Part shown: piece after piece, positions 1-64,000 of the stretch | How positions within the stretch are numbered: the stretch's first letter is position 1 | Layout: every line of letters starts with the position of its first letter | Assembly: GCA_039638295.1 (NCBI GenBank) | Contig: JBDIWJ010000003.1 | Location: 16,289-80,288 of the forward strand | Direction of reading: 5' to 3' | From: Candidatus Phoenicimicrobium oleiphilum | GTDB lineage: Bacteria; Atribacterota; Phoenicimicrobiia; Phoenicimicrobiales; Phoenicimicrobiaceae | DNA length: 64,000 nucleotides | Translations under genes and position numbers: made by a program | Notes under the pieces: generated by a model | Told to the model about the DNA's origin: nothing | The model's input: only the letters and a program-made list of their open reading frames with translations | Databases searched by the model: none

Positions 1-822
1 AAAATAGTCGAGAAAGACAAAATAAAAAAAATAGCATTTGAAAGTAAAAATATTAATTATGCTGATTTTAAAAAATACTCTGACCGATTCCAAAATGTAG
101 AATTTATACCCACCGAAAATTTTATTGAAAAGATAAGAATGGTTAAAGATAGAGAAGAAATAATTAAAATAAAAAAAGCTGCTCAGATAACTACGGAAAG
201 TCTAAAGGAAGTATTTGAGATGATAGAACCAGGGGTAAGAGAACTTGATATTGCCACGGAGTTAGCTTATACTATGAGGAAAAAGGGTGCTCGAAAAGAA
301 GCTTTTGAATCAATTGTAGTATCAGGAGAAAGGTCATCTTTGCCCCATGGAAAACCTTCGGAAAAGAAGATTAGTGAAGGAGAGTTAATAACTATTGATG
401 TAGGCGCTAATTATCAAAATTATAATTCTGATATTACCCGAACGATAATTTTGGGGAAGGAAAATGAGAAACAGAAAGAAATGTTTTCTATTGTCTTAGA
501 AGCTCAAGAAGAAGCCCTTAAATCTTTAAAACCAGGATTAAAATGTAATGAAGTTGATTCTATTGCTCGGAATCTAATTGAAAAAAAGGGGTATGGAAAA
601 TATTTTGGGCATGGTTTAGGCCATGGAGTAGGGCTAGATATTCACGAATTGCCTCGAGTTTCTTTTAATGATGAAACAGTTCTCCTACCCGGAATGATAA
701 TAACTATTGAGCCCGGAATATATTTACCTAAAATCGGAGGGGTCAGGATTGAAGATTCAGTTTTGATAACTGAGGAAGGTTATGAAATAATAACCTGGTT
801 CCCTAAAATTTTAAATCTTTGA
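1..822 (+). CDS. Xaa-Pro aminopeptidase / M24B peptidase, C-terminal part (5'-partial, continues upstream of window)
   Basis: The reading frame is open from base 1 with no stop until 822. It has the M24 pita-bread fold motifs (HGLGHGVGLDIHE, GMIITIEPGIY). The N-terminal region upstream of the ORF-track ATG (NFIEKIRMVKDREEI) resembles the PepP linker. Confidence 0.8.
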   Translation, partial: KIVEKDKIKKIAFESKNINYADFKKYSDRFQNVEFIPTENFIEKIRMVKDREEIIKIKKAAQITTESLKEVFEMIEPGVRELDIATELAYTMRKKGARKEAFESIVVSGERSSLPHGKPSEKKISEGELITIDVGANYQNYNSDITRTIILGKENEKQKEMFSIVLEAQEEALKSLKPGLKCNEVDSIARNLIEKKGYGKYFGHGLGHGVGLDIHELPRVSFNDETVLLPGMIITIEPGIYLPKIGGVRIEDSVLITEEGYEIITWFPKILNL

Positions 823-1206
823 AAATAAGATTAAGTATTGCATTTTAAGATAATTATAGTGTAATGTTGAAAGTTATATTAACTGGAGATTGGGCATGAA
901 GAATGGAAATTTATTAGCAAATAATGTCGAAAATTATAACACCAACGTAGGACAGGCGTCTCGCCTGTCCTACGGACGTTGAAGGAGGTACAGTAGACAG
1001 GCGAGACGCCTGTCCTACTAGTATTTGCCATTCCCATGGAAACAGGAATCTAGAATAATGTCAAAAAAATAGATTCCTGCTTACGCAGAAATGACAAAGA
1101 ATAGTAGGAGCGTATTGTTATACGACTTATAAAAAATAAATAGAATAAAATAATAATAAAAGCAGAAAAATTTTGATAAGTTAATTATTTCAAAAGGAGA
1201 GAAGAT

Positions 1207-2445
1207 ATGAATAATTTAAAAAATGTTGATCCTGAAATATTTAAAGCGATAAAAGGTGAAGAAAATCGTCAAAAATATACTATAGAATTGATTGCTTCAG
1301 AGAATTTTGTTTCTTCAGCTGTATTAGAAGCGCAAGGGTCTGTTTTAACTAATAAATATGCAGAAGGATATCCTGGTAAAAAATATTATGGAGGGTGCCA
1401 TTATATTGATATTGTAGAAAATATTGCCATTGAAAGAGCTAAAGAAATATTTAAAGCTGACCATGCAAATGTTCAACCACATTCTGGCTCGCAGGCTAAT
1501 ATGGCGGTTTATTTTAGTGTTTTGGAGGTAGGGGATACTATTTTGGCAATGAATCTATCTCATGGTGGCCATCTCACCCACGGAAGTCCGGTAAATTTTT
1601 CTGGTAGATTTTTTAATATTATTCCTTATGGAGTAGATAAAGAAACGGGAAGAATTGATTATGATTGTTTAAGAGATCTTGCTATAAAAAATAAACCTAA
1701 AATGATTGTTGCTGGTGCAAGTGCTTATCCCAGAGAAATAGATTTTTCGACTTTCAGATCTATAGCTGATGAAGTAGGGGCATACTTGATGGCTGATATT
1801 GCCCATATTGCGGGTTTAGTTATTGCCGGTCTACATCAAAGTCCTGTTCCTTATTGCCATTTTGTAACCACTACTACACATAAAACTTTGAGGGGGCCAC
1901 GCGGCGGTTTAATTTTGTGCACAGAAGAGTATGCTCGTTCGATAGATAAAACCATATTCCCCGGGATTCAAGGAGGACCTTTGATGCATGTAATTGCTGC
2001 TAAAGCCGTTTGTTTTAAACAAGCAATGACTAAAGAATTTAAAGAATATCAAAAACAAATTATAAAAAATACCAGGGCATTGGCAAATAAATTAATGGAA
2101 TTAGGTTATAATTTGGTATCTGGAGGAACTGATAATCACTTAATTTTAGTAGATTTAAGAAATAAGGGAATCACCGGGAAACAAGCTGAAAATGCCTTAG
2201 AAGAAGCCGGAATTACTGTTAATAAAAATACAATTCCCTTTGATCCACAAAAACCTATGATTACCAGCGGAATAAGAATTGGGACTCCAGCAGTTACTAC
2301 TCGAGGGATGAAGGAGAAGGAGATGGAAGAAATAGCAGAGATGATTAATATAGTTTTGAGTAATATAGAAAGCAAAAAAATTAAAGAAGAAATAAGAAAA
2401 AAAGTTGAGAATCTTTGTGGGAAATTTGTACAGAATGAATGTTAA
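1207..2445 (+). CDS. glyA: serine hydroxymethyltransferase
   Basis: 412 aa with conserved SHMT motifs ([21 protein letters not shown]). A GGAGAG RBS sits 8 nt upstream of the ATG. Confidence 0.95.
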
Positions 2446-2579
2446 TGAGTAATGAGGTGTAGGGGCACGATGCATCGTGCCCACAGGTAAAGAAAGATAA
2501 TAAAACAGGAAGGGCACAATTCATTGTGCCCTACAATATAATTCGGAAATAAAGAATTAAGCAAAAGGGAGGTTTTATT

Positions 2580-3137
2580 TTGATTTCTACTAGTGACTTC
2601 AAGAAAGGATTGACTATTGAATTTAAGGGAGAGATATATAGTATTGTTGATTTTCTCCACGTAAAACCGGGTAAGGGTGGTGCATTTGTCCGCACTAAGC
2701 TAAAAAATATTAAAACTGGTTTAGTAGTGGATAAAACTTTTAGGGCAGGAGAAAAAATGGAGCAAGCTATAATCGATCGAAAAACTATGCAGTATTTATA
2801 TAATGATGGTGAAAATTATTATTTTATGAATAAAGAGACTTATGAACAGATATCATTACCCAAAGAGCAAATAAGTGAAATAGGGGAGTTTCTCAAAGAA
2901 GGAGAAGATGTAGAAATTATATTTTGTAAGGGTGTTGTGATAAGTGTGGAATTACCCAATTTTATGAATTTGAAAGTAATTAAGACTATGCCGGGAGTAA
3001 AGGGCAATACTGTGTCAGGAGCGCTTAAACCAGCTACATTAGAAACTGGGGCAATAATTCAAGTTCCTTTATTTATAAAAGATGGTGATATAATTAAAGT
3101 AGATACCAGGGAGAAGAGGTATATAGAAAGAGTATGA
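2580..3137 (+). CDS. efp: elongation factor P
   Basis: 185 aa starting MISTSDFKKGLTIEFKGEIY...KPGKGGAFVRTKLKN. It uses a TTG start with an AAGGGAGG RBS 8 nt upstream. Confidence 0.93.
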   Translation: MISTSDFKKGLTIEFKGEIYSIVDFLHVKPGKGGAFVRTKLKNIKTGLVVDKTFRAGEKMEQAIIDRKTMQYLYNDGENYYFMNKETYEQISLPKEQISEIGEFLKEGEDVEIIFCKGVVISVELPNFMNLKVIKTMPGVKGNTVSGALKPATLETGAIIQVPLFIKDGDIIKVDTREKRYIERV

Positions 3138-3330
3138 ATTCGCATCTCGTGAATCGTATCTCTTATTTAGTTATCTGGTTAGTTGGTTACCTAGTTAGCT
3201 GGTTGAGGAATGATTATATTAAAGAATTAATATTAAACTAATTAACCAACAAACCAGTTAACTAGCTAACTAAACACTAGCGAGATACGAAATACGAACG
3301 ACTATTTATGAGAGCGGGGTGGAGCAATCA

Positions 3331-3750
3331 ATGCAAACCATTAAAACTGAACTTGGAGAAATAAATATTTCTAAAGAAACTATTGGATATATCGTTCGTT
3401 TAATTTTAGTTGATATTAAAGGTGTGGCAGGCAGTAAAAAAACGGTTATGAATGAAATAACCGATATGTTAATGGGAAACACTGATATAATTAGTGATAC
3501 TTCAAGTAATATAAAAATAGAAATAAAGGATAACAAAATTTTCATTGATTTATTTATTATAATAAAATATGGAGTAAGGATACCAGACATAGCCTGGGAT
3601 ATACAAAACAGGATCAAAGAAGAATTAATAAGAAAAATTGGTACAGATACTAGCGAGATAAATATACATATTCAAGGGATACAGTTTCCTAAAAAAGCAC
3701 AGAGTAAAAAAGAATTAGTTGCATCTGATCTATTCATACAGGTTTTCTAA
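3331..3750 (+). CDS. Asp23/Gls24 family alkaline-shock protein (YqhY-like)
   Basis: Asp23-like sequence (IGYIVRLILVDIKGVAGS). The ATG at 3331 has GGAG 6 nt upstream; the ORF track instead offers an alternative GTG at 3319. The position upstream of nusB matches Firmicutes synteny. Confidence 0.8.
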   Translation: MQTIKTELGEINISKETIGYIVRLILVDIKGVAGSKKTVMNEITDMLMGNTDIISDTSSNIKIEIKDNKIFIDLFIIIKYGVRIPDIAWDIQNRIKEELIRKIGTDTSEINIHIQGIQFPKKAQSKKELVASDLFIQVF

Positions 3751-3799
3751 AAAAACAGATTGACTCATCCTCCCTGAAGGGAGAGGGTTGGGAGGAACA

Positions 3800-4219
3800 A
3801 TGGGAGTAAGAAGATTATCTCGTGAATTGGCATTACAGGTATTATTTCAAATCGATTTAGTCAATGCCAATATGGAAGAAAGTTTAAGATATATATTTGA
3901 AAATGGTACATATTCTGAAGATATAAAAGAGTTTACTTTAAATATAGTCAGAGGAGTAATGGGTAATTTAATAGAAATAGATAAAGCAATCAAAAAATAC
4001 ACTGATAATTGGTCTCTGGAAAGAATTAATAATATAGATCGGAATATTTTACGTATAGCAATTTACGAGATATTATTTAGAGATGATATTCCCAAGAGTG
4101 TTTCTATCAATGAAGCAGTTGAGTTAGCCAAAAAATATGGTACAGAAAGTTCATTTAGTTTTGTAAATGGTGTTTTAGGTAAAATAGATAAGAAAACAAT
4201 AAAGAGCAAAGAAGAATAA
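3800..4219 (+). CDS. nusB: transcription antitermination factor NusB
   Basis: LSRELALQVLFQIDL... is a NusB hallmark. The ATG at 3800 is preceded by GGGAGGAA. The ORF-track TTG at 3788 would overlap the RBS. Confidence 0.9.
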   Translation: MGVRRLSRELALQVLFQIDLVNANMEESLRYIFENGTYSEDIKEFTLNIVRGVMGNLIEIDKAIKKYTDNWSLERINNIDRNILRIAIYEILFRDDIPKSVSINEAVELAKKYGTESSFSFVNGVLGKIDKKTIKSKEE

Positions 4220-4224
4220 ATATT

Positions 4225-5454
4225 ATGGATAATCAAAATGAAGTAAAAATATATACAGTTTCAAAAATAAATAGATATATAAAAGCCCTCTTTGAAGGTG
4301 ATTACAATCTACAGAATGTATGGATATTGGGAGAGATTTCTAATTTTAAATTACATTCTTCTGGACATATGTATTTTGTGCTTAAAGATCAGGAAAGTCA
4401 AATTAAATGTGTTATGTTTAGAGGAAATAATTTTAATTTAAGATTTATGCCTCAGGATGGTATGAAAGTAAAAGTAATGGGAGATATTCGTGTTTACGAG
4501 AGGAGAGGGGAATATCAATTATATGCGAAAATAATTGTTGAATCAGGGAAAGGCGAACTTTACTTAGCTTTTGAAAGATTAAAAGAAAAGCTTAAGGCAG
4601 AAGGTCTTTTTGCTGAGGAATATAAGAAGAAATTACCCCTCATTCCTCAAAACATTGCGGTAATAACTTCCCCTACCGGAGCGGCAATTAGAGATATTAT
4701 TACTATATCGTTAAGAAGATTCCCCAATCTTTCTATATTGGTTGTACCTTCTTTAGTTCAAGGAACATTTGCTGCCCAGGAAATTGCCCAAAAAATAGAT
4801 TTTTTAAATAAACATTTTAGTGATTTAGATTTTATTATAATTGGCCGAGGTGGTGGTTCTTTAGAAGAATTATGGGCATTTAATGAAGAAATATTAGCTC
4901 GTAGTATATATAATTCTAAGATACCAATTGTTTCCGCAGTTGGTCACGAGACAGATTTTACCATTTCAGATTTTGTTGCTGATTTACGCTCTCCAACCCC
5001 TTCCGCGGCAGCTGAAATGACTATTCCTGATAAGAATAATTTAATAAATAATATAAATTTATTAAATAGCAAATTAACTAGAGCGATGAAAAGAAATATT
5101 GAATTAAAAATAGAGAACTTAAATTCTTTGAGCAAGAGTATTCAATATTATAGTCCAGAGAATAGGGTTAACCAATATTATCAATATATTGATGAATTTA
5201 TTGGTCGAATAAATTCAAGGATAAATCATAAGTTTCAATTATGGGAAGAAAGAATTAAAAAAGACTCGCAAAGATTAGATTCTTTAAATCCCTGGGCAGT
5301 TATTGAACGAGGATATAGTATATGTAGGAAACTACCCCATTTGGAAATTATTAAAAAATTAGAGCAAGTTGAAATCGGTAACAAAATCGAAGTTATCATA
5401 AGTGATGGAAAAATATCTGGGGAAGTAAACAAAAAGGAGGCTTTGAAGAATTGA
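4225..5454 (+). CDS. xseA: exodeoxyribonuclease VII large subunit
   Basis: 409 aa with an OB-fold N-terminus and a catalytic domain. Its stop overlaps the xseB start. Confidence 0.92.
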   Translation: MDNQNEVKIYTVSKINRYIKALFEGDYNLQNVWILGEISNFKLHSSGHMYFVLKDQESQIKCVMFRGNNFNLRFMPQDGMKVKVMGDIRVYERRGEYQLYAKIIVESGKGELYLAFERLKEKLKAEGLFAEEYKKKLPLIPQNIAVITSPTGAAIRDIITISLRRFPNLSILVVPSLVQGTFAAQEIAQKIDFLNKHFSDLDFIIIGRGGGSLEELWAFNEEILARSIYNSKIPIVSAVGHETDFTISDFVADLRSPTPSAAAEMTIPDKNNLINNINLLNSKLTRAMKRNIELKIENLNSLSKSIQYYSPENRVNQYYQYIDEFIGRINSRINHKFQLWEERIKKDSQRLDSLNPWAVIERGYSICRKLPHLEIIKKLEQVEIGNKIEVIISDGKISGEVNKKEALKN

Positions 5455-5720
5455 AAACTAAGAAAAAAATAGAAGAAATTTCCTTTGAAGACTATTTAAA
5501 AAAATTAGAGAGAATTGTTCAACAATTAGAAGAAGGAGAATTGACTTTAGATGAATCTGTAAAACTATATGAAGAAGGAATGAGTATTTCGAAATTATGC
5601 TTGGAAAAATTAAATAAGGCAAAACAAAAAATAGAAAAATTGGTGATAGAAGATGGCAATAAATTTTCCATCAAACCATTTTCAATCAATAAAGGAGAAA
5701 ACAATATTAATGAATTTTGA
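5451..5720 (+). CDS. xseB: exodeoxyribonuclease VII small subunit
   Basis: 89 aa coiled-coil protein (SFEDYLKKLERIVQQLEEGELTLDESVKLYEEG). Confidence 0.9.
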   Translation: MKTKKKIEEISFEDYLKKLERIVQQLEEGELTLDESVKLYEEGMSISKLCLEKLNKAKQKIEKLVIEDGNKFSIKPFSINKGENNINEF

Positions 5721-6570
5721 TAAGTATTTAAGTGATAAAAAAAGTATTATTGATAAGGCATTAGATGACTTTTTACCATCAGAAGAGTCCCCACCCTCAA
5801 TTATTCATAAAGCTATGCGATATAGTGTTTTTAATGGGGGTAAAAGACTTAGACCAATTTTGACCCTCGCTACCGCTGAATTATTGGGTAAAGAGATAGA
5901 AATAGTATTAAATTTGGCTTGTGGAATTGAACTAATTCATACTTTTTCTTTAATTCATGATGATTTACCTTGTATAGATAATGATGATTTCAGACGAGGG
6001 AAACCCAGCAACCATAAAGTATTTGGAGAGGCTGTTGCCCTATTAGCCGGGGATGCCCTTTTAGTTTCTGGATTTGAATTTATAGTAAAAAATGCTGAAA
6101 TTAAGAATATAAGGAAACAATCTATTTTAAAAGTACTTAAAGAAATATCTTATTATATTGGAACTAAAAATATGTTAGGCGGACAAGTAGAAGATATAAG
6201 TATGGAAAATGAAAATATCAATAGAGATTATCTATACAAAATGTATTCGAAAAAAACTGCGGCTCTAATCTGTGCTTCAATTAGAGGAGGGGCAATTTTA
6301 TCTGGAGCTAATCAAAGACAACTAAAAGCTTTAACCAGATATGGAGAAAATATTGGTTTAGCCTTTCAAGTTACGGATGATATAATTGATATGATGCAAG
6401 ACCAAAGGGAAATGAAAAAACCAACTTATCCTCAAAAATATGGGATTAAAGAAGCAAAGATAGAAGTTGAAAGATTGATTAAAGAAGCAAAAAAATCTTT
6501 AAAAATATTCAATGAAAAAGCAGAAATATTAAATGCTTTAGCTGATTATATACTAGCAAGAGAAAAATAG
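5710..6570 (+). CDS. ispA: (2E,6E)-farnesyl diphosphate synthase
   Basis: Polyprenyl synthase with an FSLIHDDLP (DDxxD) first motif and a VTDDIID second motif. The start is most likely ATG 5710 (MNFDKYL). The ORF-track start at 5653 overlaps xseB. Confidence 0.88.
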   Translation: MNFDKYLSDKKSIIDKALDDFLPSEESPPSIIHKAMRYSVFNGGKRLRPILTLATAELLGKEIEIVLNLACGIELIHTFSLIHDDLPCIDNDDFRRGKPSNHKVFGEAVALLAGDALLVSGFEFIVKNAEIKNIRKQSILKVLKEISYYIGTKNMLGGQVEDISMENENINRDYLYKMYSKKTAALICASIRGGAILSGANQRQLKALTRYGENIGLAFQVTDDIIDMMQDQREMKKPTYPQKYGIKEAKIEVERLIKEAKKSLKIFNEKAEILNALADYILAREK

Positions 6571-6630
6571 TGGTTAGTGAATATTCAATAACTAATGACT
6601 ATTCACTATCGACTAAATTAAGGAGGAAAG

Positions 6631-7359
6631 ATGCTTAGATCAAATAATAGAAAGTATGATGAAATACGGTCAATTAACATTATAAGGAATTATATAAAAT
6701 ACGCAGAAGGTTCTACTTTGATGGAAATGGGAGATACTAAAATAATTTGTACTGCATCAGTAGAGGATAAAGTACCATTATTTTTAAAAGGTACAAAACA
6801 AGGGTGGATATCTGCAGAATATTCAATGATTCCTCGAGCTAATCAAATTAGAAATATAAGAGATTCAGTTAAAGGTAAAATAAATGGGCGTTCTTCTGAA
6901 ATTCAAAGATTAATAGGACGGGCTTTAAGAGCGGTAGTTAATTTAGATGCACTTGGTGAAAGAACAATATGGATAGATTGTGATGTACTACAGGCAGATG
7001 GTGGAACCAGAACTGCAGCTATTACTGGGTCATTTATTGCCCTTTGCGATGCACTAAATTATTTAAAAGCAGAGGGACAATTAAAAAATATTCCTATAAA
7101 AGAATATATAGGGGCTATTAGTGTGGGAATAGTAGACGGAGAAATGATTTTAGATTTAAACTTTGAAGAGGATTCTCACGCTCAGGTGGACTTAAATATA
7201 GCTATGACTGAAAAAGGTGAAATAGTAGAAATTCAGGGAACTGCAGAAGGAAGACCTTTTTCTAAGAGAAATTTACAAGAATTGATTAAATTGGCTGAAA
7301 TTGGAATAGAAAAAATAATTGAAAAAGAAAAAGAGATATTAGGGAATATTATATGTTAG
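6631..7359 (+). CDS. rph: ribonuclease PH
   Basis: 242 aa starting [17 protein letters not shown]...[10 protein letters not shown], typical of RNase PH. Confidence 0.93.
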
Positions 7360-7952
7360 AAATATTAGTCGCATCTAAAAATTTAGATAAAGTTAAAGAA
7401 ATCAAAGAGATGTTAAAAAATACTAATTTAAAAATATTAACTATAAAAGATTTTCCTGAGCTTCCACAAATTGAGGAAGATGGAAAAACATTTATGGAAA
7501 ATGCCTTAAAAAAGGCTTGTAAAATTTCGCAGTATACCGGTAAAATTTGTTTAGCTGATGACTCAGGCTTAGAAATAGATTATTTAAAGGGAAAACCAGG
7601 TATTTACTCCTCAAGATGGGGGAATTGTGATGCAGAACGTATCAGTAAAGTTTTAGAATTACTAAAAGATGTGCCAGAAAATAAAAGAGGTGCTAAATTT
7701 ATATGTGTCTTAGTACTTGCCTTTCCAGATGGGAGAAGATATATAGTAAATGGAGAGTGCAAGGGAAGAATTTCTGTTAATCCCAGAGGAGAATATGGTT
7801 TTGGTTATGACCCTATTTTTTTAGTTCCCGAATATAATAAAACATTTGCTGAATTAGGTGAAGAAATAAAAAATCGCATAAGTCATAGAGGAAAAGCTTT
7901 TAAAAAAATGATTAAAATAATAAATAAATTAGTCGTTAGTAATAGTCGATAG
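7353..7952 (+). CDS. rdgB: dITP/XTP pyrophosphatase (Ham1/RdgB family)
   Basis: 199 aa starting [10 protein letters not shown]... with FGYDPIF. It overlaps the rph stop. Confidence 0.9.
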
Positions 7953-8277
7953 TCGATAGTATGACCGGTGCCTTAATTGGTTTAATATACCTTTATAATA
8001 TAATGATATTATACCAGACAATTTTTTCCTGCTTAAAAATGAAAAAATATGAAATATTTGTTAAAAAATTTTATTCGAATATCGTTTTTTGTATATCTCA
8101 TATAGTAAAAATAGTAATACCGTTAGCCAGTTTGCCAGTTACCCGGTCAAAGAATTAAAATCAACTTTCTTAACTGGATAACCGGTAAACAGGGTAACTG
8201 GGTAACTAATACGCGATACGATTTACTAACGACTATTCACTATCGACTAGTTAAGAGTTTTGAATTATGGTTTTTCG
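7927..8277 (+). repeat. ~350-bp dispersed repeat, copy A, with heptamer-tiled terminal inverted repeats (MITE-like)
   Basis: About 95% identical to the reverse complement of 52254-52608. Its ends are tagtcgttagtaatagtcgatagtcgatagt and actaacgactattcactatcgactagtt. An internal ccagttaccc...gggtaactgg hairpin is present. Confidence 0.85.
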
Positions 8278-8392
8278 CTTATTCGTTTTTACGGGCACAA
8301 GTTTCGCTTTAAGTTTTTAGCTGTATATCGATAACAGAAAGTCGACAATAAAAAATTTGGTTACTCTTAACAAAAAATTGTAAAGGAAGCGA

Positions 8393-8421
8393 TTGACTTA
8401 TATTTATATTTCCTATATAAT
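8393..8421 (+). promoter_or_regulatory. consensus sigma-70 promoter of the tRNA operon
   Basis: TTGACT (8393-8398), a 17-nt spacer, then TATAAT (8416-8421). This lies 12 nt upstream of tRNA-Pro. Confidence 0.75.
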
Positions 8422-8432
8422 AACGTTTGTCT

Positions 8433-8510
<78 letters not shown>

Positions 8511-8586
8511 GCGGGAATAGCTCAGTTGGTAGAGCACCAGCCTTCCAAGCTGGGTGTCGCGGGTTCGAGCCCCGTTTCCCGCTCCA
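8511..8586 (+). tRNA. tRNA-Gly (anticodon TCC)
   Basis: gcgggaatagctcagttggtagagc... with anticodon loop cTTCCaa. CCA is encoded. Confidence 0.85.
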
Positions 8587-8599
8587 GATGTAAACTCTC

Positions 8600-8676
<77 letters not shown>

Positions 8677-8695
8677 ATCTAAAAATATATAATAT

Positions 8696-8774
8696 GGTGG
8701 GCGTAGCTCAGACTGGTTAGAGCCCTGGATTGTGGCTCCAGAGGTCGGGGGTTCAAATCCCCTCGCTCACCCCA
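8696..8774 (+). tRNA. tRNA-His (anticodon GTG) with G-1
   Basis: Extra 5' G, acceptor gtgggcg/cgctcac, anticodon loop tTGTGgc and discriminator C. CCA is encoded. Confidence 0.82.
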
Positions 8775-8793
8775 TATTGGTATTAAATGTTTT

Positions 8794-8870
8794 GCGCTCG
8801 TAGCCCAATTGGATAGAGCTGCGGACTTCGGATCCGATGGTTGGGGGTTCGAGTCCCTCCGAGCGCGCCA
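8794..8870 (+). tRNA. tRNA-Arg (anticodon TCG), divergent paralogue of the TCT tRNA
   Basis: Closely related to the Arg-TCT tRNA. The anticodon loop is cTTCGga. It has one mismatch in the D-stem and one at position 27-43. CCA is encoded. Confidence 0.65.
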
Positions 8871-8880
8871 AATGTTTTGT

Positions 8881-8956
8881 GGGCCGTTAGCTCAGGTGGC
8901 AGAGCACCTGACTTTTAATCAGGGTGTCACAGGTTCGAATCCTGTACGGCCCACCA
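8881..8956 (+). tRNA. tRNA-Lys (anticodon TTT)
   Basis: gggccgttagctcaggtggcagagc... with anticodon loop cTTTTaa. CCA is encoded. Confidence 0.85.
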
Positions 8957-8969
8957 CTAAAATACAAAG

Positions 8970-9054
8970 GCGAGGGTGGTGGAATTGGTAGACACGCTGG
9001 ATTTAGGATCCAGTGGGTAAAACCATGCGGGTTCGAGTCCCGCCCTTCGCACCA
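8970..9054 (+). tRNA. tRNA-Leu (anticodon TAG), class II with long variable arm
   Basis: gcgagggtggtggaattggtagacacg... with anticodon loop tTTAGga and variable arm tgggtaaaaccatgc. CCA is encoded. Confidence 0.82.
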
Positions 9055-9097
9055 GATTATGATAAAAAATAATTAAGAATATAAATAATTTTAATTA

Positions 9098-9135
9098 ATA
9101 CAGCCGTAAAAATATTTGCGGCTGTATTTCAATTA
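9098..9135 (+). terminator. intrinsic terminator of the tRNA operon
   Basis: Hairpin atacagccg-N12-cggctgtat followed by tttcaatt. Confidence 0.6.
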
Positions 9136-9168
9136 CTATGTAGCTATTATTTCACGGAGGTTTGTCTA

Positions 9169-10485
9169 ATGGTAGATGTTAAAATAAAAAAGAAAGAAGA
9201 TAATGAAGTAAATCTCGAAATAGAGGTTGATAAATCTGAAGTAAGTAACCAATTAGAAAAAGTATATAATGATTTATCTTATAAAGTAAAAATTCCTGGA
9301 TTTCGAAAGGGTAAAATTCCAAGAAATATTTTAAATTTGCATTTGGGAAAAGAATATTTTTATCAAAAAACTGCCGAAATACTCATACCAGGTAGTTATA
9401 ATGATGCAATAAAAAAAGTAAATATTGAACCGATTGAGCAACCAAGAATTAATATAATCCAGATAGAAGAAGGTAAACCATTGATTTATGAAGCGAGTGT
9501 TCAGGTAAAGCCAGAAGTTAAAATCGGTTCTTTAAAAGAAATAAAAATAAAAAAAGAAAATTTAAAAATAACCAGCGAAGATGTGGAAAATGAAATTAAA
9601 AGAATTCAAGAAAGTCATGCTATTTTAAAAGTAGTTAAAAATCGAGAAGCAAAGGATGGAGACTTTCTAATAATTGATGCTGAAGCTTATATTGAAGGAA
9701 AATTAATAGAAAAAAGCAAGGTCGAAAAACAGATTATTCAATTAGGAAAGAGTGCCATTCCTGAATTTAATGAAAAACTTTTGGGTTGTAAACCGGGAGA
9801 AGAGAAAGAGATAAATATCAATGTTCCTAAAGACGCAAAAGATAAAGAATTAGCAGGCAAAGAAATTATTTATAAAATTAAAGTGTTGGAAATAAAAGAG
9901 AGAGAATTACCTGAATTGAATGATGATTTTGCTAAAACAGTAGGTAAATTTAGCGATTTGAACGATCTCAAGAATTCTATCAATAAGGAGTTAAATAAGC
10001 AAATTGATAGAATTAATAAAAATAATTTTGAGCAAAAATTATTGGATAAAGTAGCTGAAATTTGCGAAGTAAAGGTGCCTGATGTTTTAGTTGAAAGAGA
10101 AGTAAATTATATGATGAAATCTTTAGAGAATGATTTAAAATCCCAAAAGATATCTTCACAAGATTATTATAAGAATATTAATTCTGATGAGGAAACAGTT
10201 AGAAAAGAGTATAAAGTCGTTGCTGAAAGAAGAATAAAGCAAGAATTAATTCTGGATAAAATTGCTCGAGAAAATGGAATTGAGGTTTCTGAAAAAGAGA
10301 TAAAAGATAAAATTAACGATATTGCTAAAGAGATTAAGCAAGACCCATTAAAAGTGGAAGCCAATTTTAAAAAGAATAATAATATAGATTCATTAAGAGA
10401 AAATATAAGGAGAGAAAAAGTAATTGATTATATTGCTAAACAAATTACCATAATTGATTCTGAAAAGGAGGAAAAAACAAAATGA
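9169..10485 (+). CDS. tig: trigger factor
   Basis: 438 aa with N-terminal ribosome-binding motif GFRKGKIPR. Sits upstream of clpP-clpX. Confidence 0.92.
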
Positions 10486-11078
10486 CTTTAGTACCTATAG
10501 TAGTAGAACAAACTCCACGAGGAGAGAGATCATATGATATATACTCTCGTTTATTAAAAGATAGAATAATATTTTTAGGAACGGAAATTGATGATGCAAC
10601 AGCAAATACTATAATAGCTCAGTTGCTATTTTTAGAGGCAAGCGATCCTGATAAGGATATTTATGTTTATATAAATAGCCCTGGAGGATCAGTTAGCTCT
10701 ACCATTGCTATATATGATACTATTCAATATATTAGATCCAATGTTTCAACAATATGTGTTGGTATGGCTGCCAGTGGTGCAGCTTTAATATTAGCATGTG
10801 GCACAAAAGGGAAAAGATTTGCTTTACCTAATTCAAGAATTATGGTACATCAACCTTTAGGGGGAGCGCAAGGTCAAGTAACTGATATCGAGATACAAAC
10901 TAAAGAATTAAAAAGAATTAAAAATACTATTAATCAAATATTGACTTATCATACTGGACAACCTTTTGAAAAAATAGAAAGAGATACCGATAGAGATTTT
11001 TATTTAACTGCTCAAGAAGCAAAAGAGTACGGAATAGTTGATGATGTAATAAAAAGTCGAGATGAAGCAATTAAATAG
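10482..11078 (+). CDS. clpP: ATP-dependent Clp protease proteolytic subunit
   Basis: 198 aa. The catalytic Ser context GMAASGAA and the His context MVHQPLGG are present. Confidence 0.95.
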
Positions 11079-11202
11079 TATTGAGTATATAGTATTACGT
11101 ATCGAATATCGCGTATCGTGCATTGTACTAATACACTTACTCTATAAGCTATATGCTCTACGCTATAATGTATACGAGATAAGAGAAGGGAGTTGAAAAT
11201 CG

Positions 11203-12474
11203 ATGAAATGTTCATTTTGTGGTAAAAATCAAAATGAAGTACATACAATAATTGCAGGACCAGGAGTTTACATCTGTGATGAATGCATCGAGGTATGTAA
11301 TGATATTATATTAGATAAAAGAATAAAAAAAGATGTAACTTTTAATTTAAAAGAAATACCATCTCCACAAGAAATTAAAAATTATTTAGATAAATATGTC
11401 ATAGGACAAGAGAAAACAAAAAAAATACTTTCGGTAGCTGTATACAATCATTACAGGAGAATTATGAGTAATGATAGTAATAAACAAAATAAAAGGAATA
11501 AAAAAGCTAAAAAACAAAAAGAAGAAATAGAATTAGAAAAAAGTAATATTTTGCTAATAGGGCCTACCGGATGTGGAAAAACTTTATTGGCTCGAACTTT
11601 AGCCAAAAAATTAAATGTACCATTTGTTATTGCCGATGCTACTACCTTAACTGAGGCGGGATATGTAGGTGATGATGTAGAAAATATTTTGTTAAATTTA
11701 CTTAGAGTGGCCGATAATGATATTTTAAAAGCACAGAGAGGTATTATATATATCGATGAGATAGATAAAATCGCTCGAAAATCTGAGAATCCTTCTATAA
11801 CGAGAGATGTTTCAGGAGAAGGTGTTCAGCAGGCACTATTGAAAATTATAGAAGGTACAATTTCGAGTGTTCCGCCTTATGGAGGTCGGAAACATCCACA
11901 AGAAAAGAATATTCAAATAGATACTACCGAAATACTATTTATTTGTGGAGGAACATTTGAAGGATTAGAAAATATAATAAATAATAGGATAGGCAAAAAT
12001 AATATAGGTTTTAAAGCAAATATAAAAAGCAAAAATAATAAGGAGCAAATCTATAAAATAATAGAAAATGTATTACCAGAAGATTTGGTAAAATATGGAT
12101 TGATTCCTGAATTAGTGGGGAGATTGCATATTGTTTCTACTTTGGAAAATTTAGATAGAGATGCTTTGATAAAAATATTAACTGAACCGAGAAATGCAAT
12201 AATAAAACAATATAAAAAAATGTTTAAATTAGAAGGGGTAGAACTAAATTTTACCCCAGATGCTTTAGAAGCAATTGTAGAAGAAAGTATAAAAAGAAAT
12301 ACTGGGGCAAGAGGTTTGCGTTCGATTATGGAAGATTCAATTTTGGATATAATGTATCAAATACCATCAAATAAAAATATTAAGAAATGTACTATTACTA
12401 AAGAAGTTATTAAGAAGAAAGTGATGCCAGAAATAGAAAGATATGAAGAAAGCTTAAAAAAAGAAACTGCATAA
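11203..12474 (+). CDS. clpX: ATP-dependent Clp protease ATP-binding subunit ClpX
   Basis: C4 zinc finger (CSFCGK...CDEC), Walker A (GPTGCGKT) and the GYVG pore loop. Confidence 0.95.
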
Positions 12475-12530
12475 TAGCGTATAGTGTACAGCGTTGTACG
12501 CCATACAAAAAAGGGAGATTTACATTTTAT

Positions 12531-14888
12531 ATGAATAATAAAAATGCAAAAAGTTTAAACAAAAATGTATTACCAGTATTGCCATTAAGAGACTTAGTGG
12601 TTTTTCCTTATATGATTGTTCCCTTGTTTATAGGAAGAGAACAATCTATTAATTCATTAGAAGAAGCAGTAAACTTAAACAGTCTAATTTTTTTAGTATC
12701 TCAAAAAGACCCTGAAGTAGAGAAACCTGATTTCGAAGACCTTTATTCCGTAGGTACAATTGCCAAAATAATACAAATATATAAATTACCTGATGATACT
12801 ATCAAAGTATTGGTAGAAGGAATAAGTAGAGCAAAAATTGTTGATATAGAAGAAAATGAAAATTTACTTAGGGTAAAAATAGAAAAAATTAAGACGAAAA
12901 CTATAAAAAATTTAGAAACCAAAGCTTTAATGAGGTTAACGGTAAAAGAATTTGAGCAGTATTTAAAATTAAATGATAAACTACCCCCTGAAATAATGTT
13001 TTCGATAACAAATATTGAGAAGCCAGATAAATTAGCCGATTTAATTGCTTCAAATCTAATTTTAAAGGTAAAAGAGAAACAAGAATTATTAGAAATATCT
13101 AATCCTTCCCAGAGGTTAGAAAGATTAATTACCATATTAAAAAAAGAAATAATTATTTTAAAATTAGAACAAAAGATTCAAAATAGAGTAGAAGGGACAT
13201 TAGAAAAAATTCAAAGAGAATATTATCTAAAGGAACAGTTAAAAGAGATTCAAAAAGAATTGGGTAATAATGGAAGAGACATTTTCGAAGTTAAAGGTGA
13301 GGCTGAAGAATTCAAAGAGAAGATAAAATCTTTAAAATTAAACAAAGAACTGGAGGAAAGATTATTAAAGGAAACTTCACGTTTAGAAAAAATACCAATT
13401 TTGTCTGCAGAAAGTGGAGTAATAATAAATTATTTAGAATGGATTTTATCCCTTCCCTGGAATAAGAAGACGAAAGAAAAATTAGATATAAAATTAGTTG
13501 AAAAGATATTGGATGAAGATCACTATGGTTTAACAGATGTCAAAGAAAGAATTTTGGAATACTTAGCGGTAAGAAAGTTAAGGAAAAATAATAAGAAGGG
13601 GGTCATACTTTGTTTGGTAGGACCACCCGGAGTAGGCAAGACCTCTTTAGCAAAATCTATTGCGCGAGCAATGGGAAGAAACTTTGTAATGGTTTCTTTA
13701 GGAGGTGTTCGGGACGAGGCAGAAATACGGGGGCACAGAAAAACTTATATAGGTTCTATGCCAGGAAGAATTATAAAAGGAATAGTTAATGCAAAATCTA
13801 AGAATCCAGTTTTTTTATTAGATGAAATTGATAAAATGGGTATGGATTTTAGAGGTGATCCTGCTTCTGCACTTTTAGAAGTATTAGACCCTGAACAGAA
13901 TAGTAATTTTGTTGACCATTATCTCGAAATACCTTTTGATTTATCAGAAGTAATGTTCATTACTACTGCTAATGTAGATGATGAAATACCCTATTCACTC
14001 AGGGATAGAATGGAGATAATTAATATTCCTGGGTACACAGATTATGAAAAAGTAAAAATTAGTCAATTCTTTTTAATTCCTAAACAATTAAAGAACCATG
14101 GCTTTAAAAAAGAAGATATAGAGATATCGGAAAAAGCTATTAAAAAAGTAATTAGAGAATATACTCGTGAGGCAGGAGTACGTGGATTAGAAAAAGAGAT
14201 CGCCTCTATATGCAGAAAAGTGGCTCTAAAAATTACTTACTCTAAAAAGAAAAAAAGAGTGAAGATTACTTTAAATAATTTGGAGAATTATTTGGGTATA
14301 CCCAGATATAAATATAATAATGTTGAAAAAGAAGATATGATTGGATTAGCAACAGGTTTAGCCTGGACCGAGGCAGGAGGAGAGATATTATCAGTTGAAA
14401 CAATAGTAATGCCCGGGAAAGGCAAATTAACTCTTACTGGTCAATTAGGGGAAGTAATGCAAGAATCGGGAAAGGCTGCACTAACTTATGCCCGTTCTCG
14501 TGCCAAAAAATTTAAGATAAAAAATAAATTTTACGAAAACTATGATATTCATGTTCATATACCAGAAGGTGCCATACCTAAGGATGGACCATCAGCTGGA
14601 GTAACAATGGCTACTTCTTTAATTTCATCACTTACTGAAATTCCAGTTCGAAAAGATGTGGCAATGACTGGAGAAATCACTTTAAGAGGAAGAGTTCTGC
14701 CAGTTGGAGGTTTAAAGGAAAAGATACTTGCTGCCTATCAGTCTGGTATCAAAACGATAATAATTCCTAAAGAAAATATTAAAAATATAGATGATTTACC
14801 TAATAACATTAAAAAAAGATTAAAATTTGTTGCGGTAAATAATATCGATGATGTCTTAAAAACTGCGCTTACCAGATGTCCTTTTTAA
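12531..14888 (+). CDS. lon: Lon protease
   Basis: 785 aa with a LON N-domain, an AAA+ domain (GPPGVGKTS) and a Ser-Lys dyad (PKDGPSAG). Confidence 0.95.
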
Positions 14889-15059
14889 AAATACCATAAC
14901 AGTATCGAGTATCAAGTATATAGTATCCAGTAAAGAGAAAAAAAGAAAGAGAGAATGACTGAAAAATAAAATATATTTATCGGACGACGATAAAACTAAT
15001 AAAAAAATTATAATTTAAATTTATGATTATAACCCAAAAAGTGAAAAATATTTAAATTT

Positions 15060-15088
15060 TTGACAGATAAAATAATTTATAGTAATAT
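15060..15088 (+). promoter_or_regulatory. sigma-70 promoter for the valS leader
   Basis: TTGACA (15060-15065), a 17-nt spacer, then TAATAT (15083-15088). Confidence 0.6.
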
Positions 15089-15096
15089 ATATTAAA

Positions 15097-15341
15097 ATTA
15101 AGAAATATGCTATAAGGGGAAGAGTAGAAGGACATAAATATTTATTGCCTTTTATCGAAAGTCCTCCCCCAGCTGTTAATCTGAAAAATAAAAGTAGGAT
15201 TAACCGGTAGTTACGTTATAACTTAAAAATAGAGAGCCTGTTAATTTTATTTTTACAAAAAATATTTAATACAGGAATTAAGGTGGTACCACGGAAAGAC
15301 TCCTTTCGCCCTTTTAAGAAGCGAAGGGAGTCTTCTGTTTT
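15097..15341 (+). promoter_or_regulatory. T-box riboswitch leader of valS
   Basis: Canonical T-box sequence aattaaGGTGGTACCaCGG at 15277-15294. It is followed immediately by a terminator hairpin (gactcctttcgc/gcgaagggagtc) and ttctgtttt. Stem I has an AGAGTAG (AG-box-like) motif. Confidence 0.8.
15298..15341 (+). terminator. T-box attenuator terminator
   Basis: 12-bp stem with a U-tract. It overlaps the antiterminator and T-box. Confidence 0.75.
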
Positions 15342-15362
15342 AGATTTAAGGAGGATTAAATA

Positions 15363-18035
15363 ATGAAAAAAATAAATAATAGTGACATCCAGTCAGTATA
15401 CAATCCCAGGGCAGTTGAAGAAAAATGGTATAAATTCTGGCTGGAAAAAAATTATTTTAAAGCGAAAATCCAATTTGATAAAGAAAAAAATTATTCTATA
15501 GTTATACCTCCCCCTAATGTTACTGGTTCATTACATATTGGACATGCTTTAAACAATACTCTACAAGACATTTTAGTTAGATGGAAAAGAATGGAAGGTT
15601 ACAACACTCTTTGGTTACCAGGAACTGACCATGCAGGAATTGCTACCCAAAATGTAGTGGAAAGAGAAATAGCCAAAGAGGGGAAAAACAGATATGATTT
15701 GGGAAGAGAAAAATTCCTGGAAAGGGTGTGGCAGTGGAAGGAAAAATACGGGAATAACATTATAAATCAATTGAAAAGATTGGGATTTTCTTGTGATTGG
15801 TCACGATTAAGATTTACTTTAGATGAAGGGCTTTCCAGGGCTGTTAGAAGGGTATTTGTACAGTTATATAAAGAGGGACTGATATATCGGGAAAATTATG
15901 TAATAAATTGGTGTCCCAGATGCCAGACTGCTTTAGCAGATATTGAAGTAGTTTCGGTAGAAGAAAATGCTAATCTCTATTATATAAACTATCCCATTAA
16001 AGATTCTGAAGAGGTAATTTCAGTGGCTACTGTTCGCCCTGAAACAATGCTTGGTGATACGGCAGTAGCGGTTCATCCTGATGACAAAAGATACAAAAAA
16101 TATATTGGTAAAACTGCTATATTACCTTTAGTGGGGAGAGAACTACCAATAATCGCTGATAGTTATGTTGACCCTGAATTTGGTACAGGGGCAGTAAAGA
16201 TAACTCCTGCTCATGATTTAAATGATTTTGAATTAGGCAAACGTCATAGTCTTCAAATGATCAATTTATTAAAAAATGATGGAACTATGAACGAGCAAGC
16301 AGGGAAATATAAAGGCTTGAGTGTAACAGAATGTCGAGAAAAAGTGGTAAAAGAATTGAAAGAAAAAGGATACTTAATAAAAATTGAAGATTATCAACAT
16401 TCAATAGGGCATTGTTATAGATGCGGTACCATTATCGAACCATATCTTTCTAAACAATGGTTTGTGAAGATGAAGGAACTTGCACTACCAGCAATTTCAG
16501 CGGTCGAGGAAGGTAAAATTGAATTTATACCTTCTCGCTGGGATAAGGTATATTATGAGTGGATGAAAAATATTAAAGATTGGTGTATTTCGCGCCAATT
16601 ATGGTGGGGGCACCGTATTCCAGTATGGTATTGCCAGGATTGTTTAGAATTAAATGTCGAAGAAGATGCTCCTTCATTTTGTAAAAAATGTGGCAGCTAT
16701 AATTTAGTACAAGATCCTGATGTTTTAGATACCTGGTTTAGTTCAGCTTTATGGCCTTTTTCTACTTTAGGATGGCCAGAAGTAACTGATGACTTGAAAT
16801 GTTTTTATCCAACTTCAGTTTTAGTTACCGGTTTTGATATAATATTCTTTTGGGTAGCTCGAATGATAATGATGGGGCTGAAATTTTGTGGAGACGTACC
16901 CTTTAAAAAAGTTTATATAAATCCCTTGATTAGAGATGCAGAAGGCAAAAAAATGAGTAAATCAAAGGGGAATGTTATAGATCCCTTAACGATTGTCGAA
17001 GAATATGGATCTGATGCTTTAAGAATTACACTTGCCTCACTAACTATTCAAGGAAATTATATCTGTTTATCTGAAGAAAGAATTAAAGGGTTCAGGAATT
17101 TTACTAATAAAATATGGAATGTATCAAGATTTTCAATGATGAACCTTAAGGATTTTAATATTGATAAAATAGAAAAGGATAAATTGAAAATGTCCTTAGC
17201 TGATAAATGGATAATCAGTCGGTTAAACAGGGCAATAAAGAAGACTAGTGATTATCTTAATGAGTTTAAGTTTGGAGAAGCTGCAAAAACTATTTATGAA
17301 TTTAGTTGGAATGAATTTTGTGATTGGTATATAGAATTTATTAAACCAAGATTATATCAAGAAGAAGATGAGATTGGAAAACAGACAGCTCAATATATCT
17401 TGTGGATAACTTTGGAAAATACTTTAAAACTTTTACATCCTTTTATGCCTTTTATAACTGAAGAAATTTGGCAAAAAATTCCTCACAAAGGGAAAAGTAT
17501 TATGATTTCATATTGGCCCAAATATAATATGGAATGTGTAGATAAAGATACAGAAGAAAAGATGAGTAAAATTATGGATATAATTAGAACGATTAGAAAA
17601 ATCAAATCAGATATGAATATTCCATATAGCAAAAAGATAAATTTGTATCTTAATATTGCCCAGGATAAAAATTTGTTAGAACTAATAAAGGAAAATATCT
17701 ATTATATAGAATCATTAATCAAAATAGAATCATTAAATATTGGAACAAATATTACAAAACCGCCTTACTCAGCAACTGGTGTTTTGGAAGGTGTAGAAAT
17801 ATTTATTCCTTTGAAAGATATAATTAATATTCCAGAAGAGATAAGCCGTTTAGAGAAAAGATTACTTAAGGTAAAAAATGAGTTAGATATTGTATGCAGA
17901 AAATTAACTAATCAAGATTTTTTAGCCAAAGCTCCTGATGAGGTAATTAAGAAGAAGAAAGAGAAAGCAGATGAATTGCAGGATATCAAAGAAAGATTGG
18001 AAAATCACTTAAAAACCTTAAATAGTGGCAAATAG
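15363..18035 (+). CDS. valS: valine--tRNA ligase
   Basis: 890 aa with HIGH (PNVTGSLHIGH) and KMSKS motifs and a C-terminal coiled coil. Confidence 0.96.
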   Translation: MKKINNSDIQSVYNPRAVEEKWYKFWLEKNYFKAKIQFDKEKNYSIVIPPPNVTGSLHIGHALNNTLQDILVRWKRMEGYNTLWLPGTDHAGIATQNVVEREIAKEGKNRYDLGREKFLERVWQWKEKYGNNIINQLKRLGFSCDWSRLRFTLDEGLSRAVRRVFVQLYKEGLIYRENYVINWCPRCQTALADIEVVSVEENANLYYINYPIKDSEEVISVATVRPETMLGDTAVAVHPDDKRYKKYIGKTAILPLVGRELPIIADSYVDPEFGTGAVKITPAHDLNDFELGKRHSLQMINLLKNDGTMNEQAGKYKGLSVTECREKVVKELKEKGYLIKIEDYQHSIGHCYRCGTIIEPYLSKQWFVKMKELALPAISAVEEGKIEFIPSRWDKVYYEWMKNIKDWCISRQLWWGHRIPVWYCQDCLELNVEEDAPSFCKKCGSYNLVQDPDVLDTWFSSALWPFSTLGWPEVTDDLKCFYPTSVLVTGFDIIFFWVARMIMMGLKFCGDVPFKKVYINPLIRDAEGKKMSKSKGNVIDPLTIVEEYGSDALRITLASLTIQGNYICLSEERIKGFRNFTNKIWNVSRFSMMNLKDFNIDKIEKDKLKMSLADKWIISRLNRAIKKTSDYLNEFKFGEAAKTIYEFSWNEFCDWYIEFIKPRLYQEEDEIGKQTAQYILWITLENTLKLLHPFMPFITEEIWQKIPHKGKSIMISYWPKYNMECVDKDTEEKMSKIMDIIRTIRKIKSDMNIPYSKKINLYLNIAQDKNLLELIKENIYYIESLIKIESLNIGTNITKPPYSATGVLEGVEIFIPLKDIINIPEEISRLEKRLLKVKNELDIVCRKLTNQDFLAKAPDEVIKKKKEKADELQDIKERLENHLKTLNSGK

Positions 18036-18120
18036 TCGTTAGTGAATAGTGAATAGTAAGGAAGGTAATTGAAAAGTAGAGGTGTGGTGCTTATACTAAC
18101 GACTATTCACTATTAACTAA
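18033..18120. repeat. heptamer-tiled inverted-repeat element
   Basis: The arm tagtcgttagtgaatagtgaatagta faces the arm tactaacgactattcactattaacta. The element overlaps the valS stop. Confidence 0.8.
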
Positions 18121-18142
18121 CAACTGATTTGTAGAGGTGAGT

Positions 18143-19462
18143 ATGATAACTTATGCGGAAGCATTAGGCTATATTTATAATTTAAACAAATATGGAATAA
18201 AATTAGGTCTAAATAATATATCCTATTTACTTTTTCTTTTAGGTAACCCTCATAAAAATTTAAATATAATTCATATTGGGGGAACTAATGGAAAAGGGTC
18301 AACTGCTGCAATGATAAGCTCAATACTTCAAGCTAATGGTTTCAAAACTGGTCTTTACACTTCACCTCATTTAGTAGATTTCACTGAAAGAATGAAAATA
18401 AATTCACAAAACATAAGCCAGGAAAAGGTATGTGAATTATTAGAAAGGATCAAGCCTTATATTGAGGAAGTTTCTAACACTGCAGGGTATAACCATCCCA
18501 CTTTCTTTGAAGTAATTACCGCAATGGCTTTTCTTTATTTTTATGAAGAGAAAGTAGATTTTTTAGTTTTAGAAGTTGGATTGGGTGGACGGTTAGATGC
18601 TACTAATGTTTGTCAACCACTAATATCAGTTATTACCCAGATTGATTATGACCATATGGATAAATTAGGAAATAGTTTAAAAGAAATTGCCAGAGAGAAA
18701 AGTGGAATTATTAAATCTGGAGAAATTGTAATTTCTTCATCTCAATATGATGAAGCCTATAATGAAATTAAAAAAATAACTGATGAAAGAAATTCCCCCC
18801 TTTTTAGTATAGGTAAAGAGATAAATTACCAAATAAAAAAAACTGATATTAAAGGAAGTATATTTGATTTAAAAGGAATTTACAATGAATATAAAGATTT
18901 GCACGTTTCATTAATAGGTAAACATCAGGTGGATAACGCCGCTACAGCTATTGCAGCTATTGAAGCTCTTAGAATTAAAGGATTAAGCATTCCCACAAAA
19001 GCAATAAGAGATGGTTTGGAAAAGGTAAGGTGGGAAGGAAGGCTTGAAATTATCCAATATGATCCTCTGTTAGTCTTAGATGGGGCGCATAACCCCAATG
19101 GGATCAAGATAGTTCGACAAACCTTGGAAGAGTTATTTTCTTATAATCGGCTCATTTTGGTATTAGCTATTTTCTCTGACAAAGATTATAAAAAGATGAT
19201 CCAGATTATATCACCACTTGCTGATTTAATTATTACTACTAAAGCAGAAAATCCTCGAGCAACCCCTCCTCAGGTAATTGCTAAAGAAGCAGAACAGTAT
19301 AAAAATAAAAAAAAGATAATTGTTACTGAAAATATTACCCAGGCTATAAACTGTGCTTTATCAAATTCTAAAAAGAACGATTTAATATGCATAACTGGTT
19401 CTCTATATACAGTAGGTGAAGCAAAGAGGTACTTTATATATAAAAATTTAGTTAAAATTTAA
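18143..19462 (+). CDS. folC: bifunctional folylpolyglutamate synthase / dihydrofolate synthase
   Basis: Mur ligase family with GTNGKGST P-loop. The start is ATG 18143, 5 nt after GAGGTGA; the ORF-track GTG at 18137 overlaps this RBS. Confidence 0.88.
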   Translation: MITYAEALGYIYNLNKYGIKLGLNNISYLLFLLGNPHKNLNIIHIGGTNGKGSTAAMISSILQANGFKTGLYTSPHLVDFTERMKINSQNISQEKVCELLERIKPYIEEVSNTAGYNHPTFFEVITAMAFLYFYEEKVDFLVLEVGLGGRLDATNVCQPLISVITQIDYDHMDKLGNSLKEIAREKSGIIKSGEIVISSSQYDEAYNEIKKITDERNSPLFSIGKEINYQIKKTDIKGSIFDLKGIYNEYKDLHVSLIGKHQVDNAATAIAAIEALRIKGLSIPTKAIRDGLEKVRWEGRLEIIQYDPLLVLDGAHNPNGIKIVRQTLEELFSYNRLILVLAIFSDKDYKKMIQIISPLADLIITTKAENPRATPPQVIAKEAEQYKNKKKIIVTENITQAINCALSNSKKNDLICITGSLYTVGEAKRYFIYKNLVKI

Positions 19463-19555
19463 AACTCTTAACTAGTCATTGTGTCCCTACAACTCACCTT
19501 TCGTTTTAAGCTTAAAATAATAAACGATACAAAAGAAGTAAGGAGTAAAAAGATT

Positions 19556-20179
19556 ATGTTTAATCTTTCTAATCAGGAAAAGATTACAATAATTTTTTTA
19601 TTAATAATTATAGTAATAGTTTCTGGAGTAATTTTATATAGAAATATAAATTTTGAGGAAAAATTTACTATAAATCCTACAAAAAATTCTATGGAAAATA
19701 ATTCTACAGTAAAAATAGAAGTTCCTCCGGTTATAATTCATATCACTGGAGCAGTTAATAATCCGGGTGTTTATCAATTAAAATCAACAGATAGAATTAT
19801 TGATGCAGTAAAAATTGCTGGAGGAGCAACCGAAGAAGCAAACTTAGACGCGGTTAACTTAGCTTCCCTTCTAAAAGATGGTCAAAAAATAATTATACCT
19901 TATAGAATTGTAAGAAGTCCTGAAGAAAACTCTGGTGATAATTCATATAAAAATATCAATAGTATATATCCTTCGTCCCATTCGGATAAAATAAATATTA
20001 ATACTGCTAATTCTAACCTTTTACAATCTTTACCCGGGATTGGCCCAGTTCTTTCGGAAAGGATAGTAGAATATAGAAATCAGAACGGATTTTTTAACTC
20101 TATTGATGATATAAAAGATGTTTCAGGGATTGGAGAAAAAAAGTTTGAAGGAATTAAAGATCTAATTTGTGTCCAATAA
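19556..20179 (+). CDS. comEA: competence protein ComEA (membrane-anchored DNA receptor, SLBB + helix-hairpin-helix)
   Basis: The ATG at 19556 is preceded by AAGGAG. It has an N-terminal TM helix and C-terminal HhH motifs (LPGIGPVLSERIVEYR...GIGEKKF). Confidence 0.85.
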   Translation: MFNLSNQEKITIIFLLIIIVIVSGVILYRNINFEEKFTINPTKNSMENNSTVKIEVPPVIIHITGAVNNPGVYQLKSTDRIIDAVKIAGGATEEANLDAVNLASLLKDGQKIIIPYRIVRSPEENSGDNSYKNINSIYPSSHSDKININTANSNLLQSLPGIGPVLSERIVEYRNQNGFFNSIDDIKDVSGIGEKKFEGIKDLICVQ

Positions 20180-22563
20180 AAGATTTATCTTCAAATAACC
20201 AACACAATAAAATCAGACCTTTATTTGTAATTCTATTCTTATATATTATTGGGACAGTCTTTGGGAAATTTATTTATTTTAATTTAATTTTCCTATATAT
20301 TGTTATTACATTATTATTGATCATCACTCTTATAAGTTTTTTAAAGCAGTGGAATATCACCACTGCTTTATTATTTTTAATAATAATTTTAATTGGGATA
20401 TTTAATTATAATCTAAATTCTAAGCCACCTGGTAATAACCATATAATTAATTTTGTTGAGGATAAAAAATTAAATATTTTCGGAACAGTGTTAGAAAAAG
20501 AATATTATCCTGAGCAGGAAAAGTATTCTCTTAAATTTAGAGTAAGTCAAATTGAAAGAGAAGAGAAGAAGAGGAAGGCAAAGGGTATATCATTAGTAAA
20601 TATATATACCGGAAATTGCCCTTATGAATATGGAGATGTGCTAAGAATTCAAGGAAGATTGGTTAAACCCATTGCCAAGAATAATTATGGAGAATTTGAC
20701 TATGAATTATATTTAGCCCAAAAAAGAATTTTCACTTATATAAATATATGGCAGGATAAAGATATCCAAAAAATTGGAGAAGAAAGAATGAACCTATTGA
20801 TATCTTTTTCTGTTTATGTGAGAAATAAAATAAAAAGTATAATAGGAAACCTTATTGATTCTCCTTATGATTCTCTACTAATCGGTATGTTATTAGGGGA
20901 AAAAACTTACCTCCCATCAGAGGTAAAAGATGTTTTTATCGAATCAGGAATAATGCATATATTGGCAATTTCTGGTTTACATATCGGAATAATTGTTTTT
21001 GCCCTATTTATTTTTTTTAATTTTCTCCATATTCCAAAACGGATAAAAATAATTTCCATAATAGTAATATTAATTATGTATGCTTCAATTACTGGATTTC
21101 GTCCTTCTGTAGTCCGAGCTTCTATTATGTTTTCTTTATTAATAATAGGAAAATTAATAAACAGGAGAAGGAATCTTTACACTTCTCTTTTCCTGGCAGC
21201 TTTAATAATTTTATTGATAAACCCATTAATACTTTATGATGCTGGGTTCTTATTGTCCTTTGTAGTTACATTTTTTATAATATATCTATCTCCAATTTTT
21301 CAGGAATTATTTTTTAGAATTACAGATTGGATTAGAAAACCTTTGTCAGTTTCCATAGCTGCTTGGTTAGGGATTTTTCCACTTTCTGCTTATTTTTTCT
21401 ATAAAGTATCATTAATTGCCATTATTACTAATATAGTAATTGTTCCCCTTGCTGGTATAGCAGTGATATTAGGATTTATAATATTTTTTATTGGGTTAAT
21501 TAGTATCCCTTTAGCTGACTTAATTGCAAACCTTAATTATTATGTTTTAATGTTGATTTCTCTATTAGCTAAATTTTTTTCCTCTTTCCCTTTTTCTTAT
21601 GTATATACTGCACAACCTTCCATCATATCTATTTTTCTATACTATTCATTGATATTTCTCGTTATAGAAATATTTTATCGAAAAATATTTCCGGTAAAAT
21701 ATAAAATTAAATTTATTATTTTAACATTATCTGCAGTATTGATTGTCATCATAGTTCAAATATTTTACCCCGTAGATAATCTTAAAGTTAATTTTATCAA
21801 TGTAGGTGAAGGAGATTGTATCTTAATTGAAGCTCCTAAAAAATATAGTATTATAATAGATGGGGGAGGGTCACCTCGAAGCTCTTTTGATGTGGGGGAT
21901 AAAGTTGTAGTACCATACTTAAGGAGAAAAGGGATAGATAAGATTAATCTTTTAATATTAACTCATCCTCATTTAGACCATTTAGAAGGATTATTGCCTA
22001 TATTAAAGGAATTTAAAGTTGATATGGTTTTAGATAGTGGATTAATTTGTAATATACCAGAGTATAAAGAATTTATTTCAATAATTAAAGATAAAAATAT
22101 ACCTTATCATCAGGCTAAAGCCGGTGACAATTTCATTTTTGGTAGAAATTTAGAAATGCTTTTACTTAATCCTCTAAATAATTATGATTGTTATGAGGAA
22201 TCAGATTTTAATAATGCTTCAATTGTGATAAAATTATTCTATAAAAATTCAAAATTTCTTTTTACCGGAGATATCGAAAAGGAAGCTGAAAAAAGAATGT
22301 TAATCTGGCAAAATATTTTAAAGAGTGATATCTTAAAAGTTGCCCATCATGGAAGTTTAAGTTCTACCAGCTTAGAGTTTTTAAATGAAGTTGACCCTAT
22401 TATTGCAGTTATTTCTGTTGGTAAAAATAATTTTGGACATCCTTCCCCGAAAATTATTGAAAGATTGCAGGATAAAAATATTAAAATATATCGTACAGAT
22501 GAGAATGGTACAATAATTATAAGAACTGATGGCAAAAAATATTTTGTAAAAACATTGAGGTAA
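20167..22563 (+). CDS. comEC: DNA internalization competence protein ComEC/Rec2
   Basis: 798 aa polytopic membrane protein with a competence domain and a C-terminal metallo-beta-lactamase motif (ILTHPHLDHLEGL). The TTG start overlaps the comEA end. Confidence 0.88.
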   Translation: MCPIKDLSSNNQHNKIRPLFVILFLYIIGTVFGKFIYFNLIFLYIVITLLLIITLISFLKQWNITTALLFLIIILIGIFNYNLNSKPPGNNHIINFVEDKKLNIFGTVLEKEYYPEQEKYSLKFRVSQIEREEKKRKAKGISLVNIYTGNCPYEYGDVLRIQGRLVKPIAKNNYGEFDYELYLAQKRIFTYINIWQDKDIQKIGEERMNLLISFSVYVRNKIKSIIGNLIDSPYDSLLIGMLLGEKTYLPSEVKDVFIESGIMHILAISGLHIGIIVFALFIFFNFLHIPKRIKIISIIVILIMYASITGFRPSVVRASIMFSLLIIGKLINRRRNLYTSLFLAALIILLINPLILYDAGFLLSFVVTFFIIYLSPIFQELFFRITDWIRKPLSVSIAAWLGIFPLSAYFFYKVSLIAIITNIVIVPLAGIAVILGFIIFFIGLISIPLADLIANLNYYVLMLISLLAKFFSSFPFSYVYTAQPSIISIFLYYSLIFLVIEIFYRKIFPVKYKIKFIILTLSAVLIVIIVQIFYPVDNLKVNFINVGEGDCILIEAPKKYSIIIDGGGSPRSSFDVGDKVVVPYLRRKGIDKINLLILTHPHLDHLEGLLPILKEFKVDMVLDSGLICNIPEYKEFISIIKDKNIPYHQAKAGDNFIFGRNLEMLLLNPLNNYDCYEESDFNNASIVIKLFYKNSKFLFTGDIEKEAEKRMLIWQNILKSDILKVAHHGSLSSTSLEFLNEVDPIIAVISVGKNNFGHPSPKIIERLQDKNIKIYRTDENGTIIIRTDGKKYFVKTLR

Positions 22564-22573
22564 AACGATAAAA

Positions 22574-23599
22574 ATGAACCAGGAAAATTATTTAGATTAC
22601 GAAAGAATATTAAATCATATAAAAAAAGAAAATATTCGTCCTATTTATTTATTTTTTGGAGGTGAAAACTATTTAAAAGAAAATATTTTAAATAAATTTA
22701 GAGAAAAATTGATCAATCCTAACCAAAGAGAATTAAATTATAAAGTATTTTATGGTGAGAAATGTTCGATAAGTGAAATAATAAATGAGATGGAAACAAT
22801 TCCTTTTATATCTAAATATAAATTAGTAGTAATAAAAGAAGCAGAAAAAATTGCCCAAACAGATGAAGTAAAATTGATAGATTATTTAAATCGATTTAGT
22901 TTAAGTAATAATTTTTCTATACTAATACTAATATATAAAGAAAATGCTCCAGATAAAGAAATAATTAAGGCAGTTAAAAGGATAGGTTTAATAGTTAATT
23001 TTAATGTTCCAGATAAATCTAAATTAATTCTATGGACAAAGGCTAAATTTCGTCAAAGTAATAAAGAAATTACTCCAGAAGCTTTATTTTATTTACAATC
23101 TTATGTTGGTTCTGATTTGGGGTATCTTTTTAATGAAATAGAAAAAATAGATATTTGTACCAAAGATAAAAAGGTAATAGAGAAGGAAGATGTTGTTGCT
23201 GCTATAGGTGGCTCAGAATCTGTTAATATATTCAAGGTTTTAGATTCTTTAGGCGAAAAAAAGTCAAATAGTGCAATAGATGGATTAGTAAAATTAGATA
23301 ATAGTAATCTTCATTATTTGTCTATACTTGCAATGATTTACAGGCAAATAAGACTTATATTCCATACAAAATTATTGCTTTTAAGTGGGGCTGATTTTAA
23401 TCAAATAAGAAAAGAATTAAAAATACCTTCTTTTATTGTTGAAAAAATAGCAAAACAATCGAAAAAATATACTATTAAGGAACTTTGCCAGGCTTATAAA
23501 TTATTAAATATTGCGGATTTGGAATTAAAAGATAGCCAGAAAAATCCACAAATTATTTTAGAAGAGTTGGTTATGAATATTATAAATCAGAATAAATAG
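22574..23599 (+). CDS. holA: DNA polymerase III delta subunit
   Basis: 341 aa starting IYLFFGGENYL... Downstream of comEC, as in Bacillus. Confidence 0.85.
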   Translation: MNQENYLDYERILNHIKKENIRPIYLFFGGENYLKENILNKFREKLINPNQRELNYKVFYGEKCSISEIINEMETIPFISKYKLVVIKEAEKIAQTDEVKLIDYLNRFSLSNNFSILILIYKENAPDKEIIKAVKRIGLIVNFNVPDKSKLILWTKAKFRQSNKEITPEALFYLQSYVGSDLGYLFNEIEKIDICTKDKKVIEKEDVVAAIGGSESVNIFKVLDSLGEKKSNSAIDGLVKLDNSNLHYLSILAMIYRQIRLIFHTKLLLLSGADFNQIRKELKIPSFIVEKIAKQSKKYTIKELCQAYKLLNIADLELKDSQKNPQIILEELVMNIINQNK

Positions 23600-23658
23600 T
23601 ATTTCGTATATCGTATATATTATATCGTGAAGAAAAATAGGAGTCAGAATCCAGAAAT

Positions 23659-23694
23659 GTCATTGCGAGCGAGCGTAGGGAGCGTGGTAATCTC
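23659..23694. repeat. 35-nt cattgcgag...aatctc repeat unit (copy 1)
   Basis: gtcattgcgagcgagcgtagggagcgtggtaatctc. About 85% identical to the units at 59182-59217 and 59229-59264. Confidence 0.8.
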
Positions 23695-23767
23695 AGAAAA
23701 TAGTGTGTAACAAGAAGCAGGTAGAATATAATAGTAATGTGTAATAAGTGATGAGTAATATGTAGTG

Positions 23768-23847
23768 GTTCGATTCATCGAACCCGCTAACGGTGGGGCA
23801 GGTTCTCGCCTGTCCGTAAAATAACTCGGGGCGGATAAATCCGCCCC
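23768..23847. repeat. cluster of GC-rich palindromes in the holA/rpsT convergent spacer
   Basis: ggttcgattcatcgaacc at 23768-23785. A degenerate ggcaggttctcgcctgtcc at 23797-23815. ggggcggataaatccgcccc at 23828-23847. The last one, with the following T-rich run on the - strand, is the likely rpsT terminator. Confidence 0.7.
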
Positions 23848-23903
23848 CTACGCTTAACAAATAAGAAGAATAACTATTGAATTAATGAATAATTTTGGAA
23901 ATA

Positions 23904-24383
23904 TTATTCACTTTTAGTTTCTGTTTTCTTCTTTACAGATTTTTTGGTTGATTTGGCTACTGTTTTTTTCGCAACTTTTGTGGTTTCTTTAGCTTTAGCT
24001 TTTTTAGTTGGTTTTGAAATCTTTTTGGCTACTGTTTTTTTTACTGTTTTTGTGGGTTCCTTTGCTATTGGTTTTTTCTCAGCTTCTGTTGTTTTTTCAA
24101 TTTCAGTCACCTGTGTAGGTTTGGTTAAAATATTTAATTTTTTTGACAATCTCGATTTTTTGCGAGAAGCAGCCCCTTTGGGCAGAATACCTTTGTCAAC
24201 AGCTTTATCCAGGCTTGAAACTGAATCTTTAAAATATTTAATAACATCGTTTTCATTTTTTTCTTCTAAGGCTAGATTGAATTTTTTTATATTTGTTTTT
24301 ATTTTGGATTTATATGTAATATTTCTTAAATGACTTTTTTCAGCAGTTTTTACTCTTTTTATTGCAGATTTTATTCTGGGCAT
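23904..24383 (-). CDS. rpsT: 30S ribosomal protein S20 with Lys/Ala-rich C-terminal extension
   Basis: The N-terminal ~85 aa (MPRIKSAIKRVKTAEKSHLRN...) is canonical S20. It is followed by a ~70-aa KKTVAKK-rich tail. Confidence 0.88.
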   Translation of the reverse strand: MPRIKSAIKRVKTAEKSHLRNITYKSKIKTNIKKFNLALEEKNENDVIKYFKDSVSSLDKAVDKGILPKGAASRKKSRLSKKLNILTKPTQVTEIEKTTEAEKKPIAKEPTKTVKKTVAKKISKPTKKAKAKETTKVAKKTVAKSTKKSVKKKTETKSE

Positions 24384-24506
24384 AATAACATCCTTTCGTT
24401 AATTTATTATTACTTGGTAAATTTTAACATTATTTTATTTGAAAATCAAGGCTAATCAGTATAGAGTATTGAGTATATAGATACTAAATACGAAAAAGGG
24501 AGATTA

Positions 24507-26075
24507 ATGGAGACAAAACATAAAATTGCTAAATATGCTGGAATAGTAATTATAGCAACCATATTTTGTAGAATATTAGGGTTAGGAAGAGAGATAGTAA
24601 TTTCTAATAAATTTGGTGCAAGTATCGAAACTGATGCCTTTTTTATTGCTTTTATGATTCCTAATTTGTTGAGAAGTTTTTTGGGAGAAGGTGCATTAAA
24701 TACAGCTTTTATACCTGTCTTTGCTGAATATCTAACTAATTATGATAGAAAAAAAGCAGAATACTTTGCCAGTAATGTTCTAAACATTTTAATATTAGTT
24801 TTAATAATAATTATAGTTTTGGGAATTTGGGGAGCACCATTATTAATTAATATAATTGCCATTGGTTTTAAAAGTAATATCTATAAATATGAATTAGCTG
24901 TAAATTTAACCCGATCTATGTTTCCTTATATTGGATTTGTAGCGATTGCTGCTCTATTTATGGGTATATTAAACTCTTATGATCATTTTCTGGTGCCAGC
25001 TTTGGCACCCGCAATGTTAAATATTTTTATTATAATTTTTGCTTTTGCCTTGAGCTTTCGATATGGAATTTACAGTTTAGCCCTGGGTGTAATTTTAGGG
25101 GGTATTGGTCAGGCATTAATACAAGTTCCAGTATTGATAAAAAAAAGAATAAAATATAAATTCATTGTAGATCTTAATGATGATGGAGTGAAAAAAATAT
25201 TTAAATTGTTACTTCCAGCTATGTTAGGATTGGCTATCACCCAGATTAATGTAGTGGTGGACAGGGCTATAGCCTCTAATTTAGTTGATGGAAGTATATC
25301 CGCTTTGTATTATGCAAATAGGTTAGTTCAATTTCCTTTAGGCGCTTTTGGTATAGCTATTTCCATTGCTATTTTCCCAACACTCTCTAAATATGCCGCT
25401 AAGGATAATATCTTTGAACTAAAAAAATCATTTTTATTTGGCTTAAGAATGTTGATATATATAACTATTCCTTCTGCGGTAGGGTTAATAGTTTTAAGAG
25501 GGTCTTTAATTCGTCTAATTTATGAACACGGTATTTTTAGCGAAATAGCTACCATTATGACTGCTAATGCTCTATTATATTATTCTATCGGGCTATTTGC
25601 TTATGCAAGTGTTCGACTAACTACTATGGTATTTTATGCTCTAAAAGATACTAAAACTCCAGTTAAAATTGGTATATTCATTGTATTTATAAATATTGCT
25701 CTTGATTTAATCTTAGTCAGATATTTAGCTCATTCAGGTTTAGCCCTAGCCACTTCAATAGCAGCTATAATAAATATGATTATTTTGTTAAAAGTTTTGC
25801 AGGATAAAATAGGTAGTGCTGAACTGGAAAGTCAAATATTATTTCTGTTGAAAATTATCGTAGCTTCGTTTGCTATGGGTATAAGTTGCATTTTGGTTAG
25901 TAATTTTTTAGGAAATATATTAGAATTATCTAATAAATTAAATCAAGTCATTCAAGTATTCATCCCGATTTTATGCGGTGGTATAATATATATAGTTAGC
26001 AGCTATTTATTGGGCATACAAGAAGTAAAGGATTTAAAACAAAATCTAAAAATAATCTTAAGTGGAAAGGCATAG
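24507..26075 (+). CDS. murJ: lipid II flippase MurJ (MviN)
   Basis: 522 aa protein of the MOP superfamily with about 14 TM segments. It starts MVN-like ([21 protein letters not shown]). Confidence 0.88.
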
Positions 26076-26077
26076 AA

Positions 26078-27892
26078 ATGTTAAAAGATTGCCATATCGA
26101 TACAAAAAGAATAAGAAATTTTTCCATAATTGCGCACATTGATCATGGGAAATCTACAATTGCCGATAGACTATTAGAATATACTGGAACAATTTCAGAA
26201 AGAGAAAGAAAAGAACAAATATTAGATGATATGGAATTAGAAAGAGAAAAGGGTATAACTATTAAATCAAAAGCAGTAAGATTGCATTATCAGGCAAAAG
26301 ATGGCAATGAATACATTTTAAACTTAATTGATACTCCAGGACATGTTGATTTTTCCTATGAGGTCTCTCGAAGTCTTGCTGCTTGTGAAGGAGCCTTACT
26401 TATCGTTGATGCTTCTCAGGGTATACAAGCTCAAACTTTAGCCAATATTCATCTGGCTGTTAAAAATAATCTAAAAATAATACCTGTAATTAATAAGATA
26501 GACCTTTCTACCGCTAATCCAGAAAAAGTCATTCAAAACCTGAGAAATATTTCCGTGCTAAAAAAAGAAGAGATAATTTTAGCGAGTGCAAAGGAAGGAA
26601 TCGGGACCCAGAATATCCTTGAGGCAATTGTGCAAAAAATACCTCATCCACCAGGAAAACTAAATCTCCCTTTACGGGCACTTATATTTGATTCGGTTTA
26701 CAACCCTTATCAGGGAACAATTGTATACCTCAAAATTGTGGATGGAATTATAAAACCTGGAATGATTATAAAAACTATGTCTAACGAAAAAAAATATGAA
26801 GTTGCAGAAGTAGGAATTTTTCGCCCTAAAATGCAACCGACAAATAAACTTATTGCTGGTGAGGTTGGATATATAAAGGCTGGGTTTAAAAACATTAAAG
26901 ATACTCGAGTAGGAGATACTATCACTGATTTTTCTAATCCTGCAAAAAGAAGCCTTCCTGGATATAAAAAAATAAACCCTTTGGTTTTTTGTAGTATTTA
27001 TCCTGTCGATAATAAAGATTACGAAAATCTCAAGGCGGCTTTAGATAAATTAAAACTAAATGATTCTTCTCTATTTAGTGAACCTGAGACATCACAAGCT
27101 CTGGGTTTTGGTTTCAGATGTGGATTTTTAGGATTATTGCATATGGAAATTATTCAAGAAAGGTTAGAAAGGGAATATAATATTAATTTAATTGCTACGA
27201 CCCCTACTGTAATGTATCAGATTACCAGAAAAGATGGAAAAATTATTAAAATAAGCAATCCTTCTTCTTTTCCTTTAAAAACTGAGATAGAAAAGATTGA
27301 AGAACCATATGTAAAGGTAGATATCATTACTCCCAGTCAATATATTGGGGGAATTATGGATTTAGTACAGGACAGAAGAGGAATTTTTAAAAATATGGAG
27401 TACATAGATGAAACAAGAGCGAAATTAAATTATGAATTACCTTTAAATGAGATTGTTTTAGATTTTTATGATAAATTAAAGTCCAGAAGTAGTGGATATG
27501 CGTCATTAGATTATGAATTTGCAGGATATAAACAATCTGATTTAATTAAAGTAGATATATTAGTTAATCATGAGTTAGTAGATGCCTTATCCTTTATTGT
27601 TCATAAAGATAAAGCCTACTCCCGCGCTAAAAAGATAGTAGAAAAATTAAAAGAGATTATTCCTCGCCAATTATATGAAGTACCAATTCAAGCAACAATT
27701 GAACGGAAAATTATTGCTCGAGAAACAATAAGAGCATTAAAAAAAGATGTTATAGCTAAATGTTATGGGGGCGATATTACCCGCAAAAGAAAACTCCTGG
27801 AAAAACAAAAAGCTGGTAAAAAGAGGATGAAAAAATTAGGAAGAGTAGATATTCCTCAAGAGGCATTTCTGGGAATATTGAAAATTGATTAG
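26078..27892 (+). CDS. lepA: translation elongation factor 4 (LepA)
   Basis: 604 aa with GTPase motifs AHIDHGKST and DTPGHVDF, plus the LepA C-terminal domain. Confidence 0.95.
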
Positions 27893-27902
27893 GTGATTAC
27901 AA

Positions 27903-29039
27903 ATGGATATAGGATTATACTTACACTTTCCTTTTTGTAAATCAAAATGCTTTTACTGTGATTTTAATTCTTATCCTTTAAAAGACGATAAAGAGGTTTT
28001 ACCCTATATTTGCTCTTTGCATAAGGAAATTACTATATATTCTAAAAAATTAAAGAATGTTACCCTAAAGACAATATATTTGGGAGGTGGCACTCCTACC
28101 ATTTTATCAGGAGAATTAATTGGTAATATTATAAATTTTTGTAAAAATAATTTTAATTTAGCTCGGAATATTGAAATAACTATAGAAGCAAACCCAGGAA
28201 CGGTTGATAAAGAAAAATTGGAGATTATATTATCTTCAGGAGCAAATAGATTAAGTTTGGGAGCACAGAGCTTTAATGATTATTTGTTGAAAAAACTGGG
28301 TAGAATCCATACTGCTCAAGATATTATACACTCTTATTATCAAGCCCGTGAATCAGGGTTTAATAATATTAATATAGATATTATGTTTGCGTTACCCGAT
28401 CAAACATTACTCGATTTTCAAAATACGATTAAAAAAGCTGTATCTTTAAGACCAGATCATTTATCTTTATACAACTTGACCATTGAAAAAGGTACAGTAT
28501 TTTTTAATTATTATAAACAAGGCATTCTAAATCTTCCTGGTGAAGATTTAGAATATGAAATGTATAATTGGGCAATAAAATATTTAAAAAAGAATAATTT
28601 TGAGCATTATGAAATATCCAATTTTGCACTTCCTTCAAAACGGTCGGTTCACAATCAAATTTATTGGAATAATCAACCTTATTTAGGAATAGGCGCAGGC
28701 GCTACTTCTTATATCGATGGTTATCGTTATATGAATTATAAAGATCCGAAAATATATATCAAAGAGATTAAGAACGATAAATTACCAATAGAACAAGGAG
28801 AAAAATTAACTCTACGTAAAAGAATGATAGAAACGATAATTTTAAATTTGAGAACTAAAGATGGAGTAATTTACCAGAAATTTTATGATCAATTTAGAAT
28901 GGAATTGGATAAAGTATTTAATAAGTCTATAAATAAATTGATTGATTTGGGATTATTAAGAAAAGATAATTATAAAATTCAACTTACCCCGAAAGGATTA
29001 TTTCTTGCTAACTATGTTTTTAGAGAATTTATTGATTAA
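27903..29039 (+). CDS. hemW: radical SAM heme chaperone HemW (coproporphyrinogen III oxidase-like)
   Basis: CxxxCxxC motif (FPFCKSKCFYCDF) plus the HemN C-terminal domain. Confidence 0.85.
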   Translation: MDIGLYLHFPFCKSKCFYCDFNSYPLKDDKEVLPYICSLHKEITIYSKKLKNVTLKTIYLGGGTPTILSGELIGNIINFCKNNFNLARNIEITIEANPGTVDKEKLEIILSSGANRLSLGAQSFNDYLLKKLGRIHTAQDIIHSYYQARESGFNNINIDIMFALPDQTLLDFQNTIKKAVSLRPDHLSLYNLTIEKGTVFFNYYKQGILNLPGEDLEYEMYNWAIKYLKKNNFEHYEISNFALPSKRSVHNQIYWNNQPYLGIGAGATSYIDGYRYMNYKDPKIYIKEIKNDKLPIEQGEKLTLRKRMIETIILNLRTKDGVIYQKFYDQFRMELDKVFNKSINKLIDLGLLRKDNYKIQLTPKGLFLANYVFREFID

Positions 29040-29218
29040 TTAGATTAGTATCTCGTATCCCCGTTTTCACGGCGATAAGTCTCGTGAAGAAAATTAGAAA
29101 TTAAACGTAGGGGCACAATGTATCGCGCCCTCAAAAGCTGTATCCTTGTCCAACTAACGACTATATTATTTAGCAAATTGGTGAATAGGTGAATAGAAAA
29201 TTTATTTTCTTGAAACAT

Positions 29219-29247
29219 CTTGACAAATTAATTATATGGTGATATCT
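29219..29247 (+). promoter_or_regulatory. putative sigma-70 promoter of the hrcA operon
   Basis: TTGACA (29219-29224), a 17-nt spacer, then TATCTT. Confidence 0.5.
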
Positions 29248-29259
29248 TATTTAGGGTAA

Positions 29260-29286
29260 TTAGCACTCTCAAGGGGAGAGTGCTAA
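29260..29286 (+). promoter_or_regulatory. CIRCE operator (HrcA binding site)
   Basis: Perfect TTAGCACTC-N9-GAGTGCTAA inverted repeat. Confidence 0.9.
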
Positions 29287-29300
29287 AAAAGGTGAAGAAA

Positions 29301-30332
29301 ATGGAACTAAATGAAAGAATGAAAACGATATTAGCAGCAGTAATACATAGGTATATTACTACTGCTGAACCAGTTAGTTCAAGTATAATTGCTGAAAAAT
29401 ATGATTTGAATCTCAGCACAGCAACCATAAGACACGAGATGAATTTACTAGAGAAATATGATTACTTGTGGCAACCTCACACTTCAGCTGGTAGAATTCC
29501 TACTGATAAAGGTTATAGGTTTTATGTAGATAATTTGATGAAAAAGACTTATTTAAAAGAAAATGAGAAGGAGCAAATTTCTCATATTTATAAAAAAAGC
29601 AAAGAGTTTGAAGAAACTATGAAAATAACTTCACAATTACTATCAAAATTAACAAATAATATAGGAGTGGTGTTGGAGCCAAGTATTTTAAGCAATTCAA
29701 TTAAACATATTCAATTTATTCCGGTAGGGAATAACCGTATCTTGGTATTAATGATTACCTATACAGGATTGGTCTACCAAAAATTAATAACTTTGTCTGG
29801 AGAAATTGAAAAAGACAATTTGAACTATCTATCTAATATTATAAATATAAAATTACAAAAAAAAGAGATAAATCTTGTAAATTTATATAATATATTAAAA
29901 AAAGAACTTAATAGAATTATTGAATTTCAAGAAAGATTTAATTATATTAATAATTTTATTGAAGATTGCTTAAATACAAAATATTTTAGTGGTAAAATAT
30001 ATTTAAATGGCCGAATTAATATAATGAAGCAGCCAGAATTTAGAGAAACTGGTAAATTGAATTATCTTTTATCTTTTGTAGAAAAAGAAAATATTTTAGC
30101 CGAGACAATTAGAAAATACCTATTATTTGAAAATACCAAAGTAATTATTGGGAGAGAAAATAGGCAAAAAGAAATACAAAATTGTAGTATAATTGCGAGA
30201 AAGTACAATATTAAAGGGAAACCTGCTGGGGCAATTGGTATATTAGGACCAACTCGAATGAATTATCCTCGAATGATTTCGATTGTAGAATACATTTCTG
30301 AAAAATTGAGTGAAATATTATCTGAATTTTAA
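29301..30332 (+). CDS. hrcA: heat-inducible transcription repressor HrcA
   Basis: MELNERMKTILAAVIHRYITTAEPVSS... The ATG at 29301 has AAGGTGA 6 nt upstream. The ORF-track GTG at 29280 lies inside CIRCE. Confidence 0.9.
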   Translation: MELNERMKTILAAVIHRYITTAEPVSSSIIAEKYDLNLSTATIRHEMNLLEKYDYLWQPHTSAGRIPTDKGYRFYVDNLMKKTYLKENEKEQISHIYKKSKEFEETMKITSQLLSKLTNNIGVVLEPSILSNSIKHIQFIPVGNNRILVLMITYTGLVYQKLITLSGEIEKDNLNYLSNIINIKLQKKEINLVNLYNILKKELNRIIEFQERFNYINNFIEDCLNTKYFSGKIYLNGRINIMKQPEFRETGKLNYLLSFVEKENILAETIRKYLLFENTKVIIGRENRQKEIQNCSIIARKYNIKGKPAGAIGILGPTRMNYPRMISIVEYISEKLSEILSEF

Positions 30333-30393
30333 GAATATATATTTCTTGGAGGGTTGAAAATAGTCGATAAAGGGAATTATCAAAAATTATAAA

Positions 30394-30981
30394 ATGGTGA
30401 TAAAAATGGATGATAAAGAATATAAAAAAGCTAAAAAAGATGAATTGATTCAAAAATTAAAAGAAAAAGATGAATTGATCAAGAAATTAGAAGAAAAATT
30501 ATTAGAAACCGAGAAGATAGCACAACAAAAAGAAAATTTATCTAAGGAATATCTGGAGCATCTGAAAAGGTTACAAGCTGATTTCGAAAATTATAAGAAA
30601 CGTGAAGAAAAAAAGAAGAAAGAGTTTATAGAATTTGCTAATGAAGAACTATTAAATAATTTATTAACTGTTGTTGATAATTTGGAAAGGGCTTTAGATT
30701 CTACCAAAAGTGAGAATAACGTAGAAGCAATAAAGCAAGGAATCAATAATATCTTAAAAGACTTTTACAATATCTTAAACAAAGAAGGGGTTAAACCTAT
30801 AAAAGCAAGAGGGCATAAGTTTGACCCTTATAAACACGAAGCAGTAATGACTGTTGAAACTGATCAATATCCTGAAGATACGATAACTGAAGAGCTTCGA
30901 AAGGGTTATTATTTTAAATCAAAAATATTAAGGCCTGCAATGGTAAAAGTTGCAGTTTCTATTAAGAAAAATAATAAATAG
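30394..30981 (+). CDS. grpE: nucleotide exchange factor GrpE
   Basis: 195 aa with a coiled-coil N-terminus and the GrpE signature (LQADFENYKKR...). Confidence 0.92.
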   Translation: MVIKMDDKEYKKAKKDELIQKLKEKDELIKKLEEKLLETEKIAQQKENLSKEYLEHLKRLQADFENYKKREEKKKKEFIEFANEELLNNLLTVVDNLERALDSTKSENNVEAIKQGINNILKDFYNILNKEGVKPIKARGHKFDPYKHEAVMTVETDQYPEDTITEELRKGYYFKSKILRPAMVKVAVSIKKNNK

Positions 30982-31017
30982 TTTAAATCAATTATTTAAA
31001 TAAGGAGGGAATTTGCT

Positions 31018-32961
31018 ATGGGGAAAATAGTAGGAATAGATTTAGGAACTACTAATTCAGTAGTTGCTGTAATGGAAGGCGGTAAGCCATTAGTTATCGA
31101 AAATGAAGAGGGGGGTAGAACTACCCCTTCGATTGTTGCATTTACTAAAAAGGGAGAACGATTAGTAGGATTGTTAGCAAAAAGGCAAGCTATTACTAAT
31201 TCAGAAAATACAATTTTTTCAGTTAAAAGACTTATTGGTAGAAGATATAATGATGAAATAGTACAAAAGGCAAAAAAATTCTTGCCTTTTAAATTAATTC
31301 CCGGGGAGCACACAGACATTAAAATTGAAGTAAAAGGTAAAGCTTATAGCCCCCAGGAAATTTCTGCAATGGTATTGCAGAAATTAAAAAAATCTGCAGA
31401 AAATCATCTGGGAGAAAAGGTGACTGATGCTGTTATCACAGTTCCTGCATATTTTAATGATAACCAAAGAGAAGCGACAAAAGATGCAGGTAGAATTGCT
31501 GGCTTGAATGTTTTAAGAATTATTAATGAACCTACTGCGGCCGCTTTAGCCTATGGTTTAGATAAGAAAAAAGATGAGAAAGTTGCTGTCTTTGACCTTG
31601 GTGGAGGTACTTTTGATATATCCATTTTAGAGATTGGCAAAGAAGGAGTATATGAGGTAAAATCAACCAATGGAAATACTTTCTTGGGAGGCGATGATTT
31701 TGACCAAAGAATAATAGATTGGCTGGTAGATAATTTTAAAAAGGAAAATGGAATAGATTTAAAAAAGGACCAGATGGCTTTGCAAAGATTAAAAGAAGCT
31801 GCAGAAAAAGCAAAATGTGAATTGTCTACTGCCTTGGAAACCGAGATCAATTTACCTTTTATCACTGCTGATGCTAGTGGGCCAAAACATTTAAATATTA
31901 CTTTAACCAGGGCAAAATTAGAACAGCTGACTGCTGATCTCATTGAAAGTACTATAGAACCTTGTTATAAAGCACTTGAAGATGCCAAGCTAAAACCTGA
32001 AGATATTGATGAAGTGATATTAGTTGGTGGCCAAACTCGAATGCCGAAAGTGCAAGAAACAGTTAAGAAAATTTTTGGGAAAGAAGCGAATAAAGGAGTT
32101 AATCCTGATGAAGTAGTAGCAGTTGGGGCAGCAATTCAGGCAGGCATATTAAAAGGTGAGGTAAAAGATATTTTGTTGCTTGATGTTACTCCTTTGTCTT
32201 TAGGTATTGAAACCTTGGGTGGGGTATTTACTAAACTTATTGAAAGAAATACTACCATACCTACTTCTAAAAGTCAGATATTTTCCACTGCCGCAGACAA
32301 TCAGACAGCTGTTGACATAAATGTATTGCAGGGCGAAAGACCGATGGCTAAGGATAATACCAGTTTAGGCAGATTTCAATTGGTAGGCATTCCCCCTGCG
32401 CCAAGAGGAATACCTCAAATAGAAGTTACCTTTGATATCGATGCTAATGGCATTTTAAATGTAAAAGCGAAAGATTTAGGAACAGGTAAAGAACAAAAGA
32501 TAACTATTACTGCTTCTTCTGGATTAACTGAAGAAGAGATTAAGAAAAAGATAAAAGAGGCAGAGCAGTATGCTGAGGAAGATAGAAAAATGAAGGAGAA
32601 GGTAGAACTCCGTAACCAGGCTGATACTTTAATTTATACAGTTGAAAAAACTATGAAGGAATCAGAAGATAAGATTAGTGAAGATGAAAAAAATAAAATA
32701 AATGAAGATATCAAAGACCTCAGGAAGGCTTTAGAAGAAGATGATGCGGAAAGAATTAAATCAGGTATCGAAAAATTAACTGCTTCCTCACATAAGCTTG
32801 CTGAAGAAATTTATAAAAAAGCATCGGCTCAAACACAACAACAGGGGACAACTAAAGAAGAAAAAGAGAGCGAACAGTCGAAAACAACACAAGAAAAAGG
32901 TGAAGAAAAAGTGGTTGATGCTGATTATGAGGTAGAAAATGATAAAGACAAAAAAGATTAA
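31018..32961 (+). CDS. dnaK: chaperone DnaK (Hsp70)
   Basis: 647 aa with [10 protein letters not shown] and DLGGGTFD motifs and an acidic C-terminal tail. Confidence 0.97.
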
Positions 32962-32964
32962 ACT

Positions 32965-33014
32965 AAGGGCATCAGAATTTCAAAAATTCCGATGCCCTTA
33001 ATGAATATTTTTTT
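32965..33014 (+). terminator. intrinsic terminator after dnaK
   Basis: Long hairpin aagggcatcagaattt-caaa-aaattccgatgccctt, followed by a T7 run. Confidence 0.7.
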
Positions 33015-33125
33015 AAAAAACAATATATTCTAACAAGATTGTCAGAAAAGTTTTATATAAAATCGAAATGAAGTAAAAAGGAGATAGAGGGGTTTCAGGG
33101 GAGTTTTCTCCCCTGGCAATCTTGT
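33008..33125 (+). ncRNA. duplicated structured element (copy 1), candidate small RNA or protein-binding hairpin
   Basis: The 63-nt segment aaaaaacaatatattctaacaagattgtcagaaaagttttatataaaatcgaaatg is near-identical to 41177-41239. The caagattgtcag...ctggcaatcttg 12-bp stem encloses the palindrome TTTTATATAAAA and a ggggag-tttt-ctcccc hairpin. Confidence 0.45.
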
Positions 33126-33164
33126 CGTTAGTATTACGTAAATAAGATTAAGATTCAGGGATAG

Positions 33165-33222
33165 GGGCACGATGCATCGTGCTCAAATCAAGAAAGAATT
33201 GCGGGTCGGATAAATCCGACCC
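33165..33222. repeat. GC-rich palindrome pair upstream of dnaJ
   Basis: gggcacgatgcatcgtgctc (33165-33184) and gggtcggataaatccgaccc (33203-33222). The same two families occur at 2463-2482 and 23828-23847. Confidence 0.75.
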
Positions 33223-33354
33223 CTTGTACACTAAAGGTATTTTACTAGTCATACTATACACTATACTTGTACTATAACAATATCTATATACGAAATTGGT
33301 ATTAGATATTTGTTTTTTTGATAATTAAAATAACATTAGAGAGGAAATTGTTAA

Positions 33355-34506
33355 TTGCCCAAAAAAGATTACTATGAAATTTTAGGCATAAATAAAGATG
33401 CAACTACCGATGAGATAAAAAAAGCTTATAGAAAACTTGCTCTAAAATATCATCCAGACAGAAACTCTTCCGATAGTAATGCTGAGGCAAAATTTAAAGA
33501 AATTAATGAAGCTTACCAGGTTCTTAGCGATCCAGAAAAGAGAGCAAGGTATGATCAATTTGGCACAGCAGAAGGTTTGGGAGGATTTGATTTTAGAGAT
33601 TTTCAGGGAAGAGGTTTTTCTGATTTTGGAGATTTTGGAGATTTTAGCGATATATTCGATTCTTTTTTTGGAACAAGAACTCGAAGGCGCGAAGAAAGAG
33701 TTCGTCCCCAAAGAGGGGCTAATTTAAGATATAATTTAGAAATAAGCTTTGAAGACGCTGCCTTTGGTAAAGAAACTAAAATTGAGGTTCCTCATTGGGA
33801 GACTTGTCCAATATGTCATGGAAGCAAGGCTGAGCCCGGAACTACTCCCCAGACTTGTCCTGATTGTAATGGAACTGGAGAAATTAGAAATACACAAAGC
33901 TCTCTATTTGGACAATTTGTGAATATTCAAACCTGTCCCCGTTGTGGCGGGGATGGAAAAATAATCCGCAATGTTTGCACTAATTGTAGAGGTACGGGAA
34001 AAGTCAAGAAAAATAAAATGGTGAAAGTAAAAATACCTGCAGGAGTAGATACGGGACATCGGTTAAGAATTGCTGGCATGGGTGAGCCCGGAGAAAGAGG
34101 TGGTGCTCCTGGGGACCTTTATATTGTTATATATGTAAAACCTCATAAGATATTTAAACGTGAAGGAATAAATGTTATATGTAATCATTCGATAAGTTTT
34201 GTAAAGGCTGCATTAGGAGGTGAAATTACTGTCCCTACTTTAGATGGAAATGCAAAATTAAAAATCCCTTCAGGTACCCAATCAAATACTATATTTAGAC
34301 TTAAAGGAAAAGGAATATATAAAATTGGTTCTAAACAACGTGGAGATCAGTACGTTAAAATAATGGTAGAAATACCCCAAAAATTGAGCAATGAACAAAA
34401 GAGGTTACTGTTAGAATTTGCCAAATTAAGTGGTGAGGACCTAAATACAATTGGTGAAAAGGGTATTTTTGATAAAATAAAAAATGTCTTCAACCAAAAT
34501 GATTAG
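33355..34506 (+). CDS. dnaJ: chaperone DnaJ
   Basis: TTG start giving [12 protein letters not shown]... It has a J-domain (HPD), a G/F-rich region and four CxxCxGxG zinc-finger repeats. Confidence 0.95.
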
Positions 34507-34589
34507 CTTTATTAATTTTAATTGTATAGGAACCTCCCTTAACTATTCAATAAAGACTAAATAATAATACATCGAAAGGATTTACCCCT

Positions 34590-35333
34590 ATGCCTCTCTT
34601 TTTTACTGCACCTGAAAATATTAGGAAAAGTGAAAAAATTATTTTAATTTATGGAAATGAAGCAAGGCATATAATTAAGTCTTTAAGATACAAAAAAAAT
34701 GACCAAATATTAATATCTGATGGCAAGGGGAATAAATATATTTCTATAATTGATAATTATAAACATCAAGTATTGCAGTGTAAAATAGTAAGATCTATAC
34801 CCGATAATCTTAATTCAGGAATAAGCAAAATAGTTTTAGCGCAGTCTATATTAAAAAGCAATAAGATGGATTTTATTATTCAGAAGTCTACAGAATTGGG
34901 AATTACTTCCATTATTCCATTTATATCTTCAAGAACTATTCCAATGGTCAGTTCTATCAACTTTGATAAAAAATTAAAACGCTGGCAAAAGATTGCTTAT
35001 GAGTCAAGTAAACAATCTGAAAGAACTATTATTCCAGAAATTTTACCGATTATTAGTTTTAAAGAACTTTTAAAAAATACTGCTAATTTTAATTTGACTC
35101 TAATATTTTGGGAAAATGAAAGGTCAACTAATCTAAAAGATGTAATAACTTCCTCTCCTAAACCAAATAAAATTCTTTGTTTAATTGGTCCAGAGGGAGG
35201 TTTTTCTGACGAAGAGATAAAGTTAGCTAAAGATGCTGGCTTGAAATCAGTAAGCTTAGGGGATCATTATTTAAGAAGTGAAACAGCCGCAATTTTTGTT
35301 TTGTCAGTAATTACTTATGTTTTTAATTTTTAA
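34590..35333 (+). CDS. rsmE: 16S rRNA (uracil1498-N3)-methyltransferase RsmE
   Basis: 247 aa with a PUA-like N-terminus and a SPOUT domain (LCLIGPEGGFSDEEI). Confidence 0.85.
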   Translation: MPLFFTAPENIRKSEKIILIYGNEARHIIKSLRYKKNDQILISDGKGNKYISIIDNYKHQVLQCKIVRSIPDNLNSGISKIVLAQSILKSNKMDFIIQKSTELGITSIIPFISSRTIPMVSSINFDKKLKRWQKIAYESSKQSERTIIPEILPIISFKELLKNTANFNLTLIFWENERSTNLKDVITSSPKPNKILCLIGPEGGFSDEEIKLAKDAGLKSVSLGDHYLRSETAAIFVLSVITYVFNF

Positions 35334-36657
35334 GAAGGAGGATTATTTTATAATAAAAGTTGCTTTTAAGACACTTGGCTGTAAAGTAAATCAATATGAG
35401 ACTGAAGTTATCTTCAATTTATTTCAAGCTGCTGGTTATCAAACAGTTGGTTTTGATGAAAGAGCAGATATTTATGTGATAAATACTTGTACTGTTACTA
35501 AAGAGGCTGATCGTAAATCCAAACAAATGATAAGAAAAGCTATTAACCAAAATCAAAATGCCATGGTAATTGTAACCGGTTGTTATGCGCAATCTAATTA
35601 TCAAGATTTAAAAACAATAGAAGGAGTAAATTTAATATTAAGCAATAACGAAAAAAACAATATCTTACAGCAATTAGACAAACTGCATATTAATCACACC
35701 ATTATTGATGTAAAACCTGCAAAAAATTTTAGAGAATACGTGAATATTTGTAAAGGTAGAACAAGTTTACATACTCGCGCCTGGGTTAAAATACAAGAAG
35801 GTTGCAATAGATTTTGTTCTTATTGCAAAGTACCATATGTAAGGGGACCAGTACGAAGTAGACTAGTTGAAGATATAGAAAAAGAGATATCAGATTTAAA
35901 TAATAAAGGAGTTAGAGAAGTAGTTCTTTTGGGAATTAATTTAGGAGCTTATGGAGAAGACCTAAATAAAGAAAAGATAAATTTATCAAAAATAATATCT
36001 ATAATTAATAAATATGAAAGTATAAAAAGAATTCGTTTAAGTTCTATAGAATTAGATTATCTTGATGATGAATTATTAGAGGCTTTTAAAAAATACCCCA
36101 AACTATGCCACCATCTACATATTCCCCTCCAAAGTGGTGATGATAAAATTCTCAAGCTAATGAATCGTTCTTATAATACTTCATTTTTTTACCAAAAAAT
36201 CAATAAATTTAGGAAAGATATTCCTGATATAGCAATAACTAGCGATATTATGGTTGGATTCCCCTATGAAGATGAACGAAGTTTTAATAATACCTATAAT
36301 TTCTTAAGAAAATTGGAATTTGCAAAAATCCATGTTTTCCCCTATTCTGATCGAGAAGAATGTTTGGCTAATTTACTAATTGATAAGGTAGACCAAAAAA
36401 TAAAAAAAGAAAGAAGTAAAAGGTTATTAGATTTATCAAAAGAACTATCTTATAATTTTCGAAAGAAACATATTGGTGCAATAATGAATGTTTTAATTGA
36501 GAATGAAATTAAAGATAAAGAAGGAAAAGTCTATTCCCAGGGTATCACTGATAACTATATAAAAGTATTGATACCTGATTTAACCGGAAGAAAAGGTGAA
36601 TTAGTTAATGTCAAGTTAAACCAAATATATTCTAATTACATCGTCTCGTCAATTTAA
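35317..36657 (+). CDS. mtaB: tRNA (N6-threonylcarbamoyladenosine37) methylthiotransferase MtaB (MiaB-like)
   Basis: The MiaB-like N-terminus (KVAFKTLGCKVNQYE) with its three N-terminal Cys, a radical SAM CxxxCxxC motif (CNRFCSYC) and a TRAM domain. The start is uncertain: ATG 35317 has no RBS and overlaps rsmE, while a strong AAGAAGGAGGA RBS is positioned for ATA 35350/35353. Confidence 0.8.
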   Translation: MFLIFKKEDYFIIKVAFKTLGCKVNQYETEVIFNLFQAAGYQTVGFDERADIYVINTCTVTKEADRKSKQMIRKAINQNQNAMVIVTGCYAQSNYQDLKTIEGVNLILSNNEKNNILQQLDKLHINHTIIDVKPAKNFREYVNICKGRTSLHTRAWVKIQEGCNRFCSYCKVPYVRGPVRSRLVEDIEKEISDLNNKGVREVVLLGINLGAYGEDLNKEKINLSKIISIINKYESIKRIRLSSIELDYLDDELLEAFKKYPKLCHHLHIPLQSGDDKILKLMNRSYNTSFFYQKINKFRKDIPDIAITSDIMVGFPYEDERSFNNTYNFLRKLEFAKIHVFPYSDREECLANLLIDKVDQKIKKERSKRLLDLSKELSYNFRKKHIGAIMNVLIENEIKDKEGKVYSQGITDNYIKVLIPDLTGRKGELVNVKLNQIYSNYIVSSI

Positions 36658-36951
36658 ATTTTGGGGGAGTATTAAGATAAAAAAAGGAATGATACTTTTC
36701 TTTCTCTTTATTTACCCAATATGTAATACAAATTTATTTTGATTCTGGTTTTCTATCATCTTTTATCTTTACGAGATACAATTCACGAGATACGAATTTA
36801 TATTGCCAAATAAATAATTTTATGTTATAATTTAATGTGTTCAATTAAAAGATTGATCTTCCCAAAAGAGTGGTTTTAGATGCCACTCTTTTATTATATA
36901 AAATAATATACACTTAAGTGACAAATAACTAGAAAGGAGGGAGGATATTAT

Positions 36952-38028
36952 ATGAACGAAGATATAATCAAAGTTTTAAATGATATAGAAAAGGAAAAAG
37001 GTATAGCTAAAGATATATTAATTAAAGCGATAGAATCTGCCTTGACTTCGGCTTACAAGAAAAATTATGGAATTAAGAATAATATCGAAGTAAATATGTG
37101 TAAAGATACTGGCAAAATTAAAGTATTTAACAAAAAGATTATCGTAAAAAGAGTTTCAAATTCTGTAAATGAAATATCAATAGATGAATTAGAATTATCA
37201 GATAAAGATAAAGATACATATAAAATTGGTGATACAATCCTGATTGAAATTACACCTAAAGAATTTGGGAGAATAGCAGCGCAAACTGCAAAACAAGTAA
37301 TTGTGCAAAAAATTAGAGAAGCCGAAAGAAATGTTATTTATGAAAAATATATTGACAAAGAAAGGGATATTGTTACAGGAGTTATACAAAGAATAGAAAA
37401 TAGAAATGTAATTATTGATTTAGGTAGAGCGGAGGCCCTTCTTTTACCTAATGAGCAAATAAAGGATGAGGAATATTACAAAGGAAAAAGGATGAAAGTA
37501 TATATTGTTGAGGTAAGAAAAACTTCTAAGGGTCCAAAAATATTTACCTCCAGAACTCATCCAGAGTTATTGAAGCGTTTATTTGAATTAGAAGTTCCAG
37601 AAATTCACGAAGGATTAGTTGAAATAAAAAATATTGCTCGAGAAGCAGGAAAACGTTCAAAAGTAGCGGTTTATTCCAAAGATGAAAAGGTTGACCCAGT
37701 AGGTGCATGTATAGGAGATAGGGGTTCTCGAATAAAGTCTATTATGATGGAATTAAAAGACGAAAAAATTGATATTGTTAGATGGAGTGATGAGGAAAAA
37801 TCATTTATTGCTAATTCATTAAGTCCAGCAAAGGTTATATCTGTAAATCTCTTTGAAAAAGAAAAAATTGCTACAGTAGTTGTAGAAGACCAACAATTAT
37901 CCTTGGCAATAGGGAGAGAAGGACAAAATGCAAGACTTGCTGCCAAATTGACTGGCTGGAAAATTGATATAAAAAGCGAAACACAATATAAAGAAGAAAA
38001 TAATAAAAACCCTGATAGTGATTCTTAA
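36952..38028 (+). CDS. nusA: transcription termination/antitermination factor NusA
   Basis: 358 aa with an N-terminal domain, S1 domain and two KH domains. The RBS is AAAGGAGGGAGG. Confidence 0.95.
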   Translation: MNEDIIKVLNDIEKEKGIAKDILIKAIESALTSAYKKNYGIKNNIEVNMCKDTGKIKVFNKKIIVKRVSNSVNEISIDELELSDKDKDTYKIGDTILIEITPKEFGRIAAQTAKQVIVQKIREAERNVIYEKYIDKERDIVTGVIQRIENRNVIIDLGRAEALLLPNEQIKDEEYYKGKRMKVYIVEVRKTSKGPKIFTSRTHPELLKRLFELEVPEIHEGLVEIKNIAREAGKRSKVAVYSKDEKVDPVGACIGDRGSRIKSIMMELKDEKIDIVRWSDEEKSFIANSLSPAKVISVNLFEKEKIATVVVEDQQLSLAIGREGQNARLAAKLTGWKIDIKSETQYKEENNKNPDSDS

Positions 38029-38080
38029 AAATTAATTTGGAAAAATGAATTAAAAACTTTTGAGGGATATTTTTGATAAA

Positions 38081-38350
38081 ATGAAAAAAAATATAAAAAT
38101 ACCAATAAGAACTTGTATTGGCTGTCAAAATAAAAAACCAAAAAGGGAAATGTTAAGAATAATAAGGACATCGGAAGGAAATATTGAAATTGATGCAACT
38201 GGTAAAAAATCAGGTAGGGGAGCTTACCTTTGTTACAATGTTGAATGTTTAGATAAAGCATTAAGAGAAAAAAGGTTATATAAATCATTTAAAAAAGATA
38301 TTTCTCCACAAATAATTAATGAGCTAAGAAAGAAGTTGTTTGTTAAGTAA
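38081..38350 (+). CDS. YlxR family RNA-binding protein (DUF448; RnpM-like)
   Basis: IRTCIGCQNKKPKREMLRI...GRGAYLC. Sits between nusA and infB as in Firmicutes. The ATG at 38081 is preferred over the ORF-track TTG at 38060. Confidence 0.8.
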   Translation: MKKNIKIPIRTCIGCQNKKPKREMLRIIRTSEGNIEIDATGKKSGRGAYLCYNVECLDKALREKRLYKSFKKDISPQIINELRKKLFVK

Positions 38351-38492
38351 AAAAATCTGCTCGTGAAAAATGGGCATCTGAATTCTGTATTCTAGCTTCT
38401 ATTTAATTTGTGAGATATGAAATAAATTATTAGAGTTTAAGAAAAAAGGAAATTCCCATACAGTTTAAATCATAACGGAGGAGGCGATATGT

Positions 38493-40439
38493 ATGAAAAT
38501 GAGAGTTTATGAACTTGCTGAAAATTTGAAAATCCCTGCAAAAGAATTAATTGTATTCTTAAAAAACGAAGGCATTAAAGTAAAAAACCATATGAGCAAT
38601 TTAGATAAAGACACTATAGAATTAATAAAAGAGGTGGTTATTTCTGAAAAAGAAAGAAGAGATAAAGAAAAAGAAAAAAGAGAAGTTAAATCTATTGAAA
38701 TTAACAAACTTCCAAATTTAAAAGAATTATCTTTACAACTAAAGGTGCCTTTGTCTGAATTAATGCAAAAAGTAATAAATTTTGGAACAATTAGTTCAAT
38801 TGACAAAGAAATTCCAGTTAATGTATTACAGAAAATTATCCAGGAATATGGTTTTCAAGTAAAATATTCAACAAAATTAAAAAATAAATTGGATTTTCAT
38901 AAGAAAGATAAAGCAATTAAACTCATATCAAGACCCCCGGTTATTACTATAATTGGCCATGTCGATCATGGCAAAACTACTCTTCTTGATGCTATAAGAA
39001 AAACAAATGTAACTAAAGAAGAAGTGGGTGGAATTACCCAAAGTATCGGCGCTTATCAAGTAAATATAGATAATAAAAAGATTGTTTTTATTGATACCCC
39101 AGGTCATGAAGCATTTACTACTATGAGAGCACGCGGTGTGAAAGCAACAGATATTGCAGTTTTAGTTGTGGCTGCAGATGATGGGGTGATGCCCCAGACC
39201 ATCGAGGCAATTAATCATGCTAAGGCCGCAAATGTTCCAATTATTGTAGCTGTAAATAAAATAGATAAACCAAATGCTAACCCTGAAAAAGTAAAAAAAG
39301 ATCTTTCTAAATATAATTTAGTTTCTGAGGAATGGGGTGGAGAGACTTTAATGGTAGAAGTATCTGCCTTACAAAAGAAAGGTATAAAAGAATTATTAGA
39401 GACTATTTCTTTGCAAGCAGAAATGTTAGAATTAAAAGCGAATCCAGAAATTCCTGCGAGAGGTGTAATAATAGAAACTAAATTAGATAAAAAAAGAGGG
39501 ATAGTTAGTTCAGTTTTAATTCGAGATGGGTCATTAAAAGTTGGTGATTACTTTGTTGCCGGATTATCTTGTGGTAAAATAAGAAATTTAATTGATGATA
39601 AAGGCAAAAGCATTAAAGAAGCAGGACCATCTACTCCAGTAGAAATTATAGGTTTTTCTAAAATGCCTCAAGCGGGTGATTATTTCCAAATTGTGCCTGA
39701 TGAAAAATTTGCCAAAATTATAATTGAAGAAAGAGAAAATGAAAAAAGAAGTAAAATTATAGAAGATTCTTCCAAAGTTTCATTGGAAAAATTATTTTTA
39801 GAGATGAAGGAAGGCAAAATAGACAAATTAAATATTATTTTAAAGACTGATACTCAAGGTTCATTGGATGCTTTAGAAGAAGCATTGAAAAAAATAAAAG
39901 TCGGGAGTGAAGATGAAAAGATAAAAATTGATATAATTCATGCTGGTGTGGGAAACATTACTGAAACCGATGTTATGTTAGCTTCTGCTTCAGAAGCAAT
40001 AGTAGTGGGTTTTAATATACGACCAGATTCAAATGTACAAAAAATTGCAAAAAATGAAAAGGTAGAAATAAGGTTATATAGGGTAATATATGATTTAATA
40101 GATGACATTAAATTAGCTTTGCAAGGTTATCTAAAACCAAAAATTAAAGAATATATTTGTGGACAAGCAGAAGTCAGAGAAATATTTAAAATCCCTAAAG
40201 TTGGTACAATTGCAGGAAGTTACGTTTTAAGTGGCAAAATATCTAAAAAAGATAGCGTTAGAGTAATCAGGGATGGAAAATTGATATATGAAGGGAAAAT
40301 AGCTTCTTTGAAAAGATTTAAAGAGGATGTAAAAGAAGTTAATACGGGCTTTGAATGCGGAATAGGTATAGAAAATTTTAATGATATTAAATTGAAAGAC
40401 ATTATTGAATTCTATAATTTCGAAGAAGTTAAAGAATAA
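38493..40439 (+). CDS. infB: translation initiation factor IF-2
   Basis: 648 aa with G-domain motifs GHVDHGKTT and DTPGHEAF. The RBS is GGAGGAGG. Confidence 0.95.
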
Positions 40440-40514
40440 AATTGAAAGTATTAGATATGTCTTAAAATAAAGTAAAATTTAAAATATAATAAAAAAATAC
40501 TATCGTTAAATAAA

Positions 40515-40796
40515 ATGTTTATTGGAATCTGTAAAATTAATTTGTATTTTTCAAATAGTCATTCATTAAAAGATAAAAGGAATATCTTAAAAAGTATAAA
40601 AACAAGGATTAGAAATCATTACAATGTTTCAGTTGCAGAAATAGATAATCATGATTTATGGAAAAATGCAATCTTGGGGATTGTTTGCGTGGGAAATGAT
40701 AAAAAATATCTTAATAAAATGTTAGATGAAATCATCCTATTTTTAGAAAAACAAAATGAATCTCAATTGATAAATTATGAAATTAGTATTATCTAA
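40515..40796 (+). CDS. DUF503 family protein (YlxP-like)
   Basis: 93 aa. Sits between infB and rbfA, as ylxP does in Bacillus. Confidence 0.75.
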   Translation: MFIGICKINLYFSNSHSLKDKRNILKSIKTRIRNHYNVSVAEIDNHDLWKNAILGIVCVGNDKKYLNKMLDEIILFLEKQNESQLINYEISII

Positions 40797-40810
40797 GGTG
40801 ATAAATAAAA

Positions 40811-41173
40811 ATGGTTGCTTCGCACACTAAAAGATCTGAACAATTAGAAAAATATCTTAAAAAAATAATCAATAATATTCTTTATAGAAAAATAAATGAT
40901 CCAAGAATTAGTTTTGTTACTATAACAAGAGTGTCTGCCTCCGCAGATTTAAAATACGCCAAGATATATATCAGTATTTATGGTGATGAAAATCACAATA
41001 TAAATTGTTTAAAAGCGCTAAGAAATGCTACAAAATTTATAAGAGGAGAAATCGGAAGAGAATCAAAAATTAGATTTGTACCAGAAATTAAGTTTCTAAT
41101 CGATGAAGACATAGAATATCAATACAAATTGTTGGAGTATCGGAATTTCAAAAATTCCGATACTCCAAAATGA
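40811..41173 (+). CDS. rbfA: ribosome-binding factor A
   Basis: 120 aa with the RbfA KH-like domain (RISFVTITRVSASADLKYAKIYISIYG). Confidence 0.9.
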   Translation: MVASHTKRSEQLEKYLKKIINNILYRKINDPRISFVTITRVSASADLKYAKIYISIYGDENHNINCLKALRNATKFIRGEIGRESKIRFVPEIKFLIDEDIEYQYKLLEYRNFKNSDTPK

Positions 41174-41176
41174 ATG

Positions 41177-41259
41177 CTTTTTAAAAAACAATATATTCTA
41201 ACAAGATTGTCAGAAAAAGTTTTATATAAAAGCGAAATGTCACTCCCCTGACAATCTTG
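41177..41259 (+). ncRNA. duplicated structured element (copy 2)
   Basis: Near-identical to 33008-33070, with a closing stem caagattgtcag...ctgacaatcttg. It lies directly after the rbfA stop. Confidence 0.45.
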
Positions 41260-41302
41260 AATATAGTAAATAAAATACACAAGGAACAATTAGATAGTAA
41301 AG

Positions 41303-42367
41303 ATGAAAATAAAAAATAATTTTAAGGAAATTGTTGAAATATTGAAAAAAAATGACAGTTTTTTGATTACTTCTCATATAAATTTAGATGGTGACGCCAT
41401 TGGTTCTGAACTTGCTTTAAATTTCGTATTAGAAAAATTAAATAAAAAATCTATTATATTAAATCAAGATAAATTACCTAAAATTTACCATTTTTTGCCT
41501 GGAAGCAATAAAGTATATAATTTAAAGGAAGACAAGTTTGATAAAAAGATTTATAATGTTGGGATAATATTAGATAGCAGTAATATTGATAGGTTAGGGA
41601 AAATATCTAAAATATTGGATAATACAAACATCGTAGTAAATATTGATCATCATAAGAGTAATGAAAATTATGGTGATATAAATTACATAGATTATTCTTC
41701 ATCTTCAGTTGGAGAAATCATTTATGATTTAATTAAATATATGAACCATATGATCGTGAAAACGGGTAGGGATTTATTAGACGAAAAAACATCTTCTTGT
41801 TTATTTACAGCCATAATGACTGATACAGGATCATTTAAATATTCAAACGTAAGTTCTAAAACATTTAAAATAGCATCTGATTTAATTGCCAGGGGAGCTA
41901 AATCAGATTTGATTGCTAATAATGTGTATAATAAAAATACTTACTCCGGACTAAAATTATTAGGGGAAGCTCTTTCAACTTTAGAGATAGACTATTCTAT
42001 GGGTGTGGCATGGTTATATATTACCAGAAAGATGTTGAAAGAAACCAGAGCTAATGATGAGGAAATAGAAGGGATAATTGATATTGTCACAACTTTAAAA
42101 AATAATGAAATATCTATCCTGTTTAGAGAAACTAATGATAATAAAACAAAAGTTAGTTTTCGCTCTAAAAGTAATTTTGATGTAAATAAATTTGCCATTA
42201 AATTTAATGGAGGCGGGCATCCAAACTCATCGGGTTGTTTATGTTCAGAAAAGTTGGAAGTAGTAAAAGAAAAAATCCTTTCTGAATTATTTAAAGAATT
42301 AAAATTTCAAAAAATAAAAAATTGTCCTCGTGAAAACAAGAATATAACGGATATGTTAATAAATTAA
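41303..42367 (+). CDS. nrnA: bifunctional oligoribonuclease / pAp phosphatase NrnA (DHH-DHHA1)
   Basis: DHH motif (NIDHH) with an N-terminal DGDAIGS, plus a DHHA1 GGGH motif. Confidence 0.85.
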   Translation: MKIKNNFKEIVEILKKNDSFLITSHINLDGDAIGSELALNFVLEKLNKKSIILNQDKLPKIYHFLPGSNKVYNLKEDKFDKKIYNVGIILDSSNIDRLGKISKILDNTNIVVNIDHHKSNENYGDINYIDYSSSSVGEIIYDLIKYMNHMIVKTGRDLLDEKTSSCLFTAIMTDTGSFKYSNVSSKTFKIASDLIARGAKSDLIANNVYNKNTYSGLKLLGEALSTLEIDYSMGVAWLYITRKMLKETRANDEEIEGIIDIVTTLKNNEISILFRETNDNKTKVSFRSKSNFDVNKFAIKFNGGGHPNSSGCLCSEKLEVVKEKILSELFKELKFQKIKNCPRENKNITDMLIN

Positions 42368-42370
42368 AAA

Positions 42371-43297
42371 ATGAATGGTATTTTAAATATTTTTAAACCA
42401 AAAGGAATTAGTTCATTTAAAGTTGTAAAAGAAGTTAGAAATATTTTAGGTGTAAAGAAAGCGGGGCATGCCGGAACATTAGACCCTTCTGCATCAGGCG
42501 TTTTATTAGTATGTTTGGACCAGGCAACCAAGATCGTTAAATTTATGACAGAACTAAAAAAACATTATATTGGTGAAATGATATTAGGTATAAGTACTAC
42601 CACCTACGATTCGGAAGGAGAAATCATCCAGATAAAAAAAGTTAATACTGATATTGACGAAAAAATAATTAATAATGTATTCCAGAAATATAAAGGCACG
42701 ATTAGTCAAATTCCTCCGATGTTTTCGTCGGTCCATTATAAAGGTGAAAGATTATATAATCTTGCCAGAAAAGGTATAGAAGTAAAGAGAAATCCTAGGA
42801 AAATAAAAATATACCAATTAAATTTGATTAACTTTGTCAAAAGAAAAAACCCGATTATTAAGTTTGAGGTAGTATGTTCAAAAGGTACTTATATTAGAAC
42901 ATTATGTAATGATATAGGCAATGAATTAGGTTGTGGCGCGTATTTATCCAGTTTGGTTAGGAAGGAAATCGGAAATTTTAATATTGAAAACTCTTTAAAA
43001 TTAGAAGATTTGAAAAAAGACCCAACTTTGGGTAAAAAATACCTGATTACTATAGACTCTGCTCTTAACGATTTAGAAAGAATAACGATAAAAGCAGATG
43101 AAATTAAAACTATTATGAATGGAGGTATTATATTAAAAAGGCAAACTATAAAAAATCAAGAAGAATCAAAGATAAAAAAAGGTAAATTAATTAAAATATT
43201 AGATGCTCAAGGGAATTTATTAGCCATTGGCCTCCAAATTATAAAAAACAGAGAAGATATAATAATCAAACCAGTTAAAATATTTAAAAATCTTTGA
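42371..43297 (+). CDS. truB: tRNA pseudouridine(55) synthase
   Basis: GILNIFKPKGISSF...GHAGTLDPSASGVL catalytic Asp motif, and a PUA C-terminus. Confidence 0.93.
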   Translation: MNGILNIFKPKGISSFKVVKEVRNILGVKKAGHAGTLDPSASGVLLVCLDQATKIVKFMTELKKHYIGEMILGISTTTYDSEGEIIQIKKVNTDIDEKIINNVFQKYKGTISQIPPMFSSVHYKGERLYNLARKGIEVKRNPRKIKIYQLNLINFVKRKNPIIKFEVVCSKGTYIRTLCNDIGNELGCGAYLSSLVRKEIGNFNIENSLKLEDLKKDPTLGKKYLITIDSALNDLERITIKADEIKTIMNGGIILKRQTIKNQEESKIKKGKLIKILDAQGNLLAIGLQIIKNREDIIIKPVKIFKNL

Positions 43298-43330
43298 TTA
43301 AAATGGTTTTTAAAAAGTAAATGTTAAATT

Positions 43331-44299
43331 ATGAAAATATTAATATACTCGAAAAATATAAAATTACCTGATAAAGATCGCTATATTGCTTTAGGTGTTT
43401 TTGATGGCGTACATCTAGGGCATCAAAAATTAATTAGATCTACTGTTGACAAAGCAAAAAAAAATAATGGTATAAGTATAGTTATAACTTTCGAACCTCA
43501 TCCAGATAAAATAATTATCCCTGGGAATAATATTTTTCTTTTAACTACTTTAAAAGAAAAGATAAATTTGATTAATGATTTAAATGTAGATATTTTGCTT
43601 ATTATTAGATTTACTAAAAAAATAAGTGGGATGTCTCCTAAAGACTTTGTAAGTAAAATTTTGGTTGATGACTTAAAGGTAAAAGAACTTTTTGTAGGCT
43701 TTAACTATAAATTTGGTTTCCAGGGGAGCGGAAATATTGAGTGCTTAAAAAAATATGGTAAAATATATAACTTTAAAACTAATATAGTAAAACCCGAAAT
43801 TATAGAAAATACCGTTATAAGTAGTACCAAGATAAAAGAATATATTAGCCTTGGAGATATGGAAAAAGCAAAGAAATTTCTGGGACATAATCTAATAATT
43901 TCAGGAAAAGTGGTTCCTGGAAAAAGAAGGGGGAAAAATTTACTTAATTTTGCTACAGCTAATATTGATATACCTTCTGAAAAAATTATGCCAGCTAACG
44001 GGGTTTATTTAGTAAAAATAACAATTAATAACAAAAAATATTATGGTTTGATGAATATTGGAACAAGACCCACTTTCAATGAAAGAAATCGAACTGTAGA
44101 AATTCATATATTAGACTTTAATCAGAGCATTTATAATAAATATCTAAATATCGAAATGTTGCATAAAATAAGAGATGAAAAATATTTCCCCAATGCTATT
44201 TTGCTAAAAAAACAGATTGAAAAAGACATTTTGATTGCCCGAAATATAATTGATAAAAGAAATAGTATGATTGAAATCCAAAAAATAGACAAATGGTAA
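43331..44299 (+). CDS. ribF: bifunctional riboflavin kinase / FMN adenylyltransferase
   Basis: 322 aa with an FAD synthetase N-terminus (GVFDGVHLGHQ) and a riboflavin kinase C-terminus. Confidence 0.9.
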   Translation: MKILIYSKNIKLPDKDRYIALGVFDGVHLGHQKLIRSTVDKAKKNNGISIVITFEPHPDKIIIPGNNIFLLTTLKEKINLINDLNVDILLIIRFTKKISGMSPKDFVSKILVDDLKVKELFVGFNYKFGFQGSGNIECLKKYGKIYNFKTNIVKPEIIENTVISSTKIKEYISLGDMEKAKKFLGHNLIISGKVVPGKRRGKNLLNFATANIDIPSEKIMPANGVYLVKITINNKKYYGLMNIGTRPTFNERNRTVEIHILDFNQSIYNKYLNIEMLHKIRDEKYFPNAILLKKQIEKDILIARNIIDKRNSMIEIQKIDKW

Positions 44300-44533
44300 G
44301 GTAGGGGGCAATATGCATAATCTTTTGAAGATATTTTTGGCTTTTTGTGGAATAACCATAGTATATAAATTAGCTACTAGTGAATAGAAAATAGTATAAG
44401 AACGAAGTAAACTAACTGCTAACGACTTTTCACTAACGACTAATTGTTGAAGGGTCTAATTGTTTATGCTAAAATAATTTAGCTTATTAATAATAAAAAT
44501 TTAAATCATCAAAAAACAAAAGGAGATATTAAT

Positions 44534-44800
44534 ATGGTTTTTAAAGAAGATAAGGAGAAAATAATAAAAAAATATCAACATCATACTACTGATACTGGTT
44601 CACCCGAGGTACAAATTGCCTTGTTAACAGAAAGAATAAACTATCTTACAGAACACCTAAATAAAAATAAGCAGGATTTTCATTCCAAACAAGGCTTATT
44701 AAAGATGGTTGGTAAAAGAAGAAGATTATTAAATTATCTTAAAAATAAAGATGTCGAGAAGTACCGAAAAGTCCTGAGTGACCTTAATTTAAGAAAATAG
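44534..44800 (+). CDS. rpsO: 30S ribosomal protein S15
   Basis: 88 aa ([21 protein letters not shown]...). Confidence 0.95.
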
Positions 44801-44865
44801 CAATAATGAAATTTTACATAAAAAATATTCATTGTTTTAAAAAAAGGAGGAAAACGTATATATAG

Positions 44866-47016
44866 ATGTTAGGATCTAATGAAATTAAAATTAATATAAA
44901 TACAAATAAAATAATTAATTTAGGAACTGGTAAAATTGCCAAACAGGCAGATGGCTCAGTAATAGTCAGCTGCGGCGAAACAACTGTACTGGTAACTGCA
45001 GTATCTTCTAAAGAGCCAAGAGAAGGAATTGACTTTTTTCCTTTATTAGTAGATTATGAGGAAAAATTTTACGCTGCAGGTAAGATACCTGGAGGATTTT
45101 TCAAAAGAGAAGGCAAACCGAGCAAGAATGCAATATTAACCTCTAGACTTATTGACCGACCATTACGACCATTATTTCCCAAGGGATATAGAAATGACGT
45201 TCAGGTTATTGCCACCGTTCTTTCTTATGATCAAAAAAATTTACCAGACATTCTTGCAATTATTGGAGCATCTTCTGCTCTATGGATATCGGAAATCCCT
45301 ATACAATGTCCAATAGGAGCAGTTAGGATTGGAATGATAAATAATGAAATTGTGGTAAATCCTACTAATGAAGAATTAGAAAATAGCGTATTAGATTTAA
45401 TCATAGCCGGCACGAAAGATTCTATTATCATGATGGAAGGCGAAGCAAAGGAAGTCCCAGAAGAAACAATTTTAAAGGCAATAGATGTAGCTCAGGAATC
45501 GATCAAAATAATCGTTGAAGGTCAAGAAAAATTATTAGATATTTTAGGAAAATCTAATGTAGAAAAGAACGAAATATTTTCAAATGCAGTAGCCAAAGAA
45601 AAAGATGATGCATATGAAAAAATAAAAAAGGACTTTGAAGAAGAAATTAAGAAAGCTATTTGTATTAACGAAAAAAAAGAACGAGAAGAATCATTAGAAG
45701 AAATATTTAATAATGTTATGGAAAAATACTCTACGGAAGAAGAGGAACAAAAATCTCTTTTGAAAAACATTTTTGATGACATTTGCCGAGAAGTTGTCCG
45801 TAGTTTAATACTCCAGGAAAAAATTAGAGTAGATGGTAGAAAATTAGATGATATTCGTCCTATTAGTTGTGAGATCGGCATACTTCCACGGGTACACGGG
45901 AGTGCTTTATTCACCAGAGGCCAAACCCAGGCTTTGGTTTTAACTACTCTTGGTACAATTAAAGATAGACAATTTATTGATACCTTAGAAGAAGAAGATT
46001 ATGAGAGATTTTATTTACATTATAATTTCCCACCTTACAGTGTTGGTGAAGTAAGTCCAAGAAGGGGTCAATCAAGAAGAGAAATTGGTCATGGTTCATT
46101 GGCAGAAAAAGCTTTAAAATTTGTAATTCCACCAGAAGAAGAGTTTCCTTATACTATTCGAGTGGTTTCTGAAATCTTAGAATCAAACGGTTCTTCTTCT
46201 ATGGCTACTGTCTGTGGAGGAAGTTTATCTCTAATGGATGCAGGAGTCCCTATAAAGAGACCGATAGCTGGAATTGCTATGGGTTTAGTAAAAGAATATG
46301 AAAATGTGGAGATTTTAACTGATATCTTAGGGATAGAAGACCATTTTGGAGATATGGATTTCAAAGCTGCTGGAAGTAGCAATGGAATTACTGCAATTCA
46401 GATGGATCTAAAAATTGCCGGTATTTCTAGAAATACGATGAATGATATTTTACGAAAATCAAAAAAAGCAAGGTTGGCTATCTTGGAAAAAATGAATGAA
46501 GTAATTTCAAAACCGAAAAAAGATTTATCTACCTATGCTCCTAAAATAACTATTATGAAGATTGATCCCACTAAAATTGGTATAGTTATTGGTCCAAGTG
46601 GGAAAAATATAAAAAAGATAATTGAGACAACCGGAGCATCAATCGACATTAAAGAGGATGGAGAAATATTTATCTCCTCTACTGATGAAAAATCAGTAAC
46701 GCAGTCTAAGAAAATGATTGAGAGTCTAGTAAAAGAAGCCAAAGTTGGAGATATATATAAAGGAAGAGTAACCCGAACTACTAATTTTGGAGCTTTTGTA
46801 GAAATTTTGCCTGGGAAAGAAGGATTGGTTCATATTTCAAAATTATCTAAAAAACGCATCGCAAAAGTTGAAGATATAGTTAAAGTAAATGATGATATAT
46901 TAGTTAAGGTTATTGGCATTGACAATCTTGGGAGAATTGATTTAAGAAAGATAGATGCTGATGAAAATAATATAGTAGAAAATGATATTACTGATAAAAA
47001 TGAAAATTATGATTAA
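44866..47016 (+). CDS. pnp: polyribonucleotide nucleotidyltransferase (PNPase)
   Basis: 716 aa with two RNase PH domains plus KH and S1 domains. Confidence 0.96.
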   Translation: MLGSNEIKININTNKIINLGTGKIAKQADGSVIVSCGETTVLVTAVSSKEPREGIDFFPLLVDYEEKFYAAGKIPGGFFKREGKPSKNAILTSRLIDRPLRPLFPKGYRNDVQVIATVLSYDQKNLPDILAIIGASSALWISEIPIQCPIGAVRIGMINNEIVVNPTNEELENSVLDLIIAGTKDSIIMMEGEAKEVPEETILKAIDVAQESIKIIVEGQEKLLDILGKSNVEKNEIFSNAVAKEKDDAYEKIKKDFEEEIKKAICINEKKEREESLEEIFNNVMEKYSTEEEEQKSLLKNIFDDICREVVRSLILQEKIRVDGRKLDDIRPISCEIGILPRVHGSALFTRGQTQALVLTTLGTIKDRQFIDTLEEEDYERFYLHYNFPPYSVGEVSPRRGQSRREIGHGSLAEKALKFVIPPEEEFPYTIRVVSEILESNGSSSMATVCGGSLSLMDAGVPIKRPIAGIAMGLVKEYENVEILTDILGIEDHFGDMDFKAAGSSNGITAIQMDLKIAGISRNTMNDILRKSKKARLAILEKMNEVISKPKKDLSTYAPKITIMKIDPTKIGIVIGPSGKNIKKIIETTGASIDIKEDGEIFISSTDEKSVTQSKKMIESLVKEAKVGDIYKGRVTRTTNFGAFVEILPGKEGLVHISKLSKKRIAKVEDIVKVNDDILVKVIGIDNLGRIDLRKIDADENNIVENDITDKNENYD

Positions 47017-47061
47017 TCTTTTAATTTAAACAAAAAAATAATCAAATAAATAGATAAAAGA

Positions 47062-47529
47062 GTGAATTTAAAGTTGGCAATTAATAGGATAGAAATAAAG
47101 TTAGAAAAAGCAAAAGGTTGCGAAGACCTGCCTTTACCTGTTTCTGCAAGTGAATTTTCGTCAGGAGTTGATTTATTATGTGCAGAAACTTCGGAGATTA
47201 TATTAAAACCTGGCCAAATAAAATTAGTTTCTACAGGCATTAAAATTATGATACCTGAAGGATATGAAGGTCAAATAAGGCCACGTAGTGGTCTTGCTCT
47301 TAAATATGGTGTTACTGTTTTAAATACTCCAGGAACTATCGATTCTGATTATAGAGGAATTGTAAAGGTAATATTAATTAATTTAGGTGAAAAGGATTTT
47401 ATTATACAAAGAGGAGACAGAATCGCTCAATTGATAGTTCAAAAAGTATTTTATCCTGATTTTAAATTAGTTAAAACTTTAAATAATACAAAAAGAGGAG
47501 AAGGTGGATTTGGACATAGTGGCATATAA
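47062..47529 (+). CDS. dut: dUTP diphosphatase
   Basis: 155 aa with dUTPase motifs (SAGVDL, RSGLALK, GTIDSDYRG). GTG start. Confidence 0.88.
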   Translation: MNLKLAINRIEIKLEKAKGCEDLPLPVSASEFSSGVDLLCAETSEIILKPGQIKLVSTGIKIMIPEGYEGQIRPRSGLALKYGVTVLNTPGTIDSDYRGIVKVILINLGEKDFIIQRGDRIAQLIVQKVFYPDFKLVKTLNNTKRGEGGFGHSGI

Positions 47530-47631
47530 TAAGTAATAAGTAATGAGTAATGAGTAATAAGATTAAATTTTCTAATTACTGAAAACTACTACTTACCGCG
47601 AATTACTCATTACTCATTACTTATTTACTTT
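47530..47631. repeat. heptamer-tiled inverted-repeat element
   Basis: The arm (gtaataa gtaatga gtaatga gtaataa) faces its reverse complement across a 38-nt spacer. It begins immediately after the dut stop. Confidence 0.85.
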
Positions 47632-47650
47632 ATCTAAGTGGAGGTATTTA

Positions 47651-49264
47651 ATGGGCATTGAGCTAATCTTTGGAATGGTTGGAGGCTTAGGCTTATTTTT
47701 GTATGGAATGAATTTGCTTAGTGAAGGTTTGCAAAAAATTACCGGGGATAAAATTCAAAAAATATTAGAATTATTAACCAACAAACCAATAATGGGTGTT
47801 ATAACCGGAGCCCTAATTACCTCTATCATTCAAAGTAGTAGTGCTACAAGCGTTATAGTTATTGGACTAGTTAATGCTGGTTTATTAAATTTAAAACAGT
47901 CAATAAGTATTATAGCCGGAGCAAATATAGGGACTACTGTAACTGCTCAGATAGTGTCTTTTCGCTTGGAAAAATATGCTTTGCCCGCAATTGGCATAGG
48001 AGTTATTTTAAATCTTATGTCAAAAAAAAGAAAATATAAATATTTGGGACAAGTCTTACTTGGTTTTGGTATATTATTCTTAGGGCTATATACTATGTCG
48101 ACTGCAGTAAAACCTTTAAGAAGTTATACTCCATTCCTGGATTTATTAGTAAATATTTCTCATAATCCATTATTAGGAATCGCAGTTGCTGCAATATTTA
48201 CAGCTATAATCCAAAGTAGTAGTGCTACTACTGCAATCATTATTGCTATGTCAATTCAAGGTATAATTAATATAGAATCAGCGATTCCATTAATATTGGG
48301 AAGTAATATTGGGACTTGTTTTACTGCGGTAATTGCCAGCATAGGAAGTTCTATAACGGGAAAACGCGTTGCACTTTCTCATCTTTTATTTAATATTGGA
48401 GGGGTCATCCTTTTTCTATTCTTTTTAGATAAATTTTCATTTTTAACAACTTTGACTTCTCCAATTATCCCCAGGCAGATTGCCAATGCCCATACAATAT
48501 TCAATGTAGTTAATTCTATTATATTACTTCCTTTCCTATCCTTTTTTGTTAAATTTATTGTTAAGCTCTTACCTGGTGAAGAAATTGTTATAAAAAAAGG
48601 CCCTATCTATCTAAGCAAAAGCGTAATAAATACTCCATCTATTGCCTTAGAGCAAGCCACAAAGGAATTAATTAGAATGGGAAAGATGGTGGAAAGTATG
48701 TTAAATGATGTGATACTATCTTTTATTCAAAATGATATAAATGTTTTAAAGAAGGTATATTTAAAGGAAGAAGTTGTAAACACATTAGAGAAAGAGATTA
48801 CTAAATATTTAGTATTAATTTCGCAACAATCCCTTAATGTTAATCAATCAAAGAGATTAAATGATTTAATAAATATAGTAAACGATATAGAAAGGGTAGG
48901 TGACCATGCTGAAAATTTAGCAGAACTTACTGAAGAAAAAATAAATGAAGGTTTACCTTTCAGCGATAAAGCCATAGATGAATTAAAATTTATGTTTTCT
49001 AAAGTACAATCTTCTCTAAATAAATCAATTTCTGCCTTGGAAAATAGAGATACAGATTTAGCTCGAGAGGTAGCCTCTAAAGAAGATGAAATTGATAAAA
49101 TAGAACAAAAACTTCGTGATAACCATATAAATAGACTAAATAAGGGTGTTTGCTATCCAGAATCTGGAGTAATTTTTTTAGACATAATAAGTAATTTAGA
49201 AAGAATCGGAGACCATGCCAATAATATTAGCTTGATGGTAATTGATGAATTATCCAAAAGTTAG
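47651..49264 (+). CDS. Na+/phosphate cotransporter (NptA family) with C-terminal PhoU domains
   Basis: 537 aa. It has duplicated QSSSAT motifs in the TM domain and a C-terminal paired PhoU-like helical domain. Confidence 0.85.
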   Translation: MGIELIFGMVGGLGLFLYGMNLLSEGLQKITGDKIQKILELLTNKPIMGVITGALITSIIQSSSATSVIVIGLVNAGLLNLKQSISIIAGANIGTTVTAQIVSFRLEKYALPAIGIGVILNLMSKKRKYKYLGQVLLGFGILFLGLYTMSTAVKPLRSYTPFLDLLVNISHNPLLGIAVAAIFTAIIQSSSATTAIIIAMSIQGIINIESAIPLILGSNIGTCFTAVIASIGSSITGKRVALSHLLFNIGGVILFLFFLDKFSFLTTLTSPIIPRQIANAHTIFNVVNSIILLPFLSFFVKFIVKLLPGEEIVIKKGPIYLSKSVINTPSIALEQATKELIRMGKMVESMLNDVILSFIQNDINVLKKVYLKEEVVNTLEKEITKYLVLISQQSLNVNQSKRLNDLINIVNDIERVGDHAENLAELTEEKINEGLPFSDKAIDELKFMFSKVQSSLNKSISALENRDTDLAREVASKEDEIDKIEQKLRDNHINRLNKGVCYPESGVIFLDIISNLERIGDHANNISLMVIDELSKS

Positions 49265-49278
49265 GGGAATATATCTAA

Positions 49279-50100
49279 TTGATATTATTAGGATTAATAC
49301 AAGGTATTACTGAATTTCTTCCAGTAAGCAGTTCTGGTCATTTGGTAATAGCAAAATATTTTTTAAAATTGAATTTACCAGGTGCTGCTTTTGAAGCATT
49401 TGTCCATTTTGGAACAGTTTTAGCGGTGATAATACTTTTTAAAAAAGAGATAAAGAAATTGTTTATATCTTTCTTTCAAAGTATTTATAAATTGTTTAAG
49501 GGGGAAAAAATTTCAAGTATATTAGAAAAAGACTCTTATTCAAAATTTGCCTGGTTTTTAATTATTAGTTCTGTTCCAGCTGCTATAATAGGATATAACT
49601 TTAGTTCGTATCTGGAAATATTATTTAACAAAACACTAATAACTTCATCAATGTTGTTTATCACCGGGACATTACTCTGGTTGGGTAATAAAAATTACAC
49701 TGAAGGGAATAAGAATATTTCAGAAATTTCCTATAAGGATGCCATTTTTATAGGAGTAGCTCAAGCTGTTGCTATTATTCCTGGAATTTCAAGATCAGGT
49801 TTAACTGTCTTGGCAGGATTACAAAGGAATTTAGATCGAGAATTTGCAGCAAAATATTCTTTTATATTGTCTATACCAATCATTCTGGGTGCAACAATTT
49901 TTAAAGTAGGAGAATTATCTTCTCTAAATATAGAGCTTTCTAATTTGATATTGTCTGGATTGGTAGCTTTGATATCAGGTTACCTGGCAATGAAAATATT
50001 CATTAGATTATTAAAAAGTCGCAAAATATATTTCTTTTCATATTATCTTTGGGTTTTGTCTATTTCAACCATTTGTATAGTTTTATTGAAAGGGTATTGA
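49279..50100 (+). CDS. uppP: undecaprenyl-diphosphate phosphatase
   Basis: GLIQGITEFLPVSSSGHL signature. TTG start. Confidence 0.9.
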   Translation: MILLGLIQGITEFLPVSSSGHLVIAKYFLKLNLPGAAFEAFVHFGTVLAVIILFKKEIKKLFISFFQSIYKLFKGEKISSILEKDSYSKFAWFLIISSVPAAIIGYNFSSYLEILFNKTLITSSMLFITGTLLWLGNKNYTEGNKNISEISYKDAIFIGVAQAVAIIPGISRSGLTVLAGLQRNLDREFAAKYSFILSIPIILGATIFKVGELSSLNIELSNLILSGLVALISGYLAMKIFIRLLKSRKIYFFSYYLWVLSISTICIVLLKGY

Positions 50101-50101
50101 G

Positions 50102-52234
50102 ATGAGAAAGAAAAATACCAAAAATGAAGTTGTAAGTATATTAATAATATCATTTTCCTTAATATATCTTTTTGCTTTTATCTTTGCAGAAAAAATGGGA
50201 ATTGTGGGGAAAATGATTGTACAAACTGCTACTGGTAATATTGGTCTAGGTGCGTATATTTTACCTTTTTTATTATTATTTTTAGGATTTATCACTTTTT
50301 TTGATTATAAATTACCTAATCCTTACCATAAATTCTTTGGCGTAGTTTTATTATTCATAATCTTCCTTACCTTCATCCATATTAAGTTATTATTTCTTAG
50401 TAACCCTTATTTATTGGCAAAAAGTGGGGTAGGGGGAGGTTTATTGGGTTACTATCTTGCTAATTCTTTGCATCTTTATTTTGGAATAAAAGGTTCTTAT
50501 CTTGTTTTAATATCACTGAGTTTGATATCTGCTTTATTCATAACAGAAATATCTTATTTTTATATACTCCATAATTTATTAAAAGGGATAAAATTAATAT
50601 TACACAAATTTTACGAAATCCTTAAAAATAGTTTAGTCAAAATATTTAAGACTATAAGTTATAAGGAAAAAACAGATTATGGTGAAGTATACGAAAAAGA
50701 GAGAAGACCTGTGGAAAATTATAAAGAAAAAAGAAAAGAAAAGAAATTAAAAGAAGAAATTATTTTTGATAAAGACTATCAAGAAACTACTATAAGTACC
50801 TATCAAATACCACCTTTATCTCTATTATTTGAATCAGACATTAAAGAAAAAGGCGATACTAAACTGAATATAGAGGAAAATATGAACACTCTTGAAAAAA
50901 CATTTTTTAATTTTGGTATAGATGCAAAAGTTGTAGGTGTGATCCAGGGGCCTACCGTTACTCGATATGAAATTCAACCTGCTCCTGGAGTTAAAATATC
51001 TAAAATAACTAACCTTAGTAATGATATTGCCTTAGCTTTCGCAGTGGCTTCCGTGAGAATAGAGGCTCCTATCCCCGGGAAAAATGCCGTAGGTATTGAA
51101 GTCCCTAATCGAAAAAGGATCAACGTTTATTTAAAAGAAATATTACAGAGTGATGAATTTAAAAATAGTAAATTTAAATTACCCATAGCTTTAGGAATAG
51201 ATATTGGAGGTAGACCAATAATCGCGGATTTAACTGAACTGCCCCACCTTCTAATTGCAGGGGCAACAGGATCAGGGAAAAGTGTATGTATTAATAATAT
51301 AATATTAAGCTTTTTGTATAAATTAGGCCCAGAAAGAGTAAAATTTCTTATGATTGATCCAAAAAGAGTAGAATTGAATATTTATAATGGTATCCCTCAT
51401 CTCCTGATTCCCATTGTTACTGATGCTACTCAATCAATTAAAGTATTAAATTGGACAATTTCTGAAATGGAAAAAAGATTTAAAATTTTTGCTGAAGCAG
51501 GAGTTAGAAATTTAGATGGTTATAATGAATACATCAGAAATGTCAAATCAGATACCTCTACATTACCTTATATTATAGTAATAATCGATGAATTAGCGGA
51601 TTTAATGTTATCTTCTCCGGTTAAGGTAGAAGAAGCATTATGTAGATTGGCTCAAATGACTCGAGCAACCGGAATACATTTAATTATTGCTACTCAGCGA
51701 CCTTCTGTAGATATTATTACTGGTTCCATAAAAATAAACTTTCCTTCTAGAATTGCTTTTGCAGTATCGACTCAAGTAGATTCAAGAACTATATTAGATG
51801 TTAATGGGGCAGAGAAATTGTTAGGAAATGGTGATATGTTATTTTCCCCGGTTGGAGCTTCTAAACCGATTAGAGCCCAAGGAGCTTTTGTAGTAGAAAA
51901 GGAGATTAAAAAAGTAGTATCTTTTTTACAAAAAAATAGTCCATCCCCTGCCTATGAACAGGAGGTATTGGAGTTTAAAAAAAGTAAAAGTACTTATCGA
52001 GAAGCAGATGAAGAGGAAGAAGATGAATTATTTAATGATGCAGTATCAATAATTATTAATAGTAAGCAAGCTTCCATATCTATATTACAGAGAAAATTGA
52101 GAATCGGTTATACCAGAGCTGCAAGATTGATAGATTTAATGGAGAAGAGGGGAATTGTAGGACCTTATGATGGTCGAAACCCACGAAAAATATTAATTTC
52201 TAATGAAGAATACTTGAATAAATATGGTGAATAA
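50102..52234 (+). CDS. ftsK: DNA translocase FtsK/SpoIIIE
   Basis: 710 aa with N-terminal TM segments, Walker A GATGSGKS and a C-terminal gamma winged-helix domain. Confidence 0.93.
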   Translation: MRKKNTKNEVVSILIISFSLIYLFAFIFAEKMGIVGKMIVQTATGNIGLGAYILPFLLLFLGFITFFDYKLPNPYHKFFGVVLLFIIFLTFIHIKLLFLSNPYLLAKSGVGGGLLGYYLANSLHLYFGIKGSYLVLISLSLISALFITEISYFYILHNLLKGIKLILHKFYEILKNSLVKIFKTISYKEKTDYGEVYEKERRPVENYKEKRKEKKLKEEIIFDKDYQETTISTYQIPPLSLLFESDIKEKGDTKLNIEENMNTLEKTFFNFGIDAKVVGVIQGPTVTRYEIQPAPGVKISKITNLSNDIALAFAVASVRIEAPIPGKNAVGIEVPNRKRINVYLKEILQSDEFKNSKFKLPIALGIDIGGRPIIADLTELPHLLIAGATGSGKSVCINNIILSFLYKLGPERVKFLMIDPKRVELNIYNGIPHLLIPIVTDATQSIKVLNWTISEMEKRFKIFAEAGVRNLDGYNEYIRNVKSDTSTLPYIIVIIDELADLMLSSPVKVEEALCRLAQMTRATGIHLIIATQRPSVDIITGSIKINFPSRIAFAVSTQVDSRTILDVNGAEKLLGNGDMLFSPVGASKPIRAQGAFVVEKEIKKVVSFLQKNSPSPAYEQEVLEFKKSKSTYREADEEEEDELFNDAVSIIINSKQASISILQRKLRIGYTRAARLIDLMEKRGIVGPYDGRNPRKILISNEEYLNKYGE

Positions 52235-52253
52235 ATTAAAAACTTAAAACTAC

Positions 52254-52608
52254 AAGCGAAAAACCATAATTCAAAACTCTTAACTAGTCGATAGTGAATA
52301 GTCGTTAGTAAATCGTATCGCGTATTAGTTACCCAGTTACCCTATTTACCGGTTATCCAGTTAAGAAAGTTGATTTTAATTCTTTGACTGGGTAACTGGC
52401 AAACTGGCTAACGGTATTACCATTTTTACTATATGCGATATACAAAAAACGATATTCGAATAAAATTTTTTAACAAATATTTCATATTTTTTCATTTTTA
52501 AGCAGGAAAAAAATTGTCTGGTATAGTATTATTATATTATAAGGGTATATTAAACCAATTGAGGTATCTGTCATACTAACGACTATCGACTATTCACTAA
52601 CGACTAAT
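52254..52608 (-). repeat. ~350-bp dispersed repeat, copy B (inverted relative to copy A)
   Basis: The reverse complement aligns end to end with 7927-8277, with about 15 mismatches or indels. Confidence 0.85.
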
Positions 52609-52700
52609 AAAAGGAGGTGATAAATGAATTATTTCTGAAGTGAAATTTAAACGATGTTAATATTTTCATTATTTTCTAATAAAGAAAGGAGATTTTAGTA

Positions 52701-53744
52701 ATGAAAAACATGCTATCAAAAGTAGTTGTATTAGTAATAATATTAAGCTTATGTCTTTCTTTTGCAGCTTTCTCTGCAGAACCAGTTAAAGTTGGGTTGG
52801 TATTCGATATCGGCGGAAAGGGAGATAAATCATTTAATGACTCTGCCTGGCGTGGACTTGATTGGGCAGCAAAGGATTTTGGAATTAAACGTATTGCCTT
52901 AGAACCTGGAGTTGATGCTGATAGAGAAGTAAACCTTAGAAACCTGGCGATGTTAGGATATGATTTAGTAATTGGAGTAGGATTTTTATTTACTGACGCT
53001 ATTTCTTCAGTTGCTGATGAGTTCCCTGATACGAAATTTGCCATTGTCGATGGATTTATTCCTGATAAACCGAATGTAGTATCATTACTATTCAAGGAAC
53101 ATGAGGGTTCATTCTTAGTTGGTATGATTGCTGGTTTGAAAGCCAAAGAAGATGGCAAAGATATTGTTGGTTTTGTTGGAGGAATGGACATTCCCCTTAT
53201 TCATAAATTTGAAGCTGGTTATATAGCAGGAGTTAAATATGTTTATCCGGAATGTAAAATACTATCTGCCTATGCAGGGGATACTCCTGTAGCATTTGCT
53301 GACCCAGTAAAAGGTAAAGAATTAGCCTTATCCCAATATGATAATGGTGCCTGGATTATTTATCATGCCTCAGGTCTAACCGGTGCAGGAGTATTCGAAG
53401 CTGCCAAAGAAAGAAAAAGATACGTAATTGGAGTTGACTCCAATCAGAACTATCTGGGATACATTGAAGAAACTGGAGAAAGTTATGGTTTAACCAGTAT
53501 GCTAAAACAAGTAGATGTGTCAGTATATTTAGCTATAAAATCAGTAGTTGAAGGAACTTTCCAAGGTGGAATCGAAGAATTTGGTTTAGATAGAACTGTT
53601 GTCATTGGAGATACAACTTACTACGGAGTTTACTATGCTCTCGATAAATACAACGAAAATCTTTTATCTCCCGAAATAATAGCTCAAGTGGAAGAAGCAA
53701 AAGGTAAAATTATAAGCGGAGAAATTATTGTGCCCACTGAATAA
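52701..53744 (+). CDS. BMP-family ABC transporter substrate-binding protein (nucleoside-binding)
   Basis: Signal peptide, then a Bmp/PnrA-like fold (DIGGKGDKSFND...). It is the first gene of a four-gene ABC operon. Confidence 0.85.
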   Translation: MKNMLSKVVVLVIILSLCLSFAAFSAEPVKVGLVFDIGGKGDKSFNDSAWRGLDWAAKDFGIKRIALEPGVDADREVNLRNLAMLGYDLVIGVGFLFTDAISSVADEFPDTKFAIVDGFIPDKPNVVSLLFKEHEGSFLVGMIAGLKAKEDGKDIVGFVGGMDIPLIHKFEAGYIAGVKYVYPECKILSAYAGDTPVAFADPVKGKELALSQYDNGAWIIYHASGLTGAGVFEAAKERKRYVIGVDSNQNYLGYIEETGESYGLTSMLKQVDVSVYLAIKSVVEGTFQGGIEEFGLDRTVVIGDTTYYGVYYALDKYNENLLSPEIIAQVEEAKGKIISGEIIVPTE

Positions 53745-53861
53745 CTACTAAACCCTGGTAAATTTCTCTATTAATTTAGAGAGGCATCCATTATTGTAAA
53801 ATGTATGCCTCTCTATATAAAAAATCTTAGATGCAATTATTAGTTAAGGAGGAATTATTAA

Positions 53862-55400
53862 TTGCCAGAAATTGTCTTAGAAATGAGGAATATTACTAAA
53901 CAATTCCCTTTAGTTTTGGCAAATGATAGGGTCAATTTTTCTGTTTATAAAGGTGAGATACATGCTCTGGTTGGTGAAAATGGAGCTGGAAAAACAACTT
54001 TAATGAGTATCCTGTATGGACTATATCAGGCTGATTCTGGTGAGATCTTTATAAATGGGAAAAAGGTAAATATAGTTAATCCAACCACTGCCATTAATTT
54101 AAAAATTGGTATGGTTCACCAACATTTTATGCTCGTCCCTCCTTTAACTGTTACGGAAAACGTTATCCTGGGAATGGAACCTGTAAAGAATAATATTTTA
54201 ATAGATATGGAAAGTTCCACTAAAAAGGTGGAAGAATTATCTAAAAGTATGGGCTTTAAAATCGATCCTGATGCAAAAATTGAAAATATCTCTGTAGGAA
54301 TTCAACAGAGAGTAGAAATTATAAAAGTGCTTTACCGGGGGGCAGAAATTTTAGTTATGGATGAGCCCACTGCAGTATTAACTCCCCAGGAAGTAGAAGA
54401 ATTATTTGGAATACTTAAATCATTAAAAAAACAGGGAAAGACCATCATTTTTATAACCCATAAATTAAATGAAGTTATGGCTATCTCTGACCGGGTAACA
54501 GTTATGAGAAAAGGGAAAGTGGTAGGAGTAAAAAATACTAAAGATACCAATAAAGAGGAAATTGCCACTATGATGGTTGGCAGGAAGGTTATTTTTGAAA
54601 TTAAAAAACAACCTCTTAAGCTTGGTAGAACAGTTTTAAAAGTAGAAAAATTAAAAGTGCTTAACAACAAAGGATTACCAGCTGTAAAGAATATTTCTTT
54701 TGAAATAAAGGAAGGAGAAATATTAGGATTTGCTGGTATAGAAGGCAATGGGCAAACTGAATTAGTGGAAGCTATTACTGGACTTCAACCAGTAGCTGGT
54801 GGGAAAATATTTCTCTACAATGAAGATATTACTAATTATTCTCCTCGAAAAATTAGAGAAAATAAAATTGGTCATATCCCTGAGGATAGAAGGCAGAGAG
54901 GAATTGTTTTAGATTATACTGTAGCTGAAAATTTAATTTTAGGAAATCACTATCGCCCACCTTTTAGCAAAGGCTTAACCCTAAATTTTAATAATATCTA
55001 CGATTATTCTAACAATTTAATTAAAAATTTTGATATACGCCCCCCTGATAAAGATAATTTATTAAAATCTTTATCAGGAGGTAATCAGCAGAAAGTCATC
55101 GTTGCTCGAGAATTATATGGAGAACCAAAACTTTTAATTGCTGCTCAACCTACACGGGGATTAGATGTAGGATCCATAGAATTTGTACATAAGCAAATAT
55201 TAAATGAAAGAGATAAAGGAAAAGCGATTTTATTAGTATCTGCTGATTTAGAAGAGATAATGTCTTTATCTGATCGCATTGCCGTAATATACGAAGGTGA
55301 GATAGTAGATATTTTAGACCCGAAAAAAACAGACGAACAAGAGTTAGGTTTATTAATGACTGGATCTCGTAGGAATAGTAAGTTATCGCAGACCAAGTAG
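53862..55400 (+). CDS. ABC transporter ATP-binding protein with two fused NBDs
   Basis: Two Walker A motifs (GENGAGKTT; GIEGNGQTE) and LSGGNQQK signature motifs. TTG start with a TAAGGAGGA RBS. Confidence 0.9.
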   Translation: MPEIVLEMRNITKQFPLVLANDRVNFSVYKGEIHALVGENGAGKTTLMSILYGLYQADSGEIFINGKKVNIVNPTTAINLKIGMVHQHFMLVPPLTVTENVILGMEPVKNNILIDMESSTKKVEELSKSMGFKIDPDAKIENISVGIQQRVEIIKVLYRGAEILVMDEPTAVLTPQEVEELFGILKSLKKQGKTIIFITHKLNEVMAISDRVTVMRKGKVVGVKNTKDTNKEEIATMMVGRKVIFEIKKQPLKLGRTVLKVEKLKVLNNKGLPAVKNISFEIKEGEILGFAGIEGNGQTELVEAITGLQPVAGGKIFLYNEDITNYSPRKIRENKIGHIPEDRRQRGIVLDYTVAENLILGNHYRPPFSKGLTLNFNNIYDYSNNLIKNFDIRPPDKDNLLKSLSGGNQQKVIVARELYGEPKLLIAAQPTRGLDVGSIEFVHKQILNERDKGKAILLVSADLEEIMSLSDRIAVIYEGEIVDILDPKKTDEQELGLLMTGSRRNSKLSQTK

Positions 55401-55419
55401 TTTATGGAGGAAGATAAAT

Positions 55420-56544
55420 TTGAAAAGTATTAAAAAAATTGACTATTATATTCTTTTAGAAAGAATAACCCCTTTAATTGCTGTAATATTTGCTCTCTTG
55501 GTAGGTGCAATTGTTATTATATTAGTCGGAGAGAACCCTATTTATGTATATAAAGTACTTTTTGGAAATGCTATTAGCAATAGAGACGGTTGGGGGAATG
55601 TACTATTCAGAGCAACTCCCTTAATATTTACTGGTATGGCAGTTGCCTTCGCGTTCCGTTGTGGTTTGTTTAATATAGGTGGAGAAGGACAAATGTATAT
55701 AGGGACCTTCCTGGCTACCTGGGTTGGATTTACCTTTACTAATTTACCTGCTTTTATTCTTATTCCATTTTGTATTTTAGCTGCTGCCGCTGGTGGTGCT
55801 TTATGGGCAGCTGTTCCCGGAATATTAAAAGCAAAAACCGGAGTACACGAAGTTATTATTACTATTATGATGAATTGGATAGCAGCTTCTTTAAGTTTTT
55901 TTCTTGTATTAAAATATAGAGCACCAGCAACTGCAGCAATGGAAGCAGCTGGAGTAAAACAGATGATTCCTCATACTAGCGAAATAGCCCAAGCTGCTCG
56001 TTTACCAAGACTTTATACTATACTTAAATCGTTCAATATAGATTTTCCTGCTCATAACCAATTAAATATTTCTTTCTTTATTGCTATCGCTATAGCAATA
56101 TTAGCTTACTATATTTTATGGAAAACAAATTTGGGCTATGAAATAAGGGCAGTTGGTTATAACCCTTTAGCTGCTGAATATGGAGGAATTAATGTTGCTA
56201 AAAATATAGTATTGGCTATGGTAATTAGTGGGGCTTTTGCGGGCTTAGTAGCCACTAATGAAGTAATGGGGTTTAAATATCGCTGGAGGCAGGAACTTTT
56301 CACTGGATTAGGTTTTAATGGAATTGCGGTAGCACTTTTAGGTAAAAACCACCCCTTTGGAGTAGTTCTCGCTGCCATTTTATTCGGCATTTTAAATTAT
56401 GGAGGTGCAATAGTAAATATTTTTACCGAAGGTAGAATACCTCGGGAAATTATTATGGTATTACAAGCAGTTATAGTAATTTTTGTAGTAATCAGCGATG
56501 AAGTAGTAAAAAGATTAATCAGGAAAAGGAGGAAATTGACGTAA
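55420..56544 (+). CDS. ABC transporter permease
   Basis: 374 aa polytopic membrane protein. TTG start with a GGAGGAAG RBS. Confidence 0.85.
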   Translation: MKSIKKIDYYILLERITPLIAVIFALLVGAIVIILVGENPIYVYKVLFGNAISNRDGWGNVLFRATPLIFTGMAVAFAFRCGLFNIGGEGQMYIGTFLATWVGFTFTNLPAFILIPFCILAAAAGGALWAAVPGILKAKTGVHEVIITIMMNWIAASLSFFLVLKYRAPATAAMEAAGVKQMIPHTSEIAQAARLPRLYTILKSFNIDFPAHNQLNISFFIAIAIAILAYYILWKTNLGYEIRAVGYNPLAAEYGGINVAKNIVLAMVISGAFAGLVATNEVMGFKYRWRQELFTGLGFNGIAVALLGKNHPFGVVLAAILFGILNYGGAIVNIFTEGRIPREIIMVLQAVIVIFVVISDEVVKRLIRKRRKLT

Positions 56545-57488
56545 TGTTTGGCGAAATATTTAATGCAGAATTTATTGCTTCATCTATTAGAGTAGCTATT
56601 CCTTTAGCCTTAGCAGGTTTAGGCGGAACTTTCTCAGAAAAGTCAGGAGTAGTTAATATTGGATTAGAAGGTATGATGTTAACCGGTGCTTTTACTGCTA
56701 TTGCTATAACCAATTATACTCAAAACCCCTGGGTAGGAGTTTTAGCAGCAATCTTTGTCGGTATTTTATTGGGGTTAATACATGCTATTACCTGCATCAC
56801 ATTTAAAGCAAACCAAATAGTTAGTGGTGTAGCTATTAATTTATTCGCTAGTGGAATAACTATATTCTTTTGTTGGCTTTTGTTTGATGAGACCCAAATT
56901 ATGGCTAAAAGCAGTTTACCAATTTGGGGATTGACTGTTCCAAATATAGGAGAAGGTTCAACATTTGTAAGAAGTATTATAATAATATTTGCTCATCATT
57001 CTCCCTTAGTGTACTTAACTATATTAATTTTCATATTATCGCATTTAATTATATTTAAAACTCCTTTTGGATTAAGATTGAGGTCAGTAGGAGAATACCC
57101 TCAAGCTGCTGATACCATGGGAGTTAATATTATTAAGATGCGATATATCGCAGTTTTAATTTCTGGAGCCCTTGCTGGATTAGCAGGCTCATTTTTATCC
57201 TTAGAACAGGCTCATTTTTTTGTGAAAGAAATAAGCGGAGGAAGAGGTTTTATTGCCTTAGCAGCAATGATTTTTGGAAAATGGACTCCTTTAGGAACCG
57301 CTGGAGCTGCCTTACTTTTTGGATTTGGAGAGGCTTTAGCTATGAGATTACAGGGTGTTCTTGCTATACCAGTACAATTTATCCATATGGTTCCCTACTT
57401 ACTGGCAATTTTCGTATTAGTAAGTGCCATTGGAAGAGCTGTTCCTCCCGCCGCAGATGGAATTCCTTATGAAAAAGAGGTAGGATAA
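56544..57488 (+). CDS. ABC transporter permease
   Basis: 314 aa membrane protein. Its ATG overlaps the upstream stop as TAATG. Confidence 0.85.
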   Translation: MFGEIFNAEFIASSIRVAIPLALAGLGGTFSEKSGVVNIGLEGMMLTGAFTAIAITNYTQNPWVGVLAAIFVGILLGLIHAITCITFKANQIVSGVAINLFASGITIFFCWLLFDETQIMAKSSLPIWGLTVPNIGEGSTFVRSIIIIFAHHSPLVYLTILIFILSHLIIFKTPFGLRLRSVGEYPQAADTMGVNIIKMRYIAVLISGALAGLAGSFLSLEQAHFFVKEISGGRGFIALAAMIFGKWTPLGTAGAALLFGFGEALAMRLQGVLAIPVQFIHMVPYLLAIFVLVSAIGRAVPPAADGIPYEKEVG

Positions 57489-57584
57489 TAAGAAAAAAAT
57501 AATACGAATAACTCGACTAAGAAATGTTTTAGGTATATAATATAAAAAAAATATCAATTTCCAAAAGGAGAAGAATTTAATTAA

Positions 57585-58406
57585 ATGAAAGATATTGGAA
57601 ATTTTTTAAAAGGGAAAAGAGAAGCGAAGGGCATTTCTCTAAACGAAGTAGAGAAAGACCTAAAAATACGTAAAAGATATTTACAAGCTCTGGAAGACGG
57701 TAATGTTAATATAATCCCAGGAAAAGCTTACATTGTAGGATATTTAAGAAATTACAGCAAATACCTGGGTATAGATGAAGAAGATATAAATAGCATTATT
57801 CAAACTTATAAGGATATAGAAAAACAGAAAGGTGTTTTACAAGACATTAAAGAAGAAAATGTTTTTCTAAAAAAGAAAGATAGATCTATACTGTTTGATA
57901 AAAAAAGAGTTTTCTTTCCTTATAAATATATTTATTTGGTTAGTTTTATTTTAATAATCTTTGTTGGATTATTATGGATAAATCATTCTTTAAAAGAAGC
58001 TCAAAATATCCCTGTTCCTTCTCCAGAAATAGAGACCGAAGCTGATTTAAACGTTATGGAAAGTACAAATGAAACATCTACTTTAACCGAGGAAGTTAGT
58101 GAAACTTCAATTGAAGAATCAATCGAAGAAACTTTGTTAACGGAGGATATTATAATTGATAAAACACCTACATTAAGAATAATAGCCAGTAATAATACCT
58201 GGGTAAAAATTCTTCATAATGATGAAATAGTATTTGAAAGAATATTATTTAAGGGGGAAGAAATTTGCTGGCAAAGCAAACAATCTTTAAATCTTATTAC
58301 CGAATATCCAGCACAAATCGAAGCATATTATAATGAGGAAGAAGTTGAAATAAATAAAGGAATTACTAAAAATAACATTTTAAAATACAGTTTTACTCCT
58401 ATGTAA
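57585..58406 (+). CDS. RodZ-like cytoskeleton protein (XRE-HTH + TM + DUF4115)
   Basis: An N-terminal HTH (ISLNEVEKDLKIRKRYLQALEDGN) is followed by a single TM helix and an acidic linker. Confidence 0.7.
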   Translation: MKDIGNFLKGKREAKGISLNEVEKDLKIRKRYLQALEDGNVNIIPGKAYIVGYLRNYSKYLGIDEEDINSIIQTYKDIEKQKGVLQDIKEENVFLKKKDRSILFDKKRVFFPYKYIYLVSFILIIFVGLLWINHSLKEAQNIPVPSPEIETEADLNVMESTNETSTLTEEVSETSIEESIEETLLTEDIIIDKTPTLRIIASNNTWVKILHNDEIVFERILFKGEEICWQSKQSLNLITEYPAQIEAYYNEEEVEINKGITKNNILKYSFTPM

Positions 58407-58442
58407 ATAGTTTTAAAATATTAAGGAACATAAATTAAAATT

Positions 58443-59018
58443 GTGGGAAAGGTATATTTTCCAAAACCAGTTAAGCTTATAATAAGTATGATTAGCTCAG
58501 ATGAGCATCTGTTTAATTATTATAAGGAAATATTGATAAAAAGATTTGGTCCAGTAGACCTCGAAAGCAATATTCAACCATTCGATTTTACCAATTATTA
58601 TGAAAAAGAATTTGGCGAAGGTCTAATTCAAAAATTGTTTTCTTTAGAATCTTTAATCAAAATAGAAAAACTTCCCGAAATAAAAAAAATAACTAATGAC
58701 ATAGAAAACAATCTTATTAAAAAGAAGGATATCACCAAAGATATTTCTTCTTCTAAAAGAAAGATAAATCTTGATCCGGGTTATATTTCTCTGGATAAGT
58801 TTATTCTGGCAAGTACTAAAAATGGACCATCAAGAATTTATTTAAACAATGGAATATATGCTGAGATCACTCTCAGATTTATTAATAAATCATTTGTTCC
58901 TTGTGAATATACTTATCCCAATTATAAAACAGAAGAATATATAAATTTTTTAAATAAAGTCAGGCAAAAATATAAATTACAATTGAGAAAATATTCGAAT
59001 AAAAATAGTATTCTTTAA
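58443..59018 (+). CDS. conserved hypothetical protein (possibly DUF4416 family)
   Basis: 191 aa ORF with a GTG start. No motif I can assign with confidence. Confidence 0.5.
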   Translation: MGKVYFPKPVKLIISMISSDEHLFNYYKEILIKRFGPVDLESNIQPFDFTNYYEKEFGEGLIQKLFSLESLIKIEKLPEIKKITNDIENNLIKKKDITKDISSSKRKINLDPGYISLDKFILASTKNGPSRIYLNNGIYAEITLRFINKSFVPCEYTYPNYKTEEYINFLNKVRQKYKLQLRKYSNKNSIL

Positions 59019-59181
59019 TTTTCCAAAAGGTAAATAATGATTTGTATATCAGGTAGCGTTTAGCATATAGAGAATACAGTAATTAGTAATGTGTAATAAG
59101 TAATAAGTAGAGATAAAGTATAGTAAAATAGCGAAAAACGAAAAACCATAATTTAAAATTCAAAACTTTTTGTACTTTTCT

Positions 59182-59264
59182 GTCATTGCGAGCGACCACA
59201 GGGAGCGTGGCAATCTCTTTATGATATTGAGATTGCTTCGTCGCTGAAGCTCCTCGCAATGACA
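59182..59264. repeat. inverted pair of 35-nt cattgcgag units
   Basis: gtcattgcgagcgaccacagggagcgtggcaatctc at 59182-59217. Its inverted partner (reverse complement gtcattgcgaggagcttcagcgacgaagcaatctc) is at 59229-59264. The two are separated by tttatgatatt. Confidence 0.85.
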
Positions 59265-59341
59265 AGAATGTATTATTTTTTTAAAGAAATTCTTATACAT
59301 TTAAATTAGAAATAAAACAATAGGGAGTTAATTATAAAAAT

Positions 59342-59911
59342 TTGGAAAAGATAAGGGCTTTTATTGCCATCAACTTAAGTTCAGATATAAGAGAGTATTT
59401 ATCTTCTCTTAAAAATAATTTTAAAATTGGTAATTCTAAAATAAAGTGGGTTGAAGAAAATAATTTACATATTACTTTAAAATTTTTAGGTTATATCTTA
59501 CCACAACAATTAGAATTGATAGATTTGGGATTAAAAAAAATAACCAATCAGTACCCCCCTTTTTCTATAAAATTATCGTCAGACATAGGGATATTTCCTC
59601 CTTATAAAATACCTCGAATAATATGGGTAGGTATTAAAGAAGGCACACGAGAATTAACAGAACTTTATAACTCAATTGAAGAAACCTTGTATAAAAATGG
59701 TTTCCCTAAAGAAAATAAAAGATTTTCTGGTCATATTACTATTGGAAGAATAAAATATATAAAAGACAAAGATAGTTTAATTAATTCTTTAAAACAGATA
59801 CGCATAGAACGTTTTTCCCAAAAGGTAGAAAGTGTGGAACTTATGGAAAGTGAATTAACCCCGAAGGGGCCTGTATATCACGTTTTTCATAAGTATCTAT
59901 TATTAAAATAA
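59342..59911 (+). CDS. thpR: RNA 2',3'-cyclic phosphodiesterase (2H family; ThpR/LigT)
   Basis: Two H-x-T-x motifs (HITLKFLG, HITIGRI). TTG start. Confidence 0.85.
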   Translation: MEKIRAFIAINLSSDIREYLSSLKNNFKIGNSKIKWVEENNLHITLKFLGYILPQQLELIDLGLKKITNQYPPFSIKLSSDIGIFPPYKIPRIIWVGIKEGTRELTELYNSIEETLYKNGFPKENKRFSGHITIGRIKYIKDKDSLINSLKQIRIERFSQKVESVELMESELTPKGPVYHVFHKYLLLK

Positions 59912-59936
59912 TAAATATCTTTAAAGGAGCAGAGAA

Positions 59937-60980
59937 ATGACTGAAAAGGATCAACAAAATAATCCAGAAAAAGAAAAAGCATTAAAAATAGCTATGCAAA
60001 ATATCGAACAAAGATTTGGAAAAGGTTCGATAATGAAACTGGGAGACAAGCCCATAATCTTAGATAGTAACTGTATATCTACAGGTTCATTAGGATTAGA
60101 TATTGCTCTTGGGATAGGAGGTGTACCTCGGGGGAGAGTAATAGAAATATTTGGACCTGAATCATCAGGGAAAACAACACTTGCTTTACACATTATAGCT
60201 GAAGCCCAAAAAAACAATGGAATTGCTGCGTTTATTGATGCTGAACATGCTTTAGATCCAAACTATGCCAAGAGTATCGGCGTAAATATTGATGAATTAA
60301 TTATATCCCAACCCGATACTGGTGAACAAGCGTTAGAGATTGCTGAATCCCTGGTAAGAAGTAACGCTGTCGATGTTATAGTAATAGATTCAGTTGCAGC
60401 TCTTGTACCCAAAGCAGAAATTGAAGGCGATATGGGAGATTCATATATGGGATTACAAGCAAGGTTAATGTCTCAAGCCCTTAGAAAGTTAACTGCTATT
60501 ATAAGTAAATCAAGAACCACTACTATATTTGTAAACCAGATTAGAGAAAAAATTGGTATTTTTTTTGGTAATCCTGAGACAACTCCTGGAGGCAGAGCAC
60601 TTAAATTTTATTCAACAATCAGAATGGATATTAGAAGAAAAGCATCCATTAAAAAAGATGAAAATGATATTGGAATAAATGTGAAAGTAAAGGTAGTAAA
60701 AAACAAGTTAGCTCCACCTTTTAAAGAAGCTAACTTTGATATTATTTTTGGTACAGGGATATCAAAAGAAGGGGATATTATAGATCTTGGTTTAAAATAC
60801 GGTATATTACAAAAATCAGGAGTATGGATATCTTATAATGATATAAAATTTGGTCAAGGTCGGGAAAATTGTAAAAAATATTTACAAGAACACTCAGAAG
60901 TTGCAAAAGAAATAGAAAATAAAATACTTTCTATCGTTGGCCTCAATAAAAAAACAAACAAAGAGGTTGCTAAAAAATAA
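59937..60980 (+). CDS. recA: recombinase RecA
   Basis: 347 aa with Walker [10 protein letters not shown] and L1/L2 loops. Confidence 0.97.
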
Positions 60981-61069
60981 AGAAAATAACTTCTATTGAA
61001 TATAATAAAAAAGTTCCTTCTCAAAGAGTAGTCTATATAGATAATAAATCAAAATATAATATTGATGAA

Positions 61070-61612
61070 GTGACTATCGACTTGTTAGATCTTTATATTG
61101 GTAAAGAATTAACCGATAAAGAGATCAGTAAAATTATTTTGGAAGATGAAACAGAAAAAGGAAAAAAATATGTTTTAAGACTACTAAACCGTAGATGTTA
61201 TAGTAAATATGAAATCATCAACAAATTAAAAATAAAAGGTTTTTCTAAAAATGTTATTCCTGTTATTATTTCTTGGTTAGAAAAGAAAGAATATATTGAT
61301 GATGAATTGTTTGCTACTATGTGGGCTCAGTCCAGGATGAAAAATAAACCTATAGGAAGATATAGATTAAATCAGGAATTAAAAATAAAAGGAATTGACC
61401 AAGAGATTATTAATAAAATATTAGATAAAATTTATAATGATGTAGACGAGTTAACTTTAGCGCGAAATCTTATTAATAAAAAAATTACTTCATCAAAGCT
61501 AAAAAATATATCTGTAAATCCTGATAGAATATATAATTTTTTATTAAGAAGAGGGTTCTCAAGAGAAATATCTAAAAAAATCTACGATGAACTAAACAAT
61601 GAAAATGTATAG
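61070..61612 (+). CDS. recX: recombination regulator RecX
   Basis: 180 aa triple-helical repeat protein downstream of recA. GTG start. Confidence 0.8.
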   Translation: MTIDLLDLYIGKELTDKEISKIILEDETEKGKKYVLRLLNRRCYSKYEIINKLKIKGFSKNVIPVIISWLEKKEYIDDELFATMWAQSRMKNKPIGRYRLNQELKIKGIDQEIINKILDKIYNDVDELTLARNLINKKITSSKLKNISVNPDRIYNFLLRRGFSREISKKIYDELNNENV

Positions 61613-61748
61613 TGTAAAGTGTAATAAGTAACGTGTAATAAATAACTGTTTTTATAATTTTAAGTTTAATCTCATAACTTATTACCTATTACTTGTTACT
61701 GTATTTTATACGAGACACGATTCACGAAATACGAATTTAGTTATTTGA
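61611..61748. repeat. heptamer-tiled inverted-repeat element
   Basis: The arm gtgtaaagtgtaataagtaacgtgtaataaataac faces cttattacctattacttgttac. This is followed by cgagaca cgattca cgaaata cgaattt heptamers. Confidence 0.8.
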
Positions 61749-61773
61749 CTTTTTAAATTATAAAGGTTAAAAT
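61745..61773 (+). promoter_or_regulatory. putative sigma-70 promoter of rny
   Basis: TTGACT, a 17-nt spacer, then TAAAAT. Confidence 0.5.
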
Positions 61774-61931
61774 ATTTTAAGTAATTTTTTCTAAATTTTT
61801 TATAATCTCATACACTAAAAACGGTTTCTTAATTAGATAAAAATAGTTCTTGCATATAAAGATTATAAAGTATAAAAATAAATTACATAACCTATGTACC
61901 TTGTAAATTGAATAATAGGAGGTGAAACAAC

Positions 61932-63464
61932 ATTAAAATTTACTACATTTTTATTTTAAACACTTTAATTGGTATAATAATAGGCTATCTCTTGTATAAA
62001 TATATCGCTAAAACAAAAATATCCTCAGCAGAAACATATTATAAAAATATTATAGAAAATGCAAAAAGGGAAGCCGATTCAATTAAAAAAGAATCTATTT
62101 TACAGGCAAGAGAAGAATCTTATAAAATAAAAAGAGATGCCGAAATTTCAATTAGAGAAAAAAATAATGAGCTACAAAAACTTGAAGACCAGTTATTAAA
62201 AAAGAGCAATAATTTAGTCCAAAAGATGGATGCTCTTGAAAAAAAAGAAAGATCATTAAACTATAAAGAACAAGAATTAGAAAATGACATACAAAAAGTC
62301 AAAAATATATACCAGGAACAAAGAAATAAATTAATAAAAATTTCTAGAATGAGTGTTGAGGAGGCAAAGAAAGAACTCCTCAATAATTTAGAAAAAGAAC
62401 TTACTCATGAAACCGGGAAGATAATAAAAGAGATTGAAGAGCAGGCTTATGCAGAAGCAGATAAAAAATCCAGAAATGTAATATCATTAGCAATTCAAAG
62501 ATATGCTGCGGACCATACCGTAGAAACCACAACATCATTTGTACCATTACCTAATGAAGATATGAAGGGTAGGATAATTGGGAGAGAAGGTAGAAATATC
62601 AGGACTTTCGAGATGTTAACCGGAGTTGATTTAATTGTTGATGATACCCCAGAGGCAGTAATTATTTCTGGATTTGATCCTATACGAAGAGAAATTGCCA
62701 AAATTGCTTTAGAAAAATTAATCACTGATGGACGTATTCAACCTGCCAGGATTGAGGAAGTAATAGAAAAATCTAAAGCAATTGTTAACAGTAAAATTCA
62801 AGAAGAAGGGGAACAGGTAATTTTTGACCTAAATATTAAAAATATTAGTTCAAAATTAATTCACCTGTTGGGTAAATTGAAATATCGTACGAGTTATGGT
62901 CAAAATGTCTTGCAACATTCTAAAGAAGTAGCTTATCTTTCTGAGATTATGGCTTCTGAATTAGGTGTAAACGCCCAATTAGCTAAAAGAGCAGGACTTC
63001 TTCATGATATAGGAAAGGCTGTAGATCATGAAATAGAAGGGCCTCACGCTATAATAGGTTCTGAAATAGCTAAGAAAAATGAGGAAAGTTTCGAGGTGAT
63101 TAATGCTATTGCTGCTCATCATGGAGAGATTGAACCAAAAACTATTGAGGCTATTTTAGTTCAATCTGCTGACGCAATATCTGCTTCACGTCCTGGTGCT
63201 CGACGTGAAATGTTGGAAACTTATGTAAAGAGATTAGAAAAATTAGAAGAAATTGCCAATTCTTTTGAAGGAGTTGAAAAAGCATTTGCTATACAGGCAG
63301 GTAGAGAGATAAGAATAATCGTTAATCCAGAAGAAATAGACGATTATGTAGCTAAAAAGTTAGCGAGAGATATTTCAAAAAAAGTAGAAAAAAATATAGA
63401 TTATCCTGGCCAAATTAAAGTGATAATTATCAGAGAAGTTCGTGCTGTAGAATATGCAAAATAA
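61932..63464 (+). CDS. rny: ribonuclease Y
   Basis: KH and HD domains. The ORF-track TTG at 61992 would delete the conserved N-terminal TM anchor ([19 protein letters not shown]) that is encoded in frame upstream. The only RBS (TAGGAGGTGA at 61915-61924) is positioned for ATT 61932. Confidence 0.85.
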
Positions 63465-63483
63465 ATAAATAAAATAAGATACA

Positions 63484-63524
63484 AATAGGGAGGTAATTTT
63501 TATAAATAAATTACCTCCCTATTT
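63484..63524 (+). terminator. intrinsic terminator after rny
   Basis: Hairpin aaatagggaggtaat/attacctccctattt with an AT-rich tail. Confidence 0.7.
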
Positions 63525-63607
63525 AATATATATATTTATGTAATTTTGAAGCTGTAAAAAAGTCTTATTTCTACTCATATCCCCGGATAAAATATTCATA
63601 TTTTTAA

Positions 63608-64000
63608 GACACCTCTTTTAAACCTGAACGTGGTCAATATGATGCAGATAAAATTTTTAAAATATTAAAAAGATGTGAAGGGAAGAAAGTATTGGGGGTA
63701 ATAGATAAAGACCTTTATGCTCAACGGTTAAATTTCATCTTTGGTCAAGCTGAATTGCCTGGTAGATGTGCTTTGATTTCTATAACAAGATTGAGACAAG
63801 ATTTTTATGGATTGCCAAAAGATGAGATGATATTCTTTGATAGAATAATAAAAGAAGTTGTACATGGGTTAGGTCATACATATAGGATTAAACATTGTTT
63901 AAATCAAAATTGTGTTATGTTTTTTTCTAACAGTATAATAGATATTGATAAAAAGAGTTCATTTTTTTGCAAAATATGCCATAAAAATTTAGAATTCTTT
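63608..64000 (+). pseudogene. archaemetzincin-like (peptidase M54) zinc metalloprotease, N-terminally truncated and 3'-partial
   Basis: An open frame with no ATG start runs off the window end. It reads PERGQYDADKIFKILKRCEGKKVLGVIDKDLY...HGLGHTYRIKHCLNQNCVMFFSNS...FFCKICH, matching the HExxHxxGxxH/Cys4 archaemetzincin core with E replaced by G. An in-frame TAA at 63605 removes the N-terminal ~60 aa. Confidence 0.5.

Follow-up and report, generated by a model that had tools for sequence, protein, structure and literature searches.

An AUU codon behind an extended Shine-Dalgarno sequence as the probable start of the RNase Y gene in Phoenicimicrobiia

The RNase Y gene (rny) in the 64,000-nucleotide stretch of Candidatus Phoenicimicrobium oleiphilum DNA analysed here (the window, at its full length) probably starts at a non-canonical ATT codon at position 61932, a few nucleotides downstream of an extended Shine-Dalgarno (SD) sequence. 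As judged from alignments, this arrangement of an extended SD followed by ATT is conserved throughout the class Phoenicimicrobiia, in both families, and the gene called in this way encodes a 510-residue protein with the N-terminal membrane helix that the start given by the ORF track would remove.

The rny start region and the N terminus of its product

The ORF track gives rny as a gene for 490 residues, running from TTG 61992 to 63464. Read directly, the sequence around 61896-61946 is ...GTACCTTGTAAATTGAATAATAGGAGGTGAAACAACATTAAAATTTACTAC..., and the rny frame upstream of this TTG is open as far as the TGA at 61923-61925, the nearest in-frame stop, with 22 sense codons lying between the two. 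An earlier note on this DNA, from which the proposal of an ATT start comes, held that no ATG, GTG or TTG stands between this TGA and TTG 61992, and that is borne out when all codons of the rny frame in 61926-61991 are read; the in-frame ATT codons upstream of the TTG are those at 61932-61934 and 61938-61940. The near-perfect SD that it placed at 61915-61924, 7 nt before ATT 61932, is indeed there, but one base further on, the extended sequence TAGGAGGTGA occupying 61916-61925 and its core AGGAGGTGA 61917-61925. With the corrected coordinates the ATT lies 6 nt past the end of the SD (61926-61931) and 9 nt past the last G of GGAGG. The SD also contains a GTG at 61922-61924, absent from the earlier note, which is out of the rny frame and reads GTG AAA CAA CAT TAA. 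The features of the start region are the following.

61917-61925, forward strand: extended SD AGGAGGTGA, nine contiguous pairs to the canonical 16S 3' tail, -16.1 kcal/mol
61922-61936, forward strand: GTG within the SD, out of frame, opening a four-codon frame whose stop overlaps ATT 61932
61923-61925, forward strand: in-frame TGA that closes the rny frame upstream and forms the last three bases of the SD, found in about 45 distinct sequences of the window's family
61926-61931, forward strand: spacer AACAAC, 6 nt from the SD to the start codon, variable among relatives
61932-61934, forward strand: ATT, proposed rny start codon, 9 nt after GGAGG; ATT in 71 and ATA in 4 of 75 distinct genes retrieved for having one or the other
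61932-63464, forward strand: rny coding sequence as re-called, 510 residues plus stop, 721.9 bits to the TIGR03319 RNase_Y equivalog
61938-61940, forward strand: second ATT, an alternative start, 15 nt after GGAGG, aligned codon variable
61938-61994, forward strand: N-terminal membrane helix, residues 3-21, hydropathy 2.14, where the first positions of TIGR03319 and PF12072 are matched
61992-61994, forward strand: TTG, the ORF-track start, most likely an ordinary leucine codon, without an SD and not conserved as a start

The protein itself argues for a start upstream of the TTG. The product from ATT 61932 matches TIGR03319 at 721.9 bits over profile positions 3-514 of 514 (cut-off 454), compared to 704.7 bits over positions 19-514 for the product from TTG 61992, so that the upstream 20 codons contribute 17 bits. 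They contribute a further 24 bits to the match with PF12072 (RNase_Y_N), which covers profile positions 5-201 with them and 22-201 without, and the RNase_Y_N, KH and HD domains are all found (PF12072, PF00013 and PF01966). Residues 3-21 have a Kyte-Doolittle hydropathy of 2.14 in a 19-residue window, a value above 1.6 being reached nowhere else in the protein, and the membrane helix that serves as a criterion for RNase Y is present only with a start at or before 61938. The profile matches and the hydropathy thus agree with the earlier claim that a start at TTG 61992 would cut off the membrane anchor. Across 75 distinct genes the 22 N-terminal codons contain neither a stop nor an indel and keep the motif I-G-x-x-I-G-(Y/F), and divergence is lowest at second codon positions (0.11-0.12), first positions reaching 0.16-0.23 and third positions 0.23-0.40. 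A region that is open, free of indels and least divergent at second positions can be taken as translated, and by its similarity to the family the stretch of 20 residues is the homologous membrane anchor.

Because the window has no 16S gene, SD strength was calculated against an assumed canonical CACCUCCU tail of 16S rRNA. On this assumption the rny SD forms a duplex of -16.1 kcal/mol, the second strongest of 48 gene starts in the window, and TTG 61992 one of -4.4 kcal/mol, which is essentially no SD; the motif GG(A/G)GGTG is conserved across all of the Atribacterota loci aligned. Strong-SD genes of the window start 4-13 nt past GGAGG, mostly 8-9 nt, and the corresponding spacing is 9 nt for ATT 61932 and 15 nt for ATT 61938. 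The exception is ATG 44866, which lies 15 nt from its own GGAGG, meaning that the spacing needed by ATT 61938 is unusual, yet possible. When every GGAGG of the window was scanned, rny was the only case outside other ORFs in which a near-cognate codon opens a long ORF without a canonical start, which points to a feature specific to this gene and not to a general loosening of start-codon use.

Conservation among relatives and competing starts

The best protein matches, at 85-100% identity, are from Atribacterota, and by its named relatives the window's group belongs to Candidatus Phoenicimicrobiaceae of the class Phoenicimicrobiia (JS1), with a sister group at 66-71% identity, Candidatus Stramentimicrobiaceae, in the same class; the organism is known from metagenome assemblies alone. 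We aligned the 5' ends of 25 species-representative loci and about 58 metagenome loci from Atribacterota, and counted codons in 80 related loci that represent 75 distinct genes from the two families. Alignment of rny orthologues had been proposed beforehand as a check, and it favours ATT 61932: 71 of the 75 distinct genes have ATT as the aligned codon and 4 have ATA, counts of which the informative part is the ratio of ATT to ATA, since the scan that retrieved the genes demanded one of these two codons, and which overstate the number of independent events, since the sequences are phylogenetically related. Among the 36 conserved isoleucine columns of rny this one is the most uniform (0.95, with 0.92 and 0.91 for the next two and 0.5-0.85 typically), a modest margin over the next best. 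Three of the four ATA variants (L012, L117/118 and L122) have an ATG two codons downstream, which looks like a lineage with a shifted start and perhaps reflects one or two evolutionary events.

The layout around the codon is shared as well. Of 14 close species representatives, 13 have an in-frame TGA followed by an open, indel-free and hydrophobic N terminus without a canonical start, as do dozens of metagenome contigs. Independent assemblies of the window's family have yielded about 45 distinct sequences with this TGA, and the start region is identical in a second, near-identical assembly (L164, 2 differences in 3200 nt). A sequencing error, which the earlier note had named as something that would change the call, is thereby excluded, as is a truncated protein. 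Codon, TGA layout and spacing in the relatives all support initiation at ATT 61932, as far as comparison of sequences can.

The length of the spacer provides what may be read from the alignments as a natural frameshift test, separating the GTG embedded in the SD from the true start. The pattern in the window's family is ...GTACCTTGTAAATTGAATAWTAGGAGGTGA followed by 6 variable nucleotides and ATT AAA ATT TAC..., and relatives have spacers such as AGTAAT, AATAAT, AATAAC, AGCACA and AGTTAC (divergence 0.23). The sister family and the L005 sub-lineage of the window's own family have a spacer of 5 nt, and this loss of one base brings the GTG of GG(A/G)GGTG into frame, where gene callers choose it, giving 513-residue proteins that begin with V or M. 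What is constant across all lineages is that an ATT follows the SD core at 8-9 nt. With zero spacing from the G-run, the GTG cannot occupy the P site while the SD is paired; it is out of frame in the window's family, in which the gene still works, and is therefore dispensable there. For the sister family, use of the in-frame GTG is compatible with the sequence, but the GTG is probably not used. Away from Atribacterota, the Bacillota lineages L027 and L076 have GGGGGGTGA-N5-ATC at rny.

One alternative to ATT 61932 is that translation starts at the second AUU, at 61938, or at both, giving a 508-residue protein that retains the membrane helix. Several relatives (L002, L012, L117/118, L122 and L124) have ATG at the equivalent position, one NCBI record (P0027, from L163) begins at the equivalent ATT, and the 15-nt spacing that it needs has its precedent in ATG 44866. 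However, the aligned codon varies among ATT, ATG, ATA, GTT, ACA, ACG and GCA, the L005 sub-lineage having GTT there and the sister family ACA, ACG or GCA, a spacing of 15 nt is outside the 4-13 nt of the other strong-SD genes, and the codon that is universally conserved at the usual spacing is ATT 61932. We thus consider the use of 61938, alone or alongside 61932, unlikely. Much less likely still is a start at GTG 61922, from which the rny frame would be entered through a +1 frameshift, or else through termination at TAA 61934-61936 with re-initiation. This GTG is invariant, it is in frame and called in the sister family and the L005 sub-lineage, and the stop of its mini-frame overlaps ATT 61932, but its zero spacing allows no P-site placement with the SD paired. 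In relatives the mini-frame varies and comprises 2-4 codons (for example GTG AAG TAA, GTG AAA TAA or GTG AAG TGA), a +1 shift is ruled out as there is no conserved slippery site, and re-initiation after the mini-frame would still use AUU 61932.

That the ORF track is correct, with a soluble RNase Y lacking its anchor and an upstream frame that is a relic, has only a very slight chance of being true. TTG 61992 is the first canonical in-frame start, but it has no SD (-4.4 kcal/mol), the aligned codon is TTA in the closest relative (L001) and CTC in L003 and others, and the 20 codons upstream of it are open, indel-free and hydrophobic in 75 distinct genes and match the family profiles. An artefact or a recoding would also account for the layout, the former by a one-base insertion and the latter by reading TGA as sense after a start at TTG 61908. 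With one A removed from GTGAAAC the GTG does come into frame, as in L005, and TTG 61908 shares its frame with TGA 61923. Against this, the roughly 45 distinct sequences from independent assemblies have the extra base, and so has L164; TTG 61908 lacks an SD, is replaced by TTA in L011 and falls out of frame in the sister family; and TGA terminates several long ORFs of the window, for instance 9169-10485, where it forms an ATGA overlap onto the next gene. Recoding of TGA (tables 4 and 25) was rejected, as the window tiles into long ORFs with TGA as stop and several genes ending in TGA have the next gene directly behind them, and on the sequences compared the artefact or recoding reading can be taken as already refuted for practical purposes. 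All readings other than ATT 61932 and ATT 61938, alone or in dual use, are improbable even when taken together.

The leader upstream of rny

The DNA upstream of the SD contains a predicted promoter and two conserved blocks, as follows.

61745-61773, forward strand: sigma-70-type promoter TTGACT-17 nt-TAAAAT, 10 of 12 matches
61804-61828, forward strand: conserved block AATCTC...CGGTTTC in the middle of the 5' UTR, seen in the upstream alignment in the window's family only
61896-61925, forward strand: leader block GTACCTTGTAAATTGAATAATAGGAGGTGA, 30 nt, nearly invariant, ending in the SD, divergence 0.017 per site
61897-61902, forward strand: UACCUU, an anti-SD-like arm that can pair with GGAGGU(G) in predicted folds

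The match at 61745-61773 is the only promoter-like one in 61550-62050, and 59 distinct Atribacterota UTRs, drawn from both families, have the pattern TTGAC(T/A)-17-T(A/T)AAAT at a distance of 118-205 nt before the ATT. It would place the transcription start near 61780 and give a 5' UTR of about 150 nt. For the block at 61804-61828 no consensus structure was predicted. The 30-nt leader block is far more conserved than its surroundings, its mean pairwise divergence per site over 45 distinct sequences being 0.017, while the 20 nt before it reach 0.35 and the spacer 0.23. Its core, CCTTKTAAAYTRAATA, lies just upstream of rny in 82 of 164 loci, every one of them from Atribacterota, and in none of the loci of other phyla among these 164. 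It occurs exactly once per Atribacterota locus, save for one chimeric contig, and once in the window, where further copies of the leader motif are not found beyond chance. The leader has no Rfam match at the gathering threshold, the Rfam matches of the window being seven tRNAs.

Folding suggests that the block could hide its own SD. The hairpin between UACCUU and GGAGGU(G) is the minimum-free-energy structure in six representatives, chosen from both families and the variant sub-lineages, at -6 to -9.7 kcal/mol, and is the sole consensus helix given by RNAalifold, also when the whole 5' UTR is considered. Its loop, GUAAAUUGAAUA, is strictly conserved. Both arms are invariant, and there is thus no covariation to draw on: the hairpin has no compensatory pairs, the sole change being a one-sided U-A to U-G, and its z-scores against shuffled sequences (-1.9 to +0.4) are not significant. 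An SD-occluding hairpin is accordingly a predicted structure that is plausible but unproven.

Several other roles for the leader were considered and rejected. The ATG at 61894 opens a mini-ORF (MYLVN*) that might have been a leader peptide, but this ATG is ACG in many relatives and missing in the sister family. The leader block does not have the -35/-10 spacing of a promoter, and a better candidate, which is conserved, is found some 150 nt before it. A long-range pairing of GUAAAUU (61903-61909) with AAUUUAC (61937-61943) is absent in the sister family and in the lineages with ATG, and does not appear in the minimum-free-energy folds. The correlation of AAT/ATT in the loop with AAC/AAT in the spacer follows phylogeny and not the logic of base pairs.

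Precedents, proposed mechanism and meaning

AUU start codons are known from Escherichia coli, in infC, which encodes IF3, and in pcnB, where the weak codon limits translation; in infC the AUU makes translation responsive to IF3. For these E. coli starts PMC13009471 cites Binns and Masters 2002 and Hecht 2017. As in infC and pcnB, the conserved AUU of rny belongs to a chromosomal gene and follows an SD, though the gene is that for RNase Y and the phylum is another. The logic of autoregulation also differs, being direct for infC because IF3 proofreads its own start, a logic that rny does not share. The analogy with infC drawn in the earlier note is apt, but a closer precedent is provided by the AUU and AUA starts of Staphylococcus aureus, where cvfC1 (AUU), ccpN (AUA) and infC (AUA) have starts directed by an extended SD (PMC13009471). 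These were demonstrated by Ribo-RET and reporters, those for cvfC1 and ccpN giving about 10% of AUG-level expression (PMC13009471). The similarity to rny lies in a very strong extended SD at proper spacing from an AUU or AUA start, with codon and SD conserved among relatives. Two differences are that the tail of the rny SD supplies an in-frame stop and a GTG is embedded in it; a third is that the S. aureus starts have been shown experimentally, whereas the case for rny is one of comparative genomics. On the sequence features at hand rny nevertheless belongs with the AUU and AUA starts behind a strong SD: it has no canonical start, the spacing is suitable and the codon is conserved. With an SD-like element near an in-frame stop at its 5' end, rny also recalls +1 frameshifting of the prfB type, but it has no conserved slippery codon, a short frame that is variable and an SD at the wrong distance, and is not a member of that group.

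A different kind of precedent is found in Bacillus subtilis, where RNase Y limits its own synthesis by a control that depends on ribosome occupancy at the initiation site (PMC10303841) and acts via the 5' UTR together with ~100 nt at the beginning of the ORF (PMC10303841). The two genes are alike in that B. subtilis rny has a 5' UTR and a control of expression tied to occupancy of the initiation site (PMC10303841), and we found no sequence similarity between the B. subtilis rny leader and that of the window. By analogy, a weak start codon and a conserved leader on rny fit control of the B. subtilis type. Many of 55 rny loci from outside Atribacterota likewise have weak TTG or GTG starts behind conserved leaders, a trend that is only suggestive as these genomes are interrelated.

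The mechanism that we propose is as follows. Transcription from the conserved promoter (61745-61773) would give an mRNA whose 5' UTR is about 150 nt long. The nine-base SD (AGGAGGUGA, 61917-61925) would anchor the 30S subunit so that AUU 61932 lands in the P site, and by holding the subunit there would allow the weak AUU to be accepted. Initiation by fMet-tRNA at AUU 61932 would then give the 510-residue RNase Y with its N-terminal membrane helix, the in-frame UGA being a mere SD tail and the GUG inside the SD going unused. Judging from E. coli infC and pcnB, and especially from the AUU and AUA starts of S. aureus, such a start should give a fraction of AUG-level initiation and be sensitive to IF3 proofreading. 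The arrangement would thus most likely keep RNase Y synthesis low and tunable, to which the leader with its predicted SD-occluding UACCUU arm probably adds a second layer of translational control. A further, rather speculative step, which we put forward with little confidence, is that the leader, the GTG and TGA embedded in the SD, and the AUU act jointly as a switch, dedicated to the translation of RNase Y and specific to Phoenicimicrobiia, whose anti-SD-like arm and loop might open or close under the influence of, for instance, RNase Y itself, the level of IF3 or another RNA-binding protein.

Existing annotation already contains traces of the ATT start. NCBI records give rny an ATT start in three relatives, at the equivalent of 61932 in P0031 (L161) and P0021 (L162) and at the equivalent of 61938 in P0027 (L163), and our literature search found no paper that ties RNase Y or Atribacterota to a non-canonical start. 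Among the 120 best database relatives the protein has more than 10 different lengths between 430 and 513 residues (430, 471, 476, 481, 490, 491, 494, 496, 499, 503, 508, 510 and 513), and so many lengths for one gene look like the mark of inconsistent start calling. Most gene callers cannot use ATT, and in consequence many Atribacterota RNase Y entries lack the anchor or begin at a GTG that is probably unused. The 510-residue call from ATT 61932 mends this annotation and provides a rule for the whole class.

An extended SD followed by an AUU or AUA start was already known (infC, pcnB, cvfC1 and ccpN); what is new is the case of RNase Y and of Atribacterota, and possibly also the leader element that accompanies the start, which is nearly invariant and a candidate regulatory RNA element without an Rfam family. 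The difference of one base in the spacer between sister families is a rare natural experiment. With rny, the gene of the main decay-initiating ribonuclease joins the short list of those with a deeply conserved AUU start and an extended SD, and an AUU start on this gene implies that the dosage of RNase Y is limited at initiation. If the proposed switch were true, synthesis of the main nuclease that initiates decay would be controlled when translation begins and not, as in Bacillus, through decay of the mRNA.

Promoter, leader and 3′ end of rny

When the region upstream of the RNase Y gene (rny) is compared between the window's family, Phoenicimicrobiaceae, and its sister family, Stramentimicrobiaceae, the following short conserved elements are seen:

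61745-61773, promoter TTGACT-17-TAAAAT upstream of rny, conserved in both families
61804-61828, second conserved block AATCTC...CGGTTTC, found only in the window's family
61896-61925, 30-nt leader block, its 3′ end being the extended Shine-Dalgarno (SD) sequence of rny, near-invariant in both families

The position of the promoter implies that the 5′ UTR of rny is about 150 nt long. The leader block, which includes a conserved loop, GUAAAUUGAAUA, shows a divergence of 0.017 compared to 0.35 for the sequence upstream of it, and has no match in Rfam. At the other end of the gene, an inverted repeat (63485-63522; ATAGGGAGGTAATTT on both strands) lies directly 3′ of the stop codon and could be a terminator stem.

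One fetched locus carries the 5′ region of rny twice. On contig BART01000258.1 (locus L120, positions 300-971), the rny promoter and leader, together with roughly the first 12 codons, occur a second time, and this extra copy is fused to an internal piece of rny in inverted orientation; the contig is most likely a chimeric assembly.

Other start sites and strand organisation of the window

Two further start sites in the window were noted. At 52613-52639, a four-codon mini-ORF, ATG AAT TAT TTC TGA (MNYF*), comes after a perfect extended SD (AAAGGAGGTGATAA), about 60 nt upstream of the ABC-transporter gene cluster whose first position is 52701; the mini-ORF could encode a leader peptide or act as a regulatory uORF. 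For the 716-residue ORF starting at ATG 44866 (start region 44846-44868), GGAGG lies 15 nt upstream, a spacing unusually long for this genome, and an in-frame TAG directly precedes the ATG.

Seven tRNA genes clustered at 8433-9051 are on the + strand, as are nearly all the long ORFs. This strand bias and a steady rise in cumulative GC skew suggest that the whole window is on the leading strand.

rny starts outside Atribacterota

A start laid out like that of the sister family is also found in two MAGs from outside the phylum (loci L027 and L076), one belonging to Bacillota and the other to an unclassified bacterium. In each, at about 2975-3010, GGGGGGTGA is followed after 5 nt by ATC, with a GTG in frame, and L076 additionally shares I-N-T residues with the sister family. 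The arrangement may predate the phylum or may be convergent. Among the Clostridia loci (L033-L074), many have a TTG start behind a conserved leader, GAAGGAGTGTGAGATGGG, which lies about 25 nt before each rny start and itself includes an in-frame TGA just ahead of the start. A weak start and a conserved leader may be general traits of rny.
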